Virus record (IMG/VR): IMGVR_UViG_3300017598_000441
Span: 1 to 64,000 of that record
Length of the DNA: 64,000 bases
Strand: one strand, 5' to 3'
Source of the DNA: a virus
In this document: positions 1 through 64,000 of the stretch, piece after piece
How positions within the stretch are numbered: the stretch's first letter is position 1
Layout of the letters: each line of letters opens with the position of its first letter
Position numbers and translations under genes: made by a program
The notes under the pieces: generated by a model
Databases searched by the model: none
Told to the model about the DNA's origin: nothing
Seen by the model: only the letters and a program-made list of their open reading frames with translations

Positions 1-361
1 AAAAGCATTAGAGTACAACGTTAAACTAGCGAGCAAAATAGATAATGAAATGGGCGACTTCAAGTATATAAGAAGAAGAAGCCAACTAGCTGAAAGTTAT
101 TATCACGGAACTTTAATCACATACAGAACCCTAGAGGCTTTGACAGGTCTTAATATATCGGAAGTTTTTACCCTTGCCAAATCTTTGATTTCAAAAGGTT
201 ATATAAATTTATGGAAAGTTATAAAGAAGTATAATATTCCTGTACTATCCGATGTTAAGACTTTAGCCTCTCAGCTAGGGATACATTCGTATTGCTATTC
301 GCAAAACGGTATGTTAGTGGCAGTTATGGGCACTGGTGTTAGAATCCTTAAAAGGAATTAA
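1..361 (+). CDS. hypothetical protein, probably 5'-truncated (frame open from position 2)
   Basis: The frame of ORF 50..361 has no stop back to the window start; no recognisable motif. Confidence 0.55.
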   Translation, partial: KALEYNVKLASKIDNEMGDFKYIRRRSQLAESYYHGTLITYRTLEALTGLNISEVFTLAKSLISKGYINLWKVIKKYNIPVLSDVKTLASQLGIHSYCYSQNGMLVAVMGTGVRILKRN

Positions 362-460
362 CTCTAAGGTTTTTACTATTTCATTAAATATCTTTTATTT
401 ATCCGATAATCTACAGGGAGAGCTGTATCAAACAATTAACTTAAAATACTAGAAAAATAA

Positions 461-493
461 TTTTGGTTAATAACAAAACTTTTTGTATCTTTA
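461..493 (+). promoter_or_regulatory. Bacteroidota-type promoter (-33 TTTG / -7 TATCTTTA variant)
   Basis: TTTTGG at 461 and TATCTTTA at 486-493; near-identical to the promoter at 59651. Confidence 0.7.
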
Positions 494-516
494 CAGAGTA
501 AAATAAAAACAAACTT

Positions 517-771
517 ATGACTACTAGGAAAGGTAGAGGGAAAAGAAAGCTTACAGAATTTGAACTGGGAGCCAACTACAGTGTAACTTGGGACTATAAG
601 AAGTATTATGTATGTAAACTTATAAAAGTTACTGCCAAGGGATATAATCTACTGATATTACAAGAGGACAGATGCCTACTACCTAACCACCTATATAAGG
701 CTAAAAATAATTCAGATAAACTTAAATTTTGGGTGCACGCTTATATGCACTCTACACCATTAAAAACTTAG
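517..771 (+). CDS. hypothetical protein
   Basis: 84-aa ORF directly after a promoter with an A-rich leader. Confidence 0.7.
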   Translation: MTTRKGRGKRKLTEFELGANYSVTWDYKKYYVCKLIKVTAKGYNLLILQEDRCLLPNHLYKAKNNSDKLKFWVHAYMHSTPLKT

Positions 772-775
772 ATAT

Positions 776-910
776 ATGCAAAAGTACTACCCAGAGGAGG
801 AAAGCCTCCTAGAAATTGTGGAGAACGTAAACACTCCAGAAAACGTGAGAGACCAAGCTCAGAAATCCTTGGATAAAATAAACGCAGAAAGAGAAGCAAA
901 TGGACATTAA
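776..910 (+). CDS. small hypothetical protein (44 aa, not in ORF track)
   Basis: ATG 776 to TAA 910, MQKYYPEEESLLEIVENVNTPENVRDQAQKSLDKINAEREANGH; fills the gap between neighbours. Confidence 0.55.
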   Translation: MQKYYPEEESLLEIVENVNTPENVRDQAQKSLDKINAEREANGH

Positions 911-1139
911 AACAACAACACCCGAAATAGTAGCTGTAGACCTAGAGGAGTGGTTTGCAGCTACTGCAGAAGCAAATGGACAACATACCTCTGTAGGCTA
1001 TGATAAGATATGTGCTACAAAAGCGGCAAATGTAGCAAGAGATAGCCACCCTATGTATATAGGAGAATTAAACCCTAACTGGAAATTCTGGGACGATGTG
1101 ATAACAGCAATAAACAAAGATGAAACACAAGAACAGTAA
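900..1139 (+). CDS. hypothetical protein
   Basis: 79-aa ORF, overlapping operon arrangement. Confidence 0.65.
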   Translation: MDIKTTTPEIVAVDLEEWFAATAEANGQHTSVGYDKICATKAANVARDSHPMYIGELNPNWKFWDDVITAINKDETQEQ

Positions 1140-1347
1140 ATGCTTAGGTTGTGGTAAGGATACGAAGTCCAAAAAGGCTATAGCTGTATCTAACCTAAAA
1201 AATGTTCTGGTATGCAAGAGATGCAATACCGACCTTATAAACTATGGACAACTAAACTATGGACAACTACTTTTAAAAGTAGTAGGAAAGAGAGGTGACT
1301 TTTTAGTTGTAGTTGCGGTGGATAGGGAACGGAGAGGTAATTTTTAA
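1120..1347 (+). CDS. hypothetical protein with CxxC...CxxC zinc ribbon
   Basis: CLGC and CKRC motifs. Confidence 0.65.
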   Translation: MKHKNSKCLGCGKDTKSKKAIAVSNLKNVLVCKRCNTDLINYGQLNYGQLLLKVVGKRGDFLVVVAVDRERRGNF

Positions 1348-1367
1348 AATCAAACAAATAATATTTT

Positions 1368-1550
1368 ATGAAACTGGCAAGAACAAAAAAAGTAAGATTA
1401 TTGGTAGGGTGTAGAGTCTGGTGCTCTGGTTTCGGTATAGTAAGTAGAGCTAAAGGTATGTACAGCGGTGGATACACAATATGGATGTTTGGAATTAAAT
1501 ACATTGTAGGATTAGAGATAGAACATTCTTGGGGAGACTTTGATAATTGA
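1368..1550 (+). CDS. hypothetical protein
   Basis: 60-aa ORF in the same orientation as neighbours. Confidence 0.5.
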   Translation: MKLARTKKVRLLVGCRVWCSGFGIVSRAKGMYSGGYTIWMFGIKYIVGLEIEHSWGDFDN

Positions 1551-1612
1551 CTACTAATCCAACACTCACTAGGAGGTAAGTTTTTACACATAATACCTTA
1601 CAGCCCCTAAAA

Positions 1613-1644
1613 TTTGTAACACACCATTAATTTATGTACCTTTG
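1613..1644 (+). promoter_or_regulatory. Bacteroidota-type promoter of the head operon
   Basis: TTTG 1613-1616, 20-nt spacer, TACCTTTG 1637-1644. Confidence 0.7.
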
Positions 1645-1677
1645 TGCAAGTCTTATAGTTAGGCTTGCACTTTTATT
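1644..1677 (+). terminator. intrinsic terminator overlapping the portal promoter
   Basis: GTGCAAGTCT-7 nt-AGGCTTGCAC followed by TTTTATT. Confidence 0.6.
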
Positions 1678-1688
1678 ATACCTAAGAT

Positions 1689-4046
1689 ATGTTTGAAAAA
1701 ATAAAGAAGAAAATACACGAATTTACTAAAACTCCAGAGGTTCAAGTAAAACCTGTGGATACCAAACAAGTAGATAAGCAGAATTTCGAGACTTCACCCA
1801 AAGGGGGGAAAAGAGAAACTGCACCTAGTGAATTAATAAGCTACGGAGGTATTCTTAGAGAAAGTTCAATATCTCCAGACTATCCTGTTGAGTATGTAAA
1901 AGCTATTCGACACCTTTGTATGTGGAATCCAGACTTTTCCTTAGCGTTGGAGAATGTGGTTACTCTATCCAACACACCTTTTGAAATAACCATACCAGAG
2001 GGAGGTAAGAAAAGCTTAGTAAAAGAGTTGTATGAGATAGGGGATTCTTGGTATAAAAACTCGGGAGGAATAAACTCCCTAAGAAACGACTTGCTTACTC
2101 AATTAGTAATTACAGGGGCAATATCCGCTGAGATAGTACCAAACAGTAAATTAGATGGGGTCAGTAAGACTGTGATGGTATCTACTGAGAATATTGTTTT
2201 TAAGTATGATAGAGAGGAAGAGGAGTATATGCCTTATCAAACTAATAGAGGTACTGAGGATATAAAACTAAATACCAACACTTACAAATATTCTGCTTTT
2301 AGGAGACTTTCGGAGAAACCTTATGCAGTCCCTATGTTTTTATCTGCCTTGGATAACACGGCTATAGAGAAGGATATGGTATCTAGTATAAGGGAGGTTG
2401 TAAAAACTTTAGGTCTAGCAGGATTTATGGAAGTACTACTATCCGCACCCCCTAAGAGACCTGCAAAAGGAGGTAAACCTGCAGAGACCCAAAAAGAATA
2501 CTCTATGAGATTATCTGGGCTACTTATGGAAGCTGAGACTGAGATAAAGAAAGGTTTAGGTAATGGTTACATGATTGGTTTTGAAGGTCAGCATAAGTTT
2601 GAGATGAAGGCGACTAATGCTAACATGGGGGGAGCAGAAAAACTTATGCAAATCAATACGGAGATGAAACACGCAGGTTTGAAACAATCTCCATCTTTGT
2701 TAGGTAGAAACTATAGTACTACTGAGACCTTAGGTAGGGTAGTATTAACTATTTTGACATCACAAGTACAGAACTACCAACAGACGGTAGATAAGTTCTT
2801 ATCCGAAGCCTATTCACTACATTTAGAATTAAAAACAGGTAAAAGGTATAAGGTTAAGGTAACTAGCCAGAAACCTATGATTAATGATGAGGAATCCGAC
2901 CAGAATGCCTTTTCTACTAAAATAGACAATCACATAAAGTTATATAATCAAGGTATAATTAGCCAAGAGCAGTTTGCACAAGGTGTAGGTTATGTATCTG
3001 CACATTTGCCAGAACCTATAGCCGAAGAAATACCTAAAGCAGAATCTAAAGTGGAGGTAAAGCAAAACAGTCTGGTGGCTATGTACAACTCTAAATTTGA
3101 AAATTACCCAGACTTTAAGTTTTACTATGATAAAGCAGAAAACTCTAAAAAGTATATACAAGACTTCGAGGACGAAAAAGATAAGTTGATATTCAAAGAG
3201 CTTACTAAATACCTAAAAGCTACGCACAAAAACTACGATAAAGCACTAGACTCTGTAATAAGAGAATTAGCTAAAACACTATCTAAAGGTAAGAACACGG
3301 AGGCTATAACACTCAATAAAGTTTATCTTACTCTGTTTGGAAATTGGGAATCTAGCTTTTCTGTACCCCAAGTAGAGATAACAAAAGAACGTGTACAGAA
3401 CTCCTATAAACTTTTCAGAACAGATAAAGGTATATTCAATGTAAAGAAAAAAGGTAGTAAAGTTCCAGAGGCAGTTTTCAACACCACGGACTTTAGGACT
3501 ATAGCCTATATGCAAGATATGGATGCAGTATATTTAGGTAAATTCATATCAGATGACCACACTATTAAACAGATAACTAGATTTGTCCAAGAGACATTTT
3601 TAGAAGATGCTAATGCCTTGCGTAGTAATGCAGCAATAGATAAGTTCACAAAACAGTTTAAAGGGGTGTTGAAAGGTGTCAGTTGGAAGATTGACCAAGT
3701 ACTAGCCACCACGGTAAGCAGAATGAGGTATAATGCCAGTATGTTATATTATTCGCAAGCTAAAGTGGTAAACTATACTAGACTAGGTATTTCAGATAGG
3801 TTGCAATGTAGATACTGTGCTAGTATGGATGGAAAAACTTTTAAGGTATCAATACCTGTAAAACGTATTAAGAAAAATGTACAAACTAGCGTGGAGAGTG
3901 TAAAAGAGGTGCAACCGTTTATAACAACAGTATTTCCAGACCCCGCAGATGTAGAAGCTCTAACCAGTGCAGAATTACAAGCAAAAGGAGTAGAAGCTGT
4001 ACCCTCCCACCCACATTGTAGATGTACGAATGTGGCTGATATATAA
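1689..4046 (+). CDS. portal protein fused to a C-terminal Mu gpF/SPP1 gp7-like minor head domain
   Basis: First gene of the head module with a portal-sized N-terminal region; C-terminal CRYC...DG and HPHCRC motifs typical of MuF domains. Confidence 0.75.
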   Translation: MFEKIKKKIHEFTKTPEVQVKPVDTKQVDKQNFETSPKGGKRETAPSELISYGGILRESSISPDYPVEYVKAIRHLCMWNPDFSLALENVVTLSNTPFEITIPEGGKKSLVKELYEIGDSWYKNSGGINSLRNDLLTQLVITGAISAEIVPNSKLDGVSKTVMVSTENIVFKYDREEEEYMPYQTNRGTEDIKLNTNTYKYSAFRRLSEKPYAVPMFLSALDNTAIEKDMVSSIREVVKTLGLAGFMEVLLSAPPKRPAKGGKPAETQKEYSMRLSGLLMEAETEIKKGLGNGYMIGFEGQHKFEMKATNANMGGAEKLMQINTEMKHAGLKQSPSLLGRNYSTTETLGRVVLTILTSQVQNYQQTVDKFLSEAYSLHLELKTGKRYKVKVTSQKPMINDEESDQNAFSTKIDNHIKLYNQGIISQEQFAQGVGYVSAHLPEPIAEEIPKAESKVEVKQNSLVAMYNSKFENYPDFKFYYDKAENSKKYIQDFEDEKDKLIFKELTKYLKATHKNYDKALDSVIRELAKTLSKGKNTEAITLNKVYLTLFGNWESSFSVPQVEITKERVQNSYKLFRTDKGIFNVKKKGSKVPEAVFNTTDFRTIAYMQDMDAVYLGKFISDDHTIKQITRFVQETFLEDANALRSNAAIDKFTKQFKGVLKGVSWKIDQVLATTVSRMRYNASMLYYSQAKVVNYTRLGISDRLQCRYCASMDGKTFKVSIPVKRIKKNVQTSVESVKEVQPFITTVFPDPADVEALTSAELQAKGVEAVPSHPHCRCTNVADI

Positions 4047-4050
4047 GATA

Positions 4051-4083
4051 TTTTGGAAAATCCAAATTAATGTACTACATTTG
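4051..4083 (+). promoter_or_regulatory. Bacteroidota-type promoter
   Basis: TTTTGG 4051 and TACATTTG 4076-4083. Confidence 0.7.
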
Positions 4084-4101
4084 TAAAAAATTGCTAAAAC
4101 T

Positions 4102-5766
4102 ATGAAAGGATATAAATATAGGTCTATTTTAGAATATACTGCATCTACAGGAGAATTAAGTGTAAAAAATACTATTCGTATTGACAATGCAGGCAGAGGT
4201 ATGAAAATACCTAACCAAGAATCTTATGAAGTTATGCGAGAACAATACGCAGCAACTATGGGAAGTAAAATTAATTTTGCAGGTACTTTGCAAGATGGTT
4301 CGGCTGAGGAGAATACACCAAAAGACGAAGACTTTGTAAGAGTACCTTTTAGGTTACTTTCAGCAGCTATTGTAGGAGCAGGTACATGGAGAGCTACGGA
4401 TTTCCGTAATGAGAAGGTACTAAAAGCATCTAGAAAACTTCTGGACAGACAACCTGTTTATAAAAATCATAGTACATATACTATAGACAACGCAATAGGT
4501 ATTATTACAAAACCTGTTTGGCAAGATAGTTACCAAGACGATAAAGGTAATACTATTCCTGCAGGAATAAATGGGGTTGTAAATATAGATATGAAAATTG
4601 CTCCAAAGATTGCAAGAAATGTAGTTACTGGGGCTATACATTCTGAATCTGTTTCAGTTATGTTTGACTGGAAACCATCTCACGAATTTGAGGATGAGTG
4701 GGGTTTCTACGATAATTTAGGTAAGGTGGTAGATAAAAAAATGGTGACTAGGCAAGTTACCAAAATACATGACTACTTTGAATCAAGCTTAGTATTCTTA
4801 GGAGCTGACCCCTACGCAAAGAAACTAGATGAAGATGGTAAAATAATAAACCCAGACTCTACAGCTATCTACGATGATGACAATGTTTTCAGCAAAGAGA
4901 GCTATACAAAAAAAGAATCTTGGAACGCATCTTGCTCAGTAGATGGTAAGGTTTGCGTATTTAATGACGAACTCAAATTTTTCAAATCATTTTCAAAACC
5001 AAAAAGCATGGACCCAAAAGTAATGGTAGCACTGGTAGCCTTATTAGGCTTGGCAGAAAACACACAAATAACAGAAGAACATATAGCTAAATTAAAACTA
5101 TCGGACACCTCCGAAGAGGAAGGTGGGGGAAGCAAAGAATTACTTGAAAAGGTAGCTGAATTTGCAAAGGTAGCACTAGGGGATGAAAACACCTCCGACA
5201 ATGAAGCGATTGAGATAATGCTAAACAAAGGCAAAATTATCACAGAGGAGCAAGAAACTACTGCAAAAAAGGATTTGGAAGCCTTTACAAAAGAATTGGA
5301 AGATTTGAAAGCAAGAGCTGAAAAATCTACTGAGGATTTTGCAACGTTAGAAGCTGAAAATGCAGAATTAAAAGAATCTTTCGGTAAGTCTGAAAAAACT
5401 GTTGAAACTTTAACCTCAGATAAAGTTGCACTAGATGCAAAAATTGCTGAGTTAGAGCCAGAAGCAGAAGTAGGTAGAAACTACACAGACAAAAAGAAAG
5501 AAGAGGTTATCTCACTCTACAAACTTGCAACAGGCGAAAACGCAGATGAGGCTGTATTAGGTCTTATGGGCAAAGCCAATAGTGAGGAACTTAACGGACT
5601 TCTTAAACAATATGTATCGAAAGCTACAGAACGTTTTGGAGGTAAATGCAGTAGCTGTGATTCTACTGAGTTTGTATTCCAAAGTTCTGTAGTAGAAGAG
5701 GTAGAAACACATTCAGATAAAATAAATACTTTTGCAGCATTTCGTGAGAGATTTGTAGAAGACTAA
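4102..5766 (+). CDS. prohead maturation protease / scaffold protein
   Basis: Lies between portal and capsid; protease-like N-terminus (KNH, SVS, ESSLVFLGADP) and acidic coiled-coil C-terminus. Confidence 0.7.
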   Translation: MKGYKYRSILEYTASTGELSVKNTIRIDNAGRGMKIPNQESYEVMREQYAATMGSKINFAGTLQDGSAEENTPKDEDFVRVPFRLLSAAIVGAGTWRATDFRNEKVLKASRKLLDRQPVYKNHSTYTIDNAIGIITKPVWQDSYQDDKGNTIPAGINGVVNIDMKIAPKIARNVVTGAIHSESVSVMFDWKPSHEFEDEWGFYDNLGKVVDKKMVTRQVTKIHDYFESSLVFLGADPYAKKLDEDGKIINPDSTAIYDDDNVFSKESYTKKESWNASCSVDGKVCVFNDELKFFKSFSKPKSMDPKVMVALVALLGLAENTQITEEHIAKLKLSDTSEEEGGGSKELLEKVAEFAKVALGDENTSDNEAIEIMLNKGKIITEEQETTAKKDLEAFTKELEDLKARAEKSTEDFATLEAENAELKESFGKSEKTVETLTSDKVALDAKIAELEPEAEVGRNYTDKKKEEVISLYKLATGENADEAVLGLMGKANSEELNGLLKQYVSKATERFGGKCSSCDSTEFVFQSSVVEEVETHSDKINTFAAFRERFVED

Positions 5767-5830
5767 TATAAAAAATATGTTAATTTCCAAATAATAGATA
5801 AGATTTTTGGAAATTAACATATTTTTTATA
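5767..5830. repeat. perfect 25-bp inverted repeat with 14-nt spacer
   Basis: TATAAAAAATATGTTAATTTCCAAA (5767-5791) / TTTGGAAATTAACATATTTTTTATA (5806-5830). Confidence 0.9.
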
Positions 5831-5836
5831 CCTTTG
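5806..5836 (+). promoter_or_regulatory. Bacteroidota-type promoter of decoration/capsid genes
   Basis: TTTG 5806-5809 and TACCTTTG 5829-5836. Confidence 0.7.
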
Positions 5837-5866
5837 TAAAAATTATAATCTTAAAAACCCAAAATT

Positions 5867-6319
5867 ATGGCAAAGCCTCCATACAATTTTATGCACGAAT
5901 TAGGTTTCGGTGCTACGACTGTTGTAAGTATTGATGATAGTCAAGGTTCAGTAGATGTTTCTTTCACTATTAATGAAGAAGTGCCTCTTGGAACCCCTGT
6001 AAAAGTTACGGGAGATAATACAGTAGGAAAAGTAACAGCTGCAACAGATATGCCGATTGGCATTGTGCTTAACACCGAAACAAAATCGGATAGAATTATA
6101 GCTGTTGTAAAAACTCAATTCATGGCAATCAAAAGAGCTGAGGCTACTGGAGGTGCTGTTGTTGCAGGAGACAAACTCAATGCTGTAGAATTAAACGCTA
6201 CGTCTGAACTCTTCAAATACAATACTGCAGGTACTAATAAGTCTGCGGTTGCCCTAGTTGGAGGTGCTGACACAGAAGAAATTATAGTAGGTGTTCTTAA
6301 AAGCTCTTACGCAGTATAA
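5867..6319 (+). CDS. capsid decoration/cement protein
   Basis: 150-aa, beta-rich G/V/A protein immediately upstream of the major capsid gene. Confidence 0.65.
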   Translation: MAKPPYNFMHELGFGATTVVSIDDSQGSVDVSFTINEEVPLGTPVKVTGDNTVGKVTAATDMPIGIVLNTETKSDRIIAVVKTQFMAIKRAEATGGAVVAGDKLNAVELNATSELFKYNTAGTNKSAVALVGGADTEEIIVGVLKSSYAV

Positions 6320-6343
6320 ACCTCAAAACTGAAAAACCGAATT

Positions 6344-7564
6344 ATGAAAGACTTTAAAGAAATCCAAAAGAACGCAGAGGAGTTCTCAAAGGAGATTAAA
6401 AACAACGGAGGTAGAGCGTATAAGCAAAGCTTCCAAACGGAGCAACACGCAACACTTAGAAATAAGTTGGCAGCGGATGTTGAAACTGTAGTAGAGAGCT
6501 ACCGTTCTTTACGCAAAGGAGACAAAGATAATGCACCTATAATGATGAACTTCGGTGACTTCATTAAAGAGACTTATGGTTTCGAGACTACTCCGAAAGG
6601 AGGTTTTGACCAGTATCTTCTTGCATTAGGAATCAACCCTAAGCACCACTCTATTCAGCACTTGACTTCTATGTCTGATGCACGTAAAGCAGGAATCTGG
6701 TTAGTTCCCGAAGTTATCACAGAAGCAGTAAGATTAGGTATGGAGGCGAACAGTCTTGCAAACTTAATTACTGGTGTGAAAAGTATCACTAGCCCAACCC
6801 TTGATGTTCCGCATATCAACATGGCAGATTCTATGCCTAAGCGAATGGGAGAGGCTGAGAGATTTTCTAGAGGTTCTATTTCTTACGGAAATAAACAAGT
6901 AACTTCTGAAAAAATTGGCATGGGTATTTCTATCTCGGACGAGGTTAGAAAATACACTTCTATTGATTTACTTGCTGCAGAACTTGAAGATGTAGGACGT
7001 TGGATTAATATAGGCAAAAACGCATTCCTTATTGAAGTTCTATTGAACGGAGAACAGGCAAGTGGAGATTATGCTGCACCTACTGTAGGAGTTGGAACTA
7101 TAGGTTCATTTGCGTATAAAGATTTGAAGCGTGTTATTACTCGCATGAAGAATCTACAGCGTGCTCCACAAAGTATGTTATCTAGTGAAGATACTGAAAT
7201 TGATATTTCTTTACTTCCAGAGATTGTAGGCCTTTTAGGAGGAGTTCAACTTTTAGGGTTAAACCCACAAAAATCTGACCCTAGAGTCCTTAACACTTAT
7301 TCGCACGGTCTTATGAGTGAGGACCAGTTAATGATGATTGATAACCGAGCTTCTGTTCAACAATTATCTGTAGCACCTTTAGCTATTGAGAATGAGAGAG
7401 ATGCAAGCCGTCAAGTAAACAATCTTTACATCTCGGAAACATTAGGCTATTACAAACTTAAAAGAGATGCTTCGGTAATCTTAGACAAGTCTTTGGATTT
7501 TGCTGCAAATGGGTTCCCAGAGTATATGAACTTAGCTAAATTTCAGTTAAATAAATTCAAGTAA
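6344..7564 (+). CDS. major capsid protein (HK97 fold)
   Basis: 406 aa; WLVPEVI, GEAE and KIGMGISISDE motifs; position in the head module. Confidence 0.85.
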   Translation: MKDFKEIQKNAEEFSKEIKNNGGRAYKQSFQTEQHATLRNKLAADVETVVESYRSLRKGDKDNAPIMMNFGDFIKETYGFETTPKGGFDQYLLALGINPKHHSIQHLTSMSDARKAGIWLVPEVITEAVRLGMEANSLANLITGVKSITSPTLDVPHINMADSMPKRMGEAERFSRGSISYGNKQVTSEKIGMGISISDEVRKYTSIDLLAAELEDVGRWINIGKNAFLIEVLLNGEQASGDYAAPTVGVGTIGSFAYKDLKRVITRMKNLQRAPQSMLSSEDTEIDISLLPEIVGLLGGVQLLGLNPQKSDPRVLNTYSHGLMSEDQLMMIDNRASVQQLSVAPLAIENERDASRQVNNLYISETLGYYKLKRDASVILDKSLDFAANGFPEYMNLAKFQLNKFK

Positions 7565-7591
7565 GATATTTAATTTCTTAAAACGTAACAA

Positions 7592-8026
7592 ATGAAAAAA
7601 GTATATGTAAAACTTAGAGATGCAGGCGGTTCTTTTACCGATGCCTCTCTAGGTATTAAATTAGGTGGAGCTGAAAATGTTCCTGTACTAACTGAGAAAA
7701 CCAACAGGATTGAGCACGCTATCAGATACAGAGCTTTGTTAGAAGTTGATGAGAAGCAGGCTAAATCTGAGATTGCAGCTGCAGAAAAGGTAAGAAAAGC
7801 CAATAATAAAGTTGCAAAAAAAGCTGTGAAGAGTACAGATAAAAAAGCTGAGGAACCTACTAAGGAGACAAAAGCTGAGGATTCTGGAAATATAGTTGCT
7901 AACCTATTGGAGGAGGGTAATTACCAAAAAATGTGGGATTATGCTAAAGAGTGTGGTGAAACATACAAAAAGAACCCTTCAAAAGAGGATTTGGAAAAAT
8001 TCCTAACCAGTAAACTTGAAAAGTAA
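7592..8026 (+). CDS. hypothetical head-associated protein
   Basis: Follows the capsid gene; K/A/E-rich linker and small helical C-terminus. Confidence 0.6.
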   Translation: MKKVYVKLRDAGGSFTDASLGIKLGGAENVPVLTEKTNRIEHAIRYRALLEVDEKQAKSEIAAAEKVRKANNKVAKKAVKSTDKKAEEPTKETKAEDSGNIVANLLEEGNYQKMWDYAKECGETYKKNPSKEDLEKFLTSKLEK

Positions 8027-8052
8027 GCATTTATAAACTACTCTTGAAATTA

Positions 8053-8094
8053 AAAAATGCCCTGCTAGGCTAACAGTCTGGGCAGGGCATTTTT
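8053..8094 (+). terminator. intrinsic terminator after the capsid operon
   Basis: AAAAATGCCCTGC...GCAGGGCATTTTT. Confidence 0.85.
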
Positions 8095-8106
8095 ACATTA
8101 AAAAAT

Positions 8107-9177
8107 ATGGCAGATATTACATTATTTTCGATAGGAGGGGTACAAGGTACTATTACAGTGAACGATATTGCTGTAGAGTTGCCTTATGGTACTATTTCAG
8201 ATATTACCGAAGCCATTGCAGAATTTGCAGGAAATTTTTCTACTATAACGGTAGGTGCAATCCCACAGATTACAGGAGTAACTGTAAATGATTTCACAAA
8301 CCCTGTAGATTATATAGTTTCGGACGATGGAATAAATTTTGTAACTTATACTGTAACTGTTACAATATTGCCGAATACCGAGAATGATATAATCACTTTT
8401 GAACTGCCTGTACTGGAAGCGAAAGGGATAGTAAATCTGGCAAATAATACGGTGGAACTGCAAGTTACCGAAGGCGTAGATTTATCTGCTGTAGAGGTAG
8501 CTTTTGAGGTTTCAGATAATGCCACTTCTAGTTTTGCAACAGGTTCTATACAAGATATAACTAACAGTTTACCGTTTACCGTAACTTCTGAAAGTGGGGA
8601 TGCAGCTAACTACTTGATAACTGCTTTAACTGCACCAGACCACGCAGACAGTAGTTATACAGTATATAAAATGGTATTACTAAGACTACCTTTTTTAGAG
8701 GATACTGCAGGAAATATGGGTATGCTAAGTCAGATAACTTTGGAGGTTATGTATGAACTAGAGCCCTGTTTTCAGATAGGTGCAACAGTAGAACCTTATG
8801 ATATTAATAGAGTGGGGAAGGAAGTTTATTACGATGTATATAAACGTAGTATAATTGCCGACATTGTAAGTATTGCAATACTAACCCAACAGGCTTTAAT
8901 AACAGTAGCAGGAAGTAAGCAGACAGAAGAACATATTGAACCTACTACTAAATTTGTGAAAGAAGGTGTGGCAGGTTCAGTAGAGGTAGTATTCGAGCAA
9001 CTTTCTATCAAAGATTCAGCGGTACTTGCATTAGATGCAAAGTCTCTAATAAACAAACTCCAAGAAGATGCACACAGAAAAATGCAAAAACTGGGATGCA
9101 GTTATTATATTGAGGAGTGTGAAGATGATAAGTATGTAGGATTTATAGCAAGTGGGAGGGCGTTATGGCATCACTAA
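8107..9177 (+). CDS. head-tail adaptor with two N-terminal Ig-like (DUF5018-like) repeats
   Basis: Repeats with ELPYGT, NDFTNPVDYIV and FTVTSESG; C-terminal half is adaptor-like (VKEGVAGSVEVVF); adaptor position. Confidence 0.6.
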   Translation: MADITLFSIGGVQGTITVNDIAVELPYGTISDITEAIAEFAGNFSTITVGAIPQITGVTVNDFTNPVDYIVSDDGINFVTYTVTVTILPNTENDIITFELPVLEAKGIVNLANNTVELQVTEGVDLSAVEVAFEVSDNATSSFATGSIQDITNSLPFTVTSESGDAANYLITALTAPDHADSSYTVYKMVLLRLPFLEDTAGNMGMLSQITLEVMYELEPCFQIGATVEPYDINRVGKEVYYDVYKRSIIADIVSIAILTQQALITVAGSKQTEEHIEPTTKFVKEGVAGSVEVVFEQLSIKDSAVLALDAKSLINKLQEDAHRKMQKLGCSYYIEECEDDKYVGFIASGRALWHH

Positions 9178-9608
9178 TATCAGAGGTAGAAAAGGAGGAG
9201 ATTAGAGCTGTATTAAGAGATGTTACAGATACGTTTTTTGTAACTCCTGTAATTTATTATTTGGCAGAAACCAAACTAGCCAGATTTCAAGAGGACGATA
9301 ATTTTGCAGAGTATGTGGAGCACACCCTATCCGCATTAGTTGAATATAAAGAATCGGAGGGTGTTAAATTCTCTATGCAAGGGGCTATAGATAAATCTGT
9401 TGTCAAGGTAACTTTAAATGTGGAGGATTTGATAGATTTAGGGTTGTATGAAAATACTAACCATACTGTACCTTTTAAGGCTGAGAAAGATTACATGAAA
9501 ATAAATAATCTAAGATATAAGGTAAAACACATAAACTTTGATGGACCACTGGATAGACAGAATATACTTGTAATCATACAGGGGGAACAAGTAATAGGAG
9601 TCTCCTAG
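9165..9608 (+). CDS. head closure protein
   Basis: Size, position and a KDYMKINNLRYKVK beta motif. Confidence 0.55.
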   Translation: MASLISEVEKEEIRAVLRDVTDTFFVTPVIYYLAETKLARFQEDDNFAEYVEHTLSALVEYKESEGVKFSMQGAIDKSVVKVTLNVEDLIDLGLYENTNHTVPFKAEKDYMKINNLRYKVKHINFDGPLDRQNILVIIQGEQVIGVS

Positions 9609-9624
9609 CTTATAGGAGTGTATT

Positions 9625-10104
9625 ATGGAATTTAAAAAGGTAGGGGACTGGAAAAGAGTTGAAAGGCTGATAGGCAGGATAGATAATGAGATGAGGAAGG
9701 CTCAAATGCTAAGTCTCAAAAGATTTGGGTTAAAAGCAGAGGCTATAGCAAAAACTCATATAAGCAGACAGGATTTAAACTGGCAAGAATTAACTCCAGA
9801 GTATTTGGAGAAGAAAGTACGAGAAGGAAAAAGTGAAAATATTCTAGTAGCAACAAGTAGCTATTTCCAGTCTATAACTACTTATGTACTTGTAGATACA
9901 GTATATTCTGGAGTTACTAGAAAAGCTATAAATAAAGATGGTAAAATAATTGCAGATATAGCAAAAGTCCATGAGTACGGCTCCAAATCGGGAGGGATAC
10001 CTGCAAGGCCTTTATGGAAGCCTACTTTGCAAGAGGTAATGCTATGGCACGCAAAGGTGAATACTCCAGAAATGTATTTTATGAAAGCTATTAAAAAGTA
10101 CTGA
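9625..10104 (+). CDS. neck / tail completion protein (HK97 gp10 / virion morphogenesis type)
   Basis: AKVHEYG...IPARPLW signature. Confidence 0.75.
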   Translation: MEFKKVGDWKRVERLIGRIDNEMRKAQMLSLKRFGLKAEAIAKTHISRQDLNWQELTPEYLEKKVREGKSENILVATSSYFQSITTYVLVDTVYSGVTRKAINKDGKIIADIAKVHEYGSKSGGIPARPLWKPTLQEVMLWHAKVNTPEMYFMKAIKKY

Positions 10105-10775
10105 TGAAATTACAAGAGATAGATAGGTCAATATTTGAAAAGTTGCGTAAGGTATTGGTAGAAGCAGGATTACTCCCAGATATTACCTTATATGCCACCC
10201 CAGAGGAGTATAATGCAGCTAAAGATATACTTAGGGAGACCCTACCAGATAAACAACTTATAGAGATAGTGAGTATAGGAAGTTCCTACGACAGGGGGGA
10301 TAAGACCTCCGCAAAGATTATAATTGACAGGAAAAGGGAATCAGATGGGAGTATAGGGGCTTTTGGGGTAACAGAGTACGAGGCATATACAGAGTCTGGA
10401 GAGGATAAATTTAGAAAAGTGAAATACCCCTACTCAACAAAAGACGTGTATTATGAGATAAGGTTTATTTGTCAATCTACAGTAAAGGAAAGAATACTAT
10501 TCGGTCTTTTCAACAAATCTTTAGGAAATATGCTGTTGCATCAAGGTCTAAATGAATTTGCACAGAACACCGAAGATTGTTTTCTACTAAAAAGGGACAC
10601 TTTAGTAAATACAAGTGCTGTAGATAACGTAATAGAGTGGATGTATGGATATACTGCCAAAGATGTATGGGTAGAAGATAAATCTGTGTTACTTGAAGGT
10701 ATAGTCCCACTTAACACATTTGAGTTTGATTTAAAACCTTTAACGGAGACAGAATTTAATACTCAGTTTCCTTAG
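10104..10775 (+). CDS. putative tail terminator protein
   Basis: Position immediately before the sheath gene; size. Confidence 0.5.
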   Translation: MKLQEIDRSIFEKLRKVLVEAGLLPDITLYATPEEYNAAKDILRETLPDKQLIEIVSIGSSYDRGDKTSAKIIIDRKRESDGSIGAFGVTEYEAYTESGEDKFRKVKYPYSTKDVYYEIRFICQSTVKERILFGLFNKSLGNMLLHQGLNEFAQNTEDCFLLKRDTLVNTSAVDNVIEWMYGYTAKDVWVEDKSVLLEGIVPLNTFEFDLKPLTETEFNTQFP

Positions 10776-10782
10776 AATTATT

Positions 10783-10813
10783 TTTGTTTTAGAAGTAAAA
10801 AGTATTATTTTTG
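10783..10813 (+). promoter_or_regulatory. Bacteroidota-type promoter of the tail operon
   Basis: TTTG 10783-10786, 19-nt spacer, TATTTTTG 10806-10813. Confidence 0.6.
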
Positions 10814-10830
10814 TTAAAAATTGAAAAATT

Positions 10831-12399
10831 ATGGAATATCAAGGTAGAGCCAGAGTAGAAGTAAACATAGATGATAAATCTGTACTCCTTCAAGGGGGTA
10901 AACTAGGTAAAGCCGCCGTGCTTATCGAAGCAGAGAGAGGTGAGTTTAGTAAGCCTAGAACTGTACGAACTTGGGCAGAGTATAAAAAATATTATGGAGG
11001 ACTAGGGAAAGACTGGAAAACTCCAAACGCAACTTTATCTCCATACTTGGTAAAGAGAGCTTTAGAAGCAGGGGCAACTTTAGAAGTATCCAGAGTTGAA
11101 CACTATACCGATATAGCAGATACTGCTACTGGTACAAGTGTAAAACCTACAGCAACTATAGCAGCAGTAGAATTTACTGGAGCCACAGCAGGAGATTATT
11201 CTATTGAGGTATCTGTAGTAGCAGCTGCAAATGGGGTAGCAGATGAGTATGATATTACCGCCAAACTTGCAGGCTATCCAGAGTTGGATTCAGCCTTACA
11301 AATATCAAATGTGCCAGAAGTGGTAGATGCTACTGTAGCTGCAAACTTCTTGGCAGTAATGAAATATGTAGAAATAGGTACAGGTACAATAAACTTAGCT
11401 ACAGTACCAGTTTCAGCACCTCTTATAGGAGGTTCGTATGATAGTGGTAACTTAGTAGATGATGATTTTGTAGGAAGTGCCACAGCAGCTACAGGAATCC
11501 ACGCTTTCGACCCAGTACGTGATATATGGAGAATAGCTATCCCTCACAAATCTGTTCCAGTTATTGATATTGCTTTAGCAGACTATGCTAAAATGAGACA
11601 AGACCTACGTGCTATTTTAAGAACACCCACAGGGATAAATGGTGCAGGTGCAATAGATTATAGAAATGGTACAGGTATCTACTCACATACTGCTATTGAT
11701 ACACATTTTGCCTCTATGTTTACAGGAGGTCTCCAGATAAAAAATGCAGTAACAGGTGTTGTTGAAGATATTCCAGAAACGGCAGATATTTTAGGTTTAA
11801 AGGCTTTTAGAGACAACAAAAACAATTTTGAGTATAAGCCTTGGTTTGCATCAGCAGGACCAAAATACCCAATATTAAATGCCGTAGGTGTAGCTTATGA
11901 GTTCTCAACTCCCGCAAGAGCGTTGGAGTATGACGATGTAGCTAATGTGGGTATTAATACAGTTATCAATGACCCAGATTTCGGGATTGTACCAAATGAT
12001 AACAATACTCTACAGGTTAAGGATACCTTACTGAGCCACGAGAATGTATCGGAGCTTATGGTATATATGTTGAGAAACATTAAAATACTTGCAAAGAGCG
12101 AACAATTCAACCCGAATGATATTGATACTTGGAAAGCTATCCACAGAAAGATAACTCCATTTTTAGATGGATTAGTTACAGGGAGAGCAATATGGGAAGG
12201 GTATTTATACCAAGGAGACCAAGACATTGATTTTATCGAAGATGCTGTAGTAAATACTCCAGAGGGAATAGATGCAGGTGGATATACTGCGAACATCTAT
12301 GTAAAACCTAAGGTTGCACTTAAATACATAGGAATAAACATCGTAGTTACAAACTCTGGTGTGAACTTAACAGAACTTGCTGAACAGCTTGTATCTTAA
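10831..12399 (+). CDS. contractile tail sheath protein
   Basis: PWFASAG, GINTV, FNPND..TW and IYVKP..ALKYIGI sheath C-terminal motifs. Confidence 0.9.
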   Translation: MEYQGRARVEVNIDDKSVLLQGGKLGKAAVLIEAERGEFSKPRTVRTWAEYKKYYGGLGKDWKTPNATLSPYLVKRALEAGATLEVSRVEHYTDIADTATGTSVKPTATIAAVEFTGATAGDYSIEVSVVAAANGVADEYDITAKLAGYPELDSALQISNVPEVVDATVAANFLAVMKYVEIGTGTINLATVPVSAPLIGGSYDSGNLVDDDFVGSATAATGIHAFDPVRDIWRIAIPHKSVPVIDIALADYAKMRQDLRAILRTPTGINGAGAIDYRNGTGIYSHTAIDTHFASMFTGGLQIKNAVTGVVEDIPETADILGLKAFRDNKNNFEYKPWFASAGPKYPILNAVGVAYEFSTPARALEYDDVANVGINTVINDPDFGIVPNDNNTLQVKDTLLSHENVSELMVYMLRNIKILAKSEQFNPNDIDTWKAIHRKITPFLDGLVTGRAIWEGYLYQGDQDIDFIEDAVVNTPEGIDAGGYTANIYVKPKVALKYIGINIVVTNSGVNLTELAEQLVS

Positions 12400-12423
12400 T
12401 ACTAACTTTAAAATTTATACAAA

Positions 12424-12861
12424 ATGGCAGGATTTGCAAACCCAATAAGAGCATACCGATTTAGAGTAGAGATAGCGGGAAAAGACCAGTGGGCAATTCA
12501 AGAGGTAGAACCACCAGAGGTAGGTTTATCTGTTATTGCACATGGAGGAGGAGACCGAGACATCAAAACAGCCTCTAAGAAAACAATAGGAAACGCAACT
12601 TTGAAATATCTAAAAGGACTGGAAGACAAAGAACTTTTCGGCACTTTATGGATAGAACAATGTTTGAAAGGCTTACCCTCAGCCTACAAAAGGAATATTG
12701 TAGTAAAAGAATTAGCCAATGATGGAATAACTACTATCAATACGCAAGTATGGGTAGGATGTTTTCCAGTAAGAAAGCAAAGAAATACTCACAATAGACT
12801 TGCGGATGAAAACGTGATAGAAGAACTTGAACTTAGCGTTGATGAGGTAATAGAATACTAA
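12424..12861 (+). CDS. tail tube protein (T4 gp19-like)
   Basis: NPIRAYRFRVEI, YKRN, GCFP and ENVIEELELSVD motifs; follows the sheath gene. Confidence 0.85.
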   Translation: MAGFANPIRAYRFRVEIAGKDQWAIQEVEPPEVGLSVIAHGGGDRDIKTASKKTIGNATLKYLKGLEDKELFGTLWIEQCLKGLPSAYKRNIVVKELANDGITTINTQVWVGCFPVRKQRNTHNRLADENVIEELELSVDEVIEY

Positions 12862-12878
12862 ATTATTAAAGAGATACC

Positions 12879-15554
12879 ATGAAGGATATTTTCAATTACT
12901 TGATAAAAGGAGTTTCCGATATTTTAAAATTAGGAAAAGACGGAGGTTTTCTAAAGTGGGTTTCTGGAAAATTTACATTTACAACCTCAGACGGAAGTAC
13001 TCTAGCACCTATAAAACTAGGTGCTAGTACTAAGGTAGATGAAGCAGTTACCAGAGAAGAACTCAATAAAAAGGGTTCTATCTCTGTTTATGGGCTATTC
13101 GATGGAGCTACCCCACCTGTTCCGTCTTCTGGGATATTATACTACTGCGATAAATCTGGACTAAGTTTTACGGAGGGTAATATTTATATAGGTAGAGATA
13201 CTGACTATGTAATATGGACACCCCTAAATGGGCAGTCTATCACATTTGCAGAGGAACTTACCCTAACAAATTCTATCCAAAAGAGTGGGGAGCTTACTAT
13301 GTACCCTTACTTGATTTACATATTTGATTCAAATGATGGCAAGTATTACGAGAGTGCATCCCTAAAATTAGGAGTATCTAGTGCAGATACTACTGCAGAT
13401 TTCTTAGAGAATAAACTAGAAAACTACTCTGGAATAGTTTTAGAGAAGGTTAATGCTGCAGGTAACGAAAAACTGAAAGCTAGACTTATAGACAGCTACC
13501 TAACCCAAGCTAGTACAGGACTGCACACAGGAGCAGAATTAACTGTAGGAGGTACAGCAGGTACATTTAGTATATCCTCGGGAAAAGGTTTCTGGATAGA
13601 TGCGAATACGGACTTTGCATTAATTAAAGATAACTTGCAAGAGGTTATCATAGAAGAGGACTTAGACATAGCTATAACCAACTTAGGCACACATAACACG
13701 ACTTATGTTATGGTAAGTAAGACTGGAGTAACTATTCAAATTACAACCTACCCTACCCCTAACCAAAGGAGAGATAATATTTTCTTAGGTGCAGTATTCC
13801 ATGCAGATAATACAAACGTAGATAAGGTAACAAACCTACCCAACGTAGCTGTAGATAATACAGCACAGGTGGGGGATATTATGCAAGCATTAGGCGTATT
13901 TAATCTACAAGGTAATGTAGTGAAACCTAACGGAGCAAATCTGAGCTTGAATAAAACATCTGGGGAGGTCTTTAGCCAAGGCGTAAATTTCCACACGGAT
14001 AACACTAAACCAAACAGCGTAGAAACCCCCGAAGATTTAGGATTTACATTTAGGTACATAAACTTAGATGGTACTGTAGGCTCAGATGTAACAGTATTAG
14101 ACCCTACTACTTGGGATGATGGAGGAACAACTACTGCAATAGTAGGAACTGCAAAAACCACAGTGGTTAGAGTATTTCTGTTACCAGATAATTCAATAAG
14201 AGTTCAGAGAGGTCAAAAGATATACGACAACAGGACAGATGCCTTGATTGAGATTAATAATGGAGATTTTGTAACCGCCCCAGTCCTACAGAATAACGCA
14301 GTATTATTATGCTCTATAGTGTTAAGGTCTGGAGCAACAGATTTAACTCAAACCTCAGATGCCTTATTCTTAAAAGCATCTAAACTAGGTGAGCTAAATG
14401 GTGTAGATTCCAATGTTTCGGAACCTGTAAGAACAGATTTCCAGAGAATAACATCTGGACAGGAGTTAGATGATTTTTTCCCGAATGTTTCTGGAGTTAT
14501 AACACTCACAAAAAACGTGGAAATAGAAGGTACAATAACCACACCACACCAAGTAGATATAAATGGTTTTTATTACATAGGAAAACAAGCTTTTACAGAC
14601 ATTCATAACTACTCGGGAACTTCTGATGCTTTTATTGGAGGTAATGGAGGAACAGTAAAGCTTCTTACCTTAGTGGCCGCAGGAGTAGGTGCAAAACTCT
14701 TCAATTTAGATGATACAGCCAATAACAAGAATTTTGTACTTAGGGAGGTTATTCTGGCAAACAACACGGATATAGGCAAACTAAAAGGATTTTATTTAGT
14801 AGCACTAGATATAATAAATTGCCAAAATAATACAGAAGGTATTGAATACGAAGATATTGAACACCTATACGCCCAGAACATTTTTTGGAGTTCTACCAAT
14901 ACTGGAACTTTAGAGACTTACACAGGGGATTTTGAGGTAATTCAGAATATAGGGGGTCAGTATGATGTAAGTTCTGGAGTTACTGGGGTGGACGTTACTG
15001 GGATTACTTCCATAGACTCTGGCGAGATATTAAGTTCTCCGTTCCTAGGAGATGGTACTTATACAGTAGGGACGTTTGAGGTAGAATGGCTAGTTAATTG
15101 TGGTGGTATAAAATTACAAGGAGACCAATTCTCAAAAGCTTATTTATCCTATGCAAACGGCACTACAAATACCAACCTTACAGTAAATGTATGGGAATAC
15201 TTTGAAATGCCTACAGCGACCTTAGACTCCCAGACATCACATAGATTTGGGCAGCTAACCTTATTTCCAGATACTTTAGTCTATCTAGGCAAACATACTA
15301 TAAGTAAAGGTATAGTAATGACTACAGGATTAAGAAAGTTAGGAGGTGGTACAAATACCTACCAGATGCGTATAGTCAAAAACGGTCTAGCAGTAGGTGC
15401 AGAAAAGCAGTTTGAGTTAGGAAATACTGATGGCTCAATTACGCTGACTTCTGTTATAGAGTTTGAGACAGACGACCAGATATGGTTAGAGATTAGGAAC
15501 ATAACAGACAATGACGATGTAAGACTACTAAGTTGTAACATATCCGTAATATAA
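12879..15554 (+). CDS. large virion appendage / fibre-like protein
   Basis: 891 aa, T/G/D-rich beta structure; N-terminus paralogous to 26522..27046. Confidence 0.55.
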   Translation: MKDIFNYLIKGVSDILKLGKDGGFLKWVSGKFTFTTSDGSTLAPIKLGASTKVDEAVTREELNKKGSISVYGLFDGATPPVPSSGILYYCDKSGLSFTEGNIYIGRDTDYVIWTPLNGQSITFAEELTLTNSIQKSGELTMYPYLIYIFDSNDGKYYESASLKLGVSSADTTADFLENKLENYSGIVLEKVNAAGNEKLKARLIDSYLTQASTGLHTGAELTVGGTAGTFSISSGKGFWIDANTDFALIKDNLQEVIIEEDLDIAITNLGTHNTTYVMVSKTGVTIQITTYPTPNQRRDNIFLGAVFHADNTNVDKVTNLPNVAVDNTAQVGDIMQALGVFNLQGNVVKPNGANLSLNKTSGEVFSQGVNFHTDNTKPNSVETPEDLGFTFRYINLDGTVGSDVTVLDPTTWDDGGTTTAIVGTAKTTVVRVFLLPDNSIRVQRGQKIYDNRTDALIEINNGDFVTAPVLQNNAVLLCSIVLRSGATDLTQTSDALFLKASKLGELNGVDSNVSEPVRTDFQRITSGQELDDFFPNVSGVITLTKNVEIEGTITTPHQVDINGFYYIGKQAFTDIHNYSGTSDAFIGGNGGTVKLLTLVAAGVGAKLFNLDDTANNKNFVLREVILANNTDIGKLKGFYLVALDIINCQNNTEGIEYEDIEHLYAQNIFWSSTNTGTLETYTGDFEVIQNIGGQYDVSSGVTGVDVTGITSIDSGEILSSPFLGDGTYTVGTFEVEWLVNCGGIKLQGDQFSKAYLSYANGTTNTNLTVNVWEYFEMPTATLDSQTSHRFGQLTLFPDTLVYLGKHTISKGIVMTTGLRKLGGGTNTYQMRIVKNGLAVGAEKQFELGNTDGSITLTSVIEFETDDQIWLEIRNITDNDDVRLLSCNISVI

Positions 15555-15561
15555 TATAGCG

Positions 15562-16107
15562 ATGAAACTACAGATAAAAAATAGTTCGATTGTATCAGAT
15601 AAAGATACTTTAAACAATGTTGAAAACCCTACTCACGGAGATACTTATTTTGTAACCTCCGAAGGTGTAGTTTATTCGTACTACAATACCCAAAAAAACG
15701 CACAGGAAGGAGTTTGGGTCAGAGATAAGGATGCGATAATATATGAAAAGGTAAGTGTTATTTCTGCAGAAAATACAGAAGTTACCCAATACTATCCAAA
15801 TGTTTCCTTGGATATAAAAGAGGAAATAAAGCGGGTATACAATCAATATGCTTTAGATGGGAAAGATTATGATGCAGAGATAAGAGCAGACTTTGTGTAT
15901 TTATATAAAACTGGGGTACTTACTGCAATAGAAGTTTTTGCTATAGAGGAAAAACTAAAGGAGACTAGAACCCAAGTAGGAAATGGTGACTGGATGACAG
16001 CCACCAACACTATAGAGTCCGTGACAGTAGGAGATGGACTATCACAAGATATGTATGATAGTATTAAAAGCTACATACAAAACTATGTTAGCGAAAATTA
16101 CACATAG
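15562..16107 (+). CDS. hypothetical protein, possible fibre assembly partner
   Basis: Directly follows the fibre-like gene and precedes a terminator. Confidence 0.55.
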   Translation: MKLQIKNSSIVSDKDTLNNVENPTHGDTYFVTSEGVVYSYYNTQKNAQEGVWVRDKDAIIYEKVSVISAENTEVTQYYPNVSLDIKEEIKRVYNQYALDGKDYDAEIRADFVYLYKTGVLTAIEVFAIEEKLKETRTQVGNGDWMTATNTIESVTVGDGLSQDMYDSIKSYIQNYVSENYT

Positions 16108-16131
16108 GTTAAAAATCTTTTTTCTTTTGTC

Positions 16132-16171
16132 AAAAGAGGGTTGTTCTTTATATGTTCAACTCTCTTTTCTT
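16132..16171 (+). terminator. intrinsic terminator
   Basis: AAAAGAGGGTTG...CAACTCTCTTTT. Confidence 0.6.
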
Positions 16172-16200
16172 GTTATATACGCAAAAAATTACTACATTTG
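16170..16200 (+). promoter_or_regulatory. Bacteroidota-type promoter
   Basis: TTG 16170-16172 and TACATTTG 16193-16200. Confidence 0.6.
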
Positions 16201-16231
16201 TACTTTAAACACATAACTAAAGAAAAAAGAC

Positions 16232-17038
16232 ATGACAGAGAAAATCACATTGGCTTCTGGAGTACCCTGTACTGTAGGAGAGCTAACAGGTAAACATCAA
16301 AGGATACTTACCAGAAATGGAGGTGAAGATGTTGTTGGAAATTTAAGTGAAATACTACTTGATGTAATAAAGGAATTAGGTAGTATAAAAGTAGTATCTG
16401 AGGAGGATATAAAAAACCTACTAAACCCAGATAGAAAAAAAATCCTAATCACAGCTAGAGATTTAGCTGTAAGAGGTACAAAATATGCAGAATCATTCAC
16501 TTACGAATTTGAGTACAGCTCTAAAAAAACTGGGAAGAAGGAGACATATCCTTATGAAGTATCCCTAAAAGATGGATTCCCAGAAACTCCGATGCAAGAA
16601 GTGGTGGCAGGTGAACTAAAACCTGTAAAGTACAGAACCTACAAAGAGGTAAATGTAGCCAAAGTAGTGACAATAGTATTACCTAGGTCAAAGAAGGTGG
16701 TAGAATATACAATGTTAGATGGGTATGGTCAAGAACTTGCTGCAGGAACAAAAGAAGAGAACATGAGTACCCACACCCCTATTTTGATGAGAAACCCCAA
16801 GGAAATATTGACTACAGGTTCTGAGGAGGGTAAATCACAAAAAACTCCAATACTACTTGATAATAGAGGACTAGACAATTTGGGTTTAGTTGATATTGAG
16901 TTTCTGAGGGAGGATATTAAAAAGAGAGAGGGTAGAGTAGATACCGAGGTACAATTTAAACATCCAGAGCTAGATAAATTTGAAACTTTCGATGTGACAA
17001 CAAGTTTAGCTTTTTTCTTCCTCTCGGGTTCAATTTAG
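16232..17038 (+). CDS. tail assembly chaperone (gpG equivalent)
   Basis: Upstream of the tape measure gene; ends in LAFFF with a slippery heptamer. Confidence 0.75.
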   Translation: MTEKITLASGVPCTVGELTGKHQRILTRNGGEDVVGNLSEILLDVIKELGSIKVVSEEDIKNLLNPDRKKILITARDLAVRGTKYAESFTYEFEYSSKKTGKKETYPYEVSLKDGFPETPMQEVVAGELKPVKYRTYKEVNVAKVVTIVLPRSKKVVEYTMLDGYGQELAAGTKEENMSTHTPILMRNPKEILTTGSEEGKSQKTPILLDNRGLDNLGLVDIEFLREDIKKREGRVDTEVQFKHPELDKFETFDVTTSLAFFFLSGSI

Positions 17039-17196
17039 ATGCCGACTACTTCTATTTATCTTATGGAGGTTTAGGTTTGACACTCGCAGAGTTTGATGAA
17101 CTTTCCTATAGCAGAAGAGTAGGATTCATTGAAATGATGGAAAAAGCCAAACAGATTGAAAATAATACAATACAAGAAAATAACAAAACAAGGTAA
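17011..17196 (+). other. programmed -1 frameshift site and gpGT-type extension
   Basis: In-frame T TTT TTC at 17011-17017; the -1 frame is open to TAA 17196 (LPLGFNLDADYFYLSYGGLGLTLAEFDELSYSRRVGFIEMMEKAK...). Confidence 0.8.
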
Positions 17197-17202
17197 TTAG
17201 CT

Positions 17203-19854
17203 ATGAGTCAATTCGGTTCATTTTCTGGAGGAGGTTTAGGAATGGGTGTTGCGTTTAAATTGCAAGACCAATTTACTGCTACGTCTAGGAAAATCCAGAC
17301 CGAGATGGGTATGCTATCTAAACAGACAGATAAAATATCCTCAAAAATAGCTTCAAGTAAAAAACTTATGATGGCAGGGGGTTCTGCTATGGCTGCTGGA
17401 CTCGTGCTTGCAGCCCCCTTCATCATAGGTGTTAAAAAGAGTGCGGAGTTTAATGCGGCGATGTCTGATGTATTCGCAAAATCCAGAACAGAGGATGCAA
17501 AACTACAAGCTGCATTAAAATCCTCTGCAATACAACTAGGTACAGCCACTAAGTTTACAGCCACCGAGGCCGCTAAAGGTATGGGATTCCTAGCTATGGC
17601 AGGATTTAATGCTAGACAACAAATAGAGGCAATGCCAGGCCTTCTTAGTTTGGCAGCCGCAGGAAATACAGACTTAGCCACAACCGCAGATATTGTATCA
17701 GATTCCATGACAGCTATGGGATTAAAAGCTACAGATGTACAGATGATGGCTGATAACATGGCGGCTACAGTAACACGTTCCAACACCGATATTATACAAA
17801 TGGGGGAGGCAATGAAATATGCTTCCGCTTCTGCAAAAACTGCAGGTATTGACTTTGCTCAGTTCCAAGGAATGATAGGAATGGTGGGGGATATTGGTAT
17901 CAAAGGCTCTATGGCAGGTACAGGTCTGGCACAAATGATTGCTAAGATGGGTGAAATGGTTACTAAATCTGAGAAACTAGATGTATTGAAGAGTATAGGT
18001 ATAGAGAAAAACCAACTCTTAGATGCTAAAGGTAACTTCAAGGATATTACAGAAACTATACCCCTACTTGCAAAACATATCAAAGCCATAGGTGATGGAA
18101 CCCTTACTGAGGTAATAGGAAAGGATAAGATGGGCAAGGAGATAAAAGGTAATGCTGAACAGTTAATGATTGCCAGTAAACTATTTGGTATCCGTGGAGG
18201 AAAAGCCTTTGCCGCATTTACAACCGAAGCAGGAAAAGATTTTAAGAAATTTGTAAAAACAATAAGAGAGGATACAGGGGCTGCAGATAAGATTGCCAAC
18301 AAAATGCTAGATAATCTTGCAGGAGACTTCACAAAACTATCTAGTATAATAGATACTACTTTCATAAATCTGGGAGATTCTATAGAAAATTCTTTAAGAC
18401 CTGTAACGAAGATTATTACCAATATGGTAGCAGGTTTCAATAAATTTATTCAAACAAAGGCAGGCAAATTTATCTTAAAAGTTACCGCAGCTTTATCAGC
18501 TTTACTTATAGTGGGTGGAGGTATAACTCTACTTATAGGAGCAATGAAGTTTGCGTTCTTTTCCCTAGCACCTGCAATTTGGGCTGCAGTAGCACCTATC
18601 CTACCCTTTGTTGCATTAATTGCAGCTATTGCAGCAGGATTTTGGCTCATGTACGAAGCAGTACAATCTGGAAGTAAGGCTATGGCAATATTTGGTACAA
18701 TACTGATAACGGCTGTCTTAGGACCTATAGGGGGAGCTTTGGTGGTGGTTTTTGGAATGTTTATGAAACTCCGAAAATCCATAGGTGAGTTTAACAGAAA
18801 GACAGTAGATGAACTGGGCAAGAAAGGTGGGATAGCAGGCTTTTTTGAGAAGCTTGCAGGATTAGCTGTAGGTTTCAAGGCTGTAATATCTAGTATCTTT
18901 GGTTCCGATGGTAAAATGAAATTATCCATAGAATTAGAGAATAAGCTAGAAAAACTAGGTTTACTAGATACCGTGAAAAACTTTGGTACTTGGGTCATCC
19001 GAATAAAGGAGTTAATGAAAGGGGTGAAAGAAGTTTTTGTGGCTACATGGAAATCCGTTAGAAAAACAATATCAAGCACTGCTAAATGGTTGGCATCAAA
19101 GTTCAAGAGTATGGGCGGACCTTTTAAAAAATGGGGCTTACTCATATCGAAAAATACTTCTAAACTAGAGGACTGGAAGAAGATGGGTAAATTGTTAGGA
19201 AAAACAATGGTATTCATTTTAGGTGGGATAGCAGCTGCGTTTGTGGCGGTAGGAATAGTTGTAGCCGCAATCGTTGCTCCTATAGTGTTAGCTATGGTAG
19301 CCATAGGAGCAGCGATATATGCAAGCTACAAAATAGCCAAAGTAGTAGCTGATGGTATTGTGTTTGCTTGGAGAGCAGTAATATCTATATTTAACTCATT
19401 ATACAGAAATATTTCCGAAGGGTTTGTAGAGGCATTTAGTTTTATACTAAATGTACATGAAAAGGCTTTTGATGCGGGGGTTAGTTTTGTTACTAATTTA
19501 TGGGCAGGAATAAAAAGTATGTGGGGGCAGTTTACAGGGTGGCTAAGTGATAGTTGGGGAAGTATAGTGAATGGATTAGGTCTAGGAGGTGTATTTGGCA
19601 CAGAAGAATCTGCACCAGAGATTAATGATGGAAGCAGTACAAACGACATAATCAAACCTTTTACTACCCCAGACAGAAATGACACGTTAGCACAGCAGAA
19701 CGCCAACAGATTTATTGTACCTTCTCCTACCGTGCTGAATAATAATACCAATTCGGAGAAGTTAATACAGCCTATAATAACCTTGGACGGAGAGCAGATA
19801 GGAGCACACATGAATGGGAGAAATGCAATAGAAAACAGTAGAAACTCATATTAG
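17203..19854 (+). CDS. tape measure protein (TP901-type core)
   Basis: TKFTATEAAKGMGFLAMAG, GIKGSMAGT, MLDNLAGD and hydrophobic segments. Confidence 0.92.
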   Translation: MSQFGSFSGGGLGMGVAFKLQDQFTATSRKIQTEMGMLSKQTDKISSKIASSKKLMMAGGSAMAAGLVLAAPFIIGVKKSAEFNAAMSDVFAKSRTEDAKLQAALKSSAIQLGTATKFTATEAAKGMGFLAMAGFNARQQIEAMPGLLSLAAAGNTDLATTADIVSDSMTAMGLKATDVQMMADNMAATVTRSNTDIIQMGEAMKYASASAKTAGIDFAQFQGMIGMVGDIGIKGSMAGTGLAQMIAKMGEMVTKSEKLDVLKSIGIEKNQLLDAKGNFKDITETIPLLAKHIKAIGDGTLTEVIGKDKMGKEIKGNAEQLMIASKLFGIRGGKAFAAFTTEAGKDFKKFVKTIREDTGAADKIANKMLDNLAGDFTKLSSIIDTTFINLGDSIENSLRPVTKIITNMVAGFNKFIQTKAGKFILKVTAALSALLIVGGGITLLIGAMKFAFFSLAPAIWAAVAPILPFVALIAAIAAGFWLMYEAVQSGSKAMAIFGTILITAVLGPIGGALVVVFGMFMKLRKSIGEFNRKTVDELGKKGGIAGFFEKLAGLAVGFKAVISSIFGSDGKMKLSIELENKLEKLGLLDTVKNFGTWVIRIKELMKGVKEVFVATWKSVRKTISSTAKWLASKFKSMGGPFKKWGLLISKNTSKLEDWKKMGKLLGKTMVFILGGIAAAFVAVGIVVAAIVAPIVLAMVAIGAAIYASYKIAKVVADGIVFAWRAVISIFNSLYRNISEGFVEAFSFILNVHEKAFDAGVSFVTNLWAGIKSMWGQFTGWLSDSWGSIVNGLGLGGVFGTEESAPEINDGSSTNDIIKPFTTPDRNDTLAQQNANRFIVPSPTVLNNNTNSEKLIQPIITLDGEQIGAHMNGRNAIENSRNSY

Positions 19855-19855
19855 T

Positions 19856-20506
19856 ATGCCAGATATATACAACGCTTTAGTGACAGCAATTACCAATAAG
19901 ATTCACAGTAAGAATCTGGAAGATACATCTGGGTACACTAATGAGGTGCAGACTGCAGGGAATATGATTTATATAATAATTCATAGCCCAGACAAGTACG
20001 ACACTATAAACTTTCAATTCATACCTAACGAGCTGATGTATGACAGGAAAGTGAATGTACAACCTGTTAGTCCAGTATCCAGAAATTTACCCTACTATCA
20101 CTATGCAGGAGGGGAAACTACTATGAAACTTAGACTTGATATTGTGGCAGAGCAGGAGAATAGAGCTGATGTCATAAATAAAGTAAGGAGAGTGGAGGCA
20201 CTAGGATATTCAGATGGGTATGAGAAAAAGAAGCCTAGGGTATCTATAGTTTGGGGTAGTATGTTCCGAGGGGAATTGTGGGAAGTAGGCAACGTAAAAA
20301 TAAAGTTACAGGATTTCAAACCTAGTTATGGATATTTGCCTCAGCAAGCTTATGTAGACATAGACTTAATGTTAGTATCCGATAAGAATCTGAGATGGTC
20401 AGATATTACTGAGGAGATAATAAGCCCAGTTGTTACAGGTACAGATTTCCCAGACTCTACACAGAAAACTAAATCAATAAACGATGGAACAGATTCCGAG
20501 AAATAA
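19856..20506 (+). CDS. tail tube initiator / baseplate protein
   Basis: FQFIPNEL...RNLPYYHYAGGE motif; follows the tape measure gene. Confidence 0.65.
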   Translation: MPDIYNALVTAITNKIHSKNLEDTSGYTNEVQTAGNMIYIIIHSPDKYDTINFQFIPNELMYDRKVNVQPVSPVSRNLPYYHYAGGETTMKLRLDIVAEQENRADVINKVRRVEALGYSDGYEKKKPRVSIVWGSMFRGELWEVGNVKIKLQDFKPSYGYLPQQAYVDIDLMLVSDKNLRWSDITEEIISPVVTGTDFPDSTQKTKSINDGTDSEK

Positions 20507-20801
20507 TCTATACGGAAACGGTAGAATAATTCAATTCAATGATGGAGAACAGATTATAATAAGAGATTTGATAACCTCAGATAAATTTGAAGATTTTGAA
20601 TACCATACCGTAATGCAGAATGACGAGATAACAAATATTGCATACAAGTACTATAAAGGAGTTGCGAATGATGCCTCAAAGTACTGGTGGGTAATAGCAG
20701 ATGTAAATAATATCATGCGGCCACATGATATTTCGGACCTATTAGGGCAGGACTTAATAATACCTAATCTTAGACAATTAAATAACGCAAGGAGAAGTTG
20801 A
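20484..20801 (+). CDS. LysM/tail-X-like baseplate protein
   Basis: YHTV...IAYKYY...WWVIADVNNI...LIIP. Confidence 0.8.
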   Translation: MEQIPRNNLYGNGRIIQFNDGEQIIIRDLITSDKFEDFEYHTVMQNDEITNIAYKYYKGVANDASKYWWVIADVNNIMRPHDISDLLGQDLIIPNLRQLNNARRS

Positions 20802-22135
20802 AAACACCACTAATAAATATAAGCATAGAAGGGGAGACTATACAGGATGTACTAACATTTAGGTATGAAGATAGTATAACTCTGGACAATATGCTAGAAT
20901 TTGTTATACATGGTAGAGAAGAGCTGATAGACAAAATAAACGCCAAAGACTTTGCCTCTGGAAAAACAATAGTATTCTCATTCGGTTATGCAGAGGGTCA
21001 AATGTCTGTAAACCATACAGCGATACTTGTAGATACCGATGTAACCTATGAGAAAGGAGGTTTTATAAAACTAAAAGTAAGAGGTTTAGATATTGGCACA
21101 GTATTAAAAAAATCCGAAAGTATAAAAGATTGGTCTGGTAACACCACAGAACAGATAGTAAAAACAATAGCTGAGAAGTATGCTATGGACTATGAAATAG
21201 AAGATACTTCAAAAGTACATGAAAATCTACATCAACACGGCAGAAGTGATTTTGAGTTTATAGCATACCTAGCTTATATTGAAGGAGGTTATATTTTCTA
21301 CGTTAGGGGAGAGACTATGTACCTAGTCCAAAGAGGGTTAGACAAAAAAAGTAGAATAAATTATATGTACGGATTAGATGATACTGTACTGAGTTTTTCT
21401 ACAAGCCATAGGGACATAGCAAACAGTTCGGAGAGTTCAGAAATATCTGTAACTACAGTAGAGGATGACAAAGTAACTACCGAAGATGGAATAACCAGAG
21501 AAAAAATATCAGATAAAGATATAAACTTAGGTAATTTTGAATTAGAATATCTTTCTGGCAAGTTCGATTCAAACATAAACAGAAATATAGTATTACCTAC
21601 TTTTGAGACAATAGAAGTAACCAATATTACAGAAAGTCTTATGAAAGAGACTAAACTAATGGTATTGACAGGTATTATTACTGTAGAGGGAGACCCTTGG
21701 ATGATTCCAGATGAGGTTATGACTTTAGGGGGTAATGTGCTAGAGAGAGATAAAGGAAACTGGTATGTAGAAAAGGTTTCGCACTCAATCTCAAATGGTT
21801 ATATAACTACTATGCACATTGCAAAAAATGCAACCGATGAGCCAAACGCTAAAAAAAGTATTAATGTAAATACTTCAAATAAGGAAGTCAAAAAGGTAGA
21901 TATAAAAATTTCCGAAAAACCAATAGCTAAAGATTACATAACCATAAGGGTTTACGATGCTGATGGTAAATTAATAGGATATGAAACGGACCAAGGCAAA
22001 TACATAGATGCCAAAGACCAAACACAAGTAAAAAGATATACGAAGAAACCTGTTAAAACTTCTACCAGTAACGTGAAGAAACAGATAAATACAGGACCTA
22101 ATGTATATGATACATCAAACAACCTAATAAAATAA
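20798..22135 (+). CDS. baseplate hub protein (gpD/gp27-like)
   Basis: Q..RSDFEFI, GDP and GNWYVEKVSHSI motifs; TTG start. Confidence 0.75.
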   Translation: MKTPLINISIEGETIQDVLTFRYEDSITLDNMLEFVIHGREELIDKINAKDFASGKTIVFSFGYAEGQMSVNHTAILVDTDVTYEKGGFIKLKVRGLDIGTVLKKSESIKDWSGNTTEQIVKTIAEKYAMDYEIEDTSKVHENLHQHGRSDFEFIAYLAYIEGGYIFYVRGETMYLVQRGLDKKSRINYMYGLDDTVLSFSTSHRDIANSSESSEISVTTVEDDKVTTEDGITREKISDKDINLGNFELEYLSGKFDSNINRNIVLPTFETIEVTNITESLMKETKLMVLTGIITVEGDPWMIPDEVMTLGGNVLERDKGNWYVEKVSHSISNGYITTMHIAKNATDEPNAKKSINVNTSNKEVKKVDIKISEKPIAKDYITIRVYDADGKLIGYETDQGKYIDAKDQTQVKRYTKKPVKTSTSNVKKQINTGPNVYDTSNNLIK

Positions 22136-22137
22136 AC

Positions 22138-22863
22138 ATGGATTTTGTAGTATTTATAAAAAGGTTTAAGCTTATGGGTTTGGAGTATTTTAAAAGATAT
22201 TACTCAATCTATAAGGCAGAAGTATCCAGTAATGAAGACCCTAAAGGGTTAGGTAGATTACAGCTTGTAATACCCCAAATATACGGTAAAGATGTTTCTT
22301 ATAAGTATTGGGCAAAACCTAGAGGTTTGTACTCTGGCAAAAACAAAGGGAGTTTTATTATACCAGATAAAGGAGATAATATTTGGGTAGAGTTTGAAGG
22401 AGGAGACCCGAAGTACCCAGTCTGGAGCTATGGATTCTGGTCTGATGGGGAAGTTCCTGAGGGAGCAACGGTAGGAAACAAAACTATCCAAACTGGTACT
22501 GGGCATAAGATAGAACTAGATGATGATAAAGGATTAATCAGAATAACTGTAGCGGAGAAAGAGTTTAGTGTAACAATATCTGAGAGTGGTATAAGCATAG
22601 TTGCAGATAATATATCTGTAGGAACTTTGGATGAGTCCTCAGAACCTGCAGTTTTAGGGGACACTTTAAAATCAAAGTTGGACAGTATCTCAGATGAAGT
22701 TGGGAAAATAGCACAAAACACGTCAGTATTGACAGTAGGGACGGCTTTTGGACCGAGTACCCCACCAGTTAATGCAAGTGTATTTACTGCTATAAAAACA
22801 GCTATAGATTCACTAAAAACAACACTAAAGGAAATATTAAGTAAAAAAGTAACTTTAGACTAA
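22138..22863 (+). CDS. baseplate spike protein (gpV / gp5 OB-fold)
   Basis: DPKGLGRL, PDKGDNIWVEFEGGDPKYP and GHKIELDD. Confidence 0.88.
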   Translation: MDFVVFIKRFKLMGLEYFKRYYSIYKAEVSSNEDPKGLGRLQLVIPQIYGKDVSYKYWAKPRGLYSGKNKGSFIIPDKGDNIWVEFEGGDPKYPVWSYGFWSDGEVPEGATVGNKTIQTGTGHKIELDDDKGLIRITVAEKEFSVTISESGISIVADNISVGTLDESSEPAVLGDTLKSKLDSISDEVGKIAQNTSVLTVGTAFGPSTPPVNASVFTAIKTAIDSLKTTLKEILSKKVTLD

Positions 22864-23333
22864 TGCCATTACTAACTGATATACTAAGCACAAACTTACA
22901 GAAACTTTTAAATCAAGAGTATCCCAGTTTTGAGGGATTTCCAGATAATATGGGTGGTGTTGTTGAAAGTTGGGCAAACGCCATAAATGACTATGCTAAA
23001 TCTGTTGTACCTACGAGCACAACCTCAGAACAAGCTAAAGAAGCATTTAAGAGTACTATGCTAGGAATGAGTTCTGAGTTAGGAAATGGGGCGGTCATAC
23101 TCCCTTTAGCATTTACGAATTATGCGACTGCTTTAGCCTTAGGTATGGCAGGAGCAGGATTTATTGGAACACCTCCAGTAGCACCAATAAATCTAGCACC
23201 AATAATTGCTGCAGGTTTAGGGGGAGCTTCTGGGGAGATAATTGCGAATAGTTTTACAGTAGTTGTAGATATTTGGTTTAGAACAGGTACTGCCACACCT
23301 ACAGCAGGAGGCTCACCTATAATTTGGACGTGA
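22863..23333 (+). CDS. hypothetical baseplate-region protein
   Basis: Translationally coupled to the spike gene. Confidence 0.6.
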   Translation: MPLLTDILSTNLQKLLNQEYPSFEGFPDNMGGVVESWANAINDYAKSVVPTSTTSEQAKEAFKSTMLGMSSELGNGAVILPLAFTNYATALALGMAGAGFIGTPPVAPINLAPIIAAGLGGASGEIIANSFTVVVDIWFRTGTATPTAGGSPIIWT

Positions 23334-23725
23334 TGAATGAAGTAAAAAAATATAGTAAAACAGGAGTGGCTATAAAATACCCAATAACTTTGGAGGAGGG
23401 AAAGGTAGCCTTAGTAACTGGGTCAGACTTAATTATACAATCTGCATTTGATATTTTATCTGCGGATGCTCCAAGATTTTTCTTAGGGGAATATAATTCG
23501 AGATTAAAAGAGCTAAAGTTTGAACAAAATGACGAAGTTTTATTATCTTTGCTACAAGTATTTATATACAATGCTTTAAAAAAATGGGAGACCCGAACTA
23601 AAGTAAAGAATATAAATTTTAACGTGGAGGAGGATTGGGTAGATTGCGAAATAACTCACCAGATAATAGGAGAGAGTACAACAGAAAGTTTTGTATATCC
23701 TTTTTACAAAAATATAATATACTAA
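23333..23725 (+). CDS. baseplate wedge / sheath initiator (gp25/gpW-like)
   Basis: RFFLGEYNSRLKELKFEQND, KWETR and FVYPFY; ATG overlaps the upstream TGA. Confidence 0.8.
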   Translation: MNEVKKYSKTGVAIKYPITLEEGKVALVTGSDLIIQSAFDILSADAPRFFLGEYNSRLKELKFEQNDEVLLSLLQVFIYNALKKWETRTKVKNINFNVEEDWVDCEITHQIIGESTTESFVYPFYKNIIY

Positions 23726-23726
23726 G

Positions 23727-25397
23727 ATGGTAGAGCAAAAAAATACATGGGTAAAGTATGTTGAAAGAACATACCAACAAATAAAAGATAGTGTTTTGGT
23801 ACGCCTACAAAGTCTTACCCCAGAAATAACAGACCATACAGAAAGTAATATTTTTGTTAAGATGTTAGGTATATGGGCAGGTATTGCAGAGATGTTGGGA
23901 TATTATATAGACAATGTTGCTAGAGAGAGTTATATCTCTACTTGCAGATTATACTGGTCTGCAGTAAAAATAGCACAACAGTTCGACTATAGGATATTCT
24001 CAAAATCCCCCGCTTCTGCAGATGTTACGTTTACCATAAATACAGTAAGCCTAACAGATATTACTATTCCACAAAATACAGAATTAAAATCTAAGGGGGA
24101 TTTAAAATTCCTAACAGTAGAGCCTGCAACTATAAATGTAGGTCAGTTAGAAGCAACAGTATCTGCACTACAGTTCGATAAAGTTATTGGGGCAACCTTA
24201 GGTATATCCAACGGTTCAGATGCCCAAGTATTTGTAGTAAATGACCAAGACATTGCAGATAAAAGTGCAGTAGTAAAGATACTAGGTAGTAACTGGGCTC
24301 ATGTAGACACTTTTGCATTTAGCCTCGCAGACGATTTGCATTTTAGGATGTCCGTTAATATAGACAAACAGACAATAATAGAATTTGGAGATGGCATAAA
24401 CGGAGCTATACCTCAAAACGGAGCAACAATAACTTTGGATTACCTAACCTGTGCAGGTGCAGCAGGAAATATTGCAGCCGACCAAATTGCAGAAATAGTA
24501 GATACTATTACCCTACCCCCTAGTACAGAAATAGAAGTTACAAATAATTTAGCATCTTCTGGAGGGGTTGATATTGAGAGTTTAGATGACTTGAAACGTA
24601 GAATACCCTTATCCATAAGAACTGTAAGGGTGGCAGTAACTGAGAAAAACTTCTTAGATATTGCGAACCAAGCACCCCAAGTACAGCAGTCTGCATTGTC
24701 TTATGATTGTGGTAAGAATGTAAAAATATATGTAGTACCTATAGGTGGAGGCATTGCCAGTGAGGTATTATGTGATTCTGTAGTATTGTGGTTTGAGGAT
24801 AAGAAATTATTTTCTACAAAGGTGTTTGTATTTCCTGCAGGTATGTTAGAAGTATCCCTAAACCTAAACGTACAGGCTAGGTATAACTATCAAAACATAG
24901 ATGTTCAGACTAGGGTGGTAGAAAACCTAGAGGAGAGGTTTTCAATGGTATCACAGGGAATCGGAGGAAAATTAAAATTATCCGATATATACGAAGTTGT
25001 AGAAAATACAGATGGGGTAGAATATAGTAATGTTAGACAAATAAAGTTAATACCTTATGCAAGGTCTATAGATAACTTTATTCAACTAGATTGGACTAAA
25101 ACGCTAAAAGATACAGGCAATGTATCACTGTTTTGGAAAATAACAATGATAAACCCTACTCAGTATCAATTATTCAAAGGGAGTACTTTCCAAGGGACTT
25201 ATGACGTAGGTACTTTAGCAACTTTTGTGGAGATAGATTTTGTAGTAAATCTAGGGGCGTATAATACTGGGGATGAGTGGGAATTTGTAACTTACCCAAG
25301 TTTCCAAAGCAATAACGGAATAATAGAGTTGGAAGAGTTTTCCGTACCTGTTATTCTACAGAATAACACGGTAATAAATGTAACTGGAGGTATATAG
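23727..25397 (+). CDS. baseplate wedge protein J-like
   Basis: FGDGING..P, GAAGN, GGVDIESLDDLK and RVAVT motifs. Confidence 0.88.
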   Translation: MVEQKNTWVKYVERTYQQIKDSVLVRLQSLTPEITDHTESNIFVKMLGIWAGIAEMLGYYIDNVARESYISTCRLYWSAVKIAQQFDYRIFSKSPASADVTFTINTVSLTDITIPQNTELKSKGDLKFLTVEPATINVGQLEATVSALQFDKVIGATLGISNGSDAQVFVVNDQDIADKSAVVKILGSNWAHVDTFAFSLADDLHFRMSVNIDKQTIIEFGDGINGAIPQNGATITLDYLTCAGAAGNIAADQIAEIVDTITLPPSTEIEVTNNLASSGGVDIESLDDLKRRIPLSIRTVRVAVTEKNFLDIANQAPQVQQSALSYDCGKNVKIYVVPIGGGIASEVLCDSVVLWFEDKKLFSTKVFVFPAGMLEVSLNLNVQARYNYQNIDVQTRVVENLEERFSMVSQGIGGKLKLSDIYEVVENTDGVEYSNVRQIKLIPYARSIDNFIQLDWTKTLKDTGNVSLFWKITMINPTQYQLFKGSTFQGTYDVGTLATFVEIDFVVNLGAYNTGDEWEFVTYPSFQSNNGIIELEEFSVPVILQNNTVINVTGGI

Positions 25398-26522
25398 ATG
25401 GGTTGGTTCAAAGACAATATTTTTAGTAAGTATTTTGGTAGGTATTATAAACTTACCGACAGTTATAAAAATTTGTCGGGGGAAGGTTTATTAGAACGGT
25501 ACAACCAGATAATAGGGGAGGACATAGATGAGGAGTTAGTACTTCTGTTGGAGAATATTACAGATAACACTAAAACTCCGAATACTATGTTTACTCAGTA
25601 TTTTAATATAGCTGAGGATTCCTTAGGTCTGGATTTATATGTGCATACAAACTCGGACTGGACAAAAAGGAAACTTATAGAAAGAGCTGTAAAATACTAT
25701 TCTATAAGAGGCTCAAAAAAAGGATATGAATACCTTTTTAAGATTATGGGTTTCACATTCATAGATTTGGTAATATACAACTCAGATGGATTTGATACTG
25801 GTATTTTTGACGATGGTAATTTCGATGGAAGAAACGGATGCTGTATATATTACAATGTGATATTAGAAGGTCCGACTGATTTTGAGGATATGACCAACAG
25901 CGAAAAGTTGGCAATATTAAAAATCATAGATTTTAACGAACCTATAAACGCTACGTTAGGAGTTATAACAGTAAACGGAGAGGAGGCTATATTTGAGAAA
26001 GCAGAATTTATCTGCAAAGGAGGAACAAGCCAACACCAAAAACAAGGGGAGCAGTTAGATGTATCAATTAACGTATCCAACGTAGGTAATATAGGAGCTT
26101 GGTGTGAAATTGAAATAGATTTCGGGGAGGTACTAATTAACGGAGATAGTCCACTCAATCCAGAATATAGATACTCTACAGAAGATGGGGTATATGAACA
26201 TTATAATTTAAGCGAATTTACAATGATAGCACTTGCAGAAAACGATGTAACCTCAGTAGTAATAGGGTTAGTAGAAGTAAACCAAAATACGTTGGTAGAT
26301 TACGGGATAATAAAAGATGGTAAAATCGTACAGGCAGGAATAATAAGAATGCTTTGCGATGGGGCTAAGATAGAAATAGGAGACCGTTCTGAAATGTTCG
26401 ATTCGGAATCCGTACTAGATGGTACGTTAGACTTTTCTGCAAAAATAACTGGGGGGAATGCAGTACTTGATATTACCGTAGGAAACTTTACAGGATATGA
26501 ATTAATTTATAGATATATATAA
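25398..26522 (+). CDS. baseplate wedge / tail protein I-like with C-terminal extension
   Basis: RKLIERAVKYYSIRGSKKG motif; follows gpJ. Confidence 0.7.
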   Translation: MGWFKDNIFSKYFGRYYKLTDSYKNLSGEGLLERYNQIIGEDIDEELVLLLENITDNTKTPNTMFTQYFNIAEDSLGLDLYVHTNSDWTKRKLIERAVKYYSIRGSKKGYEYLFKIMGFTFIDLVIYNSDGFDTGIFDDGNFDGRNGCCIYYNVILEGPTDFEDMTNSEKLAILKIIDFNEPINATLGVITVNGEEAIFEKAEFICKGGTSQHQKQGEQLDVSINVSNVGNIGAWCEIEIDFGEVLINGDSPLNPEYRYSTEDGVYEHYNLSEFTMIALAENDVTSVVIGLVEVNQNTLVDYGIIKDGKIVQAGIIRMLCDGAKIEIGDRSEMFDSESVLDGTLDFSAKITGGNAVLDITVGNFTGYELIYRYI

Positions 26523-27046
26523 TGAAAGGGATTTATAGAATACTCGAAGCAATATCTGGGCTGCTAATACTAGGCTCAGAGAAAAATAGGATACAGTCCA
26601 CCTCTGGAAAACTTGCCATTAAAAATGAATCTGGACAACTTATTAAAATGCAGGTTGCAGATGGTACTGAACCAAATGAAGCAACCTCGGTAAGCCAAGT
26701 ACAAACTATGGTTGCGGGAGGTTCAAATGCAAAACGGAGTAGTTTTATACATATAGACTTTAATGAGGCTGTAACGGTTATACCTGTTCCAGAGAATGCA
26801 ATAATAACTCAGATAAGGTTTATTGTAGATAATGCTTGGGTAGGAGGCATAGAGAATATAGAAATAATTAAATCTGGGGGAGCAGTAATAGTAACTGGAA
26901 ATGAATTTGATAAATCCACAAATTCTATTACCTTTGTAGAGGTATTTGTAGAGATGGGCTCAGATACAGAGGTAGAGGTAGAAATTCCATCTGGGATTAC
27001 TTCTGGCTCGGGGAAATTAGAAATAACTTATTATGTAAACCTTTAA
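26522..27046 (+). CDS. virion structural protein
   Basis: N-terminal ~60 aa paralogous to 12879..15554; beta-sandwich-like C-terminus. Confidence 0.6.
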   Translation: MKGIYRILEAISGLLILGSEKNRIQSTSGKLAIKNESGQLIKMQVADGTEPNEATSVSQVQTMVAGGSNAKRSSFIHIDFNEAVTVIPVPENAIITQIRFIVDNAWVGGIENIEIIKSGGAVIVTGNEFDKSTNSITFVEVFVEMGSDTEVEVEIPSGITSGSGKLEITYYVNL

Positions 27047-27048
27047 GT

Positions 27049-27306
27049 ATGCCAACTCCTTTAATGACCATATTGCAAACAAATACTTTACAGTCTAGGA
27101 AGATAACTGTAAGGGTATTTGTAGAGGCTCAGACAGATGCAAATATATGGGTATCAAAGAAAATACCTATAGATGCACCCTTGGGTCCAAAATCCATACA
27201 GATAAAAAGCTGTTGTGGAGAATCTACTATGGACTATGAGATAATAGGAACAGAGGGACTTAATGTAGGATACTCTACAGGATTTTCTACAGGATTTAAT
27301 TCGTAA
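27049..27306 (+). CDS. small hypothetical virion protein
   Basis: 85 aa ending in GYSTGFSTGF; lies within the fibre module. Confidence 0.6.
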   Translation: MPTPLMTILQTNTLQSRKITVRVFVEAQTDANIWVSKKIPIDAPLGPKSIQIKSCCGESTMDYEIIGTEGLNVGYSTGFSTGFNS

Positions 27307-27309
27307 GAT

Positions 27310-28653
27310 ATGAAGACAATAGAAGAATTATTAGTTCAAAATACTGAACTTATAGCAGACAATAATAACAGGGAGATAACTGAGAAGGTGTTGAGAGACC
27401 ACTTAGCAGATATTATTGAATCCTCGGTTAATACGATAGCAGACGATATTGTCATTATAAAAAAGTTCACTTTAAGTAGCAATTCTGATTTAGGAATACT
27501 AGCATCGGAGATAAATGTAAAATTTTATGACTATGGAAAAGCATCTGTAGATAGTGATGGAGACCCAAATACCTACAATTATGATTATGTAAGTTTTAGA
27601 ATAAAACAAGGAGGTGAAATAGTACATGATGGAGTACTGACAAACCCACCAGACAACCATAGTAGACTAAGAGCTTTTATAGAGGATTCTAGTGGATTTG
27701 GTTCTGACGAATCCGAAATAGTGGTATATATAAACAGGGTTTTACCTCCCATAGATAGAATGGATGGTAGGAATTTTGGCTTTCAAGAATTGAGAGGGGG
27801 AAGATTGGCATATAGAAATAGCAAAAACAAAACTTTGTGGCTTGCATCTGGAGATGATTTTGAAATGATGTTAGAAGATGTTTGGCAAGTTTTAGCTCCA
27901 CAGATAGCTTTAACCCCACCTAGTACAGCAGACATGAATGCCGTATGGATGTCGGGAGTAAGTGCATCTATGTACGTGGCAATAGGCAGAAGTGATAGTA
28001 GGACACCTTTTGGTGGAGGTTCTGCAGAGGCGTATGGACGTAAGGTATATAACCAAACGACTACAGCTTATGAAAATATAGGACCTAACCCTACAAATAA
28101 TTTTGCAAATATACATTCCAAAGTAGGGCAAATATATGTAGAGTATAGAGATAACGGAAGCTATAATATAAAAGATAATGTCTTCAAAAGGGAAGAAATG
28201 CTACAAGAGCAGAGTTATGTTCAATTCTCGCTGTACAGGCTTGAAAAAGTAGTAGGACCATCCCAGTACGAATATTGCTACTATATCCTATTAAAACCTA
28301 TAGGATTAGATATTTTTGATTTATCTTATTTTGATGTACTGGAGAATAAGCTATATGCGTATTTAGACGATGGATATTCCACACCTATAATAAGAAAAGT
28401 AACCGCAGAGGATATTACTTCTGAAATAAATAATAGAAGTTACCGAGTTAAGAAGAACGAAATACTTAGGTCAAATATGATGCTAAACTCAGCTACTTCT
28501 GGAAAATCTTTAAATGAGAGAGGTTACAAAAGCATACAATTTTTCTATACTGATACAAAAGGGAAATCTTCTGGATTTTCTCCTACTATAGAAGTAGTAA
28601 ATAATAAAAGAGGATATACGACAGGATTACTTATCTCGAATAAATCCAGATAA
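27310..28653 (+). CDS. putative virion / receptor-binding-region protein
   Basis: N-terminal LIADNNNREITEKVLRD segment of the kind seen in phage virion proteins; lies within the fibre module. Confidence 0.55.
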   Translation: MKTIEELLVQNTELIADNNNREITEKVLRDHLADIIESSVNTIADDIVIIKKFTLSSNSDLGILASEINVKFYDYGKASVDSDGDPNTYNYDYVSFRIKQGGEIVHDGVLTNPPDNHSRLRAFIEDSSGFGSDESEIVVYINRVLPPIDRMDGRNFGFQELRGGRLAYRNSKNKTLWLASGDDFEMMLEDVWQVLAPQIALTPPSTADMNAVWMSGVSASMYVAIGRSDSRTPFGGGSAEAYGRKVYNQTTTAYENIGPNPTNNFANIHSKVGQIYVEYRDNGSYNIKDNVFKREEMLQEQSYVQFSLYRLEKVVGPSQYEYCYYILLKPIGLDIFDLSYFDVLENKLYAYLDDGYSTPIIRKVTAEDITSEINNRSYRVKKNEILRSNMMLNSATSGKSLNERGYKSIQFFYTDTKGKSSGFSPTIEVVNNKRGYTTGLLISNKSR

Positions 28654-28684
28654 AATAACGGCAGATTTATCTGCTATGAAAATC

Positions 28685-28770
28685 AATTCAAGAAACCTGT
28701 ATGTCGATACGATAATTCGACAAATCTGTATGTTGATACGACAATTCAACAAACCTGTTTCTTGATATAT
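28685..28770 (+). ncRNA. candidate structured RNA: 3 x 29-nt repeat forming a symmetric three-way junction
   Basis: Units start at 28685, 28714 and 28743; three 9-position helices joined by CT linkers with compensatory substitutions; flanking hairpins at 28660-28675 and ~28775-28808. Strand assumed from the operon. Confidence 0.65.
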
Positions 28771-28842
28771 AAGGGAATAAGAACTATAGGTTTAATATAG
28801 TTCTATTCTCAAAAATTCTATTAAAGCAGAAAACTTAACATT

Positions 28843-30255
28843 ATGCAAGAAAGGATACACGAATATAAGCAGGAAGATTCTACATTCTCCTTGAACAGAA
28901 AATATTTAGGGATATTGGATGCAGGTGTGTACAGAGGGTTTGATGCAATACTAGGAGACAATATGATACTTACACTTACCCACACTATGACAGGGGTTAA
29001 GCAGTATGACTTGGATTTGTCCCCAAAAGATGTAGGGGTAATCATAACCAAACAGGGGAATGTAATAAGGGAAGATGAAGATATTACACTCAATATAAAT
29101 GTAGGACCTTCTGGGTCTTATGAATCTAGGATTGACCTAATAGTAGTAGAACACAGATTTGTAGAAACTACAGGGGGTACGCAAGCATTATACTCAGTAA
29201 TAGAGGGAGTCCCAGACCAACAACCTGTAGTACCAAATCTTTTGAATGAGGCCACTCAAGTCCCTATAGCTACCATGCAGGTTTATGAAAACTCACAGGA
29301 GCTTAATGGAACTAGAAATTTCTTTAAAAAATTTCCACCCCCAAATTATTCGGGAACTTCTGATGCTTTATTAAAATCAGAAAATCTAAACGATGTAGTA
29401 GATAAACAAACTGCACGTGATAATTTACAATTAAGGCGAGGGGTTGAGATAACTTCTGAAATAGAGGATGCGGTAAATGTGGTGGCTTCTGCAATCATAG
29501 GAGGTGCAAACACTAACTTCAATACTTTAGGTAAACTAGAGGCTATACTACAAGGGGACCCAAACATAATACAGAATATTACATCTGCTTTGAGTGGTAA
29601 AGTAGATAAAATTTCGGGTAAAGGGTTATCCCAAGAGGATTTTACAGCTACTTTACTAGGCAAACTGAATAGTATAAATCTAGGGGCAGCAGTAGGAAAT
29701 GTGCCTGCTATAGGAGAGGCACTAGGGGCTAATAAGATAGTGGAGACGAATGGCTCTGGGGAACTAAAATCTGTATCAAAAGGCTCTGCACATAATAAAT
29801 CTTGGGCAGGAACAGGTGGTCACTATGGAACTTCTGGCAGTCCAGCAAGAAGCAATCACTACCACACCAGTTATGCAGCCATAGAGACAAAAGATATAAA
29901 AACAGGTACAGCTGCATTTACAGATAATACTAGTGGAGATATAGGGATAGACCCCACTTCATATACAAGGATATTAAAAACTGCAGATAAAATACTTATA
30001 GAGTTTTGTCTGAAAGTTACCCCCCTGTCTGGCTCAGTTCCAGAATTAGAGGTAGGGTTCGATGATGTATCAGTATTTCCAGTAGTTACTGGAGTATATA
30101 TTCCTTTTGTAGTTAGGCGAAGTGGTTCACCAGAACCTTGCTACTATAGACCTGTAGCATCCACCCCCACACGAGGTTTCTTTAGTATGATGTCTGGGAC
30201 ATTTAACTGGAATATTCAATATATTATTTCGGGAAGTTACACAAGAATATTATGA
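28843..30255 (+). CDS. tail fibre protein
   Basis: RIDLIV N-terminal anchor; NLNDVVDKQTARDNL, NTLGKL and KVDKISGKGLS fibre segments. Confidence 0.8.
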   Translation: MQERIHEYKQEDSTFSLNRKYLGILDAGVYRGFDAILGDNMILTLTHTMTGVKQYDLDLSPKDVGVIITKQGNVIREDEDITLNINVGPSGSYESRIDLIVVEHRFVETTGGTQALYSVIEGVPDQQPVVPNLLNEATQVPIATMQVYENSQELNGTRNFFKKFPPPNYSGTSDALLKSENLNDVVDKQTARDNLQLRRGVEITSEIEDAVNVVASAIIGGANTNFNTLGKLEAILQGDPNIIQNITSALSGKVDKISGKGLSQEDFTATLLGKLNSINLGAAVGNVPAIGEALGANKIVETNGSGELKSVSKGSAHNKSWAGTGGHYGTSGSPARSNHYHTSYAAIETKDIKTGTAAFTDNTSGDIGIDPTSYTRILKTADKILIEFCLKVTPLSGSVPELEVGFDDVSVFPVVTGVYIPFVVRRSGSPEPCYYRPVASTPTRGFFSMMSGTFNWNIQYIISGSYTRIL

Positions 30256-30908
30256 TACTAACAAAGGTAAGAGACTATCTAGACAAAGGATTGATAATTT
30301 CTGCACTAATACAATTCAGATGTATATATCCAAACATCGTAGAGGGATTAGAAATAATCACAAAATACAGAAGTTTGGAATCTACTTATCTTTTAGGGAA
30401 TATCTCAGAGCAAGAATATACAACAGGCAGAAACAAATTAGTTTCTGCTTTTTTAAATTTAATTAACACACTAGAGGAAAACCCTCCAGAAAAACCTATT
30501 ATTATGAAATTCGAGATTGAAAAACAAGTAGTAAATGGACAGGTAAATATTGCAGATACTATCAATATAGGTACGAAATTTGCAGAGACTTTCACATCAA
30601 AAAAAGAGTACAGCCCAGAAGATACAGATTTACTAAAAGTGGTTGGGGAAGTAGGGGATGAGGAGGATAAAAAAGACGTACCTACGGCTGTAGATGAATT
30701 TAATGAGGATGAGGAAAAGAAAGAAAGTGCGAAAGAAAGAATTACCAACTTCATAAAAACATACGGCACACCTATTTTTAAAATATTGGGAAAAGTGGCA
30801 TTAGGGTTACTGTTAGCTAAATATGGACTTAGTGCAAAAGATTTGTCCTTAGACAGCACTCAGAAAAAACCAGAAATAGAAGATTCAGAAATAGACGAAA
30901 AAAACTAA
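30252..30908 (+). CDS. protein with N-terminal EAD11 (effector-associated domain 11) and C-terminal amphipathic helix
   Basis: VRDYLDKG..ISAL...KYRSLESTYLLGNISEQEYTTGRNKLVSAFLNLINTL matches the EAD11 pattern as I recall it. Confidence 0.7.
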   Translation: MILTKVRDYLDKGLIISALIQFRCIYPNIVEGLEIITKYRSLESTYLLGNISEQEYTTGRNKLVSAFLNLINTLEENPPEKPIIMKFEIEKQVVNGQVNIADTINIGTKFAETFTSKKEYSPEDTDLLKVVGEVGDEEDKKDVPTAVDEFNEDEEKKESAKERITNFIKTYGTPIFKILGKVALGLLLAKYGLSAKDLSLDSTQKKPEIEDSEIDEKN

Positions 30909-30911
30909 ACC

Positions 30912-31826
30912 GTGGCAGTATCACATACTATTTTCACCGCTATTTTCATAGCCATTTTTACGATTCTTATAATAATGTACCTACTAGCTAGTAAAGCAAT
31001 AAGTAGGATAATGAAAATAGTGGCTGAAATAAAAACAGATGAAAGGAATAACCATAAGATACTGAGAGACTTGTCGGTACAAGTAACCCAATTAGGTAAC
31101 TCTTTTATAGAACTGGAGTCTAATGTGGATGTAAAATCTGGCTCGGATTTAGAATACCATACAGATATGGAATTAGTAAAACTTACCGTGCTAACTCCGT
31201 TCAATGATTTAAAATTATACCTAAACCGAAAACGTACCATATTAGTAGAGGAGGCTAAGAGGATGGCAAATATTGGAATTAAAAATTCTGATTTTACAAA
31301 TATTGAGGATAAGTGGGAGAGTATGAGATACGAGCTCAAAGATTTTTCAGATGGGTTATCGGAGGATTTCAAAAACTATAATGCAACTAAACCATCAAAC
31401 GAGCATTGGAAACTAGATGACTTTCTAAATGACTTATCCCACGCACTTAAATACGGAAATGGGAGCAGAGATATAATTTTCTTAAACCAGATGAAGGTTT
31501 ATATAAAAACTCAGTTAGAATACACGTTTAAAGATTATACTAGGTTCAAGGTGGAATCTTTAGGGGTGGATTCTTTAGATGTAAGTAAAACCTACCTAAT
31601 AAAATTACTGGAGGAGGATAATATAGAGATGGTATTATTCCAACTTCGTAACCAAACCCAAAGTAATACAGAGTTAAGCAGCAGGCTATCTCTTATACAG
31701 GCTCAGTACAACAGGCAGATAAAAGACAAGAACTCTGGCACATTCTCGGAGGAGGCTTTAAGAATATCCTGTAACAAAGTTAGGGCTGCAGTATTAGATT
31801 TTATAAAGGTAGTAGATATACATTAA
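30912..31826 (+). CDS. membrane-anchored protein with C-terminal EAD11 domain
   Basis: N-terminal TM helix, coiled coil, then LSLIQAQYNRQIKDKNSGTFSEEALRISCNKVRAAVLDFI. Confidence 0.7.
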   Translation: MAVSHTIFTAIFIAIFTILIIMYLLASKAISRIMKIVAEIKTDERNNHKILRDLSVQVTQLGNSFIELESNVDVKSGSDLEYHTDMELVKLTVLTPFNDLKLYLNRKRTILVEEAKRMANIGIKNSDFTNIEDKWESMRYELKDFSDGLSEDFKNYNATKPSNEHWKLDDFLNDLSHALKYGNGSRDIIFLNQMKVYIKTQLEYTFKDYTRFKVESLGVDSLDVSKTYLIKLLEEDNIEMVLFQLRNQTQSNTELSSRLSLIQAQYNRQIKDKNSGTFSEEALRISCNKVRAAVLDFIKVVDIH

Positions 31827-31859
31827 TTTTGGTTTATATCAAAAAATATTGTATCTTTG
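31827..31859 (+). promoter_or_regulatory. promoter of the replication module
   Basis: TTTTGG 31827 and TATCTTTG 31852-31859. Confidence 0.7.
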
Positions 31860-31881
31860 TAGAATAATTAAAACACACACA

Positions 31882-33327
31882 ATGACATTAGAGTTTGAAG
31901 AGAATATTCTTAGATACCTTGCCAATCCTAGTAATAAGAATAAAAAATTTATTGCTATTATTGAAGAAGATATATTTGAAGTACTTGAACATAAAATCGT
32001 GTTCAAATTATTGACTGGATATATAGAAGATTATAGATGTGTACCCACACAGATAGATTTTGTGGAATATACCAGTAGGCAAATGGAGATGGGAGATGTT
32101 GAAAGAGACATCTCAAAAGCCATACTAAGATTTGTAAAAAGAGGTCTATACAAACCTGTAGAAACTTCTGGAAAGTTCCTAAAAGAAACCATTGTAGAAT
32201 TTGCTCAATTCAAACTTATGAGCAATATGTTTGTAGAGTACGCCCCTAGACTTATAGAGGGCGTAACTCTGTTTCGTCAAGCAAAAAATAGAATGTTAGA
32301 TATTCTGGCTTTGTCAGATGATGACTCCGACAATTTCATACAGAGAGGGGGAGATATTCTAGTGAATGGTGGACTGGATACAGGAAAACTTAGCAAGGTT
32401 CTATACACACCTTACCAAGGTCTGAATATGACTATGGGAAGCCACGGTATAACGTCCCCAGAACTTGTGGTACTTATGGCAGGCTCAAAAGCCTTCAAAA
32501 CAGGAGTTATGATTAACATAGCTATAGGTATGGCTAAAAGAGGTAGCAAAGTTTACTATGCAGATGGAGAAAATGGCTACAAATCCATATCTCAAAGGGT
32601 TAAACAGAATGTTTGTGAATGTACCAAGTGGGAAGTAGTAGGGAATGCTTTTGAAGAGGAGATAGATGCCTATGGGGATGTAATAGAACAAGAATCTGTA
32701 TCAGATATGTTTGAAGCAGCATCCACTCAGATAAAAATGGTTGGAGGGGCATTTGTGATAGATAGTTATGCACCCTCTACAGCAACCGTGGCAGATGTGG
32801 AAGATTCTTTAGAGCAATACAAAGAAGAGACAGGGTTTGAGCCAGATATAATATTTTGGGATGACAGTTCACACTTTATTCCTAGGAAACCACAAGGGGC
32901 AGACCACCTAGATAGCCAAAGGGTTATAAAAGATATAATCGGACTGAATATGAAATTAGGGTGTGCATCCTTTACTCCTGCACAGGTAACTAGAGATGCA
33001 GTAGATAAACCTCTAATCTCAATAAAAGATATAGGCAGAGATTATGGAATAGTGAAGTACGCCCATGTAATATTATCTATAATAAGAAGCGTTCAAGAAA
33101 GAGAAGCTAACCTAGCCCAGTTATATTCTGTAGTGCAGAGGGAGGGAAAAAGCCAAGTAGGTGCCTGTATGTTAAAATTCAATGAAGAAAGAATGCAAGC
33201 AGATGAGGTAAGTTGGGAAGAAGCTGCAGAAATCACAGAGAATATGAGTGATTACACCCCAGATAATGTAAGAGGTAAAAAATCTGAGTATAAAGAGCAG
33301 ATAGGAAAAATAAAAAGAAACAAATAA
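31882..33327 (+). CDS. replicative DNA helicase (DnaB/T4 gp41-like, SF4)
   Basis: Walker A AGSKAFKT, DGE, IIFWDD and PAQVTR; ATG 31882 follows the ACACAC motif. Confidence 0.85.
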   Translation: MTLEFEENILRYLANPSNKNKKFIAIIEEDIFEVLEHKIVFKLLTGYIEDYRCVPTQIDFVEYTSRQMEMGDVERDISKAILRFVKRGLYKPVETSGKFLKETIVEFAQFKLMSNMFVEYAPRLIEGVTLFRQAKNRMLDILALSDDDSDNFIQRGGDILVNGGLDTGKLSKVLYTPYQGLNMTMGSHGITSPELVVLMAGSKAFKTGVMINIAIGMAKRGSKVYYADGENGYKSISQRVKQNVCECTKWEVVGNAFEEEIDAYGDVIEQESVSDMFEAASTQIKMVGGAFVIDSYAPSTATVADVEDSLEQYKEETGFEPDIIFWDDSSHFIPRKPQGADHLDSQRVIKDIIGLNMKLGCASFTPAQVTRDAVDKPLISIKDIGRDYGIVKYAHVILSIIRSVQEREANLAQLYSVVQREGKSQVGACMLKFNEERMQADEVSWEEAAEITENMSDYTPDNVRGKKSEYKEQIGKIKRNK

Positions 33328-33359
33328 TTTGTAAAGAAACTAATTATTCACTACATTTG
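33328..33359 (+). promoter_or_regulatory. Bacteroidota-type promoter of candidate sRNA
   Basis: TTTG 33328-33331, 20-nt spacer, TACATTTG 33352-33359. Confidence 0.7.
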
Positions 33360-33360
33360 T

Positions 33361-33450
33361 AACCTAGACAGACGTTGATTCGCCTGTTGTGATAACGTCA
33401 ATAGGTTCAGTTGTGTGTTCCCTGTTGGCGTTTTTCGGCTCTAAACAGTA
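33361..33450 (+). ncRNA. candidate small RNA or structured leader (two hairpins with a UG-rich linker)
   Basis: GC-rich intergenic island after a promoter; stems AACCTA/TAGGTT, GACGTT/AACGTC, TCGC/GTGA and CTGTT/AACAG. Confidence 0.55.
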
Positions 33451-33486
33451 AATAATCAATAAGTATAACTTTTTAAACTTTTAAAG

Positions 33487-33735
33487 ATGAGAGACTTAGT
33501 AATAGCAGTACTTATACTTTTAATAGCCCTTACAGGTTGTATAAGTAACGAAAAAAGATTAGAAGATGTTAAGAATAAAAACCCCGAACTAAGAATACAC
33601 CACGACCCCAAAAGACCCTATTTGTATGTTACCAATGACAGTATAAATGAAAGATTCATAATATACGAATCTTACAGGGATATGTTCTTGGAAACTAATG
33701 CAATATATTTTCCCTACGACAGCATAAATAAGTAA
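33487..33735 (+). CDS. small lipoprotein
   Basis: Hydrophobic signal and lipobox LTGC. Confidence 0.7.
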   Translation: MRDLVIAVLILLIALTGCISNEKRLEDVKNKNPELRIHHDPKRPYLYVTNDSINERFIIYESYRDMFLETNAIYFPYDSINK

Positions 33736-33741
33736 TAAAAA

Positions 33742-33774
33742 TTTTGGTGCTAATAAAAATTTTTATTACTTTTA
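33742..33774 (+). promoter_or_regulatory. promoter (TAnnTTTA variant)
   Basis: TTTTGG 33742 and TACTTTTA 33767-33774. Confidence 0.6.
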
Positions 33775-33801
33775 CACCTAATAAAAACACACACTTTAAA
33801 A

Positions 33802-34800
33802 ATGCTAAGTTCCAGAAAACTATACACATACTTTGACAGCAAGTTCAATATAAAGAAGTCCAGTAATGGATGGTACAGTATGGAATGTCCGTACTGTAAC
33901 GGGGGTAGAAAATCGGAAATCTCTGGAGCAGTACATTTTGAAATGGAAATTTTTAAGTGTTGGAGAGCTAAATGTGAGAAGAAAGCATCGGTCACAGATT
34001 TCATAATTTTTTTCGAGAGAGTCAATTACAGAGGTGTAGTAGATTTAGTAGAGAATTATAAAGAAACATCTGTAGTATTTGAGAAAAACAAAACTTCAAA
34101 GGTGGATTTGGAGACTTTAAGAAAAGAAGTAAACCTACCTTACGGATTTACTTCTATCATGGAGGATACAGATATGGCTATAAGGGCATATAATTACCTG
34201 TTTGACCGAGGTTTTACCGATACTGAGGCACTAGATAACTGTGGGTGGGGTTTCGGCTCCAAAAAGCATAAAAACTTCAAGGAAGATTACTATGGATATA
34301 TTATAGTGCCTTTCATAAATAAAGGTAAATTTACTTATTTTCTAGGCAGGGATTTTTTAAACAGGGATAAGAAGTATAAGTATAAAAATCCATCAAAAAA
34401 TGATTTTGGGGTAGGTAGGTCTGAAATTCTGTTTAATGAAGATGCACTTATGAAGTATGATAAAGTGTATTTATCTGAGGGAGTTTTTTGTGCTAAAACT
34501 ATAGGTGAGCAAGGAATAGCTACTTTAGGTTGGAGTATGTCTCCTATACAGAAAAACAAGATAATAAAATCCCACTCTAAGGAATTGATAGTAGCTGCAG
34601 ATGTAGGGTTCTACAAAAAAGCTGTACAGGCTATGATTCCATTTTTACCATTCAAAAATATAAAGGTAGTTAATTTCGAGAATGAGAGTTTAGCTGCAGT
34701 AGGGGGAGATATAAATGATGTAGGAAAAAAATTATTCCTACAAGAAGAAGAACGTACTGAGTATTTAACTATGGCAAGTGCCATGAAAATAATGATATGA
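33802..34800 (+). CDS. DNA primase (Zn finger + TOPRIM)
   Basis: CPYC...CWRAKC, KYKNP, LFNED, EGVFCA and ADVG. Confidence 0.85.
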   Translation: MLSSRKLYTYFDSKFNIKKSSNGWYSMECPYCNGGRKSEISGAVHFEMEIFKCWRAKCEKKASVTDFIIFFERVNYRGVVDLVENYKETSVVFEKNKTSKVDLETLRKEVNLPYGFTSIMEDTDMAIRAYNYLFDRGFTDTEALDNCGWGFGSKKHKNFKEDYYGYIIVPFINKGKFTYFLGRDFLNRDKKYKYKNPSKNDFGVGRSEILFNEDALMKYDKVYLSEGVFCAKTIGEQGIATLGWSMSPIQKNKIIKSHSKELIVAADVGFYKKAVQAMIPFLPFKNIKVVNFENESLAAVGGDINDVGKKLFLQEEERTEYLTMASAMKIMI

Positions 34801-35375
34801 TTAAAGCAATATTAAACAAGTTCGTAAATCCAGATTTATCTGTAGAATTTACTCGAAAACATAAGAACGCAAAAACACCCTCAAAAGCATACGAAGGTGA
34901 TGCAGGCTTAGATATGTGGGCTACTACAGTGGATTTCACAAACCCTATGTACATTGAATATGGTACAGGGATTCACATGGCAATACCGAAAGGGTATGTA
35001 GGATTATTATTTGCTAGAAGTTCCGTGCGTAAGTTTGCACTAGCTATGGCAAATTGTGTAGGAATATTAGATGCAGGCTACAGAGGGGAGATAAAGTTTT
35101 CATACAGAACTTATGAAAACTCTTTCGGCAATACTGATATGATAAAGAAGTTGGAGAAATTGGGGGTAGTGGATAGTGTAACTGCTTTACAGGATTCAAA
35201 GGATAAATCTAAACAATTCTACATCAAACCCGAAAACAAAAAGGTGTATATGGTAGGAGATAAAATTGGGCAATTAGTAATCTTAAAACTGCCTACCATA
35301 AAACTAAAAGAAAAGAAAGAACTAACCCCTAGCGAACGAGGCACAGGAGGCCACGGTAGTAGTGGAATAAGATAA
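34797..35375 (+). CDS. dut: trimeric dUTPase
   Basis: DAGLD, RSS, GILDAGYRGEI, KIGQL and RGTGGHGSSG motifs. Confidence 0.95.
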   Translation: MIKAILNKFVNPDLSVEFTRKHKNAKTPSKAYEGDAGLDMWATTVDFTNPMYIEYGTGIHMAIPKGYVGLLFARSSVRKFALAMANCVGILDAGYRGEIKFSYRTYENSFGNTDMIKKLEKLGVVDSVTALQDSKDKSKQFYIKPENKKVYMVGDKIGQLVILKLPTIKLKEKKELTPSERGTGGHGSSGIR

Positions 35376-35379
35376 AACT

Positions 35380-35580
35380 ATGGCATACGGAATCGTACAA
35401 AACCCCCAAGCGGTAAGAATAATAGGAGATGATGAAACTAAAGCAATAGTGATAGTTGAGACAGGTTGGGATGACCTGTACCATGTCATAACCGAAGACG
35501 GAGAAATGCAAGAATCTAAACTGGAGAACTTAACATCCAGTGAAATCTTGTCCAAATATGGAGTATCAATTTTTAACTAA
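35380..35580 (+). CDS. hypothetical protein
   Basis: 66-aa ORF in operon. Confidence 0.6.
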   Translation: MAYGIVQNPQAVRIIGDDETKAIVIVETGWDDLYHVITEDGEMQESKLENLTSSEILSKYGVSIFN

Positions 35581-35592
35581 AAATAAAACAAA

Positions 35593-35790
35593 ATGCTAAC
35601 ACAGTATTCAAAATGCGGAGGATGCAAAGCCTTGGCAATCGGAAAAAAATCCTACATCTGCAAATTAGGTGTAGGTATAGACTTTGAAAAAGGGTTCGGA
35701 GTAGCCTTAGCACCTAAGCCACAAGCTAAGTGCCACAAACCTAGAACAGACGAGAGTTTGAAAAAACTTGTAGATAAGAACAAGAAGTGA
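35593..35790 (+). CDS. small Cys-rich hypothetical protein
   Basis: CGGC...C...C; in operon. Confidence 0.6.
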   Translation: MLTQYSKCGGCKALAIGKKSYICKLGVGIDFEKGFGVALAPKPQAKCHKPRTDESLKKLVDKNKK

Positions 35791-36644
35791 GAGACCCTTC
35801 CGTACATATCAAGGAAAGTACCCTACGTGAGATAATGCCAAAAATCCTAGCTTGTGATAATGTGGAAGATGCGGTAAATAAGTTATTTAAACTATCTAAA
35901 GGAAAAATTCCAGTAAATAGAGTAAATATAAAGACCACCACAAAAACAAGAAAAAAAGTAAAGAAGGTTGCAGCATTGCTCGAAGAAGATTTAGGGGTAG
36001 AGCTATTCCAGAGGTTGTTAATAGAATACAGGACAATAACCAACCATAGAGGGATTAGGGCTATAAAGAAAGGAGATGTGAATTACACCAACTTAGTGGA
36101 GGTCACTAAGTTGGCTACTTCCTTTATTGAAGATTTTAAACTACCTAAAGAAACTGGGTACATAGAGTTTATAAAGAGGGGAATAGCTTTGATGGGTAGG
36201 AAGTATGGCATAAATAGATTCAAGTATCATTACGAAAAAATCTGTATGCAATATGAAAATACTCTACTACTAAAACAAGACGACAACCCAAAAGGAACTA
36301 AGGAGGTATATAATATCTGGAAAGTCCTTATGTTGGAGTATGCAGGAGGAGAGTATCTACTAAGTTCGGACGATGAACTGGTTAATATGGTACTGGCAAG
36401 ACAAGAGGCAGACGAACTGGGAGCAGATTATAAAGACTGGATGACAGCCCAATTTGAGGGATTAGCATGGCTTAAAACTGTACCAGAATTGGTAGGTTTT
36501 TTTGGGATAAATGCAAAATCCAGATACAGGAAATACTCCACTAATTTTGTAGATAAAGAAGCTGAGGTAGTGGTAGTAAATAAGAATATGTCAGAAGCAC
36601 AATTAAGATACCAAAAACTTAGAAACAAGAGAGCAAATGGCTAA
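35787..36644 (+). CDS. hypothetical protein
   Basis: 285-aa ORF with GTG start overlapping the upstream stop. Confidence 0.7.
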   Translation: MRDPSVHIKESTLREIMPKILACDNVEDAVNKLFKLSKGKIPVNRVNIKTTTKTRKKVKKVAALLEEDLGVELFQRLLIEYRTITNHRGIRAIKKGDVNYTNLVEVTKLATSFIEDFKLPKETGYIEFIKRGIALMGRKYGINRFKYHYEKICMQYENTLLLKQDDNPKGTKEVYNIWKVLMLEYAGGEYLLSSDDELVNMVLARQEADELGADYKDWMTAQFEGLAWLKTVPELVGFFGINAKSRYRKYSTNFVDKEAEVVVVNKNMSEAQLRYQKLRNKRANG

Positions 36645-37209
36645 AATATCAAAAAGAGGTAAATTACAAATCAAGAAAGATGAAAGTACCTATTTAGAGG
36701 TATGGAACACCAGAGTACATACTTGCGAGGAATGTGGGGCAGATTTGGGGGATGAGTTTAAAGACGAGTTCGGTAGAATACAGAAACACATATACTCACA
36801 TATATTAACAAAAGGAGCCTTTCCAGAGTTTAGGAATAACCCAGAGAACTTTAATCTATTATGCCTAAGACACCATCAAGAGTGGGAGTTCGGGAATAGG
36901 GATAAAATGCACATAAATAAGCAGAATCAAAAAACAGTAGATTTGCTTAAATCTGGGGTACTAAACACAGACATCTCCAGAAAACTTTTTAAGATGAAGT
37001 CTAAGTTCCGTAACATATATTCCTTTGATAGGGGGATAAATATGTTATCTACAATACTAGATGTTTTAGACATAACAGAGATAGATACAGTAACTAGGTT
37101 GGCTAATATGGTAATAGAAAATAAATTTCTACCTAAAAATATTGAGACCTTAAACCAGAATTTAGATATATTAGTAGAGAAGTATTCCGATAGGAACTTG
37201 TACGATTAA
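36637..37209 (+). CDS. HNH/NinG-like endonuclease
   Basis: CEECG...SHIL..GAFPEFR...NFNLLCLRHH. Confidence 0.7.
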   Translation: MAKISKRGKLQIKKDESTYLEVWNTRVHTCEECGADLGDEFKDEFGRIQKHIYSHILTKGAFPEFRNNPENFNLLCLRHHQEWEFGNRDKMHINKQNQKTVDLLKSGVLNTDISRKLFKMKSKFRNIYSFDRGINMLSTILDVLDITEIDTVTRLANMVIENKFLPKNIETLNQNLDILVEKYSDRNLYD

Positions 37210-37222
37210 AACACACACAGAA

Positions 37223-38737
37223 ATGGAAATAATACTAGGTAACGTAAGATGTAAATGCGTAATAACCTCCGAAGATAGAAAACTAGGTTTTGATGCAATA
37301 AAAAAACTTAGGGAGATTCTTAGAGAGAGGCCCGATGGATACCACCGTTCGGAGAGATTCCAAAAAGGTCAGTGGGATGGGTATTCTTATTTCCTTACCC
37401 CAAAAACGAGAGTGTTTCCAACAGGTATGCTACCTTGGGTGTTGCAATATTGCAAGGCACTTGGGATAAAAACAGAGATAACTGATAAACGAAATAACTT
37501 ACCAGAATTTACCGATTCCTTAGTAGATTCTTTTGGTGATATAACCTTATGGGACTACCAAAAAGACTTGGTAGAAATAGTTAGGAACAACCGACTAAAG
37601 ATTTCTGAGGATGAGTCAATAAGTTTCAACAGAGGTATATTCGATGTAGCTACCAATGCAGGAAAAACAGTAATAATGCTAGGGGTATATTTTAACCTAA
37701 AAACCCCTAAATTACTATTCTTAACCAGAAGATTTGCATTATTTGTTCAGACAGTAGAGTTTTTCGAGAAATATGTAGAGGATGTAGGGGTGATTCACTC
37801 AGCTACTGCCAAACACCCAGACAAACGTTGGAGAAAAGCAAACTACAAAATAGGTTCTGTTACTATTGCTATGACACCCACCCTAACCAGAAGGTTAAAT
37901 AAAATAAATGTACAAAAAGATTTGAAGGCCTTTAATATGCTAGTTGCGGATGAGTGCCATTATTCCACAGCAGACACGGAAAAAGCCATAATTAATAAAA
38001 CAGATGCAGGGCTGAGAATGTTTGTATCTGGAACTCCTTTTGCCAAAGTGGGAGATAAGGTAAAAAAGCTAAATCTTATTGCTATGGCAGGGCCTGTAAT
38101 AGGTAAAATCAGCAACAAGGATTTGGTAGAAAAGGGAGTAAGTAGGCAAATAAAAGTGCATATACATTTGAACCACGTAATCCAGAAAGGAGGTTTTCCT
38201 GCGATAGATTACGCAAGCCAGATGGAAAATTTTATACACACGTCAAAAGAAAGATGCAGAATTATCCATAAAGAGGTAACAGAAAACCCAAACAATATAC
38301 ATTTAATAACATACATAAACGAGGAGCATGGAAAGTTTATGTATGATTATCTTACTAGCCAAGAGGGTTATCATATACCCACGGTAGTTACAGGGGGTTG
38401 GGATACCAAAGGCAGACACAATAAGCAGAAAATGTTTATGAATAAACAGATAAATGTATTCATTGTATCTGAAATAATTAGAGAGGGGTTGAATATGCCA
38501 TTCTTAGACACTCTTATATATTCTGGAGGAGGAAGTAGCAGCATAGGGTTGAAACAATGGTTTGGAAGAGGGATAAGAATAGGCTCTTTACAGCAGAATT
38601 TTAAGGTATTAGATTTTATGGATATAGGACATAAAATAATGCCACACTCCAAAAAAAGGGTAAAGATATACGAGGAAGAGGGTTACATCATAGAGAAATA
38701 CTATGATGAGAAGGAGATTAAAAAATTATCAAATTAA
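37223..38737 (+). CDS. SF2 DExH helicase (UvsW-like)
   Basis: ATNAGKT, DECH, SGTP, EGLN and QWFGRGIR. Confidence 0.9.
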   Translation: MEIILGNVRCKCVITSEDRKLGFDAIKKLREILRERPDGYHRSERFQKGQWDGYSYFLTPKTRVFPTGMLPWVLQYCKALGIKTEITDKRNNLPEFTDSLVDSFGDITLWDYQKDLVEIVRNNRLKISEDESISFNRGIFDVATNAGKTVIMLGVYFNLKTPKLLFLTRRFALFVQTVEFFEKYVEDVGVIHSATAKHPDKRWRKANYKIGSVTIAMTPTLTRRLNKINVQKDLKAFNMLVADECHYSTADTEKAIINKTDAGLRMFVSGTPFAKVGDKVKKLNLIAMAGPVIGKISNKDLVEKGVSRQIKVHIHLNHVIQKGGFPAIDYASQMENFIHTSKERCRIIHKEVTENPNNIHLITYINEEHGKFMYDYLTSQEGYHIPTVVTGGWDTKGRHNKQKMFMNKQINVFIVSEIIREGLNMPFLDTLIYSGGGSSSIGLKQWFGRGIRIGSLQQNFKVLDFMDIGHKIMPHSKKRVKIYEEEGYIIEKYYDEKEIKKLSN

Positions 38738-38770
38738 TTTTGGTATATCTCAAAACTTTTCTTACCTTTA
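38738..38770 (+). promoter_or_regulatory. promoter (TAnnTTTA variant)
   Basis: TTTTGGTATATCTCAAAA and TACCTTTA 38763-38770. Confidence 0.7.
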
Positions 38771-38799
38771 CAGCAGTAAAAAATCTAAAAACACACACA

Positions 38800-40278
38800 A
38801 TGGAAAATCTAAGTGAAGTAATTTTATCTGAGACCCTAAAAGGAATCTCAGATAAAACACTACTAGAGGTAAAAAATAAGAAAACCAAAAAATTTGCCAA
38901 CAGCCTTTGGGATGAATTTAGTAGTGAGAATATGGAAAAAACCCTTTGGTACAAAGATGGAAAATTCTCTGCTGAAATGCTTACAGAAAGTCTGCCCATA
39001 GTACTCAGCAACTGTAGAGAGGAATTAGTCCCAAAAGAGACTAAGCCTAAAGCCCTAAAACATAAAACTAAAAAAATAGAGGTAGGTAAATTGTCTGGAA
39101 AGTTTGGGTTAGAAGATATTCTGTACCTGTGGAGACTAGATGGAAATACTCCATACGGAAGCAACCCCAAACCTAAAGGGTATGATGAACCCAAACTTAC
39201 AGGCTTTAATCAAATGGATGAAATTCCTGTAGCAAGTATAGCAGATTCATTAAAGCTTATATATAAAACTGAGGAAGAGATAGTTTTAGAGGCCAAAAGA
39301 AATCTGAAAGCCCTAAGAAATAATATAGAACTCTTAACTGCACTACCTAGGAAGATAAAGAGAACAAAGCAAACTATTAAAAATATGCAGTCAGATATAG
39401 TAGAACTCAGCTATATCGTAAATAATCCTCAAAATATAAAGAATACAATAAACTACTATAAAAGTCTGCATGAAAGGCAATGGGTTACTAGGTTCACTAA
39501 TAAGAACTTTTATGTAAAGAAGGTGTATCCGTATTCTAATACTAAACAGGATATAAAAGAGGATTTCTATAAATGTTTACTGTATTTAGGGTTGGATAAC
39601 AAACCAAACCTAAACCTACACAGATATTTCATAGCTTATCAAAAAGACTTGGTAGCTATAGTCAGTACCGCAGTACTTTTATTAGAATCTTGTTACACAT
39701 ACCCAAACTTAACCCTAAAAAAGTTTGAGGAGATGAGTACGGGTCTGCCCTACAACTTCTACTGGCAGACTGCAGAAGTATATAAAAATACCTACGATAA
39801 ATACACAGAGTTAATAAATGAATTGATGAAAAACCCTACAAGAAAAAAGAAGGTTTTACTGGACCTTACAGAACCTGTAACTATGGAAAAAATAAAAAAA
39901 TATTCAGTGCCAGATTGTTTTGGGCAGGAGTTTGATATAAGAGATAACTCTTGTGCCAAATGCCATGATAACACCACTTGCGGAATTATATACAGGGATA
40001 CTGTAGGAAGTAAGGCAAAAAAGCAAGTAGATAAATTCGTAGCACCTCCCTTGGATACCGTAGATTTCTCAGAACTAGATGAGAAAAAAGATAGGATAGT
40101 TGCCCTACTAAAGCAAAAAGCCAAAACAGGAAAGAACATGACAATAGCCGCATTGGTGAAACATATTGAAAAAATATCAAAGTGTGGAGATAAGGAAGCT
40201 GTACACGGATATTTCAAAAGACTTATTCTGGAGAATGGTCTAGGCACAAAAGATGGGGTAGTAATTATAAAATCATAA
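38800..40278 (+). CDS. hypothetical protein with Cys cluster
   Basis: ATG 38800 follows the ACACAC motif; PDCFG...CAKC...C. Confidence 0.7.
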   Translation: MENLSEVILSETLKGISDKTLLEVKNKKTKKFANSLWDEFSSENMEKTLWYKDGKFSAEMLTESLPIVLSNCREELVPKETKPKALKHKTKKIEVGKLSGKFGLEDILYLWRLDGNTPYGSNPKPKGYDEPKLTGFNQMDEIPVASIADSLKLIYKTEEEIVLEAKRNLKALRNNIELLTALPRKIKRTKQTIKNMQSDIVELSYIVNNPQNIKNTINYYKSLHERQWVTRFTNKNFYVKKVYPYSNTKQDIKEDFYKCLLYLGLDNKPNLNLHRYFIAYQKDLVAIVSTAVLLLESCYTYPNLTLKKFEEMSTGLPYNFYWQTAEVYKNTYDKYTELINELMKNPTRKKKVLLDLTEPVTMEKIKKYSVPDCFGQEFDIRDNSCAKCHDNTTCGIIYRDTVGSKAKKQVDKFVAPPLDTVDFSELDEKKDRIVALLKQKAKTGKNMTIAALVKHIEKISKCGDKEAVHGYFKRLILENGLGTKDGVVIIKS

Positions 40279-40281
40279 TCA

Positions 40282-43200
40282 ATGAAATATTCGAGTTGTT
40301 CAAAATGCAAAATAAGTTCGTCCTGTAAACATACTGCATTACAGGAGGATTCTGTACAGAAAGATTTTCTGATAATATCAGACAGACCTAGCCAGTTCGA
40401 TGATAATGCAGGTACAGTCATGCGAGAGGGTAAAGATAAACTTATCCAGAACTTATTTGCTATGGCGGGAGATGTAGATGTAGAAAGTATAGCATATTCC
40501 TATGCTGTAAAATGTTACACCCCAGAGGTAGATATTAAAAAAGAGGCTGCAAAATGCTTACCCTACCTAATAGAGGAGGTACAGACTATAATGCCTAAAT
40601 GTATAATGGTTTGTGGAGAAGTTTCTTTTAAGGCTATTTGTGAGGGGGATTATACAAAACAGATAGGTACAAGTGTTTTCTCCAGAAAGTTCGGAAGACA
40701 GTTCGAGAAAGTGCCTATAATCGTAAACTACGATACGGAGTTTGCCTCTGAGCATTCCACAAAAAATACAGACTTCTCTAGAAATGTAAGCCAGAAGTTT
40801 GTAGATATACTTAGTAAGGCTCACAATATTTCAGAATCTAAGGAGGGCTCAGATTCAGCAGTAGCGAAAGAGAGGCTAACTAAGATAGTGGATGTACTAG
40901 ATATAGATACAGCTAAAAAGTTAGTGGAATACTGTAAAATAAAAAAGGTAGCAAGTTTCGATTTTGAAACACCTACTTTAGATTACAAATCTGGAGAAAA
41001 ACCTACTTCGTTAGCCATATCTTTCCAAGCGGGTAGTGCATATTTTATACCTATGTGGCACTGGTCAAGGGTCTTTCCAGAAGAAGATAAAGAGATTTTA
41101 AACGGATTCCTAGAATGTGATGAATTGACAAAACAGGAGTTCCTACATATTGCAGAATTAGTTTTTAGGAAATCTGGAGTAAATAAAAATGCAGATGATT
41201 TAATTGAGTATATCAATACTGTAATAATACCCCAGTTCTTGCCTAAAATGGAAACTGTAGAATTGACTTACGATATAAAGGAAATAATAGCTGACCTTGT
41301 AGATAAGGAAGAGTGGACAGAAGATTTCATTTATGAAGTTATATCTATAATAAACGATGGAATTTTTGGGGATAGAGATATTGTAAAAGTGGCACATAAT
41401 TTCTCTTTTGATAAGCACTGGGGTATGGAGAACGGCATTGTCAAGTTTCGAGGGAGATGCAATGATACTATGTTGATGCACCACTTAGTTAGAAATGATG
41501 CCAAGCATGGATTGAAATTCATTGCTCCCACATACTACCCCGAGTTTGCAAACTGGGAGGAAAGTTTAGGCTCGTATCCTTGGGATGCAATACCCTTTAA
41601 AGTTCAAGGATTGTATAATGGTATAGATACTGACTTAACCTTGCGTATAGAACCTATTTTAGAAGATGAACTTCTAAAAGATGAACAAGTGTATAGGTTC
41701 TACAGAAATCTTACAATACCTACTATGCACGCTTTGACGGATATGTCATATAGAGGTATGAGCATAGACAGGGATTTGATTGAAAAATCTATTAAGGAAA
41801 CGGATGCAATAATAGCAGATGTACAGGCAAGTTTACTCCAGTATCCAGAGGTAATAAAATTTGAAGAGCATAGTAGGGAGGTTGCAAAAAAAGAAAAACT
41901 AAAAACCCTAAAAGAAAAAATCAAGGTTGCCAAAGAACGTACGAAGGTAAGTGTAGGCAAAAAGATAGAGAAGCTACAGGAAAAAATAGCTAAATCAGAA
42001 GGTGCTATAGAGGATTTGAAAAAAAACTTATTAGATGTAGAGGAGTATGTACTGTTCTTAGAACGTAAGAAGGATGAGGAAGATGGAGATAATGCCAAAG
42101 AATTAACTCGAGAAATCAAAGAGGAGAAGAAAAAAGTAGCCTCCCTAACAAGAAAACACACTACTGAGGTACGAAAAATAACGAACACAAAAACCTCTAT
42201 AGCAGAGTTAGAGACTGGAGATAATGATAACCACCACGTAAAAAATTGGAAAAAACAAATGTCTGAAATAAAGACAGGTGTGGTGGATGTATATGAAGGA
42301 GTTTCTTTATCCTCTCCAAAACAACTAGGAGACCTACTGTATGAACCTCACGGATTTGGCTATCCTATGCAATATGACTGGAAAAAGAGAGCAAAAACCA
42401 AGTCCACAAACAAAGCTATTCTAGGTCAGTTCGAGGATGATACAGGATTTATAGCAGAACTATTAAAGCTAAAGTCTATTCAGCACACTAAATCCACTTA
42501 CTTAGAGGGTATAAGGAGCCGACTGGATAGTAATAATATGCTACATACATCTTACAATCAGTTGATAGATACAGGTAGAATATCCTCCAGAAACCCAAAC
42601 TTGCAAAACATACCCCCAGAGGGGAGAGTAAAAGATGCCGAAGCATCTAGGGTGGTTGGGTTTATAAAAAAATCTTTCAATGTACCCGAAGATTGTAGTA
42701 TTCTAGAAGCGGATTACAGTCAAGCTGAACTAAAAGTAGCTGCGGAAGTGGCGGGAGAAACCAATATGATTGAGGCTTATAGAGATGGGCAAGATTTGCA
42801 CGTAAAAACAGGATGCTCTATAGCCGAAATTGAAGTGCCAGAGTATTACGAACTCCCTAAAGCAGAGCAAAAACCTATAAGGCAAAATGCGAAAGCAGCA
42901 AACTTCGGATTGATTTTCGGACAGGGTGCTAAAGGGTATCAACAGTATGCGAAACAAAACTATGGAGTGGAGATAGATATACATGAAGCAACTAGGCAAA
43001 GGGATGTATATTTTGAGACCTACCCTAAGATTTTGAAGTATCATACAACGGCAGTAAAGGAGGCAGAGAAGTATGGTTTTATGAGAACTATGCTAGGCTA
43101 CAGGAGATTTTTGCCAGATATTCATTCTGTAGATGACTTTCTAAAAGGGGAGGCAGGAAGACAAGCTATAAATACCAAAATACAAGGTACAGCAGGACAA

Positions 43201-43455
43201 CTTACCTTATTCTCTATATGTTTACTTAAAATACGATTACACCCCTCCGTGCAGATGATTAACACGATTCACGATAGTATATTTTTCATAATACCAAACC
43301 ATCTGTTAGAGGATACGAAGAGAATTATTCGCAAAACTATGGAGAACCTACCTATAAGAGAGTATTTTGGTGTAGGCATAGATTCAGTTAAGATGAAAAT
43401 TGACTTTAAGATAGGTACGAAAAGTTGGGGTGAGATGGAAGAAATTGAAGAATAA
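40282..43455 (+). CDS. polA: family A DNA polymerase with N-terminal uracil-DNA-glycosylase-like domain and 3'-5' exonuclease
   Basis: FDFET, HNFSFD, YNGID, TGRISSRNPNLQNIP, DYSQAEL, RQNAKAANFGLIFG and IHDS; N-terminal CSKC, YAVKC and CLPYLIEEV. Confidence 0.92.
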   Translation: MKYSSCSKCKISSSCKHTALQEDSVQKDFLIISDRPSQFDDNAGTVMREGKDKLIQNLFAMAGDVDVESIAYSYAVKCYTPEVDIKKEAAKCLPYLIEEVQTIMPKCIMVCGEVSFKAICEGDYTKQIGTSVFSRKFGRQFEKVPIIVNYDTEFASEHSTKNTDFSRNVSQKFVDILSKAHNISESKEGSDSAVAKERLTKIVDVLDIDTAKKLVEYCKIKKVASFDFETPTLDYKSGEKPTSLAISFQAGSAYFIPMWHWSRVFPEEDKEILNGFLECDELTKQEFLHIAELVFRKSGVNKNADDLIEYINTVIIPQFLPKMETVELTYDIKEIIADLVDKEEWTEDFIYEVISIINDGIFGDRDIVKVAHNFSFDKHWGMENGIVKFRGRCNDTMLMHHLVRNDAKHGLKFIAPTYYPEFANWEESLGSYPWDAIPFKVQGLYNGIDTDLTLRIEPILEDELLKDEQVYRFYRNLTIPTMHALTDMSYRGMSIDRDLIEKSIKETDAIIADVQASLLQYPEVIKFEEHSREVAKKEKLKTLKEKIKVAKERTKVSVGKKIEKLQEKIAKSEGAIEDLKKNLLDVEEYVLFLERKKDEEDGDNAKELTREIKEEKKKVASLTRKHTTEVRKITNTKTSIAELETGDNDNHHVKNWKKQMSEIKTGVVDVYEGVSLSSPKQLGDLLYEPHGFGYPMQYDWKKRAKTKSTNKAILGQFEDDTGFIAELLKLKSIQHTKSTYLEGIRSRLDSNNMLHTSYNQLIDTGRISSRNPNLQNIPPEGRVKDAEASRVVGFIKKSFNVPEDCSILEADYSQAELKVAAEVAGETNMIEAYRDGQDLHVKTGCSIAEIEVPEYYELPKAEQKPIRQNAKAANFGLIFGQGAKGYQQYAKQNYGVEIDIHEATRQRDVYFETYPKILKYHTTAVKEAEKYGFMRTMLGYRRFLPDIHSVDDFLKGEAGRQAINTKIQGTAGQLTLFSICLLKIRLHPSVQMINTIHDSIFFIIPNHLLEDTKRIIRKTMENLPIREYFGVGIDSVKMKIDFKIGTKSWGEMEEIEE

Positions 43456-43468
43456 AATAGGTAATTAA

Positions 43469-43501
43469 TTTTGGTATATATCAAAACTTTTATTATCTTT
43501 G
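43469..43501 (+). promoter_or_regulatory. promoter
   Basis: TTTTGGTATATATCAAAA and TATCTTTG 43494-43501. Confidence 0.75.
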
Positions 43502-43534
43502 CAATACTAATTAACATTAACAAATTCTACAAAA

Positions 43535-44887
43535 ATGAGAAAATTAGATTTAGGAGCGAACGAAAAGAACGCAGAAAAGTTAGGAGGGTTCGGAGGTTCC
43601 GAAGTATTCTACTTAGGGAAAGAAATGGATGATGAAATATACATCCGAGTAATCTACCCTCTGGAAAATCAAAATGGTATGGTAAGTTTCCAAGCGGCAA
43701 AATGGTGGTTAGGTAGTAAACCTATCATGTCCCCAGAAAACAAAGTGGATGGCTTTGATGTAGTGGAAGATGAGTTAGACCTTATCAAACAAGAGTACGA
43801 GGATGATACTAGAATGCTGAAAAGCATAAATAAAAAAACCTCAAACAACAAAGATTTTAAAAAGTCTTACGAACAATTATTTCTGGGAGTACCTTTTGAT
43901 TTTGATTTCAACGATGAGTTAGAAATCAAAGACATCTGGATTAGTGACCTTACCCGAGAGGAGGCATACGAGGCTCGCATGGAGGTTAAAAAAGGGAAAT
44001 ACAAAAATGCAGCAGAAGCTATAGATGCAATGTGGGGCATAAAAGTTTCCGAGGATGAGAACATAGGAACGGAAGAACCTATTGATTTTGATAAACTTAA
44101 AAAAGCCATGATAGGAGATGGAGAAATCAAAATCATAAGTACTGGGGTACAGGCTATGAAAGAAGTGATTTCTACCTTTTCAAAAAAGGCAGCTTTAAAG
44201 CACTCAGTAAAATGTGACCTACTCACTTTGGATAATGTACGAGGGGTAAACACTATGGTATTCAAAAAAGGAAAAGGGTTGAACACCAAATACAGTTCAG
44301 ATGCAGATACGTTCCCTATGGAAATGCCAGATTTCTATGATAATGATAATAACAAGCCAGATATTATCAAATTCGTAGAAGCCCAAATCAAGCCAGAAGC
44401 ATGGATTAGAGCATACGTTAGATTCTATGTACTAGGAGAAGAGGAACCTGCAGATGATTATGGTCAAGATGGTGCAGAAACAAGCAACCGAAGACAACCG
44501 AAGACAACCGAAAGAAGAAGACGTAGAGATGACGATGACGAACCTACTGAAACCAGAAAACGTAAAGATACTAATTCTGAGCCTGTAGATACTGGGAGAA
44601 AACGTAAAGATACTAATTCTGAGCCTGTAGATACTGGGAGAAAACGTAGAGATACTAATTCTGAGCCTGTAGATACTGGGAGAAAACGTAGAGATGCCCC
44701 TAAAGAGGAGGAGAAACCTACTGGGAGAAAACGTAAAGATACCGAAGAGAAGCCTACCAATAGAAGAAAAGCAGAGTTCGAGCCGAATGAAGAAAACTTC
44801 GAGAAGGAGAAAAAGGAGAACCTATCTCTGGCAGATTCTATGGAGAAAATGGAGAAATCTGATGAGGAGGAGTTAGATAATTTATAA
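43535..44887 (+). CDS. putative single-stranded DNA-binding protein with repetitive charged tail
   Basis: Follows the polymerase; own promoter and terminator; GKGLNTKY motif; acidic C-terminus. Confidence 0.5.
   Translation: MRKLDLGANEKNAEKLGGFGGSEVFYLGKEMDDEIYIRVIYPLENQNGMVSFQAAKWWLGSKPIMSPENKVDGFDVVEDELDLIKQEYEDDTRMLKSINKKTSNNKDFKKSYEQLFLGVPFDFDFNDELEIKDIWISDLTREEAYEARMEVKKGKYKNAAEAIDAMWGIKVSEDENIGTEEPIDFDKLKKAMIGDGEIKIISTGVQAMKEVISTFSKKAALKHSVKCDLLTLDNVRGVNTMVFKKGKGLNTKYSSDADTFPMEMPDFYDNDNNKPDIIKFVEAQIKPEAWIRAYVRFYVLGEEEPADDYGQDGAETSNRRQPKTTERRRRRDDDDEPTETRKRKDTNSEPVDTGRKRKDTNSEPVDTGRKRRDTNSEPVDTGRKRRDAPKEEEKPTGRKRKDTEEKPTNRRKAEFEPNEENFEKEKKENLSLADSMEKMEKSDEEELDNL
44555..44695 (+). repeat. 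42-bp coding tandem repeat, ~3.3 copies
   Basis: AGAAAACGTARAGATACTAATTCTGAGCCTGTAGATACTGGG at 44555, 44597 and 44639. Confidence 0.95.
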
Positions 44888-44894
44888 ACAAACT

Positions 44895-44927
44895 AAAAAC
44901 CCTCAAAATCAATTTTGGGGGTTTTTT
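44895..44927 (+). terminator. intrinsic terminator
   Basis: AAAAACCCTCAAAAT-CA-ATTTTGGGGGTTTTTT. Confidence 0.85.
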
Positions 44928-44939
44928 AAAAAATAACAG

Positions 44940-45431
44940 ATGGCAGATTTAGAAATTGTAGGTAGATTTACTGAGGACTATAAGTTTATAGAGATAGACC
45001 CAGACCATTGCATCCCTCGGATGTTAAAGAAGTACCAAGGTATCAACTTGGATATTATACTTGCTAAACAGAAGCGTTCAAGAACTTCTGCACAAAACAG
45101 ATATTTTCACGGAGTTGTTTGTGTAATGATAATTGCAGATGCTCAAAATAAAGGGGAAGACTGGGTGAGAAATCTTAGCAAAAAAGAGGCTATGGCCTAT
45201 ACTAAAGCACATATTTATAAGAACGTATTAAAACAAAGGCTTGTAGTAGCTGAAATAGACGGCATGGAGGTGTATGTCCAGTCTGGCAAAAGAATGTCGG
45301 AAATGAACACCTTAGAGTTCACAGATGCGGTAGAAGAGGTCAGAACACATTACGGGGAGAAAGGGTTAAATATACCAGACCCTATCAAATACGGCTATAT
45401 AGCAAATTATATAAATGCACAAAAACGTTAA
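44940..45431 (+). CDS. NinB/YbcN-like recombination accessory protein
   Basis: RTSAQNRYFHGVV...SEMNTLEF...IPDP. Confidence 0.6.
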   Translation: MADLEIVGRFTEDYKFIEIDPDHCIPRMLKKYQGINLDIILAKQKRSRTSAQNRYFHGVVCVMIIADAQNKGEDWVRNLSKKEAMAYTKAHIYKNVLKQRLVVAEIDGMEVYVQSGKRMSEMNTLEFTDAVEEVRTHYGEKGLNIPDPIKYGYIANYINAQKR

Positions 45432-45660
45432 TATGAAAATACTACAAACTACGAAGTTCAAATTGTTTGAAAACAATAATTTAGTAAGGTTTAGAAAAGT
45501 GCAGTATGAAGATGAAATATCTGGGGTAGTACAGGACTATGAATTTCAAGTCTTCAAAAGACCGTACTTTTTTGGTAGTCTAGGAAAAAAGAGGTGGAGT
45601 ACTTCAATAATATCTAGAAGTTTTCGACTAGGGGTAAATTTCAGTTTATCTTTAGTTTAA
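45415..45660 (+). CDS. hypothetical protein
   Basis: ORF in operon; true start may be the second ATG. Confidence 0.55.
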   Translation: MHKNVNMKILQTTKFKLFENNNLVRFRKVQYEDEISGVVQDYEFQVFKRPYFFGSLGKKRWSTSIISRSFRLGVNFSLSLV

Positions 45661-45681
45661 TTTTAACAACAAAAACACACA

Positions 45682-46716
45682 ATGAGTAAATTAGCAGTAG
45701 CATTCGGAGACGTACAAATACATAACTATAGAGCTTATGACAAGAACACTGGGAGGAGGTTGGATAACACACTAAAGGCTGTAGAGCATATATTTGACTT
45801 CGCAGGAAAAAGTGGTATAGAATATATTTTGTTTGTGGGAGACTTGTTCGACCAACAAAAGAACCTACCCACAATAGTGATAAATAAAACGGTGGAGACC
45901 TTTTCTAAATGTTTTAAAAAACATCCAAACATAATATTTTTAGGTATTACAGGAAACCACGACCAAAGTTCTCAGCAACTGTTAGAGAAAGATGCAATAT
46001 CCTCTCTAACTTTCTTAGGTAATATATTTGATAACTTTGTAATACTAGACAACAAAAACTACGAAATTCCAGTAGATAAGGATTTTTCTGGGACACAGCC
46101 TGTTAAAATTACAGGAATACCCTACTACGAGTATTCAGAACATTTTTTGACAAGGTTAGGTCAAGTTTCAGAAGAGGTAAAAAACAATAGTGCAAATTAT
46201 GTAAATATCCTACTTACACACCAAACCCCCACAGGCCTAGGAAATCCAAACATACCTGTGGATGTAGATGTAAACGACCCTAAGTTAGAATGTTTTGATT
46301 TAGTTCTAAATGGGCATATACATAAATACCAAGAGATTACTAAAAAGTTTATAGATGTAGGTAGCCCTATAGCTAGAGATGCAGACGATGAGGGTGACGA
46401 AAAAGGGTATTTGGTGATAAATTTAGAGAGGCCTCAGACCCGAAAATTCAAATCCCTAAACAGCGAATTTCCTGTAATTATTACTAAATATTCTGGAGAC
46501 GAAATGACTGAATGGGAGCAACAGCAATACGTGAGAGAAGTCCCCTTACCTATAGAGGAGGTAAATGAAATAATTAATACATCCAACTACACAGCAGATT
46601 TAAAAGCCTCAGAGATTATCGAAAACTTCTGTAATGATACAGAGAACCTAGAAAAAATATCTATGGGGTTAAAAATACTGCAAGATGCAAACATTAAAAA
46701 CACACACAATGAGTAG
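45682..46716 (+). CDS. SbcD/Mre11-like metallophosphoesterase nuclease
   Basis: GDVQI, GDLFD, GNHD, THQ and GHIH. Confidence 0.88.
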   Translation: MSKLAVAFGDVQIHNYRAYDKNTGRRLDNTLKAVEHIFDFAGKSGIEYILFVGDLFDQQKNLPTIVINKTVETFSKCFKKHPNIIFLGITGNHDQSSQQLLEKDAISSLTFLGNIFDNFVILDNKNYEIPVDKDFSGTQPVKITGIPYYEYSEHFLTRLGQVSEEVKNNSANYVNILLTHQTPTGLGNPNIPVDVDVNDPKLECFDLVLNGHIHKYQEITKKFIDVGSPIARDADDEGDEKGYLVINLERPQTRKFKSLNSEFPVIITKYSGDEMTEWEQQQYVREVPLPIEEVNEIINTSNYTADLKASEIIENFCNDTENLEKISMGLKILQDANIKNTHNE

Positions 46717-49138
46717 AACAATTTATAGTAAAGTAGTACTGGAGGGTTTTGGTAGTTTCCAAAAGGAGACTGAGTTCAACCTAGATAGAGCAGGAAGTAT
46801 GGTTCTAGTTAGAGGGGATAATGGAGAGGGTAAGACCACAATGTTTAGTGGCCTTATGTGGAGTCTGCACGGAATACCTATGAAAGATATAAAAGGTAGT
46901 TCAGTAGCTACGTGGGAGCAAGTAAGAACAGAGGACTTTAGGGGGGTTAGAGTAGCCACCCACTTCCGAAAAAATGGATATAAGTTTGAGGTAATAAGAC
47001 ACCTTAAATTCAAAGGTAAAACTTACGGAGTTACTGGAGGAGATACATTAATGTTTTTCAAATGTCTAGAATCTGAAACTATGTCGGACACGCATAGAAT
47101 ATCCGATAACAGGCATAAGCCAGATGTCCAGAAAGATATTGTAGAGTTATTAGAGACAGATTACACTCAAACTATACATTCTATGTTTTTTGGGCAGGGT
47201 ATGGCAAGATTAGTCAATAGCTCTAAATCAGATAAGATTAAACTGTTCGATGAGTTGTTCGATGCTACTTGGTTGAAAAACAGTAAAGATGAGGCGAAAG
47301 TTAAAAAACTGAAAATAGAGTCTGACATCAGCACCACAGAAGAGAGGATACACTCCACTAACTCTAAGAAGAAGGACAAAGCAAACCAGATTGAACAACA
47401 CCTAATCAACCTACAGGAGTTTACCGACAAAAAAGAGATAAAACATAATAAAATATCTAAGATTATTGTAAACAAAACTTCGGAGTTGGACACTTGTAGA
47501 GAAGAGTTAAAATTGCTTAGAGAGAGTGTAGATAACTACGATGATAATTTACTGGAGGAGAAGAGAGAATTATATGCAGAAGCATCGCAAGATAAATCTT
47601 TAGATGCAGATTTGGGAGTAGCTAAAAAAGCAGAGGCTGAGTATAAAACAAAGGTTGAAAAACTGGAGATAAAACTACAGTCCGAAAAACTGGAGGTAAA
47701 AACTATTGAGACTGCAGAGTGGGGTAAACTGCAAAAACTGAAAGATGCTAACTCCGAAGATTTAGAGGTTCTTAAAACTGCAGGAGAAAAAGCTAGGGAT
47801 GAAGTGGAGGAAACATCTCTAGAAATACATAATACACAAATGAGGTTAAAGAAACTAACCTCTAATATAAGTACTGCAGAGGATTCTGTAAAAAAATCTG
47901 AAGGTAAAATAAAAAACCTACTTAGTGATATAGACTGTATTAGGAAGGATTGTCCAACCTGTGAGCAGGAATTACCTGTACATACCATAAAGGAGACAAA
48001 AGCCAGACTACGAGCCCAAATCAAAGAAGAAGAGGAGTGTATGCAAGTTATGACTACCCAAATTGAAAAATACAACAAGGAGCAGGCTACACTAAAAACC
48101 ACCTCAAAGCAGGAGGCAGAAAGCATGGAAAGTCTGGAGAAAAATCTAGAAGAGACAAAAACCAACTACATAAAAACCAAGGCTGATAATGTTGCACAAG
48201 AAGAGTTACAACTACAGCAGTACAACACGCTGTATAACAAGCAGTATAACATTATGGAGGCTGCAAAAACTGCATTAGATGACCTTGGGAGAACAGAGGG
48301 TAAGAAAATAAAAAACCTCCTACATGAGCTGGACAAAAAATATACCTTGCGTGATAATCTCTTATCCAACTTGCGGACGGAAATAGCAGAAATAGAAAAT
48401 ACGAATAAAATCAGTATAGAGAATAAGAATAGAATCCCTGTAAAACAACTGGAGATAAAAAACCTACAGGATTATATTTCTGAGAAAAAAGAGGATTTGA
48501 ATATTGTTCTGGAGGAAAACCCTCCCACAAACAACGTAGACGAACTACAGAAGGACATAGATACCCTACAAGAACTGGAGAAAGAACAGCAAGATGAAAT
48601 CACAATTCTTAGAAAACAACTGGAAATAGTTAAATGGTGGTTCACTACAGGTTTTGGGGCAAAAGGAATAAAATCCTATATCTTTACTGCAGGTTTAATG
48701 AGATTGAACCAAGCTATTCAGAAATACGCTGAAAGACTGGGGTACAGGGTTAAATTCGAGATTGACCATAGTACAGCAAACAAAGATTTCACAACAACAG
48801 TATTTTATTCCAGACGTACTGAGACTGGGGTACAAGAGTTCGCTAAAGACTATGAAGAGTTCTCTGGAGGTCAGAAACAAAGAGTATCCCTAGCTATTGC
48901 ATTTGCTATGTTCGATATAGGAAGTGAAAAATCTGAAAGTAATATTATGATTTTAGATGAAGCTTTTGAAGGGTTGGATGAAGAGGGTAGAGAAGCGGCC
49001 TTTGACTTAATTCGTATGAAAACGCAAGCAGGTAAAACTGTGTTTATCATAACCCACAGCCAAAATATTGACAGTAAGTACTCGAAGAGCATAAGGGTGT
49101 ACAGGAAAAATGAAATTTCTTATATAGATGAGGGGTAA
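46709..49138 (+). CDS. SbcC/Rad50-like SMC ATPase
   Basis: GDNGEGKT, CPTC zinc hook, FSGGQ, LDE and ITH; ATG 46709 follows the ACACAC motif. Confidence 0.92.
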   Translation: MSRTIYSKVVLEGFGSFQKETEFNLDRAGSMVLVRGDNGEGKTTMFSGLMWSLHGIPMKDIKGSSVATWEQVRTEDFRGVRVATHFRKNGYKFEVIRHLKFKGKTYGVTGGDTLMFFKCLESETMSDTHRISDNRHKPDVQKDIVELLETDYTQTIHSMFFGQGMARLVNSSKSDKIKLFDELFDATWLKNSKDEAKVKKLKIESDISTTEERIHSTNSKKKDKANQIEQHLINLQEFTDKKEIKHNKISKIIVNKTSELDTCREELKLLRESVDNYDDNLLEEKRELYAEASQDKSLDADLGVAKKAEAEYKTKVEKLEIKLQSEKLEVKTIETAEWGKLQKLKDANSEDLEVLKTAGEKARDEVEETSLEIHNTQMRLKKLTSNISTAEDSVKKSEGKIKNLLSDIDCIRKDCPTCEQELPVHTIKETKARLRAQIKEEEECMQVMTTQIEKYNKEQATLKTTSKQEAESMESLEKNLEETKTNYIKTKADNVAQEELQLQQYNTLYNKQYNIMEAAKTALDDLGRTEGKKIKNLLHELDKKYTLRDNLLSNLRTEIAEIENTNKISIENKNRIPVKQLEIKNLQDYISEKKEDLNIVLEENPPTNNVDELQKDIDTLQELEKEQQDEITILRKQLEIVKWWFTTGFGAKGIKSYIFTAGLMRLNQAIQKYAERLGYRVKFEIDHSTANKDFTTTVFYSRRTETGVQEFAKDYEEFSGGQKQRVSLAIAFAMFDIGSEKSESNIMILDEAFEGLDEEGREAAFDLIRMKTQAGKTVFIITHSQNIDSKYSKSIRVYRKNEISYIDEG

Positions 49139-49143
49139 ATAAA

Positions 49144-49176
49144 TTTTGGTATATTAAAAAATTTATACTATCTTTG
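49144..49176 (+). promoter_or_regulatory. promoter
   Basis: TTTTGGTATAT and TATCTTTG 49169-49176. Confidence 0.7.
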
Positions 49177-49184
49177 TGATAATT

Positions 49185-49727
49185 ATGAGTTTATACGAAG
49201 ATGTATTCAATATGCCAGAAAAACCTAAGAGGAAATCTGGAATAAACAGCCGAGTAAAAGGGAGCAAAAATGAGAATGCTTTATGTAAAAAGTTTTTGTT
49301 TCCTTGGACTGGGGAGAGGTTTGCAAAAACTCCCGCATCTGGAGGTTTAAAGTGGGCATCTGCATTTGCGAGTGGTGATGTTGTAAATTTAGATAGAGGA
49401 AAAGAATTTGAATTTTGTATAGAAACAAAACATTATGCAAAACTAGGTCTGAAATCTTACAACCTACATAAGAACTCAATAATTTATAAATTCTGGAGGC
49501 AAGCCAAAAGAGATGCAGATATAATAAAAAAGCATACTCTTTTGGCAGTTCGTCAAAACGGTATGAAATCTGGAACTTGGTACATATTCTTTGCTGAAAA
49601 CGTTAAAGAAAAACTAGGCATCAAACCTATATTTGAAGGAGAGGTAGATGAAGTAAAGATATACGGATTTGGTTCAGAAGAAATTTTAAACATAGACTAC
49701 GAAGCACTAATAAATAAATTAACATGA
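49185..49727 (+). CDS. Holliday junction resolvase (PD-(D/E)xK)
   Basis: NSRVKGSKNE, TPASGG, GD, IETK and FWRQA. Confidence 0.75.
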   Translation: MSLYEDVFNMPEKPKRKSGINSRVKGSKNENALCKKFLFPWTGERFAKTPASGGLKWASAFASGDVVNLDRGKEFEFCIETKHYAKLGLKSYNLHKNSIIYKFWRQAKRDADIIKKHTLLAVRQNGMKSGTWYIFFAENVKEKLGIKPIFEGEVDEVKIYGFGSEEILNIDYEALINKLT

Positions 49728-50056
49728 AAAACTACATTAACGAGAAGTACTCGAAAAACAAGGCCGCCTTTGTTGTGAAAGGTGAGGATAGAAAATTACA
49801 AAGAAGTATAATCCAGAACGGAGAACTTATCAAGTTCAAGGATTACTTCACTATTAAAGCAATTCTAAAATCGGAGTATATAGATTTTTATGGCGTATCT
49901 GCACAGGCTGTAGATTACATCTGTAAATCTGGAGCTATAGACTCCATAAAAATAGGTACTACTAGAGTTATTCTACTCACGAACAAAACCCGAGAGTATG
50001 TGCCTAATAGCAGCAAGAAAAGAACATCCACTATGAACTCTGTAGAGCGAGTGTAA
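49724..50056 (+). CDS. hypothetical protein, possibly DNA-binding
   Basis: 110-aa ORF; YGVSAQAVDY resembles an HTH turn. Confidence 0.6.
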   Translation: MKNYINEKYSKNKAAFVVKGEDRKLQRSIIQNGELIKFKDYFTIKAILKSEYIDFYGVSAQAVDYICKSGAIDSIKIGTTRVILLTNKTREYVPNSSKKRTSTMNSVERV

Positions 50057-50682
50057 TGATTATTATAGATTGCTTCGGAGATGGTTCTTGTAAGAACATC
50101 AAAGACACCCCCTCAGATATGGGTGTAGGAGTAGTAATATTCTACAAAGGCAAATTGATAACTCAAATAGCCAAACACGTAGGAAAAGGCACTTCTAACC
50201 TATCTGAGTGGGAAGCTTTGATACTTGCCCTAAGAACGGCAGTAAAATATGTACAAACCCACTTAAAAGACGAAATAGTTACTATTAACTACTATGCAGA
50301 TAGCAAGGTGGTGGTTAATATGTTTAACGGTCTATACTCAAATAAAAAGTTTAGGGCAGAATACAACAGGGCAAAATACTGGGAAGACAAACTTCAAAAG
50401 AATCACAGAATAGAAGTTAGTTGGATACCTAGAGAAGAAAACACACACGCAGACAAACTTTCCAAAATAGGTAATCCCTATTTCATACGAGAAAAAATGA
50501 CTTTTGAGGAGTATGCTATAAGACAGGCGTACATATTCTCAAAAAAAGCCACACCCCCAAACCTAGATACAGCAGAATACAGTTACTTACAAGGGCAGAT
50601 GGATTTAATGGAATCCCTAATTTCCAGTAAGGTTTTGACTAAAACTAAGGCAAAAGAATTAATCAAAAATTATACTAAATAA
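50056..50682 (+). CDS. ribonuclease HI-like protein
   Basis: DGSC, TSNLSEWEA, DSK and WIPREENTHADKLS. Confidence 0.88.
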   Translation: MIIIDCFGDGSCKNIKDTPSDMGVGVVIFYKGKLITQIAKHVGKGTSNLSEWEALILALRTAVKYVQTHLKDEIVTINYYADSKVVVNMFNGLYSNKKFRAEYNRAKYWEDKLQKNHRIEVSWIPREENTHADKLSKIGNPYFIREKMTFEEYAIRQAYIFSKKATPPNLDTAEYSYLQGQMDLMESLISSKVLTKTKAKELIKNYTK

Positions 50683-50715
50683 TTTTGGTATATATCAAAA
50701 CTTTATTTATCTTTA
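50683..50715 (+). promoter_or_regulatory. promoter (TAnnTTTA variant)
   Basis: TTTTGGTATATATCAAAA and TATCTTTA 50708-50715. Confidence 0.7.
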
Positions 50716-50742
50716 CGGCAGTAAAAAATCTTAAAACACACG

Positions 50743-51006
50743 ATGGAAAACACATTCAAAGGAATACGAGCTTCATATAACAACGAAATAGGAGAACCAA
50801 TAATATCTGGTCAGATAGTAGAAGTATATGGTAGGTTAGCACCTAGAGAGACACATGAAATCTATTTTGAACCTAATCATGGTTTTAGGGTTCAAGGAAA
50901 CAATCTATCAGATGCAATCATAACTAAGGTGGTGAAAGATGTACGACTGAAAGACAGAATAATAGGAAACCTACAGTTCTTAAAGTTTTCAATTCTAGGT
51001 AAGTAA
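50743..51006 (+). CDS. hypothetical protein
   Basis: 87-aa ORF after a promoter and the ACACAC motif. Confidence 0.65.
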   Translation: MENTFKGIRASYNNEIGEPIISGQIVEVYGRLAPRETHEIYFEPNHGFRVQGNNLSDAIITKVVKDVRLKDRIIGNLQFLKFSILGK

Positions 51007-51047
51007 GAACACAAGATTAGTAAAGTAAAAATCTTAAAACACACACG

Positions 51048-52526
51048 ATGGAAACAGAAATATTACCAACCTCAAAAGGTAGAGTATCTACCAAGAAACC
51101 TCCAACGGTATTATCATTCTTGGGAGACCAAGAAGATAAGTTTAAGGAAATATTAGACTTCATACATTTAGATGACCCTAAGGCAGGAAACATAGGCTTG
51201 TTACAAGGCCCCGCAGGGACAGGTAAAACCTACCTAGTGGGAGTATTAATACAAACCTTAAAAGACCAAAACTTCAAGAACATAGGAGTTTTAGCACCCA
51301 CAGGACAGGCTGTTAAAATCTGTAGGGAGAATGCAGTAGAGCAATCTGATACTATAAGATATGGGACTGTACATTCTGCATTCGCAGTAAGACCAAAAAA
51401 GGAGAGTGAAATACCTATTTTTGAGGTAGATAAAAATGGGACTCAGTGGGCTAGAGATTGCTCAATACTTTTTGTAGATGAGGTTTCCCAGATTGCAGAC
51501 GACTTATTTTTCCTCTTGGAAGATTATGCTACCCAGTTAGATAAAAAAGTAATTCTAATAGGAGATAGTTATCAAATACCTCCGATAGGGTTTGAATATT
51601 CAATACCTTTTACAAAAGCCGAGCAGAAAGAGTATGATATAAAAGTATTCGAGCTAAAAAAACCTATCCGACAAAAGGAGGGAAGTCCTATACTAGATAA
51701 TGCCGACCTAATCAGAAAATATATCAAATACCCAGAAATTTATTTACCCGAAGACAGAAAAAATAGATTTAACAGTAAAAGGGAAGGTATAGAATTTATC
51801 AAAGACAAGGGTTCGCATAAGGAACTTCTGAAAAAATGGTTTCTACATCCCGAGTACCAAAACAATAGATATTTTGTGAAAGTACTAGCATGGAGAAATG
51901 ATACCGTAGATAACTGGAACACCCAAGTAAGAAAAGTCTTATATGGAGACAATCCAGATAATATTGAAGATACCAGAAGCAAATCTATAAAACAGTTAGT
52001 AAAAGGTGAAAAACTGATTTCTAATAGTCCTGTAATAGAGAAAAATGATTTTGGGGATGATGCGGTAGTTTTTGGGTCAAACGAAGATTTAATGTTAGTA
52101 TCTTACATAGAGGATACCTACAAGGTGGATGAGGCAGGAAAATTTATCTTAGGGTACTATGATGCTATAGTAGAATACTTAGACCAAGATGGGATAGTAT
52201 GTACTTACACAATCAAGATTCTAAAAAATGAATCGAAAAAACTACACCAGAAAATACAGGATAAACTGGCTAAAATAGCAAAGGCAGAACCCAAAGGTAG
52301 CAATGGGGCTAGAGCAGGTTGGGCAGATTTCTGGGAGTTTGATGCAATATTTGCAGATGTGAATTATAACTATTGCCAAACTTGCCATAAAAGCCAAGGC
52401 AGTACTTATCTTAATTCTATAGTACTAGAGTGGGATATTTTACTGGGTAGGAAAGTTTTCGAGAGAAATAGAATCTTATATGTAGGAGCTTCCAGAGCAA
52501 AACAAAATTTAATCCAAATATACTAA
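51048..52526 (+). CDS. SF1B helicase (Dda/RecD-like)
   Basis: GPAGTGKT, APT, VDE, GDSYQIPPI, RQ, HKSQGST and YVGASR. Confidence 0.92.
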   Translation: METEILPTSKGRVSTKKPPTVLSFLGDQEDKFKEILDFIHLDDPKAGNIGLLQGPAGTGKTYLVGVLIQTLKDQNFKNIGVLAPTGQAVKICRENAVEQSDTIRYGTVHSAFAVRPKKESEIPIFEVDKNGTQWARDCSILFVDEVSQIADDLFFLLEDYATQLDKKVILIGDSYQIPPIGFEYSIPFTKAEQKEYDIKVFELKKPIRQKEGSPILDNADLIRKYIKYPEIYLPEDRKNRFNSKREGIEFIKDKGSHKELLKKWFLHPEYQNNRYFVKVLAWRNDTVDNWNTQVRKVLYGDNPDNIEDTRSKSIKQLVKGEKLISNSPVIEKNDFGDDAVVFGSNEDLMLVSYIEDTYKVDEAGKFILGYYDAIVEYLDQDGIVCTYTIKILKNESKKLHQKIQDKLAKIAKAEPKGSNGARAGWADFWEFDAIFADVNYNYCQTCHKSQGSTYLNSIVLEWDILLGRKVFERNRILYVGASRAKQNLIQIY

Positions 52527-52528
52527 AG

Positions 52529-52897
52529 ATGGGAGGAACTATATTAGATGGCTATATAGCCACCAAGAAAACAGAGGTGATGCAAAATACTTTTGGACAC
52601 CTATACCCAAAACCTCTAGAAGTATATGTAGGTACAGCCTTAGTAGTATATGACAGCTACGGAGGAATGACCTTAGTATTCGAGGAATTTAAAGACGGTG
52701 CAGGAAAAACTTTATGTGGGGCAGACATACTACCCTCAGACTTATTAGAGTATATTACACGCAGAGTAGATAAAAAGTACGAACAAACCCACGACCATAT
52801 ATACAGGTTTACAGGGACGTATAAAAAGTTTAAGAATGGTAATTTCCAATGCGGAGGTAAGATAACCAGAGTAAACCTAAACAAAATTTTGATATAA
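52529..52897 (+). CDS. hypothetical protein
   Basis: 122-aa ORF in operon. Confidence 0.65.
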   Translation: MGGTILDGYIATKKTEVMQNTFGHLYPKPLEVYVGTALVVYDSYGGMTLVFEEFKDGAGKTLCGADILPSDLLEYITRRVDKKYEQTHDHIYRFTGTYKKFKNGNFQCGGKITRVNLNKILI

Positions 52898-53235
52898 TGA
52901 CAAGAGAAGAATTAGTATCCGAAATGAAAAATGGAGTATCAGTATTCCATTTTATTAAAAAAGATGGAACCACCAGAAGAGCGGTAGGAACACTAAACCC
53001 TAAAATAATAGCAGGTTTTGAGGATTCCGTAAAACATAGGGAGCTGAAAACTAAGGTAGCAAGTGCTATCAGAAACTGTAGGGATGGATTGCATTCTGCA
53101 GAAGTAGGTCTACAGTCTTTGGAGGAGCCGACAATAGTAAGCAAAGAACGTAAACTCTACCCCAATACTCAAAATTACTATGATATTGAGAAACAGCTTT
53201 GGAGGATGTTTATAATTGAAAATTTGGTACAGTAG
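52897..53235 (+). CDS. DUF2693/WYL_2 Sm-like SH3 beta-barrel protein
   Basis: FHFIKKDGTTRRAVGTL...YYDIEKQLWRMF. Confidence 0.75.
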   Translation: MTREELVSEMKNGVSVFHFIKKDGTTRRAVGTLNPKIIAGFEDSVKHRELKTKVASAIRNCRDGLHSAEVGLQSLEEPTIVSKERKLYPNTQNYYDIEKQLWRMFIIENLVQ

Positions 53236-53266
53236 CAAGAAAAGCCGTACATTTGCGGCTTTTCTT
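53223..53266 (+). promoter_or_regulatory. promoter whose -7 box forms the loop of an 11-bp terminator-like hairpin
   Basis: TTTG 53223; AAGAAAAGCCG-TACATTTG-CGGCTTTTCTT 53237-53266. Confidence 0.65.
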
Positions 53267-53284
53267 AATTTAAAAACAATAAGG

Positions 53285-53863
53285 ATGAAGAAGTATTTAT
53301 TTATTACCCTATTCATTGCCCTAAGCAAAACAATACCCGCAGGACCTTGTGATACTCCTATACTGGAGGTAGCATTGCAAGATAAGGCTCCCGAGAAAAT
53401 ACCAGATGAGAAACTGCAGGAGTCTCAAACATTGCCAGAGGGTATTATAGAAATAATGAAACGCCACGAAGAGTTCAGTCCAGAAGTCATAATTCTGGAT
53501 AAACCTTATATAGGCTATGGGCATGAAGTTGAACTAGGTGCAGATAGGGTTACAGAGGAACAGGCAGACAGCCTACTAAGGGCAGACATTAGAATTAATA
53601 TGAATATCCTAGCAACCAAAAATCTAAGGAAATTCCATAAAAAACTGGAGCATAGGTACTTAATATTAGCCTCAGTCCTTGCTTATAATGTAGGTTGGGT
53701 AAATGTATATAAAAGTAAATTCCTAAAGAAAATAAACGAGGGATACTCAGATTCCGAAATACTAGAAGAATTTATAGGATTCCACTTCTGGAGAGGTAAA
53801 CCTCATGTAAAATTAAAAAGGAGGAGAGTGGAAGAGGCAGAAGCATGGTTAGAATTATATTGA
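53285..53863 (+). CDS. GH24 lysozyme-like protein with N-terminal signal sequence (putative endolysin)
   Basis: KRHE, IGYGH, TEEQADSLLRAD, AYNVG and LKRRRVEEA; hydrophobic N-terminus from ATG 53285. Confidence 0.8.
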   Translation: MKKYLFITLFIALSKTIPAGPCDTPILEVALQDKAPEKIPDEKLQESQTLPEGIIEIMKRHEEFSPEVIILDKPYIGYGHEVELGADRVTEEQADSLLRADIRINMNILATKNLRKFHKKLEHRYLILASVLAYNVGWVNVYKSKFLKKINEGYSDSEILEEFIGFHFWRGKPHVKLKRRRVEEAEAWLELY

Positions 53864-53878
53864 TTTATTGCAAAATAA

Positions 53879-53911
53879 TTTTGGTATAAATCAAAACCTT
53901 TTGTATCTTTA
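53879..53911 (+). promoter_or_regulatory. promoter (TAnnTTTA variant)
   Basis: TTTTGGTATAAATCAAAA and TATCTTTA 53904-53911. Confidence 0.7.
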
Positions 53912-53952
53912 CATTGTCAGTAAGACAAATACAAACCACTAAATTTTATACC

Positions 53953-54207
53953 ATGACAGAAGTAGAACTTAACGAAAAAGCTGAATTTAATAATGCTATC
54001 CAAATCATAAAAAGAGAAGAGGATAATAAAAATATACCAAATAAATTCGGTATGGAAAAGGTAGAGGCGATTTGCAGTACCTTTAGAGCAAACAATATAA
54101 ACTATTGTGTAACTATAAAAGAGCCTAACATCATAAGATATTCTTTTAAGAACAGATATTCAACTACTTCTGGGAGTATAAAATTAGTACAAAACCTTAA
54201 AAATTAA
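53953..54207 (+). CDS. hypothetical protein
   Basis: ATG 53953 downstream of the promoter. Confidence 0.6.
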   Translation: MTEVELNEKAEFNNAIQIIKREEDNKNIPNKFGMEKVEAICSTFRANNINYCVTIKEPNIIRYSFKNRYSTTSGSIKLVQNLKN

Positions 54208-54210
54208 GTT

Positions 54211-54414
54211 ATGATATTAAAACCCACCGCCTTTATTCAAGGGCATAGCTTTGATTTAAAAACCCGATTAGAAAACTATAAGAAATATAGGAAACCTAAA
54301 AGAGTGAAACCCTTGGACAGCTACACAGCTTTTATATGTTGCTATGGGGATTTGAGAGAAAATTATTTCAACCAAGAAAATTTAAAAAACACACACGATG
54401 GAATGGAGAATTAA
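54211..54414 (+). CDS. hypothetical protein
   Basis: 67-aa ORF in operon. Confidence 0.55.
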   Translation: MILKPTAFIQGHSFDLKTRLENYKKYRKPKRVKPLDSYTAFICCYGDLRENYFNQENLKNTHDGMEN

Positions 54415-56419
54415 AACCTTATCGAAGGAGTTGGACAAAATGAACCACGATTACTATGTGGTAGGAAATGGGCTATATTCAGATTACGAATATGACATGA
54501 AGTTAAAAGAATTGCAAAATCTGGAGGTGTTATACCCAGAATTTGCACTACCCACCTCACCTACGCAGAGAGTAGGTTCCGACAGAATATCTGGCTTTAC
54601 TTCTGTAAAGCATGAAACAAAAATGCTAAGTTTAGACAACTCTTATAACATAGAGGAAGTTGAAAAATGCCTAAAAAGAATAGCAGCCTCAACCGAGGCA
54701 GAGATAGGGTATGTAACCGAAATAAAAATAGATGGAGCATCTATAGAATTAGTTTACGAAGATGGAGTATTGACACAGGCAACTACCAGAGGAGATGGAG
54801 AGTTTGGAGACGATGTTACTGAAAACGTGAAAACTATCCGTTCAGTACCTTTAAAACTCAAAGGGGAGTATAAGCCTAGAATGACTTTCCGAGGTGAAAT
54901 TGTAATGCCTAAAAAGGTGCTTCTTGAAATAAACGCAAAAAGAACAGAGACAGGAGAAAAACTGTTTGCCAATGCGAGAAATGCAGCATCTGGAAGTCTA
55001 AAATCTCTGGAGCCAAAGGAGGTGGCAAAAAGAAAATTAGATTGTATCATATTTGAATCAATTTATGAATCTGAAAAAACAGTAGAGAACAGCCACCACT
55101 GGAGAATGTTGGAGGTTGAAAGCCTAGGATTTAAAACGATATTTACTGGGTTAGATATTCCTATGATGTTTACAAAAACCAATCACAAAAACATTGCAGG
55201 TATAAAAGCATTTATAGATGTCTGGGAGACCAGAAAAGATACTTTGCCGTACTTGGTGGATGGAATAGTAATAAAAGTAGATAGTATATCTTTAAGAGAG
55301 GTACTAGGTGCAGGAAGTAAATACCCTAACTGGGCATTTGCCTACAAGTATAAAGCAGAAGAAAAATCTACCTTACTCAAAGAAATTATCTATCAAGTAG
55401 GTACGTTTGGTTCAATAACTCCAGTAGGTAAGTTAGAAACAATAGTACTTTCAGATACTAACGTTTCTAATGTTATGATGAACAACCCAGACTGGATTGC
55501 TGATATGGATATTAGAGAGGGGGATTCTGTAATAGTAGAGAAGGGAGGCGAGATAATCCCTAAGATACTTAGGGTAGATTTGTCCAAAAGACTAGAAGGT
55601 GCAAAACCTATCAAGTTCATAACTCATTGCCCTTGTTGTGGAAGTGAACTCAGCAGAAAAACTACCATGAAAGGAGAGGATACAGCAAATATCTTCTGCC
55701 TCAACTCAGAAGGTTGTGCCGACCAAGTTATCGCCAAAATCAAACACCTAACCAGTAAAAAGGCTATGGATATTCAAGGACTGGGGGCAGCCACAGTTCG
55801 AGAATTATTTGAGAAAGGGTTAGTGAAAAGTCCTGTGGATGTTTACAGATTAACTTTGGAGGATTTGGAAGGAAATAAAATCAAAAACTCAAAGAATATT
55901 TACAACTCCATACAGAACTCCAAGAACTCAAAGTTCTACAGAGTAATATACTCTTTAGGCATACCGACTGTAGGCACAACTACATCAAAATTTTTAGCTG
56001 AAAGACTTGAAAATCTGGAACAACTAAAAGATGCAAGTTACCTAGACTTGAAAGAATTAGGTTTATCGGAGGGGGTTCGAGAAGAGATACATTCATACAG
56101 AGGAGAATACCTAAATGGTATTATGGAATATTTCTGTGAAAATGGATTCAATACCAATAAGGAGGAAGCTTCTGAAAAAACATCTAGTAAACTGGTGGGT
56201 AAAAACGTCATAATTTCTGGAAATTTTGGAGATGCCTCTAGAAGAAAATACTTGGAGTCTCTTATAATTGAGCACGGAGGTAAAAAACAGTCCTCAGTAA
56301 GCAAAAAGACTTCATTTGTGGTTGAGGGTGAAAAAATGGGTTGGAGTAAGAAGGAAAAAGCTATAAAACTAGGAATACCCCTAATAACGGAGGAAGATTA
56401 CTTAAAAATGTTAGACTAA
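54398..56419 (+). CDS. ligA: NAD-dependent DNA ligase
   Basis: SPTQRVG, MLSLDN, KIDG, TRGDG, NARNAASGSL, GEIIP, Zn finger and BRCT. Confidence 0.96.
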   Translation: MEWRIKTLSKELDKMNHDYYVVGNGLYSDYEYDMKLKELQNLEVLYPEFALPTSPTQRVGSDRISGFTSVKHETKMLSLDNSYNIEEVEKCLKRIAASTEAEIGYVTEIKIDGASIELVYEDGVLTQATTRGDGEFGDDVTENVKTIRSVPLKLKGEYKPRMTFRGEIVMPKKVLLEINAKRTETGEKLFANARNAASGSLKSLEPKEVAKRKLDCIIFESIYESEKTVENSHHWRMLEVESLGFKTIFTGLDIPMMFTKTNHKNIAGIKAFIDVWETRKDTLPYLVDGIVIKVDSISLREVLGAGSKYPNWAFAYKYKAEEKSTLLKEIIYQVGTFGSITPVGKLETIVLSDTNVSNVMMNNPDWIADMDIREGDSVIVEKGGEIIPKILRVDLSKRLEGAKPIKFITHCPCCGSELSRKTTMKGEDTANIFCLNSEGCADQVIAKIKHLTSKKAMDIQGLGAATVRELFEKGLVKSPVDVYRLTLEDLEGNKIKNSKNIYNSIQNSKNSKFYRVIYSLGIPTVGTTTSKFLAERLENLEQLKDASYLDLKELGLSEGVREEIHSYRGEYLNGIMEYFCENGFNTNKEEASEKTSSKLVGKNVIISGNFGDASRRKYLESLIIEHGGKKQSSVSKKTSFVVEGEKMGWSKKEKAIKLGIPLITEEDYLKMLD

Positions 56420-57309
56420 TGAAAACTAAATTCAGAGAATTAAAACTCAGCAAAAAGAATATAGCGAAACTGGAGTTAATAAACTCTATTATTCAGCAAT
56501 ACAGAGATGAGGGGTATAGAATGACCCTAAGACAGTTGTACTACCAGTTAGTTTCTAGGGATGTAATACCCAATGAGAAAACTGAATATGCTAAAATTTC
56601 CAAACTACTGAAAGAAGGTAGGATGGCAGGAATAGTGGACTGGGAGGCTATAGAAGATAGGCTCAGAGTTCCTTACTTACCCTACTGGAACATAGACCCA
56701 AAAGAGGCTATTGAGGATACTGTAAAACAGTATAGATTAAATAGGCAGAGAGGGCAAGAAACTTATGTCGAAGTCTGGGTAGAGAAAGATGCACTTAGTG
56801 GAGTGCTAAAGAAAGTGACCTCAAAGTACCATGTAAAACTATTGGTAAATAGAGGCTACGGCTCAGTTACTGCTATACACGATGCTTATAAGAGATATTC
56901 TGTAGAGATTGAGCACGGTAGGAATATTGTCTTACTGTATCTGGGAGACCATGACCCGTCTGGTATGGATATGATAAGAGATATTAATAGTCGTATAGGA
57001 GAGATGTTAGAAGTACAAGGTATGTATGGGAGCCTAGAGGTAAGACCTATAGCCTTGACTATGGGGCAAATAAGAAAATACAACCCTCCAGAAAATCCTG
57101 CAAAACTGACTGACCCTAGAGCAAAGTGGTATATTGAAAAGTTCGGATATAAGTCGTGGGAGTTGGATGCCTTAGAGCCGAAAGTGTTGAACAACTTAGT
57201 ATCCTCAGAAATCGAAAAATCTATTAATATGGATATATTTAGGGGTAGATTGCAGCAGGAGGAGGAAGACAAAAAGAAATTAAGGGAATTGACTAAAAAC
57301 TTTAGATAA
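56419..57309 (+). CDS. topoisomerase VI-A/Spo11-like wHTH-TOPRIM protein
   Basis: TLRQLYYQLV, VEVWVEKDAL, GDHDPSG and WELDAL. Confidence 0.75.
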   Translation: MKTKFRELKLSKKNIAKLELINSIIQQYRDEGYRMTLRQLYYQLVSRDVIPNEKTEYAKISKLLKEGRMAGIVDWEAIEDRLRVPYLPYWNIDPKEAIEDTVKQYRLNRQRGQETYVEVWVEKDALSGVLKKVTSKYHVKLLVNRGYGSVTAIHDAYKRYSVEIEHGRNIVLLYLGDHDPSGMDMIRDINSRIGEMLEVQGMYGSLEVRPIALTMGQIRKYNPPENPAKLTDPRAKWYIEKFGYKSWELDALEPKVLNNLVSSEIEKSINMDIFRGRLQQEEEDKKKLRELTKNFR

Positions 57310-57479
57310 TGAATAGTTGGACAAATTTCAAGTATTTTATATTCAGAATATTCAATACTACCTACGGACTGACTGGGGAGAATGCACCTAAAAACCCAGA
57401 ATTAGGCAAGGAATACACAAGTAGATACAGTATTACTTACAGGTATGTAGGTAATGACAGGTATTTCATGGTAGTCTAA
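57309..57479 (+). CDS. small hypothetical protein (56 aa, not in ORF track)
   Basis: ATG overlaps the upstream TAA; ends at TAA 57479 just before a promoter. Confidence 0.55.
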   Translation: MNSWTNFKYFIFRIFNTTYGLTGENAPKNPELGKEYTSRYSITYRYVGNDRYFMVV

Positions 57480-57486
57480 AAATAAA

Positions 57487-57518
57487 TTTGGTACTTAACA
57501 AAATTTTTATTATCTTTA
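57487..57518 (+). promoter_or_regulatory. promoter (TAnnTTTA variant)
   Basis: TTTGG 57487 and TATCTTTA 57511-57518. Confidence 0.7.
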
Positions 57519-57549
57519 CATCAAAGAAATATAAACAAAAACACACACA

Positions 57550-57885
57550 ATGCAAATAGGTAAATTAAAAGGTCGAACAGTCCAGTTCGGGAAAAGCAAA
57601 GGACAACCTTGCTACAGAAACCCTAAAGCCTTCCAGAAAAAAACAAATGAAATCTGCTACATACCCAAACATGGTATGGAGACGACATCTGGAGGAGATT
57701 TAGACAATGCGAGCATAATCTTTAAATATCAAGATATGCTAAGAATGTCCAGAGGGTATGTATTAAGGAACAACCTAGCAGACTCTTATGAGGACGTGGC
57801 TAAAACCTTATTCAACGAATGCCACGGAATGCTGCCGAGTACAATCTTAGAGAATTGGGAGATGGACTTACAGTATCCCAGTTAA
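57550..57885 (+). CDS. hypothetical protein
   Basis: 111-aa ORF after a promoter and the ACACAC motif. Confidence 0.7.
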   Translation: MQIGKLKGRTVQFGKSKGQPCYRNPKAFQKKTNEICYIPKHGMETTSGGDLDNASIIFKYQDMLRMSRGYVLRNNLADSYEDVAKTLFNECHGMLPSTILENWEMDLQYPS

Positions 57886-57918
57886 ATTTTGAACTAAGGC
57901 AAAATTTCTGTTAAAAAC

Positions 57919-57951
57919 TTTTGGCAAAACCAAAAAATTTATTTATATTTA
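57919..57951 (+). promoter_or_regulatory. promoter (TAnnTTTA variant)
   Basis: TTTTGG 57919 and TATATTTA 57944-57951. Confidence 0.55.
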
Positions 57952-58001
57952 CAATCTCAAAACAATAGTAATTTTAGTATTAACCACAAAAATCAAATTC
58001 C

Positions 58002-58484
58002 ATGAAAAGAATGATTTCGCTATTTACACTAGCATTTCTTATGATTGCGTTAGCATACGCAGGTCCTCCAGAAGGGGAGAATGACCCAGTAAACAAAACC
58101 TTAACAGAACTAGGACTGGACGAAGTAGATAAGAGTATTGAAGTTCTAACTTTTATTGTTACACCGAACAGCGTTGCTCAGAATGAATTTGCTGCGGTTG
58201 TACACTCCACAGAGGAGACACTTCAAAGTACTATTATTTGCAGGAAAAGGGAGACATATTTTGAAGACCCGTATTTTGATAACGACAAGCTTTTTTACAG
58301 AACTGGAGTAGGATTAACAGACAAATTATATTACCTACCTAATTGTAAAAACAGAAAGCTAAGCAACACTCTATTTTTTGGTGTTAGTTCGGGAGGTCTA
58401 TCTGGTTTGTGTAACCTAACTCAGAATACCTTTTATAAAAACTTATTAAGTAACGGAAATGGCAGCGGTGGTTTATCTCACTAA
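58002..58484 (+). CDS. secreted hypothetical protein
   Basis: Signal peptide MKRMISLFTLAFLMIALAYA; repeated SGGLS near the C-terminus. Confidence 0.7.
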   Translation: MKRMISLFTLAFLMIALAYAGPPEGENDPVNKTLTELGLDEVDKSIEVLTFIVTPNSVAQNEFAAVVHSTEETLQSTIICRKRETYFEDPYFDNDKLFYRTGVGLTDKLYYLPNCKNRKLSNTLFFGVSSGGLSGLCNLTQNTFYKNLLSNGNGSGGLSH

Positions 58485-58507
58485 CCTACAAAGTGCCTAG
58501 ACAAAAC

Positions 58508-58539
58508 AAACCCTAATCAAATGATTAGGGTTTTTTATT
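58508..58539 (+). terminator. intrinsic terminator
   Basis: AAACCCTAATCA-AA-TGATTAGGGTTTTTT. Confidence 0.85.
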
Positions 58540-58558
58540 ACCAACTAAAAAGAATAAA

Positions 58559-59563
58559 ATGAAAATTATAGCAGGACCCTGTAGTGCAGAATCAGAATCA
58601 CAGATAAAAGAAATAGCAGACTCACTAAACGCTTTTGGAGTAAAGACTTTTAGGGCAGGGGTATGGAAACCTAGGACTAGACCTAATAATTTTGAAGGTT
58701 TCGGGGAGAAGGCAATACCTTGGTTAGCGTACCCTAGAAATTTAGGTATGGAGGTTACTGTAGAGGTAGCAAATAAACATCAAGTATCTATAGTCTTAGA
58801 AAATTTGCATATAATAAACTCAGTATGGATAGGAGCTAGAACGACAGCTAACCCATTTGCAGTTCAAGAAATAGCAGAAGCACTGGAGGGAAGTAATATT
58901 CCTGTAATGGTGAAGAACCCTCTAAACCCAGATATACAGTCTTGGGTAGGGGCTATAGAAAGATTACAAAGTAGAGGCATCAAAAATATATCCGCAGTAC
59001 ATAGAGGATTTACAGATGATTTGGAGACCAGATACAGAAATAGTCCTAGATGGGATTTCATCTGTAAATTTAGAGAGGCATTGCCAGATATTCCTATAGT
59101 ATGCGACCCTAGCCATATAGCAGGAAGTAGGTTATACATAGATGAAGTGTGTAGAACAGCAGCTCAGCTAGGGGTGGATACTTTTATGATAGAATCTCAC
59201 AGCAACCCCGAAAATGCTATGACGGATGCGGCCCAACAAGTAACCCCAGAACAACTACATTTAATTGTATCTAATCTGAAACTGGAGACAGAAGAGCATC
59301 TTATAAGCCTAAGCAATAGTAGGAATCAAATAGATGCTATTGATAGGAGCATAGTAAGACTTCTTGAAGAAAGATTCAAACAGGTTGCAAATATCAAAGG
59401 GGTCAAAAAGGCAAAAGACATGGAGGTACGCCAACCCCAGAGGTGGGAGGATGTACTCCGAAATATCAAAGAAGAATCTATACATTGTACTAATATATCT
59501 GAATCTGAGGTAGTAGAAATCTTTAACACGCTGCATAATATATCTATAGCAAACCAGATATAA
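58559..59563 (+). CDS. bifunctional DAHP synthase (class I-beta) / AroQ chorismate mutase
   Basis: AGPCSAES, KPRTRP..FEG, WIGART, HRGF, DPSH, IESH and DAAQQ; C-terminal RNQIDAID...EER...KK...Q..RW...SIANQ. Confidence 0.93.
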   Translation: MKIIAGPCSAESESQIKEIADSLNAFGVKTFRAGVWKPRTRPNNFEGFGEKAIPWLAYPRNLGMEVTVEVANKHQVSIVLENLHIINSVWIGARTTANPFAVQEIAEALEGSNIPVMVKNPLNPDIQSWVGAIERLQSRGIKNISAVHRGFTDDLETRYRNSPRWDFICKFREALPDIPIVCDPSHIAGSRLYIDEVCRTAAQLGVDTFMIESHSNPENAMTDAAQQVTPEQLHLIVSNLKLETEEHLISLSNSRNQIDAIDRSIVRLLEERFKQVANIKGVKKAKDMEVRQPQRWEDVLRNIKEESIHCTNISESEVVEIFNTLHNISIANQI

Positions 59564-59564
59564 A

Positions 59565-59600
59565 TTTTGGTATATTAAAAATTTTCCGTATCTTTACGGA
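59565..59600 (+). promoter_or_regulatory. promoter, first of a tandem pair
   Basis: TTTTGGTATAT and TATCTTTA 59589-59596 within TCCGTA/TACGGA. Confidence 0.7.
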
Positions 59601-59650
59601 GTAAAAGGGACAAAAATAAACCAAAATTAATTAATCTTTTATGAAATTAA

Positions 59651-59687
59651 TTTTGGTTTATAACAAAACTTTTCGTACCTTTACGAA
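59651..59687 (+). promoter_or_regulatory. promoter, second of a tandem pair
   Basis: TTTTGG and TACCTTTA 59676-59683 within TTCGTA/TACGAA. Confidence 0.7.
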
Positions 59688-59729
59688 GTAAAAGGGAAAA
59701 CAAATAGTACAAACCACAAATTTAGAATC

Positions 59730-59927
59730 ATGTTAGAATTACTAGACAAAAAGTACGAGGGAGCAATTACATCAGAACCGACTACTCTTAGGGTAGATGG
59801 CAAAGCTACAAAACTGAAATTATTCATAGATACTTTGGAGAGTAGTGGAGTATCTGAAAAAACAGCAATAAACAGGTTCAGTAAATTCGTTAGAGACAAC
59901 GATATGATTGAACTAATTAATAATTAA
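59730..59927 (+). CDS. hypothetical protein
   Basis: 65-aa ORF after tandem promoters. Confidence 0.6.
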   Translation: MLELLDKKYEGAITSEPTTLRVDGKATKLKLFIDTLESSGVSEKTAINRFSKFVRDNDMIELINN

Positions 59928-59963
59928 CACACACAAACAACACACACAAACAAAACACACACA

Positions 59964-60401
59964 ATGAGAAAAAAAATTGTATTACTAGACTTGAACAGCA
60001 CGCTTGCAGTAAAATCTAGCTATGACTGGAGAACATTTACTTACGATGTATCCGCAGATGAGTACTCAAAGGAGTTAATAGAAAAACTCAAATCGGAGGG
60101 GCACGAAGTATGGATTCTAACTGCCAGAACTACAGAGTATGAAAAAGATACTTTGGAGAAATTGATGAAAGACACAGGTTATGCTCCAGATAAATGCTTC
60201 TTTAAAGGACATGGAGGGAAACAAGAAAGAAAACTTCCTGCACACATTTACAAAAGATTATTTGTAGAGGAGCTTCTGAAATCTGGGGAGTATAAAACAT
60301 CTGATTTCATTGCTGTAGAAAGTAATTTTAAAACGCATAAACAATACAGAGAACTGGGACTCACGGAGATTTATAAGAGAGACCAGTATCTGAAACTGTA
60401 A
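59964..60401 (+). CDS. HAD-superfamily protein with variant motif I
   Basis: IVLLDLNSTL, ILTAR, conserved K and AVESN. Confidence 0.7.
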   Translation: MRKKIVLLDLNSTLAVKSSYDWRTFTYDVSADEYSKELIEKLKSEGHEVWILTARTTEYEKDTLEKLMKDTGYAPDKCFFKGHGGKQERKLPAHIYKRLFVEELLKSGEYKTSDFIAVESNFKTHKQYRELGLTEIYKRDQYLKL

Positions 60402-60403
60402 AA

Positions 60404-61084
60404 ATGGAAAAAGATACCCACACAGAAGAAGGTTTTTCCTTCAATTCAATAGTAGAGTTTGATAGTCATATATCAAACTCTATTCCTAGTTATGATAGTT
60501 TGTTAAACTTTGTAGTTCAACTATCCGACTACTTCATGGAGGAGGGAGTCAATAATTTTGATATAGGTTGTAGCACAGGTAAATTAGTCAAGAGGCTAGG
60601 AGAAAGACATCCAAGCTCTAAATTTACTGGCATAGATAATGAGGTGAATTTCAAAGATGAGATGGATTCAGCCTCAACCAATACCAATTTTATATTCAAA
60701 GATATATTCAAAGTGGATAATTTCAAGAACTCCAACTTTAATACTTTAATATTCACCTTGCAGTTTTTACCTCCCCACAAAAGATTAGAATTAGTGAAAA
60801 AACTCTACGATGGGTTAAACTTAGGGGGAGCCTTAGTAGTTGCAGAAAAGACACTATCAAAAAGCTCCAAGTTCCAAGAGATTCTAACCTTTTTATATTA
60901 CGACTATAAGAGGGCGTATTTTTCAGATAAGTCTATTTTAGAGAAAGAGAAATCTCTTAGAGTCATAATGAAGCCTATGACATTCCAAGATTTAGAAAAC
61001 TTAATGATAGCAGCAGGCTTTTCAGAAGTAGAGATTTTCTGGAAAAGTTATAATTTCATAGGTATAATTGCAATAAAGAATTAA
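60404..61084 (+). CDS. cmoA: CmoA-like carboxy-S-adenosylmethionine synthase family protein
   Basis: FDSHISNSIPSY, DIGCSTG, GIDN, FTLQFL, GLNLGGALVVAEK, YKRA and AGF...NF.GIIAIK are collinear with E. coli CmoA. Confidence 0.8.
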   Translation: MEKDTHTEEGFSFNSIVEFDSHISNSIPSYDSLLNFVVQLSDYFMEEGVNNFDIGCSTGKLVKRLGERHPSSKFTGIDNEVNFKDEMDSASTNTNFIFKDIFKVDNFKNSNFNTLIFTLQFLPPHKRLELVKKLYDGLNLGGALVVAEKTLSKSSKFQEILTFLYYDYKRAYFSDKSILEKEKSLRVIMKPMTFQDLENLMIAAGFSEVEIFWKSYNFIGIIAIKN

Positions 61085-61104
61085 TAATCCATAAAAGAAG
61101 AAAG

Positions 61105-61671
61105 ATGGCAGTAGTAAAAAAAATGGTAAAGATATTCAAGAAGGACATTCAAGAATATTCAAAGAATGAGAAGATTCACACTAACGAGAATCTTGCATTA
61201 ATCCGAAAAAGTATCTCAGACATAGGGTATGTAACCCCTATTGTAATAGATGAAAATAATGTAATCCTAGCAGGGCACGGAAGATTCGCAGTTATGTTAG
61301 AGAGTAAGACTCTCAAAATAGAGTGTATGCAAATAACAGGTCTTACAGAACTACAAAAAAAGAAATTTAGACTATACGACAACCAGACAGCTAGGACGGG
61401 TCACTTCGATAATGATTTATTACTAGACACCGTGGGAGGTATCCTAGCAGAAGATTCGGAGTTTAATATCGGAATACTAGGTATTGAAGGTTTAGCGGAA
61501 GCCTTTTCTGATGAGATTATAAGCCTAGATTTAGGTACTGCCAAATTTGAAAAAGTAGAAAATGAAAGTCCTTTGAAAGTACTGGTAGTAGTTACTGACC
61601 GAGTAGAGGAAATAAAAGAACTACTAAGAAAGGAGAAAGGTACAGAGTTTTCACAAGGAATAAAAGCATAA
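61105..61671 (+). CDS. ParB/Srx-like domain protein
   Basis: NEKIH, GYVTPIVID, ILAGHGR and RLYDN. Confidence 0.85.
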   Translation: MAVVKKMVKIFKKDIQEYSKNEKIHTNENLALIRKSISDIGYVTPIVIDENNVILAGHGRFAVMLESKTLKIECMQITGLTELQKKKFRLYDNQTARTGHFDNDLLLDTVGGILAEDSEFNIGILGIEGLAEAFSDEIISLDLGTAKFEKVENESPLKVLVVVTDRVEEIKELLRKEKGTEFSQGIKA

Positions 61672-61675
61672 TACC

Positions 61676-62167
61676 ATGAGCAGAGAAAAGGAAATTACAC
61701 TTAAACAGCTCAAATCTAAACTAGCTCTGGTAAAAATACAGCCAGATAAACTACTGGAATTAGATACAGAGTTCATAGAGTTGGAGCAGGAATTATCTTC
61801 AAATTCTAAAAAACCTTACTTATCAAGCCTAAGTGCTATAAATACTGTGGTAAGAAAATACAAAAAACTTGTAGATTTAATAGTGGCAGATAAACTCAAA
61901 GGAATCAGTTTAAGAAACATAAAATTGATAATGAGTACAGAGGGACTACGAAACCTAGTAGTAGTCTTTAAACCCCAAGATTTCAACCTAAAGTTTTTCG
62001 GAGGGGACTACCGAGCAAAACTTACTCCAGAGTACTTCTTTAGACTGTTGGAGGATAAAGTATCTGGAAAAGTATTTATTTTTAAACATTCAGAAACTTC
62101 GGTAGCTAAAACACAGACTGCAAACATTACAAAAACACAATACTATGTACTCTTTAGTAAAGATTAA
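61676..62167 (+). CDS. hypothetical protein
   Basis: 163-aa basic ORF within the operon. Confidence 0.65.
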   Translation: MSREKEITLKQLKSKLALVKIQPDKLLELDTEFIELEQELSSNSKKPYLSSLSAINTVVRKYKKLVDLIVADKLKGISLRNIKLIMSTEGLRNLVVVFKPQDFNLKFFGGDYRAKLTPEYFFRLLEDKVSGKVFIFKHSETSVAKTQTANITKTQYYVLFSKD

Positions 62168-63629
62168 ATTAAAAAGCTTAATAGGGGATGAGGACAACCC
62201 TAGACTTCTAGCAGACAAGACCAAAGAACTTCTAATATTATCACTAAAGAAGTTCGGATTATTGTCTCCTATTTATTTGGACCAAAGAGGAGTTTTACTA
62301 TCTGGACACCAGAGAACCAAAGTTATGAAAGAACTGGGAGTAGAATCCGTCTATTGTAATGTTCTTAAAATGGACTTAGAAGATAAGAGTAAATTTAACA
62401 GCCTCAACTTTGCATTCAATAAAGAGCTACAGGAGATTAATGGTTTTGAGAACTCATCCGAAGAACATATAAAAAGTAAGAGGGCAGAGTTATTAGAAAT
62501 GCTTACAGGCATGGAAGACTTAGAAGACATAACACAACCCCTAAGAGAAACCTCTGTAGTACCAGTTTCAGATATTACACCAACAGAAACAGACATACCC
62601 GAAAGGTTAGTATCCAACTCTAGAATGTTATTTGCTATGGCAGGAGTAGTAATCCCCTTAATATGTGATGAGAATTACAATATAGTAAACGGAAACGCTA
62701 GATACATATTCTACAAAAAGAAGTTTGCTAAGATACCCTGCATAGTAGCAAAAGGAATCACTCCAGATATATTTAAGTACATAACTGCTAACTATTCTCT
62801 AAAAGGTAGAGAGGATAATATCCGAGTAGAGGCTAGAAGACATTTCATAAGACCTCACCTATCAAAACACCATGAAGAGATAGCTATGGGTAAAGCATCT
62901 GGAAACTTTCCACTAGCATTTAGATTAAACTATCAAAACAAGCATTATAAGCATACTTTAGACTTTGGTTCTGGTAATGGTAAACAAACAGCATTTCAAA
63001 GGGCATTAGGGCAGAATATAACGATGTTTGAGCCATTTTCTACTAAGAAGCTAGGTGAGTTCTCTTTATTGGAGACATATACCAATTTAAGCACGTTTCT
63101 GGATGAATTAGAAGCAAACGATATATTTGATATGGTAAGGGCGAATGCAGTATTGAATAGCGTACCTTTCGAGGAAGATTTAAAGAAAGTGGTAACACTC
63201 CTAAAGTTTCTGGCTTGCGGAAGTATTAAACTCGCAGTTACAGGAAGAAACGTAAGAAAGTTAGTTAAGTGGGAAGGTAGAGGTACAGGCACTAAGATTA
63301 AGGATATGGGAAAATCCGTTATTATCAGTATTTCACAAAAAACCAAGGTTCAGAAATTCCACACCATAGAAGAGATGGTAGAAATGTTCTCAGATGAAGG
63401 AACAGGAACGGAGGCATTAATAGTAGATGGAAGGTCTGGAGATATAGCAGTAGAGATTAGATACCCTAAATACACAATAGGTAAAAAGGAATTACTAGAG
63501 GCTGTGGCGTTTGAGTTCGGTATGAGTTACGAGAATAGGGTGTTTAAAGACATCAAGAAAAGGGCATTGCAGGTATTCGAGGAGAGATATGACAGACTAC
63601 TGTTAGCAGGCGTAGTACAAACCAACTAG
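62145..63629 (+). CDS. tandem ParB domains fused to a class I SAM-dependent transferase (putative DNA-modifying enzyme)
   Basis: NPR...LLSGHQR; IVNGNAR; LDFGSGNG, FEPF and NAVLNSVPF. Confidence 0.8.
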   Translation: MYSLVKIKLKSLIGDEDNPRLLADKTKELLILSLKKFGLLSPIYLDQRGVLLSGHQRTKVMKELGVESVYCNVLKMDLEDKSKFNSLNFAFNKELQEINGFENSSEEHIKSKRAELLEMLTGMEDLEDITQPLRETSVVPVSDITPTETDIPERLVSNSRMLFAMAGVVIPLICDENYNIVNGNARYIFYKKKFAKIPCIVAKGITPDIFKYITANYSLKGREDNIRVEARRHFIRPHLSKHHEEIAMGKASGNFPLAFRLNYQNKHYKHTLDFGSGNGKQTAFQRALGQNITMFEPFSTKKLGEFSLLETYTNLSTFLDELEANDIFDMVRANAVLNSVPFEEDLKKVVTLLKFLACGSIKLAVTGRNVRKLVKWEGRGTGTKIKDMGKSVIISISQKTKVQKFHTIEEMVEMFSDEGTGTEALIVDGRSGDIAVEIRYPKYTIGKKELLEAVAFEFGMSYENRVFKDIKKRALQVFEERYDRLLLAGVVQTN

Positions 63630-63669
63630 AAATTTTGGTTTTTTACAAAAACGAACAGAATAAAAAATT

Positions 63670-64000
63670 ATGAAAAAGACAGACAAATCTGATTTGACAA
63701 TCTGGACTAAAGCAGGTACAAAACGGAAAAGAAAAAGGAGACCAAATTCAAAACCAAACTCAGAAGCTACCAAAAAAGCCAAGCAACGTAAAGCCGCTAA
63801 GACTGCCAAGGAAGCAAGTATAAAAACCAAAGCTGCTAAAGCTGCAATGTTAAAGGCTTTGACTGCGAACTTAGGTATTGTTACTAATGCGTGCCAACAG
63901 GCAAACCTATCAAGAACGCAACATTACCAGTGGCTCAAAGATGACAAAGCTTACAGTCAAGCCGTGGAGGATATAGGAGAACAAGCTATTGACTTTGTGG
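63670..64000 (+). CDS. terminase small subunit (HTH type), 3'-truncated; not in ORF track
   Basis: ATG 63670; KAAMLKALTANLGIVTNACQQANLSRTQHYQWLKDDKAYSQAVEDIGEQAIDFV; frame open to the window end. Confidence 0.75.
   Translation, partial: MKKTDKSDLTIWTKAGTKRKRKRRPNSKPNSEATKKAKQRKAAKTAKEASIKTKAAKAAMLKALTANLGIVTNACQQANLSRTQHYQWLKDDKAYSQAVEDIGEQAIDFV

Follow-up and report, generated by a model that had tools for sequence, protein, structure and literature searches.

What does a phage keep in a 189-nt gap at the end of a tightly packed row of tail genes, and in which form, DNA or RNA, is it used? The window analysed here is the first 64 kb (64,000 nt) of a 73,679-bp IMG/VR phage record with a CheckV completeness of 100%; its source is an uncultured Bacteroidota-type phage, which carries almost all of its genes on the + strand. 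The gap, 28654-28842, is the second-largest in the genome and closes a row of tail and baseplate genes (17203-28653) that includes a baseplate wedge protein. The genes around it are as follows:

27049..27306, + strand: 85-aa gene upstream of the 447-aa gene, with a C-terminal GYSxGFSxGFNS motif common to the 92-aa gene of a relative
27310..28653, + strand: 447-aa protein of the tail/baseplate module, fold unrecognised, co-inherited with the element in the gap
28843..30255, + strand: 470-aa gene downstream of the element, with weak tail-fibre PHROG matches, not homologous to the relative's downstream gene

Past the 470-aa gene there are two EAD11-domain genes and then a DnaB-like helicase. The EAD11 matches of the two genes (30252-31826) lie on both sides of the cut-off, one below it (E 2e-4) and one above it (E 8e-10).

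The gap holds three tandem repeat units whose arms pair across unit borders, so that the whole is drawn as a three-way junction with a closing helix (H1) and two hairpins (H2 and H3). Its parts are:

28685..28771, + strand: three tandem 29-nt units from which the junction is built (TRF score 119, period 29, 2.9 copies)
28688..28696, + strand: 5′ arm of the closing helix H1 (UCAAGAAAC), 9 of 9 pairs in both genomes, five double-change pairs
28757..28765, + strand: 3′ arm of H1 (GUUUCUUGA), pairing 9 of 9 with 28688-28696
28699..28725, + strand: hairpin H2, core stem 28702-28707 with 28717-28722, loop 28708-28716 (UACGAUAAU), two compensatory pairs
28722..28728, + strand: junction motif AAAYCUG between H2 and H3, identical columns in alignment A2
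28728..28754, + strand: hairpin H3, core stem 28731-28736 with 28746-28751, loop 28737-28745 (UACGACAAU), one compensatory pair
28660..28675, + strand: upstream flanking hairpin A, 6 nt past the stop codon, absent from the relative
28773..28810, + strand: downstream flanking hairpin B, 15 pairs, without a U-tract, absent from the relative

The units span 28685-28713, 28714-28742 and 28743-28771, the second and third being 83% and 72% identical to the first. Taken at full length, the stem of H2 (28699-28707 with 28717-28725) forms eight of nine pairs, one of them G.U, with one A.A mismatch, and that of H3 (28728-28736 with 28746-28754) likewise forms eight of nine with one A.A mismatch. The two 9-nt loops read TACGATAAT and TACGACAAT, all three linkers are CT, and AAAYCUG also stands directly after the 5′ arm of H1 and the 3′ arm of H3. 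All of this agrees with the initial annotation, whose statements on units, pairing, mismatches, loops and linkers hold throughout, and the flanking hairpins that it listed are present. The 3′ arm of hairpin A (UUUAUCUG) can alternatively pair with CAGAUAAA across the stop codon (28647-28675), and a weaker long-range pairing of 28667-28675 with 28825-28833 would enclose the junction and hairpin B; neither is kept in the relative.

Folded as RNA, the element has the three-way junction as its minimum-energy structure (−20.6 kcal/mol, z −2.7), a value equalled by none of 200 shuffles, and the whole 206-nt stretch is unusually structured (z −4.3). The three-way topology satisfies 25 of 27 pairs against 22 when the arms are paired inside their own unit, which bears out the earlier observation that arms match better across units than within them; with six random substitutions placed on consensus arms, at least 25 pairs would be reached with P ~0.001. 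A 20-nt motif of the element has no other occurrence in the 73.7-kb genome.

A second sequence was found next to a homologue of the 447-aa gene. This protein family is rare, with five close members, P0002, P0003 and P0005 (= MCF6184354.1) among them; a profile search against 1.8 billion representatives gave 73 clusters, ~20 of them full length. The relative is a Bacteroidales MAG (G001) in which the homologous gene is split across two contigs; its product matches P0004 without a difference on the contig with the C-terminal part and at 99.5% identity on the one with the N-terminal part, while identity to the window's 447-aa protein is ~40%. The 111-nt gap behind the stop codon in contig L008 (864-866) is occupied by a homologous element, which starts about 6 nt after the stop codon as against 34 nt in the window phage. 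The comparison of the element thus covers two sequences, the window phage and L008.

Both genomes have the three-way junction as minimum-energy structure. In L008, H1 is UUGACAGCC with GGCUGUCAA, H2 is UACCGA with UCGGUA around the loop GACGGUUAAAAU, and H3 is UAUUGA with UCAAUA around the loop UACGGUUAAAAU; in place of CU, the junction strands read ACGAA, AACCUGC(U) and CCCC. Identity between the two elements is 58% (z 6.3, equalled by 0 of 5000 shuffles), the best-conserved adjoining coding stretch being at 64%, and the blocks common to both comprise the edges of the loops (GAKACG...AAUUC) and the junction motif AAAYCUG. Scored on the MAFFT alignment A2, all 21 core pairs of the junction are Watson–Crick in both sequences, and in eight of them, of which H1 has five, H2 two and H3 one, both partners changed. 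When the partner columns were slid by 1-3 positions as a control, 0-2 double-change pairs and 30-46% pairing were obtained, compared with 91% in register; the observed covariation values were reached by 3-4 of 500 shuffles, which for two independent sequences is a thin statistic. Compensated pairs are also found between H2 and H3 inside one genome, one in the window phage and two in L008. The lower pairs of H2 (28699-28701 with 28723-28725), which contain the G.U and the A.A, are not kept in the relative.

The initial annotation had proposed that selection acts on a single-stranded fold and had suggested a test for covariation downstream of homologues of 27310..28653. The one relative compared does show covariation, with all core pairs retained through the double compensatory changes, and selection on a single-stranded three-way-junction fold of the gene strand is supported by these sequences. 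We consider the fold itself probably real. Of the larger element that had been described, junction plus flanking hairpins, the junction is kept in the relative and the flanking hairpins are not conserved.

Template switching is known to create apparent covariation, and when it occurs between inverted repeats in replication it can mimic compensatory change without any RNA selection; the element would then be a functionless tandem repeat kept complementary in this way, or else a decoy array mimicking a type III antitoxin RNA. The tandem layout of ToxI-type arrays, reportedly as described by Blower et al. in 2012, is like that of the 29-nt units with their 2.9 copies, and speaks for this explanation. 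Against it, the conservation of the element almost equals that of adjoining coding sequence, and we regard a neutral repeat or decoy as very improbable. A ToxI-like antitoxin or pseudo-ToxI was rejected as an identity, since the H1 arms of L008 are unlike the repeat unit and the pairing between units covaries. The neighbouring proteins of the element have no Pfam family, so no ToxN-like toxin is recognised next to it, and a true ToxI locus was rejected for want of an adjacent ToxN/CptN/TenpN-type endoribonuclease.

Which strand folds can be read from the wobble pairs. Four G.U pairs lie on the + strand (28699.28725 in the window phage, one in H3 of L008 and two in its extended H1) and no A.C mismatch occurs in paired positions of the two elements, which argues that the folded strand is the gene strand. 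The same fold could form in single-stranded DNA, extruded or exposed in replication, and serve there as a signal for priming, nicking or recombination. DNA tolerates G.T pairs, the three-way junction is again the best fold with DNA energy parameters (z −2.9 and −3.5), and the site is near the border between the structural and replication modules. Yet the element travels with a tail gene rather than with replication genes, the folding strand is the transcribed strand, and the phage is without reverse transcriptase, tyrosine recombinase or serine recombinase; a DNA signal of this kind seems improbable.

Still less probable, to the point of being hard to credit, are duplex DNA sites arrayed as iterons or operators, to which a dimeric regulator or initiator would bind. 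The tandem units with internal dyad symmetry would suit such an array, as would two identical 13-mers 32 bp apart in L008. The half-sites, however, have no single consensus: arms vary in pairs while centres stay fixed, both within and between genomes. The arm-CT-arm palindrome found within the unit is absent from L008, spacer and period both differ there (9 vs 12 bp and 29 vs 32 bp), and a change from 9 to 12 nt is tolerated by hairpin loops but not by a duplex DNA site for one dimer. We therefore rejected an iteron or operator array, which lacks both a consensus across half-sites and a fixed spacing. Binding as duplex DNA by a recombinase or repressor, named in the initial annotation as the contrary case, fares no better, with no recombinase match in the phage and with arms that covary and spacing that shifts in the relative.

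The second genome also changes how the junction is to be understood. The initial annotation saw three equivalent arms suited to a homotrimer, and this is not supported by the comparison. The H1 arms in L008 are unrelated in sequence to the repeat unit and bear no loop, the linkers differ, and two arms only carry a conserved loop. Because L008 has no repeat unit in its H1, equivalence of the units does not hold, and two looped arms would suit a dimer or two monomers. L008 nevertheless keeps a decayed third unit after H1 (UUUGGUUUUAAU, to be compared with UACGGUUAAAAU), so the triplication origin seems common to both genomes. Most likely the structure arose by triplication of a unit consisting of arm, linker, arm and loop; a triplicate array of this composition can only fold as two hairpins and a closing helix. 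Selection now seems to maintain the closing stem and the twin hairpins, not three equivalent arms. The loops measure 9 nt in the window phage and 12 nt in L008 (repeat period 29 vs 32). Inside one genome they differ at one of nine or one of twelve positions, whereas between genomes a 3-nt insertion and substitutions set them apart. Loops that are alike within a genome and different between genomes suggest a partner that co-evolves with the phage, and not a conserved host factor.

We then have to ask on which transcript the element lies. Two promoter types recur in the genome:

Window 462, 33743, 38739, 43470, 50684, 53880, 57487, 59566 and 59652, and genome 66010-73615: early-type promoter TTTGG-N(17-19)-TATCTTTAC, 18 copies in all
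Window 1637, 4076, 5829, 16193 and 33352: late-type motif TACnTTTGTA, before structural genes

Copies of the early-type promoter in the small-gene region, at the genome's right end, are nearly identical. On the replication side, many start codons are immediately preceded by CA-repeat leaders (ACACACA; 59926-59963; leaders also at 57530, 50730 and 33790). The gap 28654-28842 has neither an early- nor a late-type promoter and all surrounding genes are on the + strand, so the element should lie inside a late transcript. Genes 28843-31826 have no promoter of their own and need read-through, and the late transcript probably reads on into them. The DnaB-like helicase has its own early-type promoter (31824-31860), and is probably transcribed apart from the tail genes; this promoter overlaps the mechanically called TTG start (31849), the true start of the helicase being probably further downstream. 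A moron-type promoter was rejected as an identity: TAnnTTTG is present at 26929 in the window phage and nowhere upstream in L007.

A structure at such a place may be a branched intrinsic terminator or attenuator, at which the late transcript stops or its continuation into the next gene is gated. L008 has a G+C-rich closing helix with a U-rich tail (UUUGGUUUUAAUUUU) behind it, and the extended 5′ arm of this helix overlaps the stop codon of the upstream gene, both in keeping with termination. In the window phage, by contrast, H1 is A+U-rich and followed by UAUAUAAGGG, and a terminator scan of the gap gave none on the + strand. The other terminators of the phage are canonical hairpins with a T-run, and the promoterless genes 28843-31826 need read-through. 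We consider a terminator or attenuator improbable.

It is also conceivable that the element is a passive 3′-end or processing structure of the mRNA, which stops exonucleases coming from the 3′ end or serves as substrate for a host double-strand RNase, so that the stability of upstream and downstream late genes differs without any dedicated phage protein. T7 RNase III sites and lambda sib are established precedents for such structures. The location would be fitting, at the end of the packed gene row 17203-28653 in the second-largest gap, promoter-free and with stable flanking hairpins. But the conservation of loops and junction at ~40% protein identity is left unexplained by a passive role, and the flanking hairpins are not conserved; this explanation is unlikely, with a real though small chance of being correct. 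If it holds and the element is merely an mRNA end structure, the finding is ordinary.

Downstream genes of the two genomes are unrelated, and the relative's genes further upstream, a baseplate hub and wedge genes, have no match in the window phage. The small upstream genes (85 aa vs 92 aa) share the GYSxGFSxGFNS tail (window 27268-27306, L007 2848-2886), their remainder having diverged. Since flanking genes differ except for this C-terminal motif, the element travels with the 447-aa gene; and since only the immediate upstream small gene matches, the inherited unit consists of the small gene, the 447-aa gene and the element.

When the two sequences were made into a covariance model, a search with it gave exactly one copy in the window phage and one in the relative. 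Two phages whose resemblance to the protein is limited to its N-terminal 40-50 residues, and which lack a gap at that place, gave no match. The viral contigs searched gave no further copies, only N-terminal look-alikes and five chance single-hairpin matches. Further copies were likewise absent from the INPHARED phage collection (blastn and tblastn), from 400 Bacteroidales genomes (protein profile) and from 25 family genomes (RNA model). A literature search on the element returned nothing relevant.

The co-inherited protein itself has no PHROGs or Pfam family and no recognisable RNA-binding domain. Its AlphaFold2 model is poor (pLDDT 52), scores in the ESM Atlas stay <0.85, and a profile search of the PDB gave nothing better than E = 0.5. 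The first ~45 residues (window 27310-27450; L004 3971-4110; L005 3995-4140) recur N-terminally in otherwise unrelated phage proteins of 106-615 aa; in this distribution they resemble a swappable anchor domain, such as tail fibres and receptor-binding proteins have.

We hypothesize that the element is a Y-shaped RNA of the sense strand, lying in an untranslated spacer directly 3′ of the 447-aa gene inside the late structural mRNA. Its closing helix, 9-11 bp long, would carry a pair of near-identical hairpins with 6-bp stems and 9-12-nt loops of the form (U/G)ACGR...AAU, and onto these twin loops a phage-specific protein may dock, either as a dimer or as two separate copies. The simplest assumption would be that this partner is encoded by one of the two co-inherited genes. 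Once bound, it would decide what becomes of the late mRNA, by protecting its 3′ end, by processing or by feedback, much as retroregulation does. It is unusual for a regulatory site to lie 3′ of its own gene, and the position after the stop codon makes control of mRNA fate likelier than classical operator repression; autoregulation through the element is possible. We hold this control of late mRNA fate by a twin-loop-binding protein tentatively, at somewhat less than even chances. A bolder alternative takes the Y-shaped RNA as a dedicated partner of the co-inherited tail-module proteins, which would help them to assemble, as scaffold or chaperone, or would even enter the baseplate or fibre complex in stoichiometric amounts, taken up in cis as the protein leaves the ribosome; in a variant it is a decoy against a host defence protein. 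If the RNA were indeed built into the baseplate or fibre complex, contractile-tail adsorption apparatuses would have their first RNA component, but we give this alternative little chance.

Known systems offer partial likenesses to the twin-loop element. The c4 antisense RNA of phages P1/P7 (RF01695) is also a small Y-shaped phage RNA with a closing stem and two recognition loops, and it is cut from a longer sense transcript; its loops, however, differ mutually and pair with mRNA of its own phage, whereas the loops of the element are near-identical, with no + strand complement of at least 8 nt and no Rfam match. The lambda sib retroregulator and the T7 intercistronic RNase III sites are likewise structures 3′ of a gene in a long phage transcript that set the stability of the upstream message, but they are single irregular hairpins for host RNase III, in contrast to a branched fold whose loops are conserved yet differ between phages. 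Coat-protein or RegA/gp32-type operator hairpins (MS2, PP7, T4) combine a loop and a covarying stem with a phage protein dimer, which for the element is predicted by the working model; they sit at the ribosome-binding site of the regulated gene, unlike an element that follows a stop codon and has a candidate partner only. phi29 pRNA is a phage-encoded three-way junction with two loops, but the loops of separate pRNA molecules complement each other in a ring on the portal, whereas those of the element are non-complementary, belong to a tail module and match no Rfam family. Three-way-junction aptamers of the purine-riboswitch type have a P1 stem, two hairpins of 6-7 bp and junction strands of 5, 8 and 5 nt; in the element, by contrast, the junction strands are least conserved (2/5, 5/8 and 2/5 identical), loop–loop pairing and an Rfam match are lacking, and the downstream genes are unrelated.

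Membership in a known RNA family, which the initial annotation had left to an Rfam search, did not emerge: there was no match to any Rfam 15 family, the covariance models run over 28300-29200 giving a best E of 0.9 or worse. The sole Rfam match touching the element's stretch was RsaF, on the minus strand over hairpin B, at 17.7 bits against a cut-off of 60. The element is a candidate structured RNA, known from two sequences, outside all Rfam 15 families and all systems compared here.

Several further identities were tried and rejected. The hammerhead core (CUGANGA, GAAA, UH) is absent from the junction strands of both genomes, which are CU/CU/CU in the window phage (with mismatched pairs open, CUGUA, AAAUCUGUA and AAACCU) and ACGAA, AACCUGCU and CCCC in L008. 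A purine riboswitch was dismissed on account of the element's poorly conserved junction strands and missing Rfam match, and loop–loop pairing because only 2 bp are possible in the window phage. For a c4-type antisense or kissing target, the 9-nt loops have no + strand complement, two isolated 7-mers being all that was found. The complete genome has no RVT_1 match, which excludes an accessory structure of a diversity-generating retroelement (DGR), and the phage has no PF00239 or PF00589 match for an invertase, shufflon or integron-type site. Coding explanations failed in the relative: stop-codon read-through would have 48 open codons in the window phage and only 11 in L008, and a small ORF of 29 codons (28676-28765) is absent from L008.

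To our knowledge, structured RNAs of phage late operons are barely charted, none being known to be co-inherited with a tail-module gene, and post-transcriptional control in Bacteroidota phages is almost unknown. The element is small (~80 nt), its closing stem and twin loops make a clear and testable design, and it illustrates how a functional junction may arise from a simple triplication. Should a phage protein bind it, the two would make a new compact RNA–protein pair, through which the control of late genes in Bacteroidota phages could be approached.

The genome also has a 42-nt tandem repeat at 44555-44695 (3.4 copies, 98% identical), located inside the coding region of a 450-aa gene (43535-44887).

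Follow-up and report, generated by a model that had tools for sequence, protein, structure and literature searches.

Adjacent late genes of an uncultured phage encode a membrane-anchored EAD11 protein and a probable second, diverged EAD11 protein

Introduction

An uncultured phage with a complete genome of 73.7 kb (∼74 kb) carries, within the stretch of 64,000 nucleotides analyzed here (the window), two adjacent genes that close its structural transcription unit and are designated A and B. The product of gene B ends in a genuine EAD11 domain and starts with a membrane anchor, and the product of gene A quite probably begins with a diverged copy of the same domain. Judged from their sequences, the two proteins are plausible as the phage's way into the EAD11 wiring of its host. 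The reading that we tentatively put forward, and regard as possible though somewhat short of even, is that A and B are enzyme-less adaptors that would dock onto EAD11-tagged immune proteins of the host, which would thereby be held or blocked at the membrane.

The effector-associated domains (EADs) are the subject of two studies by Kaur, Burroughs, Iyer and Aravind (eLife 2020, PMC7159879; eLife 2021, PMC8195603), in which they are proposed to act as homotypic adaptors located at protein ends. The name EAD11 is absent from the main texts of both papers and from one supplementary file of 2020, and is taken from Pfam (PF19964). No experimental support for homotypic binding of any EAD, EAD11 included, was found in the literature searched, nor was a paper describing phage-encoded EADs. 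The prominence of EAD11 in Bacteroidota, which formed part of the original prediction for this locus, was confirmed; the domain is centered in that phylum, where it is fused to TIR, SIR2, CHAT, iSTAND and TPR proteins.

The Phage and Its Late Transcription Unit

The phage probably infects a member of the Bacteroidota, a host assignment of that type being the only one supported. A search with the phage ligase gave matches in Gammaproteobacteria at 30–36% identity, which are uninformative on the host. A full set of replication genes is carried and a tyrosine integrase (PF00589) was not found in the phage, which is therefore probably virulent and would hardly be expected to carry a defense function that benefits the host. 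No tRNAs were found in the window, the 7-kb region gave no match to phage DNA, and a search with the helicase encoded downstream of gene B returned no related viral contig.

The two open reading frames lie exactly where they had been placed by the original prediction, next to each other and behind a tail-fiber-like gene (Table 1). The stop codon of the latter overlaps the ATG of gene A (ATGA), and the GTG start of gene B lies 3 nt past the stop of gene A. The database call of gene B starts at the ATG at 31011 (271 aa) and thereby drops a membrane helix that all relatives keep. Recent acquisition of the genes was considered, and GC content gave no clear sign of it; that of gene A is slightly low (32.7% vs 36.3 ± 2.0).

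Directly 3′ of the gene B stop, and 23 nt upstream of the helicase ATG at 31882, is a promoter motif of the Bacteroidota type. The composite motif occurs 15 times, where 3.0 ± 1.5 occurrences are expected, and none is found in 26936–31828. Promoters of a new class begin immediately 3′ of gene B, and the motif at 31828 marks the end of the transcription unit that holds A and B. Gene order and the layout of the promoter motifs support co-transcription of the pair with the structural genes, and hence the earlier suggestion that the pair ends the late operon.

Table 1. Position and nature of the features described, numbered as in the window.
Feature	Position	Strand	Basis
Tail-fiber-like gene	28843..30255	+	PHROG tail-fiber families; tblastn match to annotated tail-fiber proteins
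Gene A, 218 aa, ATG start	30252..30908	+	ORF list
A residues 1–77, four-helix N-terminal domain, probably diverged EAD11	30252..30482	+	Pfam, hhalign, shuffle test, AF2
Terminator-like hairpin with U6 run, inside gene A	30425..30456	+	fold energy
A residues 116–165, acidic helical region	30597..30746	+	18 D/E in 50 residues, net charge −9; AF2
A residues 161–192, long helix, amphipathic, then moderately hydrophobic	30732..30827	+	moment, hydrophobicity
Gene B, 304 aa, GTG start	30912..31826	+	ORF list
B residues 7–25, N-terminal membrane helix	30930..30986	+	hydropathy 2.85
B residues 31–75, stalk helix with coiled-coil character	31002..31136	+	AF2; family profile
B residues 76–220, conserved helical bundle	31137..31571	+	family alignment
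B residues 221–304, C-terminal EAD11, four helices	31572..31823	+	Pfam, genome scan, structure alignment
Promoter motif, Bacteroidota-type (TTTG, 20 nt, TATCTTTG)	31828..31859	+	read from sequence

Gene B and Its Family

The C-terminal domain of B is an EAD11. Residues 229–299 score 39 bits with the Pfam model, well above its gathering cut-off of 26 bits, the match reaches 42.8 bits in a six-frame scan of the genome, and an Atlas model of residues 222–304 aligns with TM scores of 0.82–0.89 to EAD11 domains of Bacteroidota proteins, which bears out the earlier assignment. About 10 proteins, known from metagenomes only, make up the small family of protein B, and all combine an N-terminal membrane helix, a stalk helix, a conserved bundle and an EAD11, the last matched by the Pfam model in 7/10 members (E ≤ 0.01). 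Searches of 185,579 species genomes, of GenBank phages (tblastn), of PHROGs and of viral contigs gave no member, and a scan of metagenomes recovered only a 1.9-kb contig. The single relative with readable DNA (L004) is preceded by a gene that is unlike A and has no tblastn match in GenBank phages, so that the pairing is not kept there, and its neighbors are not lysis genes.

The membrane helix foreseen for B is common to all ten members of the family, in each of which it is flanked by 0–1 K/R on the N-terminal and 2–5 K/R on the C-terminal side. From the sequence, B is predicted to be oriented N-out, C-in, and the cytoplasmic orientation that this would give the EAD11 domain is likewise predicted in 10/10. 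In the AF2 model, residues 2–94 form a single helix; the stalk portion has the coiled-coil character that had been noted for B, and the family profile finds only weak matches among PDB sequences, which are to coiled-coil chains. Conservation is lowest in the stalk, with a mean family identity of 18%.

The bundle between stalk and EAD11, which the original prediction overlooked, is the best-conserved part of the family (31.5% mean identity) and contains the motifs LTPxxDLKxYLxxKR, YGNGS, and KxYIxxQLExTFKDY. It has no match in Pfam, PHROG, PADLOC, NCBIfam or PDB beyond generic helical bundles, and fold searches with B (Foldseek and VIA-align against PDB; viral models) returned the same kind of structure only.

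Gene A

No relative of gene A was found among 5.8 billion protein clusters, whether the whole protein or residues 1–80 were used as query, nor by tblastn in GenBank phages. Its N-terminal domain quite probably represents a diverged EAD11. The alternative, which we consider unlikely, is that the resemblance is due to chance and the two genes are functionally unrelated, A being a small late protein such as a tail-fiber assembly factor or chaperone; the overlap of its start with the tail-fiber stop is an arrangement common for fiber chaperones, and the different gene upstream of the B relative in L004 points the same way. The Pfam EAD11 model gives 21.7 bits with the whole protein and 24.5 bits (E 2.7e-5) with residues 1–78, in both cases below the cut-off, and aligns only residues 38–75, which correspond to model positions 43–80, the second half of the domain with helices 3–4. 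These values favor a chance resemblance, as does a segment of the portal protein that scores almost as high as A with the small HMM of the B family (9.4 vs 10.1 bits). Against it stands the six-frame genome scan, in which A is detected at E 6e-6 and the sole other match is the adjacent gene B. When the HMM was built from the relatives of B with B itself omitted, A still ranked first after B in the genome, with a score reached by 1/3000 shuffles. An alignment of A to EAD11 by hhalign gave P 8e-4, three methods agree on which residues of A align and on the part of the domain to which they do so, and no other EAD or helical family outscores EAD11 on A. Moreover, residues 2–76 form four helices in the AF2 model (2–11, 15–25, 30–47, and 53–76), making up a domain with the size and end position of an EAD11; the model is a weak one (pLDDT 57), and a fold search of A against viral structure models gave no match. 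An Atlas feature search with A ranked the EAD11 cluster first (0.79), which is taken as a lead only. The E-values are significant though sub-threshold, and A is therefore treated as a probable diverged EAD11 and not as a certified member of the family. The earlier prediction of an EAD11 in each protein is confirmed for B and only partly so for A.

The remainder of A agrees with what had been described for it. The acidic region is followed by the long helix that had been called amphipathic, the hydrophobic moment of which rises to 0.55; its mean hydrophobicity is 0.54, compared with 0.97 for the membrane helix of B, and with a hydropathy of 1.48 it is not a confident transmembrane helix. Its sequence suggests that it may bind to a membrane or to a protein. 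A match of DUF6987 to the C-terminal half of A (16–18 bits, on the acidic stretch) was rejected as probably a composition effect. The hairpin within gene A (−12.9 kcal/mol, z −5.06; 0/200 shuffles fold equally well) may serve as an attenuator.

Comparison of the Two EAD11 Copies

At E ≤ 1, A and B provide the only EAD11 matches in the complete genome, and an NTPase hub with EAD11 was not found in the 73.7 kb, which leaves A, B or a host protein as possible EAD partners. The two copies show no direct resemblance in BLASTP (E 0.29, 30% identity over 27 residues), and A scores 10–11 bits with the HMM of the B family as against 24.5 bits with the general Pfam model, the copies being no closer to each other than to other EAD11s. 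They occupy protein ends in mirrored order, N-terminal in A (helices within 2–76) and C-terminal in B (helices within 221–300), and are fused to a membrane helix and bundle in B and to the acidic tract and amphipathic helix in A. Domain, family and fold searches detected no known enzyme, effector or signaling domain in either protein. PADLOC-DB 2.0 gave no match to A, and to B only BrxA (E 0.011, 13 bits), which three B relatives do not share.

The two copies (that of A being a probable one) conform to the EAD principle in that they are small, non-enzymatic, all-helical and terminal; their location in adjacent genes would also agree with it if the sub-threshold copy in A is an EAD11. They differ from it in that the carrier is a phage and not a cell, that the phage genome encodes no core component (VMAP, iSTAND, GAP1, STAND) with EAD11, that neither A nor B includes a known enzymatic effector or signaling domain, and that the copies are not each other's closest relatives.

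Docking onto Host EAD11 Proteins

The original prediction offered three functions for the pair, namely decoys that sequester EAD11-coupled immune effectors of the host, a two-part exclusion or abortive system, and a holin/antiholin-like pair. The first of these fits best, since there is no enzyme domain, no EAD11 hub in the phage and no integrase, and the B family is absent from named genomes. The domain make-up and topology of the proteins, the family of B, the order of the genes and the placement of promoter motifs are given by the sequence analysis, whereas each binding step and the inhibitory outcome of the following scheme are inferred. EAD11 would be the docking module by which A and B connect to a host of the Bacteroidota, whose own EAD11 network would link hubs of the iSTAND type to TIR, SIR2 and CHAT suicide enzymes. 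Protein B would be anchored in the inner membrane by its one N-terminal helix, with stalk, bundle and EAD11 facing the cytoplasm, and would bind host EAD11 like-with-like, so that the host protein would be held at the membrane or capped and the effector complex would be unable to assemble. Protein A may be a lineage-specific addition, composed of a diverged EAD11, the acidic tract and the amphipathic helix, that would bind either to B itself or to host EAD11 domains of a second class. The two proteins would be made together with the virion proteins, at the time when sensors of structural proteins would fire.

Adaptor-only inhibitors with a death fold are known from animal viruses and cells, and include vFLIP with its DED domains, the poxviral pyrin-only proteins and the cellular CARD-only proteins. 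The viral examples resemble the scheme proposed here in that a virus encodes the docking domain of a host death or immune pathway without the enzyme, following a dominant-negative plug design, and differ from it in that B has a membrane anchor and a further conserved domain besides; the likeness drawn here is one of design.

Several observations speak against docking as a decoy. In the B family it is the bundle and not EAD11 that is most conserved, and a simple decoy needs neither the bundle nor the anchor. The match of A is below cut-off and covers half of the domain, A and B show no special closeness among EAD11s, the pairing is absent in L004, and a position at the end of the late operon is also a classic one for lysis genes.

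Lysis Timing and Exclusion as Alternatives

A role in the timing of lysis is not a likely one. Here B would act like a holin, clustering through its coiled-coil stalk and EAD11, disturbing the membrane and releasing or activating an exported endolysin, and A would be an antiholin-like regulator that binds the EAD11 of B. The original statement that no holin is evident holds for the 73.7 kb, in which no other candidate was found; a lysis gene does exist, however, in the form of an endolysin at 53216–53863 (PF00959, 42 bits), which starts with a signal-like segment, has a separate promoter motif and, like the terminal position of A and B in the structural unit, accords with such a role. The endolysin has no membrane-protein neighbor or holin beside it, and, the tape measure aside, B alone is stably anchored in the membrane, other hydrophobic N-termini resembling signal peptides. 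Of the traits of holins, at least one transmembrane helix is present in B and is not confidently so in A. The option is weakened by the 22 kb that separate B from the endolysin, by the lack of any PHROG family or of a Pfam holin or lysis-family match for A and B, by the neighbors of the B relative in L004, and by the build of B, which, with about 270 of its 304 residues cytoplasmic and only about 6 outside, is unlike known holins. The holin/antiholin pair T and RI of phage T4 is similar in that one protein crosses the membrane once and carries a large soluble domain, the other is small, and both are encoded where the late genes end; its topology is opposite to that of B, the bulk of which is cytoplasmic, and A and B have no family match and are not beside the endolysin. 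To our knowledge the holins of Bacteroidota phages are largely unknown, and this reading of the pair therefore matters too.

A precedent for an immune adaptor system in lysis is provided by LypABC of Caulobacter, a CARD-NLR-like system that is needed for lysis by the gene transfer agent, a phage-like element (PMC13236601). Like A and B under a lysis reading, it is an immune-type homotypic-adaptor system in the service of lysis; it is different in being host-encoded and in having peptidase and ATPase parts, neither of which is present in A and B. It is very improbable, although conceivable on this model, that the phage dispenses with a holin of its own and that EAD11-tagged host effectors, or a hub, are drawn by B to the membrane at a late stage of infection, the cell then being opened by the death machinery of the host on the phage's schedule. 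Such a seizure of host suicide enzymes by A and B would, if true, be the viral counterpart of the co-option by the gene transfer agent.

The pair may instead form a phage-borne exclusion or abortive module, in which B would be a membrane-damaging, EAD-recruited effector triggered upon superinfection through EAD11 contact with A or with a host hub. We consider this quite unlikely. The combination of a membrane anchor with an EAD is an effector-type architecture (PMC7159879), the slot after tail-fiber genes is frequently occupied by accessory genes, and the slightly low GC content of A is in keeping with such an origin. In contrast, PADLOC gave no match that would indicate a defense system, the phage looks virulent, and expression with the late genes would come too late to stop a competitor from entering. 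The idea of a self-contained abortive system of two parts, as originally proposed, is weakened by the lack of a sensor or NTPase core in the phage, by the orphan status of A and by a pairing that is not kept in L004.

Implications

The EADs have been predicted by computation alone, as small domains that would wire bacterial suicide enzymes to sensors in the manner of animal death domains. A virus that carries the docking domain by itself, unaccompanied by enzyme or sensor, would be expected if this wiring is real and worth attacking. If docking of A and B onto host EAD11 proteins is true, the pair would be the first case of a phage inhibitor directed at contacts between adaptors and not at a signal molecule or an enzyme, and the membrane-anchored B family with its conserved bundle would represent a new type of phage accessory protein.

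Gene B and its protein family

Genes A and B lie where the original prediction had placed them, A with an ATG that overlaps the stop codon of a tail-fibre-like gene and B with a GTG start three bases past the stop of A. The effector-associated domain EAD11 (PF19964) that had been proposed for the C-terminus of B is borne out by a Pfam match of 39 bits (cut-off 26) over residues 229-299. Ten relatives of 267-331 aa emerged when 1.84 billion representative proteins were searched exhaustively with phmmer, and the sources on record for them are metagenomes only. The family alignment has a common plan: a hydrophobic helix at the N-terminus, a variable stalk, a middle region of high conservation (with the motifs LTPxxDLKxYLxxKR, YGNGS and KxYIxxQLExTFKDY) and, at the C-terminus, EAD11, which Pfam finds in 7 of the 10 members. 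Mean identity within the family is highest in the middle region (31.5%), followed by EAD11 (23%) and the stalk (18%).

In the public gene call, B begins at ATG 31011 (271 aa), omitting the residues encoded by 30912-31010 and with them the membrane helix; because every relative keeps this helix, the GTG at 30912 is favoured as the start. A soluble form might in theory also arise from in-frame ATGs at residues 22 and 34. In all ten family members the membrane helix is flanked by 0-1 K/R on its N-terminal side and 2-5 K/R on its C-terminal side, and the bulk of B, including EAD11, is therefore predicted to be cytoplasmic. An AF2 model built from the family alignment (pLDDT 77) consists of a single long helix (residues 2-94), a helical bundle (98-217) and four helices (221-300). 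For residues 222-304, the Atlas model resembles (TM 0.82-0.89) the EAD11 domains of Bacteroidota proteins in which EAD11 is combined with TIR, SIR2, CHAT, iSTAND or TPR domains; stand-alone EAD11 proteins are matched as well. Beyond EAD11, B belongs to no PHROG, PADLOC or NCBIfam family, a PDB sequence search returned no relative, and fold searches returned generic helical bundles only.

A probable EAD11 in gene A

No relative of A was detected among 5.8 billion clusters in a word-indexed search, with either the whole protein or residues 1-80, or in GenBank phages. The N-terminal EAD11 originally assigned to A is upheld in part: the Pfam score is below the cut-off for the whole protein (21.7 bits) and for residues 1-78 (24.5 bits), although the latter is significant (E 2.7e-5), and the alignment is limited to residues 38-75, the second half of the model. 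In a six-frame scan of the whole genome with EAD11, A (E 6e-6) and B were the only two matches at E<=1. An HMM made from the B relatives only put A directly behind B in a ranking of 1011 frames, with identical residues and model positions aligned. When A(1-80) was shuffled 3000 times, one shuffle reached the score of A; caution is due, however, since with this small HMM a portal segment scored 9.4 bits against 10.1 bits for A. A comparison by hhalign gave P 8e-4. Single-sequence AF2 places four helices over residues 2-76 (pLDDT 66-89), matching B's EAD11 in size and end position, and in language-model features the cluster nearest to A is that of EAD11 (0.79), which serves as a lead only. A further caution is that direct comparison of A with B gave no match (E 0.29). 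On the strength of the genome scan, the HMM, the shuffles, hhalign, the predicted helices and the feature-cluster lead, A is judged quite probably to carry a real EAD11; that A lacks the domain altogether, a reading that concerns A only and overlaps those discussed below, seems unlikely. Outside this domain, A has a disordered linker, an acidic tract that is helical (residues 116-165, net charge -9) and a long helix (161-192), amphipathic at first and then moderately hydrophobic but well below the hydrophobicity of the B membrane helix, in agreement with the acidic region and amphipathic helix first described.

Genome organization and host type

The virus record (73,679 bases) is rated complete by CheckV and carries all its genes on the + strand, the terminase genes lying beyond the end of the window, which covers bases 1-64000 of the record; no tyrosine integrase (PF00589) was found. 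Shine-Dalgarno-like motifs precede just 7 of 94 genes, and TAnnTTTG, the -7 motif of Bacteroidota, is over-represented (131 copies, 78±9 expected), as is, five-fold, the full motif TTTG-N18-22-TAnnTTTG (15 copies, 3.0±1.5 expected), which is mostly directly upstream of genes and on the + strand in 13 of 15 cases. These features are compatible with a Bacteroidota-type host. For the NAD-dependent DNA ligase, a pattern-based search hit Thiothrix and further Gammaproteobacteria at only 30-36% identity, which is uninformative on the host.

Coordinates of features discussed
Feature	Position	Strand	Remarks
Portal, protease, major head protein, sheath, tape measure, baseplate, tail-fibre genes	1.7-30.2 kb	+	
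Gene A	30252-30908	+	218 aa
Hairpin in gene A	30425-30456	+	10-bp stem, then U6 run
Gene B	30912-31826	+	304 aa
Composite promoter motif	31828-31859	+	Directly after B stop, 23 bases ahead of helicase ATG 31882
DnaB-type helicase, primase, dUTPase, further helicase, DNA polymerase, then recombination genes and ligase	from 31.9 kb	+	
82-aa ORF	33487-33735	+	Lipoprotein-type signal, lipobox LTGC; between helicase and primase genes
Extended promoter motif	43470-43501	+	
Extended promoter motif	49145-49176	+	
Endolysin	53216-53863	+	Phage_lysozyme family, PF00959 42 bits; phrog_7
Endolysin promoter motif	53223-53255		
NAD-dependent DNA ligase	54398-56419	+	
160-aa ORF	58002-58484	+	Secreted-looking, signal-peptide-like N-terminus

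The composite motif following B is one of three near-identical extended promoter motifs (TTTGGTATATATCAAAA...TATCTTTG) that precede replication/recombination gene blocks, here the helicase gene with its CA-rich leader. Since the composite motif is absent between 26936 and 31828 and a copy directly follows B, A and B are the final genes of the structural-gene unit, and thus close the late operon as predicted. Within the A coding sequence, in helix 4 of the EAD11-like domain, is a strong terminator-like hairpin (-12.9 kcal/mol, z -5.06); as a possible attenuator close to where the late unit ends, it might reduce downstream expression.

In the one relative of B for which the DNA was read, on a 1.9-kb metagenome contig, the upstream gene lacks EAD11 and is unlike A, and no EAD11 was found in MT121964, a distant phage relative (32% portal identity); B is thus the conserved element and A a lineage-specific neighbour. 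Four contigs are recorded as encoding the A and B proteins, the longest of 103,872 bases as against 73,679 for the virus record; this contig could represent a concatemer, a larger relative or host-linked sequence.

Lysis genes

The endolysin, located amid replication genes, probably starts at the internal ATG 53285, which gives it a signal-like hydrophobic N-terminus (MKKYLFITLFIALSK). No holin or spanin adjoins it, its neighbours being devoid of membrane helices. Tape measure aside, strongly hydrophobic N-termini occur genome-wide only in B and in the 82-aa and 160-aa ORFs, which leaves the genome without an evident classical holin, as had been noted. Neither ORF has a family match; the former might be a lipoprotein that acts in exclusion or resembles a spanin. 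Because the pair ends the structural unit, a holin is missing and the endolysin is exported, control of lysis timing by A and B is considered, as an unlikely reading. The general notion has a precedent in a gene transfer agent whose lysis is served by a CARD-NLR-like system of the host (PMC13236601).

Possible function of A and B

EADs, which are found at protein ends and in several copies per locus, have been proposed to link core sensors or switches with effectors via like-with-like contacts (PMC7159879, PMC8195603). The phage possesses this docking domain without a hub and without an enzyme, which leaves A, B and host proteins as the only candidates for any EAD11 partner. A self-contained exclusion system is weakened by the lack of a sensor in the phage and is regarded as distinctly doubtful. 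The best reading, offered tentatively, is that A and B dock onto EAD11-tagged host immune proteins. Docking would be timed with the appearance of virion proteins, and the docked proteins would be capped or retained at the membrane; the conserved middle bundle of B may be the part with an action additional to docking.

Literature searches found no paper describing phage-encoded EADs. The present case contributes the membrane-anchored EAD11 family represented by B, the second, probable EAD11 copy in the adjoining gene A, and the late-operon position of these genes.

Follow-up and report, generated by a model that had tools for sequence, protein, structure and literature searches.

A candidate small RNA of a Bacteroidota-type phage with a hairpin loop complementary to the shared CA leaders of replication genes

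We wanted to investigate what is encoded in a gap of 159 nt (33328-33486) in a virus genome, which separates the gene of a DnaB-like helicase (31882-33327, + strand) from an open reading frame of a small lipoprotein (33487-33735, + strand). An earlier note on this DNA had proposed that the gap gives rise to a trans-acting small RNA, and that the seed of this RNA is complementary to a motif located at the start codons of 11 genes. The window, that is the whole stretch of DNA that was analysed, comprises bases 1-64000 of a virus record of 73,679 bp, which is rated complete. The genome has approximately 36% GC and its + strand carries essentially all genes. The segment 33361-33450 contains 44% GC, and its description as GC-rich was therefore correct. 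The lipoprotein gene is followed by the gene of a primase (33802-34800) and further by that of a dUTPase. The lipoprotein itself has 82 amino acids and a signal peptide with the lipobox L-T-G-C. We did not detect any homologues of it in a homologue search, nor did it match a Pfam family; it could be an outer-membrane spanin-like or a superinfection-exclusion protein.

Several simple origins of the gap were set aside. It is not a mobile or repeated element, as no second copy of these 159 nt was found in the rest of the genome. It does not look like a remnant of an open reading frame or like a leader peptide gene either, since it has no ATG and only a 20-codon GVG-type frame which begins at GTG 33389. 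There was no tRNA-like signal that would suggest an attP site or a tRNA fragment as the origin; ARAGORN found no tRNA or tmRNA. Comparison of the window with Rfam 15, in which GcvB, C4, riboswitches and ribozymes are included, gave no match at the gathering score, and with the threshold relaxed to E<=10 only chance-level matches (E 7-8) were obtained for 33250-33560.

The gap begins with a promoter motif. The -33 element TTTG (33328-33331, + strand) is placed directly after the helicase stop codon (33325-33327), and a spacer of 20 nt separates it from the -7 element TACATTTG (33352-33359, + strand). Promoters of Bacteroidota sigma-A have TTTG at -33 and TAnnTTTG at -7, approximately 19-21 nt apart, and the promoter of the locus matches this consensus perfectly. 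The earlier note was thus right about the presence of a promoter motif, but the canonical promoter it named is of the Bacteroidota sigma-A type and not of the sigma-70 type. In flavobacteria the -7 box occupies positions -12 to -5 (PMC9723704), therefore transcription is predicted to start at approximately 33364 (+/-2 nt). A scan for sigma-70 and terminator consensus sequences reported neither this promoter nor the hairpin described below, because both are outside the rules of the scan (the hairpin loop has 15 nt, compared with the 3-8 nt allowed).

Paired TTTG/TAnnTTTG motifs in this genome are mostly true gene-proximal promoters. The plain class of promoters is built of TTTG, approximately 20 nt and TAC-A/C-TTTG or TATTTTTG, with no additional cassette, and it precedes the genes of the portal, head protease, tail sheath, gene 16232 and endolysin, as well as the major-head-protein operon. 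The -7 boxes of this class with the sequence TAC(A/C)TTTG are located at 1637-1644, 4076-4083, 5829-5836, 10806-10813, 16193-16200, 33352-33359 and 53248-53255. Exactly the same TACATTTG forms the -7 box upstream of three genes, those of the head protease (4076), gene 16232 (16193) and the endolysin (53248). The extended -7 region shares 12-13 identical nucleotides with 4074-4086 (head protease) and 16191-16202 (gene 16232). Since TACATTTG and the extended -7 region are common to such promoters, we assigned the promoter of the locus to the head/tail/lysis class, yet it is located in the replication module. The second class is a stereotyped cassette, TAATTTTGGTA..CAAAA..TATCTTTAC, which is found before replication genes and small early-looking genes (31824-31859, 38735-38775, 43466-43501, 50680-50720 and 57483-57520). 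Each cassette leads into one of two fixed 5' leaders, either the CA tag or AAACCACTAAATTTTAGACC. Genes with the CA leader have the cassette promoter and differ in this respect from the locus.

Two further observations concern the plain class. One is that an orphan lipoprotein of 82 amino acids would be expressed from a predicted late-class promoter inside the replication module. The other is that at 53240-53262 the -7 box of the endolysin promoter is placed in the loop of a terminator hairpin (AAAGCCG..CGGCTTT followed by a T-run). The new start lies inside the 3' arm of that hairpin, therefore the endolysin transcript would escape termination, while the transcripts coming from upstream would stop.

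We analyzed how the RNA initiated at the locus would fold. Counted from the predicted start to the end of the U-run, it would have approximately 72 nt (33364-33435, + strand; both ends are predicted). Its minimum free energy was -22.8 kcal/mol (z = -3.78) and none of 200 shuffled sequences reached a value as low. The final fold consists of a small 5' hairpin (33367-33388, + strand) and a terminator-like hairpin of 12 bp (33394-33432, + strand), the arms of which, 33394-33405 and 33421-33432, enclose a loop of 15 nt (33406-33420). This second hairpin alone had -15.3 kcal/mol (z = -5.57; 0 of 200 shuffles as low). It runs directly into a U5 tract (33431-33435, + strand), the first two U of which belong to the stem. 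A stable stem of 12 bp which contains G and C and is directly followed by U5 is what is expected of an intrinsic terminator. The loop is longer than the approximately 3-8 nt of a short-loop terminator; another terminator of this phage has a loop of 14 nt. The remaining strong terminators of the phage have T5-T6 runs. Among 90 hairpins abutting runs of at least five T on the + strand, the hairpin with its T-run took the third place. The other five hairpins with -12 kcal/mol or less all resemble terminators at gene ends, and the intragenic ones were weaker. Because the hairpin with U5 is terminator-like, a discrete RNA of approximately 72 nt would result. The predicted promoter and terminator delimit a short segment without an ATG, and the same DNA also serves the lipoprotein gene as a 5' leader and the helicase gene as a 3' UTR. 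We consider it reasonably secure that a late-class promoter leads here into a strongly folded segment which ends in a terminator-grade hairpin.

This structure differs from the one drawn before. The hairpin previously placed at 33361-33407 needs AACCTA (33361-33366), which lies mostly 5' of the predicted start, so that its outer arm would be largely untranscribed. The second one (33422-33448) is weak, with -5.5 kcal/mol, and the segments of 90 nt and 160 nt chosen at that time fold unremarkably in comparison with shuffled sequences (z = -1.6 and z = -1.2, respectively). The seed had been described as an unpaired linker between the two hairpins. It is indeed predicted to be unpaired, but it sits in the loop of the 12-bp hairpin: UUGUGUGUU occupies 33411-33419 (+ strand) with an unpaired probability of 0.7-0.8, and it is predicted to stay exposed to this degree in transcripts of 72-157 nt.

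The element that this loop would recognize, ACACAC(A/G)-ATG, is real and enriched, as had been noticed. The CA-leader pattern matched 20 times, with 1.75 matches expected, and ACACAC was counted 41 times on the + strand and 6 times on the - strand. The leader is located directly at the ATG in 13 genes, 11 of which are in the window and 2 beyond it. The helicase gene next to the gap has it at 31873-31884 (ATG included), and the other genes of the window at 33787-33804, 37211-37225, 38791-38802, 45675-45684, 46700-46711, 50736-50745, 51039-51050, 54389-54400, 57541-57552 and 59955-59966, in each case on the + strand. According to the provisional annotation, both helicases, the primase (with an offset of 7 nt), SbcC, SbcD, a Dda-like helicase and a ligase are among the products of these genes. 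The CA tag is tightly tied to ATGs, also within operons and where it overlaps an upstream coding sequence, therefore its role should be sought at the level of RNA or translation rather than in a promoter. At 59926-59966 it is present in three tandem copies ahead of a single gene (ATG at 59964). A second class of leader, AAACCAC-T/A-AAATTTTAGACC-ATG, was observed on small genes at 66-72 kb.

Further, we searched bacterial genomes with a CA leader of 16 nt (T-AAAA-CACACACA-ATG). Bacteroidota accounted for 41 of the 80 matches listed (L208-L287). Among these listed matches the leader stood directly before an open reading frame in 31 of 41 copies from Bacteroidota, compared with 9 of 39 from other phyla. 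Since the leader is strongly over-represented in Bacteroidota and mostly located directly before open reading frames there, the CA tag probably has the function of a general start signal in this phylum and is not confined to phages. It most likely serves as a translation enhancer, by analogy with the ACA motifs of enterobacterial mRNAs. The start regions of the phage do not contain Shine-Dalgarno sequences and its promoters follow the TTTG / TAnnTTTG pattern of Bacteroidota. Taken together with the presence of the CA leader mainly in Bacteroidota genomes, this indicates that the host is most likely a member of the Bacteroidota. The earlier note had also considered that the RNA could guide translation. 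This variant found no support, as the CA leader is common without such an RNA, including in Bacteroidota genomes.

We compared the loop with the leaders. The sequence TTGTGTGTT is present at 33411-33419, where it had been reported, and it is complementary to the CA leader. The loop pairs with each of the 13 leaders over 8-10 contiguous base pairs, in a register in which its last U is placed against the A of AUG. The A or G at position -1 pairs with one and the same U, which agrees with the earlier observation. When 1168 sense-strand windows of the genome were evaluated against the 13 leaders, the locus scored best (-13.2; next window -10.8; genome mean -5.8, sd 1.4; z about -5). In a control scan against the second leader class we did not observe any comparable outlier. 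We consider it reasonably secure that no other site of the genome matches the CA leaders as well as the hairpin loop. Of 500 dinucleotide shuffles of the leader, which is rich in G and U, 13 (2.6%) paired equally well. Taken alone, the position of the locus as the best anti-leader site is suggestive, not decisive.

When accessibility was taken into account and the start regions of 96 genes were ranked, the 13 CA-leader genes took places 2-14, with net energies between -8.3 and -10.8 kcal/mol, and the next start region was set apart from them at -6.5. The ranking thus agreed with the proposed targets except for its first place, which was taken by gene 16232; this gene has a AAACACAUAACUA stretch and no CA leader. 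In silico, the RNA therefore has an accessible seed that is complementary to several start regions above background. There are only six GTGTGT sites on the + strand, two of which are non-coding, and non-coding DNA makes up approximately 6% of the genome. The only other non-coding site lies past the window, at 65954-65990. There GTGTGT forms a terminator stem by pairing with ACACAC located 11 nt downstream, and TTTTATTTT follows, so that a UG run is sequestered in cis by a CA run.

These numbers also allow a more ordinary reading, which we consider unlikely but far from negligible: the hairpin would be just the terminator of the helicase unit, placed by chance 3' of the lipoprotein promoter, and the UG run would be a chance feature of its loop. 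The hairpin is the first strong one with a T-run 3' of the helicase stop codon, the pairing spans just 8-10 bp and is equalled by 2.6% of shuffles, and one of six GTGTGT sites falling in approximately 6% of non-coding DNA is not rare. On the other hand, a promoter put ahead of a terminator is an odd means to express the next gene. At the endolysin gene the same phage puts the -7 box inside the terminator loop, from where the transcript escapes. Pure chance is further opposed by the recurrence of UG runs beside terminators specifically in phages with CA leaders, which we describe below.

The CA leader is widespread in viral contigs, where 95 of 149 matches start an open reading frame. Our main set consisted of all 29 fetched loci with at least two CA leaders and was picked irrespective of UG content. 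In these loci 12 of 29 sense-strand TGTGTGT sites were non-coding, compared with 14.7% for 34 composition-matched 7-mers (p = 6e-4). In 110 loci with a single match the corresponding values were 9 of 47 and 10.6% (p = 0.09). In 12 full or partial genomes with CA leaders 14 of 36 UG sites were non-coding, compared with 10.3% for controls (p = 8e-6), and a terminator-like hairpin was found within 90 nt of 9 of the 14 non-coding UG sites, while among 232 control sites 41 had one (p = 3e-4). The selection of eight of the 12 genomes was made after non-coding UG sites had been seen, three of the 12 (G002, G004 and G011) belong to a single lineage, and the inverted terminal repeats of one record contribute two copies of a site. 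The region with the UG run and terminator was 92% identical in the alignment of G002, G004 and G011, and it is therefore uninformative on selective conservation. In 1.17 Mb of control DNA, composed of distant relatives without CA leaders and of the single-match loci, we found one site with a UG run and a terminator. One record with CA leaders, G010, which is 89% complete, had no UG run.

The usual order of elements in those phages is stop codon, UG run and terminator, often with no obvious promoter ahead. In several cases AU or CAU, which is complementary to the start codon, stands before the UG run. The phage studied here differs, as its UG run belongs to the terminator loop and a promoter of its own lies upstream. 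The usual order places the UG run in a 3' UTR, and this raises the question whether it might act without any free small RNA, either by folding back onto the CA leader of its own message or, in read-through transcripts, onto that of the next gene, or at the level of DNA, as an inverted copy of a site for a protein which recognizes the CA/TG duplex. The helicase message has both the CA leader and the hairpin, and on duplex DNA the CA and UG motifs are one sequence. Nevertheless, at this locus a dedicated consensus promoter stands 35 nt 5' of the fold, and the nearest CA leader downstream is approximately 375 nt away, past the lipoprotein gene. The attachment of the CA motif to ATGs even in operons speaks for a role at the level of RNA. 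We regard such action without a free RNA as improbable, the least likely of the alternatives that we weighed.

The locus might also work in cis on the lipoprotein gene. The RNA contains a direct repeat, CCTGTTG (33383-33389 and 33421-33427, + strand), and both copies can pair with CAATAGG (33399-33405). The elements CTGTT (33384-33388) and AACAG (33444-33448), from which an alternative fold had been suggested before, are present at these positions. In a growing transcript that has reached up to 33428, an alternative fold with -16.3 kcal/mol is favoured, in which GACAGAC, located close to the 5' end, is the pairing partner of the seed and the 5' arm of the terminator is occupied by the first CCTGTTG copy. 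The competing copies could form a toggle between antiterminator and terminator, as the folding model suggests. When the complete lipoprotein message was folded, the seed was paired to coding sequence far away from it; we gave this little weight because the prediction is long-range.

In this alternative, the hairpin with U5 would be the premature terminator of an attenuator, its formation would be governed by competing folds or by a factor, and the match of its loop to the leaders would be incidental or a by-product. We find it somewhat less likely than a trans-acting RNA, with a chance of about one in four. There is no consensus promoter of the lipoprotein gene's own between the hairpin and the gene, which makes its expression dependent on read-through, and the two CCTGTTG copies vie for one partner, with the terminator 5' arm tied up in transcripts that have grown up to 33428. 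It is well known that terminators in leaders release short RNAs, the PR'-tR' transcript StxS being an example (PMC7547250), and flavobacteria commonly have structured 5' leaders (PMC9723704). Against this, the locus matches no known cis-regulatory family and has no ATG for a leader peptide. An attenuator also leaves unexplained why the loop outranks every other sense-strand site in pairing with the leaders and why UG runs are found beside terminators in other phages with CA leaders. It is compatible with an additional role in trans.

We favour, with a probability of roughly 0.35, a trans-acting role of the RNA of approximately 72 nt, which would repress the CA-leader genes as an anti-enhancer in the manner of GcvB. 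In this model the late-class promoter (33328-33359) would start the RNA at approximately 33364, and a part of the transcripts would stop at the hairpin with U5 (33394-33435) and yield the free species of approximately 72 nt. The same hairpin would form the 3' end of the helicase message, while read-through would give the lipoprotein message. The loop of 15 nt would display UUGUGUGUU, which may pair with the A-C-A-C-A-C-A/G tag and the A of AUG (with a U-G wobble in addition) in 13 replication and recombination genes. Masking of the CA tag would then lower the translation of the whole gene set at the onset of late transcription. The proposal of a small RNA which pairs with shared CA leaders thus retains its core: the promoter class, the hairpin with U5, the exposed seed, the ranking and the recurrence of UG runs all agree with it. 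The structure that had been drawn is incorrect in its details. A broader version is somewhat more doubtful still. According to it, phages of Bacteroidota would possess a general leader / anti-leader type of translational control, in which a CA enhancer is used instead of the Shine-Dalgarno sequence and is masked by a UG RNA located at or in a terminator; in the present phage this would be a late-made off switch for replication genes.

The closest known parallel comes from enterobacteria, in which ACA motifs 5' of start codons have been proven to enhance translation, and GcvB silences them with its G/U-rich seed (PMC3879156). GcvB and the 3'-UTR-derived small RNA DapZ resemble the phage RNA in having a G/U-rich single-stranded seed directed against C/A-rich elements upstream of many start codons (PMC3879156). 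Masking of this type represses a whole regulon because the target element is itself a translation enhancer. There is no homology of sequence or structure between GcvB and the phage RNA, and Rfam finds none. The seed of GcvB is placed in a linear region, whereas that of the phage RNA is in a terminator loop. Moreover, the phage RNA is encoded by a phage, its targets would be the phage's own replication genes, the pairing would take in the A of AUG, and the inferred host phylum does not use Shine-Dalgarno pairing. Bacteroidota are not known to rely on Hfq.

The late system of lambda and Stx phages is similar in its architecture: a late-type promoter is followed by an intrinsic terminator within approximately 70-200 nt, and both a short RNA and read-through are produced (PMC7547250). 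StxS, released there by early termination after the late promoter, is a regulator, but it acts on host mRNAs via Hfq, while the phage RNA would act on phage leaders (PMC7547250). Unlike in that system, no Q-like antiterminator or qut-like site was identified for the locus. Phage factors that mask ribosome-loading regions of the phage's own genes are represented by the c4 antisense RNA of phages P1 and P7, which has one target operon and forms a defined Rfam family, and by the RegA protein of T4, a repressor of a group of early genes that includes many replication genes. The c4 family was not matched at the locus, and RegA is a protein, not an RNA. Small structured RNAs are also known in Bacteroidota, namely GibS of Bacteroides thetaiotaomicron (PMC7366714) and Rfp18 of Flavobacterium psychrophilum (PMC9723704). 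For their exposed segments, pairing with the start regions of several mRNAs was predicted or demonstrated (PMC7366714, PMC9723704), and the pairing region of Rfp18 is a stem-loop (PMC9723704). Unlike the phage RNA, both are encoded on the chromosome; they are not related to it in sequence, and what they control is host metabolism or proteases. A literature search did not find a published phage or Bacteroidota counterpart of the UG anti-leader RNA, which does not disprove the existence of one.

The locus bears on how start codons are chosen and tuned without Shine-Dalgarno sequences in Bacteroidota and their phages. If the proposed model is true, one short RNA would control a dozen genes via a common enhancer that is independent of the Shine-Dalgarno sequence. 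It would offer a simple and testable model for the function of the CA-tag enhancer and for temporal control in a large group of barely studied environmental phages, and possibly a compact multi-gene off switch for genetic tools of Bacteroidota.

We looked for relatives of the locus. Homologues of the helicase with 55%, 48% and at least 90% identity were present in a protein collection (P0002, P0003 and P0009). Blastn and tblastn against GenBank phages gave no DNA match, and the helicase matches there did not exceed approximately 26% identity. When viral contigs were searched with the helicase alone, with the seed region or with the promoter cassette, there was either no match or one chance match (L143). 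Scans of viral and metagenome contigs with a helicase profile identified only relatives with 27-36% identity, which lack the cassette of promoter, RNA and lipoprotein gene as well as CA leaders, and a similar scan of genome contigs identified no relatives. In most loci of these distant relatives (L002-L025) there is a short overlap between the helicase gene and the primase gene, typically of 8 nt (e.g. L002:7319-7326), and in a few others a short insert or gap is present at the junction (L007:6820-7167, L011:5295-5429, L009:3321-3698). Since the two genes mostly overlap in distant relatives and the cassette is absent from them, the promoter, RNA and lipoprotein gene are a lineage-specific insertion. 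The helicase-primase junction looks like a hot spot for accessory cargo, as different small inserts are found there in several lineages, this phage included.

One viral contig with a CA leader contained an element of another kind. In an unrelated phage (L072, IMGVR_UViG_3300025079_000007) a hammerhead-like core, CTGATGAG..CGAAAC, is located just 5' of a CA-leader gene (10906-10973, + strand). It scored 25.2 bits against Rfam Hammerhead_1 (gathering score 34; E = 0.003). The contig further has three neighbouring genes that share an upstream arrangement, composed of a terminator, a GTAGGA..TCCTAC hairpin and a common TTTAAAACACACACAATG leader.

Follow-up and report, generated by a model that had tools for sequence, protein, structure and literature searches.

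A candidate carboxy-SAM supply and transfer pathway, probably for carboxymethylation of phage DNA, encoded beside the terminase genes of a phage

Gene row next to the terminase

Here, we describe a row of seven genes that runs from position 58559 of the window (the whole 64,000-nucleotide stretch of viral DNA analyzed) up to the terminase, all on the + strand (Table 1). The whole phage genome is complete at 73.7 kb and includes both the terminase and this carboxy-SAM (Cx-SAM) gene row; its host is probably a member of the Bacteroidota. Ahead of the small terminase, the row comprises a DAHP synthase-chorismate mutase (DAHPS-CM, the aro gene), a HAD-fold protein, a CmoA-like protein, a small ParB protein, a hypothetical protein, and a ParB-ParB-transferase fusion, with positions and strand as given in the original prediction. 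That prediction had also put 40 bp between the fusion gene and the small terminase, and 40 bases indeed separate the two ORFs, with the match of the terminase ORF being weak. The terminator-like hairpin ahead of the aro gene likely marks the start of a separate transcription unit, and no terminator-like site was found on the + strand within 58559-63629, so that a hairpin upstream and none within the row fit a single transcription unit. Modification may perhaps be coupled to packaging, a suggestion taken from gene position alone.

Table 1. Features of the gene row and the adjoining terminase genes, with the evidence for each
Feature	Position	Strand	Evidence or remark
Terminator-like hairpin	58508..58533	+	11-bp stem, then T run; 25 bases upstream of the DAHPS-CM start
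DAHP synthase-chorismate mutase fusion	58559..59563	+	PF00793 E 5.7e-31; PF01817 E 4.2e-17
Capless HAD-fold protein	59964..60401	+	Weak sequence matches; AF2 model and structure match
CmoA-like carboxy-SAM synthase (predicted)	60404..61084	+	TIGR00740 E 2.5e-37; PDB CmoA structures
Stand-alone ParB/Srx-like protein, 188 aa	61105..61671	+	phrog_620 E 9.7e-31; GHGR motif
Hypothetical protein, 163 aa	61676..62167	+	Overlaps the fusion gene by 23 bases
ParB-ParB-class I methyltransferase-fold fusion, 494 aa	62145..63629	+	phrog_5475 E 1.1e-40, full length
Small terminase candidate	63670..64000, continues to 64206 beyond the window	+	phrog_4044 E 2.8e-7 (weak)
Large terminase	64206-65864 (genome)		phrog_2 E 8.8e-26; abuts the small terminase ORF

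Two small proteins precede the fusion. The stand-alone ParB had no Pfam match and was detected through PHROGs only, its assignment to ParB/Srx resting on ParB-N homology and a G-x-x-R phosphate-binding motif whose GHGR is invariant, and of the 80 module loci, at least 47 have a separate small ParB. The hypothetical protein gave no family match in any search and no usable Atlas match, with homologues only in close relatives (L002 and L004, at 27-35% identity).

Enzymes of the row

The identity of the DAHPS-CM can be established from its sequence, with a type I-beta DAHPS core at residues 2-241 (PF00793, DAHP_synth_1; 107.9 bits against a Pfam cut-off of 25.5) followed by an AroQ chorismate mutase at residues 250-334 (PF01817, CM_2, chorismate mutase type II; 62.6 bits against 27), while the cut-offs of the NCBIfam equivalog models were not reached. 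When set against P. furiosus DAHPS (1zco), the protein shows the KPRT motif and all four metal ligands (Cys8, His186, Glu212, and Asp223) at aligned positions, and this Cys/His/Glu/Asp site and the Pfam score together indicate the type I-beta class. By inspection, the mutase domain retains R255, R272, K283/K284, and a C-terminal S...Q, which we take to map onto the Arg/Arg/Lys/Gln active-site residues of E. coli chorismate mutase, and these, with the CM_2 score, indicate AroQ.

The HAD-fold protein yielded an AF2 model (pLDDT 95.2) for which T4 Pnkp phosphatase (5uj0_B; VIA Z 14.3, rmsd 2.7, 129 residues) was the best structural match, with Pnkp1 (4xrp_A; VIA Z 13.8) also close. Its motifs, all conserved in the family, are D9-x-N11-x-T13 (motif I reading D-L-N-S-T), T53-A-R55, K97, and E119-S-N121, such that the standard D-x-D-x-T is replaced by D-x-N-x-T and the D-D of motif IV by E-S-N, and these variants are retained in the family alignment of 58 sequences (54 of 56 for the former, 58 of 58 for the latter). 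The fold places the protein in the HAD superfamily, though it may not be a standard phosphatase; the gene is present in 55 of the 80 module loci.

The CmoA-like protein matched CmoA structures in the PDB over residues 15-225 of 226 (1im8, E 8.1e-28; 4gek, E 1.3e-26), and its TIGR00740 score (128.9 bits) lies under the NCBIfam equivalog cut-off of 193.3, for a model based on bacterial tRNA-pathway enzymes. It shares with SpCmoA, a validated phage Cx-SAM synthase, the pattern K-E-K-x-L-R where E. coli has K-R199; in the alignment, Lys198 is invariant, Glu stands at 199, and Arg follows four residues later (203). In E. coli CmoA, Arg199 is a carboxylate ligand (PMC4482062), and the Arg position varies among distant members of the module CmoA clade. 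This active-site pattern, together with 40% identity to SpCmoA, whose activity has been assayed, suggests that the enzyme would make Cx-SAM from SAM and prephenate.

The fusion protein had been predicted to be a ParB-ParB-methyltransferase, and of this the first ParB domain (phrog_620 E 5.6e-23; invariant SGHQR) and the class I fold are clear, while the second ParB domain is weak (E 2.6e-5 for residues 166-208 alone, plus a repeated secondary-structure pattern). The protein itself had no Pfam match at E<=0.01; its homologues carry PF02195 and PF13489 (Methyltransf_23-like). The AF2 model (pLDDT 89.2) shows a class I methyltransferase fold in the C-terminal domain, which Foldseek matched to many class I enzymes at probability 1.00; motif I reads D273-x-G-x-G, and an acidic E296 stands at the end of beta-2. 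Its nearest folds by VIA Z (METTL6 9.9, GNMT 9.5, Hen1 9.1, and Trm9 8.3) are small-molecule and RNA rather than DNA methyltransferases, at a generic Z of 8-10. With a fold this generic, which atom is modified, and whether the substrate is DNA at all, are matters of inference, as is the use of Cx-SAM. Across 123 family members, SGHQR (residues 53-57), N182, R186, R227, G275, G277, P297, N338, S339, P341, D345, K401, and Q403 are invariant, and D273 and E296 are found in 121 and 122, respectively. Comparison with EcCmoB by hhalign covered the Rossmann core only, at a weak probability of 54%, and paired N338 with Tyr200 of CmoB.

Several known enzyme types were considered for this fusion. Residues 334-342 (NAVLNSVPF) had originally been read as pointing to an N6-A or N4-C target, a reading that finds no support here: N-S-V-P-F departs from (D/N/S)PP(Y/F/W) in being one residue longer and in its variable last residue (F, H, T, L), motif IV of DNA amino-methyltransferases is absent, no N6_N4_Mtase, N6_Mtase, or D12 match was found, and the nearest folds are those named above. 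The accompanying claim that the transferase is not of the C5-cytosine type agrees with its lack of a PF00145 match and of an SPPC motif context. Likewise, it is neither a CmoX, lacking the combination of PF00145, SPPC, and Arg350, nor a CmoB, having no PF08003 match and lacking the Lys91/Tyr200/Arg315 set.

Census of the module across viral genomes

Searching IMG/VR for the ParB-ParB-transferase family returned 390 matches, with 376 representative clusters at E<=1e-30. As the predicted co-occurrence had anticipated, the genes for the ParB-fused transferase and the CmoA-like protein form a near-obligate pairing: of 80 viral loci, 77 have a CmoA-like ORF no more than 2.6 kb from the transferase gene (median gap 415 bp). 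The linkage spans clades only 25% identical with shuffled gene order, and both genes also occur together in cultured phages (Gordonia phage Evaa, Aeromonas phage HJ05, and Pseudomonas phage SM1). No description of this module was found in the literature searched.

Other potential Cx-SAM users were sought across the whole 73.7-kb genome, where neither PF00145 nor PF08003 had a match and tblastn with SpCmoX, SpCmoY, and EcCmoB gave nothing (SpCmoX E>0.4). No tRNA gene was found in the window or the whole genome. The reported absence of CmoB and tRNA genes from the window thus extends to the complete genome, which also holds no separate C5-methyltransferase by these searches. Among related records, C5-methyltransferases occur in 2 of 25 and in none of the 7 near-complete ones.

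Proposed pathway, alternatives, and known systems

Taken together, the row probably serves to mark phage DNA with a carboxymethyl group, by a route unlike the only published one. We consider it an evenly balanced case that this is done by a phage-run pathway of Cx-SAM supply and transfer, in which the DAHPS-CM would lift host shikimate flux and convert chorismate to prephenate, the CmoA-like enzyme would use that prephenate to carboxylate SAM to Cx-SAM, and the ParB-ParB-class I transferase would move the carboxymethyl group from Cx-SAM to phage DNA. Delivery of the transferase to DNA would fall to its pair of ParB/Srx domains together with the stand-alone small ParB, and the conserved variant Pnkp-like HAD would be an accessory part of the module; this HAD is without a place in the proposed chemistry, which counts against the explanation. 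Such a pathway would use an unrelated transferase where the published system has its CmoA-CmoX pair and, in this lineage, add its own precursor supply. More tentatively, the ParB-fused enzyme might be a Cx-SAM DNA carboxymethyltransferase acting off cytosine C5 (for instance at an exocyclic amine, at a different ring atom, or at a DNA end that the HAD has processed), with the DAHPS-CM captured independently from the host by several Bacteroidota phage lineages; if true, non-C5 carboxymethylation would be a DNA modification so far undescribed.

It seems unlikely that the transferase uses Cx-SAM on a target other than a DNA base, i.e., RNA, a nucleic-acid end, a nucleotide, a protein (packaging or capsid), or a small molecule. 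Its fold neighbors would suit such a target, but at Z scores only in the range shared by the common fold, and the kinship of the linked HAD to the T4 Pnkp/Pnkp1 polynucleotide 3'-phosphatases may point to the ends of nucleic acids. Enzymes already known to use Cx-SAM do include those acting on tRNA, peptides, and nucleotide antibiotics (PMC10491745); however, this one has two ParB/Srx domains fused to it and a third ParB gene adjoining, ParB-methyltransferase fusions are otherwise DNA enzymes (PMC12783734), and the genome is without a tRNA gene. Less likely again is an ordinary SAM-dependent methyltransferase accompanied by a CmoA-like protein with another purpose, for example to drain host SAM or to feed Cx-SAM to host tRNA. 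Most class I enzymes do use SAM, and SAM depletion by CmoA has been raised as a possibility (PMC12783734), yet the two genes are almost never apart despite divergence and shuffling, a linkage not expected of an unrelated anti-defence gene, and an anionic cofactor would appear to suit the two invariant basic residues, R227 and K401, as well as the Asn that aligns with Tyr200 of CmoB.

For the aro gene, the alternative to prephenate supply is that it provides aromatic amino acids, as a generic auxiliary metabolic gene would, and stands beside the module by chance, which we find doubtful, if less so than either alternative for the transferase. In its favor, only 2 of 26 module-bearing records have the gene and 24 lack it, so that the module works without it; the copy of one relative (G003) lies beyond the terminase on the far side and has a shortened mutase domain; and DAHPS-only genes occur in other phages. 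These last, however, lack the mutase domain and never accompany the module, whereas 8 of 12 viral DAHPS-CM fusion loci carry the whole module within 10 kb, including two deeply diverged versions only 25-31% identical to that of the window, in lineages whose aro proteins are 42-47% identical. The viral copies are also polyphyletic inside the Bacteroidota in a quick tree (its well-supported branches require a minimum of 4 changes; the window copy on a long branch without firm placement), and this polyphyly and the recurrence near the module support a prephenate-supply role. Of the four other viral copies, two directly adjoin an ORF with weak similarity to U32, U32 being the other known prephenate-using enzyme family (PMC12783734). 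The original view of the aro gene as a dedicated cofactor supply is therefore upheld insofar as the gene recurs beside the module, and not as regards a conserved part of it; prephenate supply is what it may serve here.

The cyanophage C5-cytosine carboxymethylation mentioned in the original prediction is the CmoA-CmoX-CmoY system of Synechococcus phage S-B43, whose products are 5-carboxymethylcytosine and the glycine amide of this base (Yang et al., Nat Commun 2025, PMC12783734). Both phages have a CmoA (40% identical, K-E...R), a linked methyltransferase-fold enzyme, and ParB-domain proteins, both are without CmoB, and the presumed purpose of both is DNA modification. The window differs, much as had been proposed, in that its transferase is no C5-cytosine homologue (no PF00145) and instead joins a Methyltransf_23-like class I domain to two ParB domains, and in that it lacks an amide ligase and adds the variant HAD and, in this lineage, the DAHPS-CM. 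The search in the S-B43 paper turned up no CmoA-linked candidates for a carboxymethyltransferase of the non-C5 type, and prephenate availability was listed there as an open question (PMC12783734).

Single components also have known counterparts. The DAHPS-CM resembles the fusion standard in Bacteroidota (alike in architecture over residues 3-333, 42-48% identity, catalytic residues intact) and differs in being phage-encoded, in its long branch in the tree, and in heading a row of cofactor-modification genes. Like the T4 Pnkp 3'-phosphatase domain, the HAD is without a cap and has S/T-x-R as motif II and a Lys in motif III, whereas its general acid Asp+2 is Asn, its motif IV D-D is E-S-N, and it has no kinase domain. 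With E. coli CmoA/CmoB (cmo5U34 in tRNA), the row shares the logic of a Cx-SAM synthase and a class I fold carboxymethyltransferase, and an invariant Asn aligns with the Cx-SAM carboxylate ligand Tyr200 of CmoB; the phage enzyme, however, lacks PF08003 and the CmoB N-terminal domain and has ParB fusions, and its target is unlikely to be tRNA. Finally, MccS/MccB(Bam) and TglE/TglF, which belong to bacterial microcin C-like and 3-thiaglutamate pathways with peptide or nucleotide substrates and no ParB domains, likewise pair a CmoA homologue with a non-CmoB or CmoB-like transferase (PMC10491745), indicating that unrelated methyltransferase folds can turn Cx-SAM specific.

Genome context and gene row

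The window covers bases 1 to 64,000 of a source genome of 73,679 bases that CheckV rates as 100% complete. Nearly all genes lie on the + strand, G+C content is ~36%, and DNA similarity to deposited phages was limited to one weak 109-base match. The genome looks like that of a contractile-tailed phage, with portal, protease, major head protein, sheath, tape measure, and baseplate genes at 1.7–26 kb and a replication block at 34–57 kb (dUTPase, helicases, family A polymerase, an SbcCD-like pair, RNase H, and an NAD-dependent ligase). The gene row under study comes after this block, with the small and then the large terminase downstream, and the original prediction was correct both in the genes that it listed and in the 40-base gap from the last of them to the next ORF (Table). 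A strong terminator-like hairpin lies immediately upstream of the first gene (hereafter the aro gene), and no terminator-like site was found on the + strand within the row.

Table. Genes of the row upstream of the terminase genes
Feature	Coordinates	Strand	Basis of assignment
DAHP synthase and chorismate mutase fusion (DAHPS-CM; aro gene)	58559-59563	+	both Pfam families above cut-off
Small HAD-fold protein	59964-60401	+	motif I is D-L-N-S-T
CmoA-like protein	60404-61084	+	solved CmoA structures, full-length, E ~1e-27; below the NCBIfam equivalog cut-off
ParB-like protein	61105-61671	+	PHROG profiles only
163-aa protein	61676-62167	+	no match; Atlas yielded no usable lead
494-aa ParB-ParB-methyltransferase fusion	62145-63629	+	AlphaFold2 model, Foldseek, homologue domains

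Several other features of the genome were recorded. The 400-base gap between the aro and HAD genes (59564-59963) holds only an unmatched 65-aa ORF (59730-59927) and an overlapping minus-strand ORF. The family A DNA polymerase (40282-43455; 1057 aa) bears an N-terminal uracil-DNA-glycosylase-superfamily domain (PF03167, E 1.3e-6, residues 26-161) before its 3'-5' exonuclease and polymerase domains, two neighbouring ORFs directly after the baseplate/tail genes (30252-30908 and 30912-31826) each match Effector-associated domain 11 (EAD11), and a 296-aa protein at 56419-57309 matches phrog_6247 "DNA topoisomerase" over its full length (E 3e-91) and has no Pfam family. Beyond the window, the record may end inside a repeat, because its last 70 bases (73610-73679) recur ~2 kb upstream at 71594-71663.

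The transferase and its CmoA-like partner

A profile of the fusion protein found 390 relatives in IMG/VR and, among 1.84 billion proteins, 376 representative clusters at E ≤ 1e-30, nearly all of them ~500 residues long and with the full architecture. In the best 80 viral loci of the 390 relatives, a CmoA-like ORF accompanied the transferase in 77, at most 2.6 kb away (median gap 415 bp), while two of the three remaining loci end at a contig edge; the HAD gene was found in 55 of these 80 loci and a separate small ParB gene in at least 47. Gene order differs between the clade close to the window (HAD-CmoA-ParB-x-fusion-TerS) and a distant clade (ParB-fusion-HAD-CmoA), and module proteins of the two share only ~25% identity. 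That the CmoA-like gene was kept beside the transferase despite both changes argues that their pairing is a conserved functional linkage and not the shared ancestry of one block. Cultured phages carry the module as well, namely Gordonia phage Evaa (OP434461; gp1, gp2, gp4, and gp5, with the terminase next), Aeromonas phage HJ05 (OQ594355; gp1 to gp3), and Pseudomonas phage SM1 (NC_041877) with related phages (gp051 to gp053); PaMx31 is another cultured carrier. The availability of these phages opens a direct route to testing.

In E. coli CmoA, the carboxylate of carboxy-SAM (Cx-SAM) is contacted by Arg199 alone (PMC4482062), and the window protein has Glu at this position. Taken alone, this would call for caution, but SpCmoA from Synechococcus phage S-B43 has the same arrangement (K-E-K-E-L-R in SpCmoA, K-E-K-S-L-R in the window protein, and K-R-S-M-L-E in E. 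coli), and its high activity was established by assay (PMC12783734). SpCmoA and the window protein share 40% identity, every one of the 200 compared sequences has Lys198, and the Arg199 site is more variable among distant members of the module's CmoA clade. Judged from these alignments, the window protein is likely a Cx-SAM synthase. The same CmoA sequence occurs on a 103,872-bp contig. Three viral contigs (L091, L095, and L096) each encode two CmoA-like paralogues, which flank DAHPS-CM and the ParB-transferase on either side (e.g., L091:6297-7007 and L091:14798-15538).

In its AlphaFold2 model (pLDDT 89.2, pTM 0.87), the fusion protein has two units that share one strand-helix pattern and, after them, a class I methyltransferase domain. 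Unit 1 is a clear ParB/Srx domain and unit 2 matches ParB weakly (E 2.6e-5); BLASTP aligned neither ParB half to the other, and a Pfam search with the excised ParB domains, and likewise with the small ParB protein, gave nothing useful. Homologues carry PF13489 and PF02195, and Methyltransf_23 matched the window's own methyltransferase domain only at E 0.0046. By Foldseek, the probability was 1.00 to many class I enzymes, and the best VIA scores (Z 8–10) went to METTL6, glycine N-methyltransferase, Hen1, Trm9, and many small-molecule enzymes, none of which stands out. The fold searches singled out no specific methyltransferase relative, CmoB, MccB, and DNA methyltransferases were not among the matches listed, and DNA amino-methyltransferase families gave no match to the fusion protein; as modelled, the domain is a generic class I fold. 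Separately, four Yersinia and Escherichia phage records (OR545053, OR545054, OR545055, and ON470591) gave a match confined to the methyltransferase domain (residues 272-458, 29% identity) in proteins annotated as hypothetical or nuclease, and stand-alone viral forms of the domain, ~230 aa long, were also seen in Atlas.

Amino-methyltransferases carry (D/N/S)PP(Y/F/W) after strand beta-4, and in the fusion protein this strand is followed by NAVLNSVPF. The proposed N6-A or N4-C target finds no support here, because this stretch is one residue longer than the motif and its last residue varies, though the proposal may still be right. Among 123 distinct members, the strictly invariant residues in or before the domain are R227, G275, G277, P297, N338, S339, P341, D345, K401, and Q403. 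A profile alignment to E. coli CmoB, weak overall (probability 54%), puts Asn338 at CmoB Tyr200, one of three Cx-SAM carboxylate ligands (PMC4482062). Basic residues hold this carboxylate in CmoX (Arg350) and CmoB (Lys91 and Arg315), and CmoA likewise uses one; we propose R227 and K401 as the natural candidates for such a role in the fusion protein. The transferase's use of Cx-SAM, its DNA target, and the target atom are what we infer here.

Probable prephenate supply

The DAHPS metal ligands (Cys8, His186, Glu212, and Asp223) align with those of the P. furiosus enzyme. DAHPS or CM domains were found in two of 26 module-bearing records, i.e., the window genome and its relative G003, and the aro gene is not a core part of the module. 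A census of viral DAHPS-CM genes, made with a profile from a two-sequence alignment (a single-protein query gave no loci), returned 35 viral loci, including 12 true DAHPS-CM fusions. Eight of these 12 have the fusion transferase, HAD, and CmoA genes within 10 kb: one is G003, which shares the window's module clade, and the other seven carry the distant-clade module (transferase 25% and CmoA 31% identical to the window's) but aro proteins that are 42-47% identical. The records of the other four fusions, which lack the module, contain no CmoA, and two of these fusions adjoin a weak U32-like ORF; U32 is the family that includes TrhP, the other nucleic-acid enzyme that depends on prephenate (PMC12783734). 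Among the 35 loci, the module was never found near DAHPS-only viral genes.

The DAHPS-CM architecture is standard in Bacteroidota. Viral copies came out as polyphyletic in a quick maximum-likelihood tree, where well-supported branches force at least four changes; one viral group nests inside Prevotellaceae, and the window's copy is on a long, unresolved branch. The best evidence at hand for the aro gene as precursor supply is its repeated capture beside a prephenate consumer, and on balance these comparisons favor a product that would provide prephenate for the cofactor. The original prediction of a dedicated cofactor supply is partly supported, with eight of the 12 viral fusions within 10 kb of the module speaking for it and the absence of the gene from 24 of 26 module-bearing records against it. 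In a control, B. thetaiotaomicron gave no match to the CmoA model, which fits a host offering no Cx-SAM of its own.

Two further DAHPS-CM genes were noted. MT837090 encodes one that is 41% identical to the window's in a frame containing a stop, and by tblastn it has no other similarity to the window genome. Another, on a 98-kb viral contig (L114:5718-6785), is nearly identical to that on rumen Bacteroidales MAG contig RUG10554 (L192). Either a prophage or the binning of a phage contig together with its host would explain this, and it gives a host clue for the L114 lineage.

Alternative readings and comparison with known systems

A separate C5-methyltransferase or CmoB elsewhere in the genome could be the real Cx-SAM consumer, as the original prediction itself had allowed. 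The whole genome contains no C5-methyltransferase domain, CmoB-type domain, or tRNA gene, tblastn with SpCmoX and SpCmoY of the S-B43 system and with E. coli CmoB found no match in it, and relatives of CmoX, CmoY, and CmoB were likewise not found by tblastn in 1.05 Mb of module neighbourhoods. A C5-methyltransferase is present in two of 25 related records and in none of the seven that are ≥90% complete. No competing consumer in the genome emerged from these searches. One module-bearing record does have an ordinary C5-cytosine methyltransferase domain ~3 kb upstream of its ParB genes (L016 ~6706-7197; G009:C1:40573-41064).

The HAD protein was modelled confidently (pLDDT 95.2), and its best structural match is the 3'-phosphatase domain of T4 polynucleotide kinase (Z 14.3, rmsd 2.7, 129 residues), followed by Pnkp1 (Z 13.8), T4 polynucleotide kinase 1ltq (13.5), and others at 12.6 and lower. 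It is capless, which is typical of HADs acting on large substrates. In an alignment of 58 family sequences, the nucleophile Asp9 is retained together with Thr53, Arg55, and Lys97, Asn occupies the general acid position in 54 of 56, and motif IV reads E-S-N in 58 of 58, a pattern that points to a conserved variant and not to decay. A Pnkp1/Rnl/Hen1-like role in end repair was considered, since that complex is among the matches of both the HAD and the methyltransferase domain. For the methyltransferase, Hen1 is one of dozens of tied class I matches, and for that reason we retain this reading solely as a lead. Haloacid-dehalogenase-like chemistry on a carboxymethyl group by the D-x-N HAD was also considered and is without evidence.

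Taken together, the likeliest explanation of the locus is a second, CmoX-independent phage Cx-SAM pathway, here with its own prephenate supply. The original observation is confirmed, and its interpretation is supported in part, as regards the CmoA link and a probable prephenate supply, with no support for the N6-A or N4-C target. If the chemistry is true, the system would add a DNA mark that is new, would offer DNA labelling a new enzyme scaffold specific for Cx-SAM, and would clearly exemplify how a phage can rewire central aromatic metabolism to supply a cofactor. Our literature search found no description of a module combining a ParB-methyltransferase, HAD, and CmoA. The only published natural DNA carboxymethylation is that by CmoX (2025), a C5-cytosine methyltransferase homologue, in a study that reported no other type of transferase linked to phage CmoA, its search having found no CmoA-associated candidates for N6-adenine or N4-cytosine carboxymethyltransferases, and that named prephenate availability as needing study (PMC12783734). 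The present locus bears on the transferase question with a different family that is found in hundreds of phage clusters, almost always beside a CmoA-like gene, and on the prephenate question with a lineage that carries a phage-borne prephenate-making enzyme. The window module shares CmoA, ParB proteins, and presumed purpose with CmoA-CmoX-CmoY, the closest system (PMC12783734), and differs from it in its transferase family, an added HAD, the lack of a ligase, and an added aro gene.
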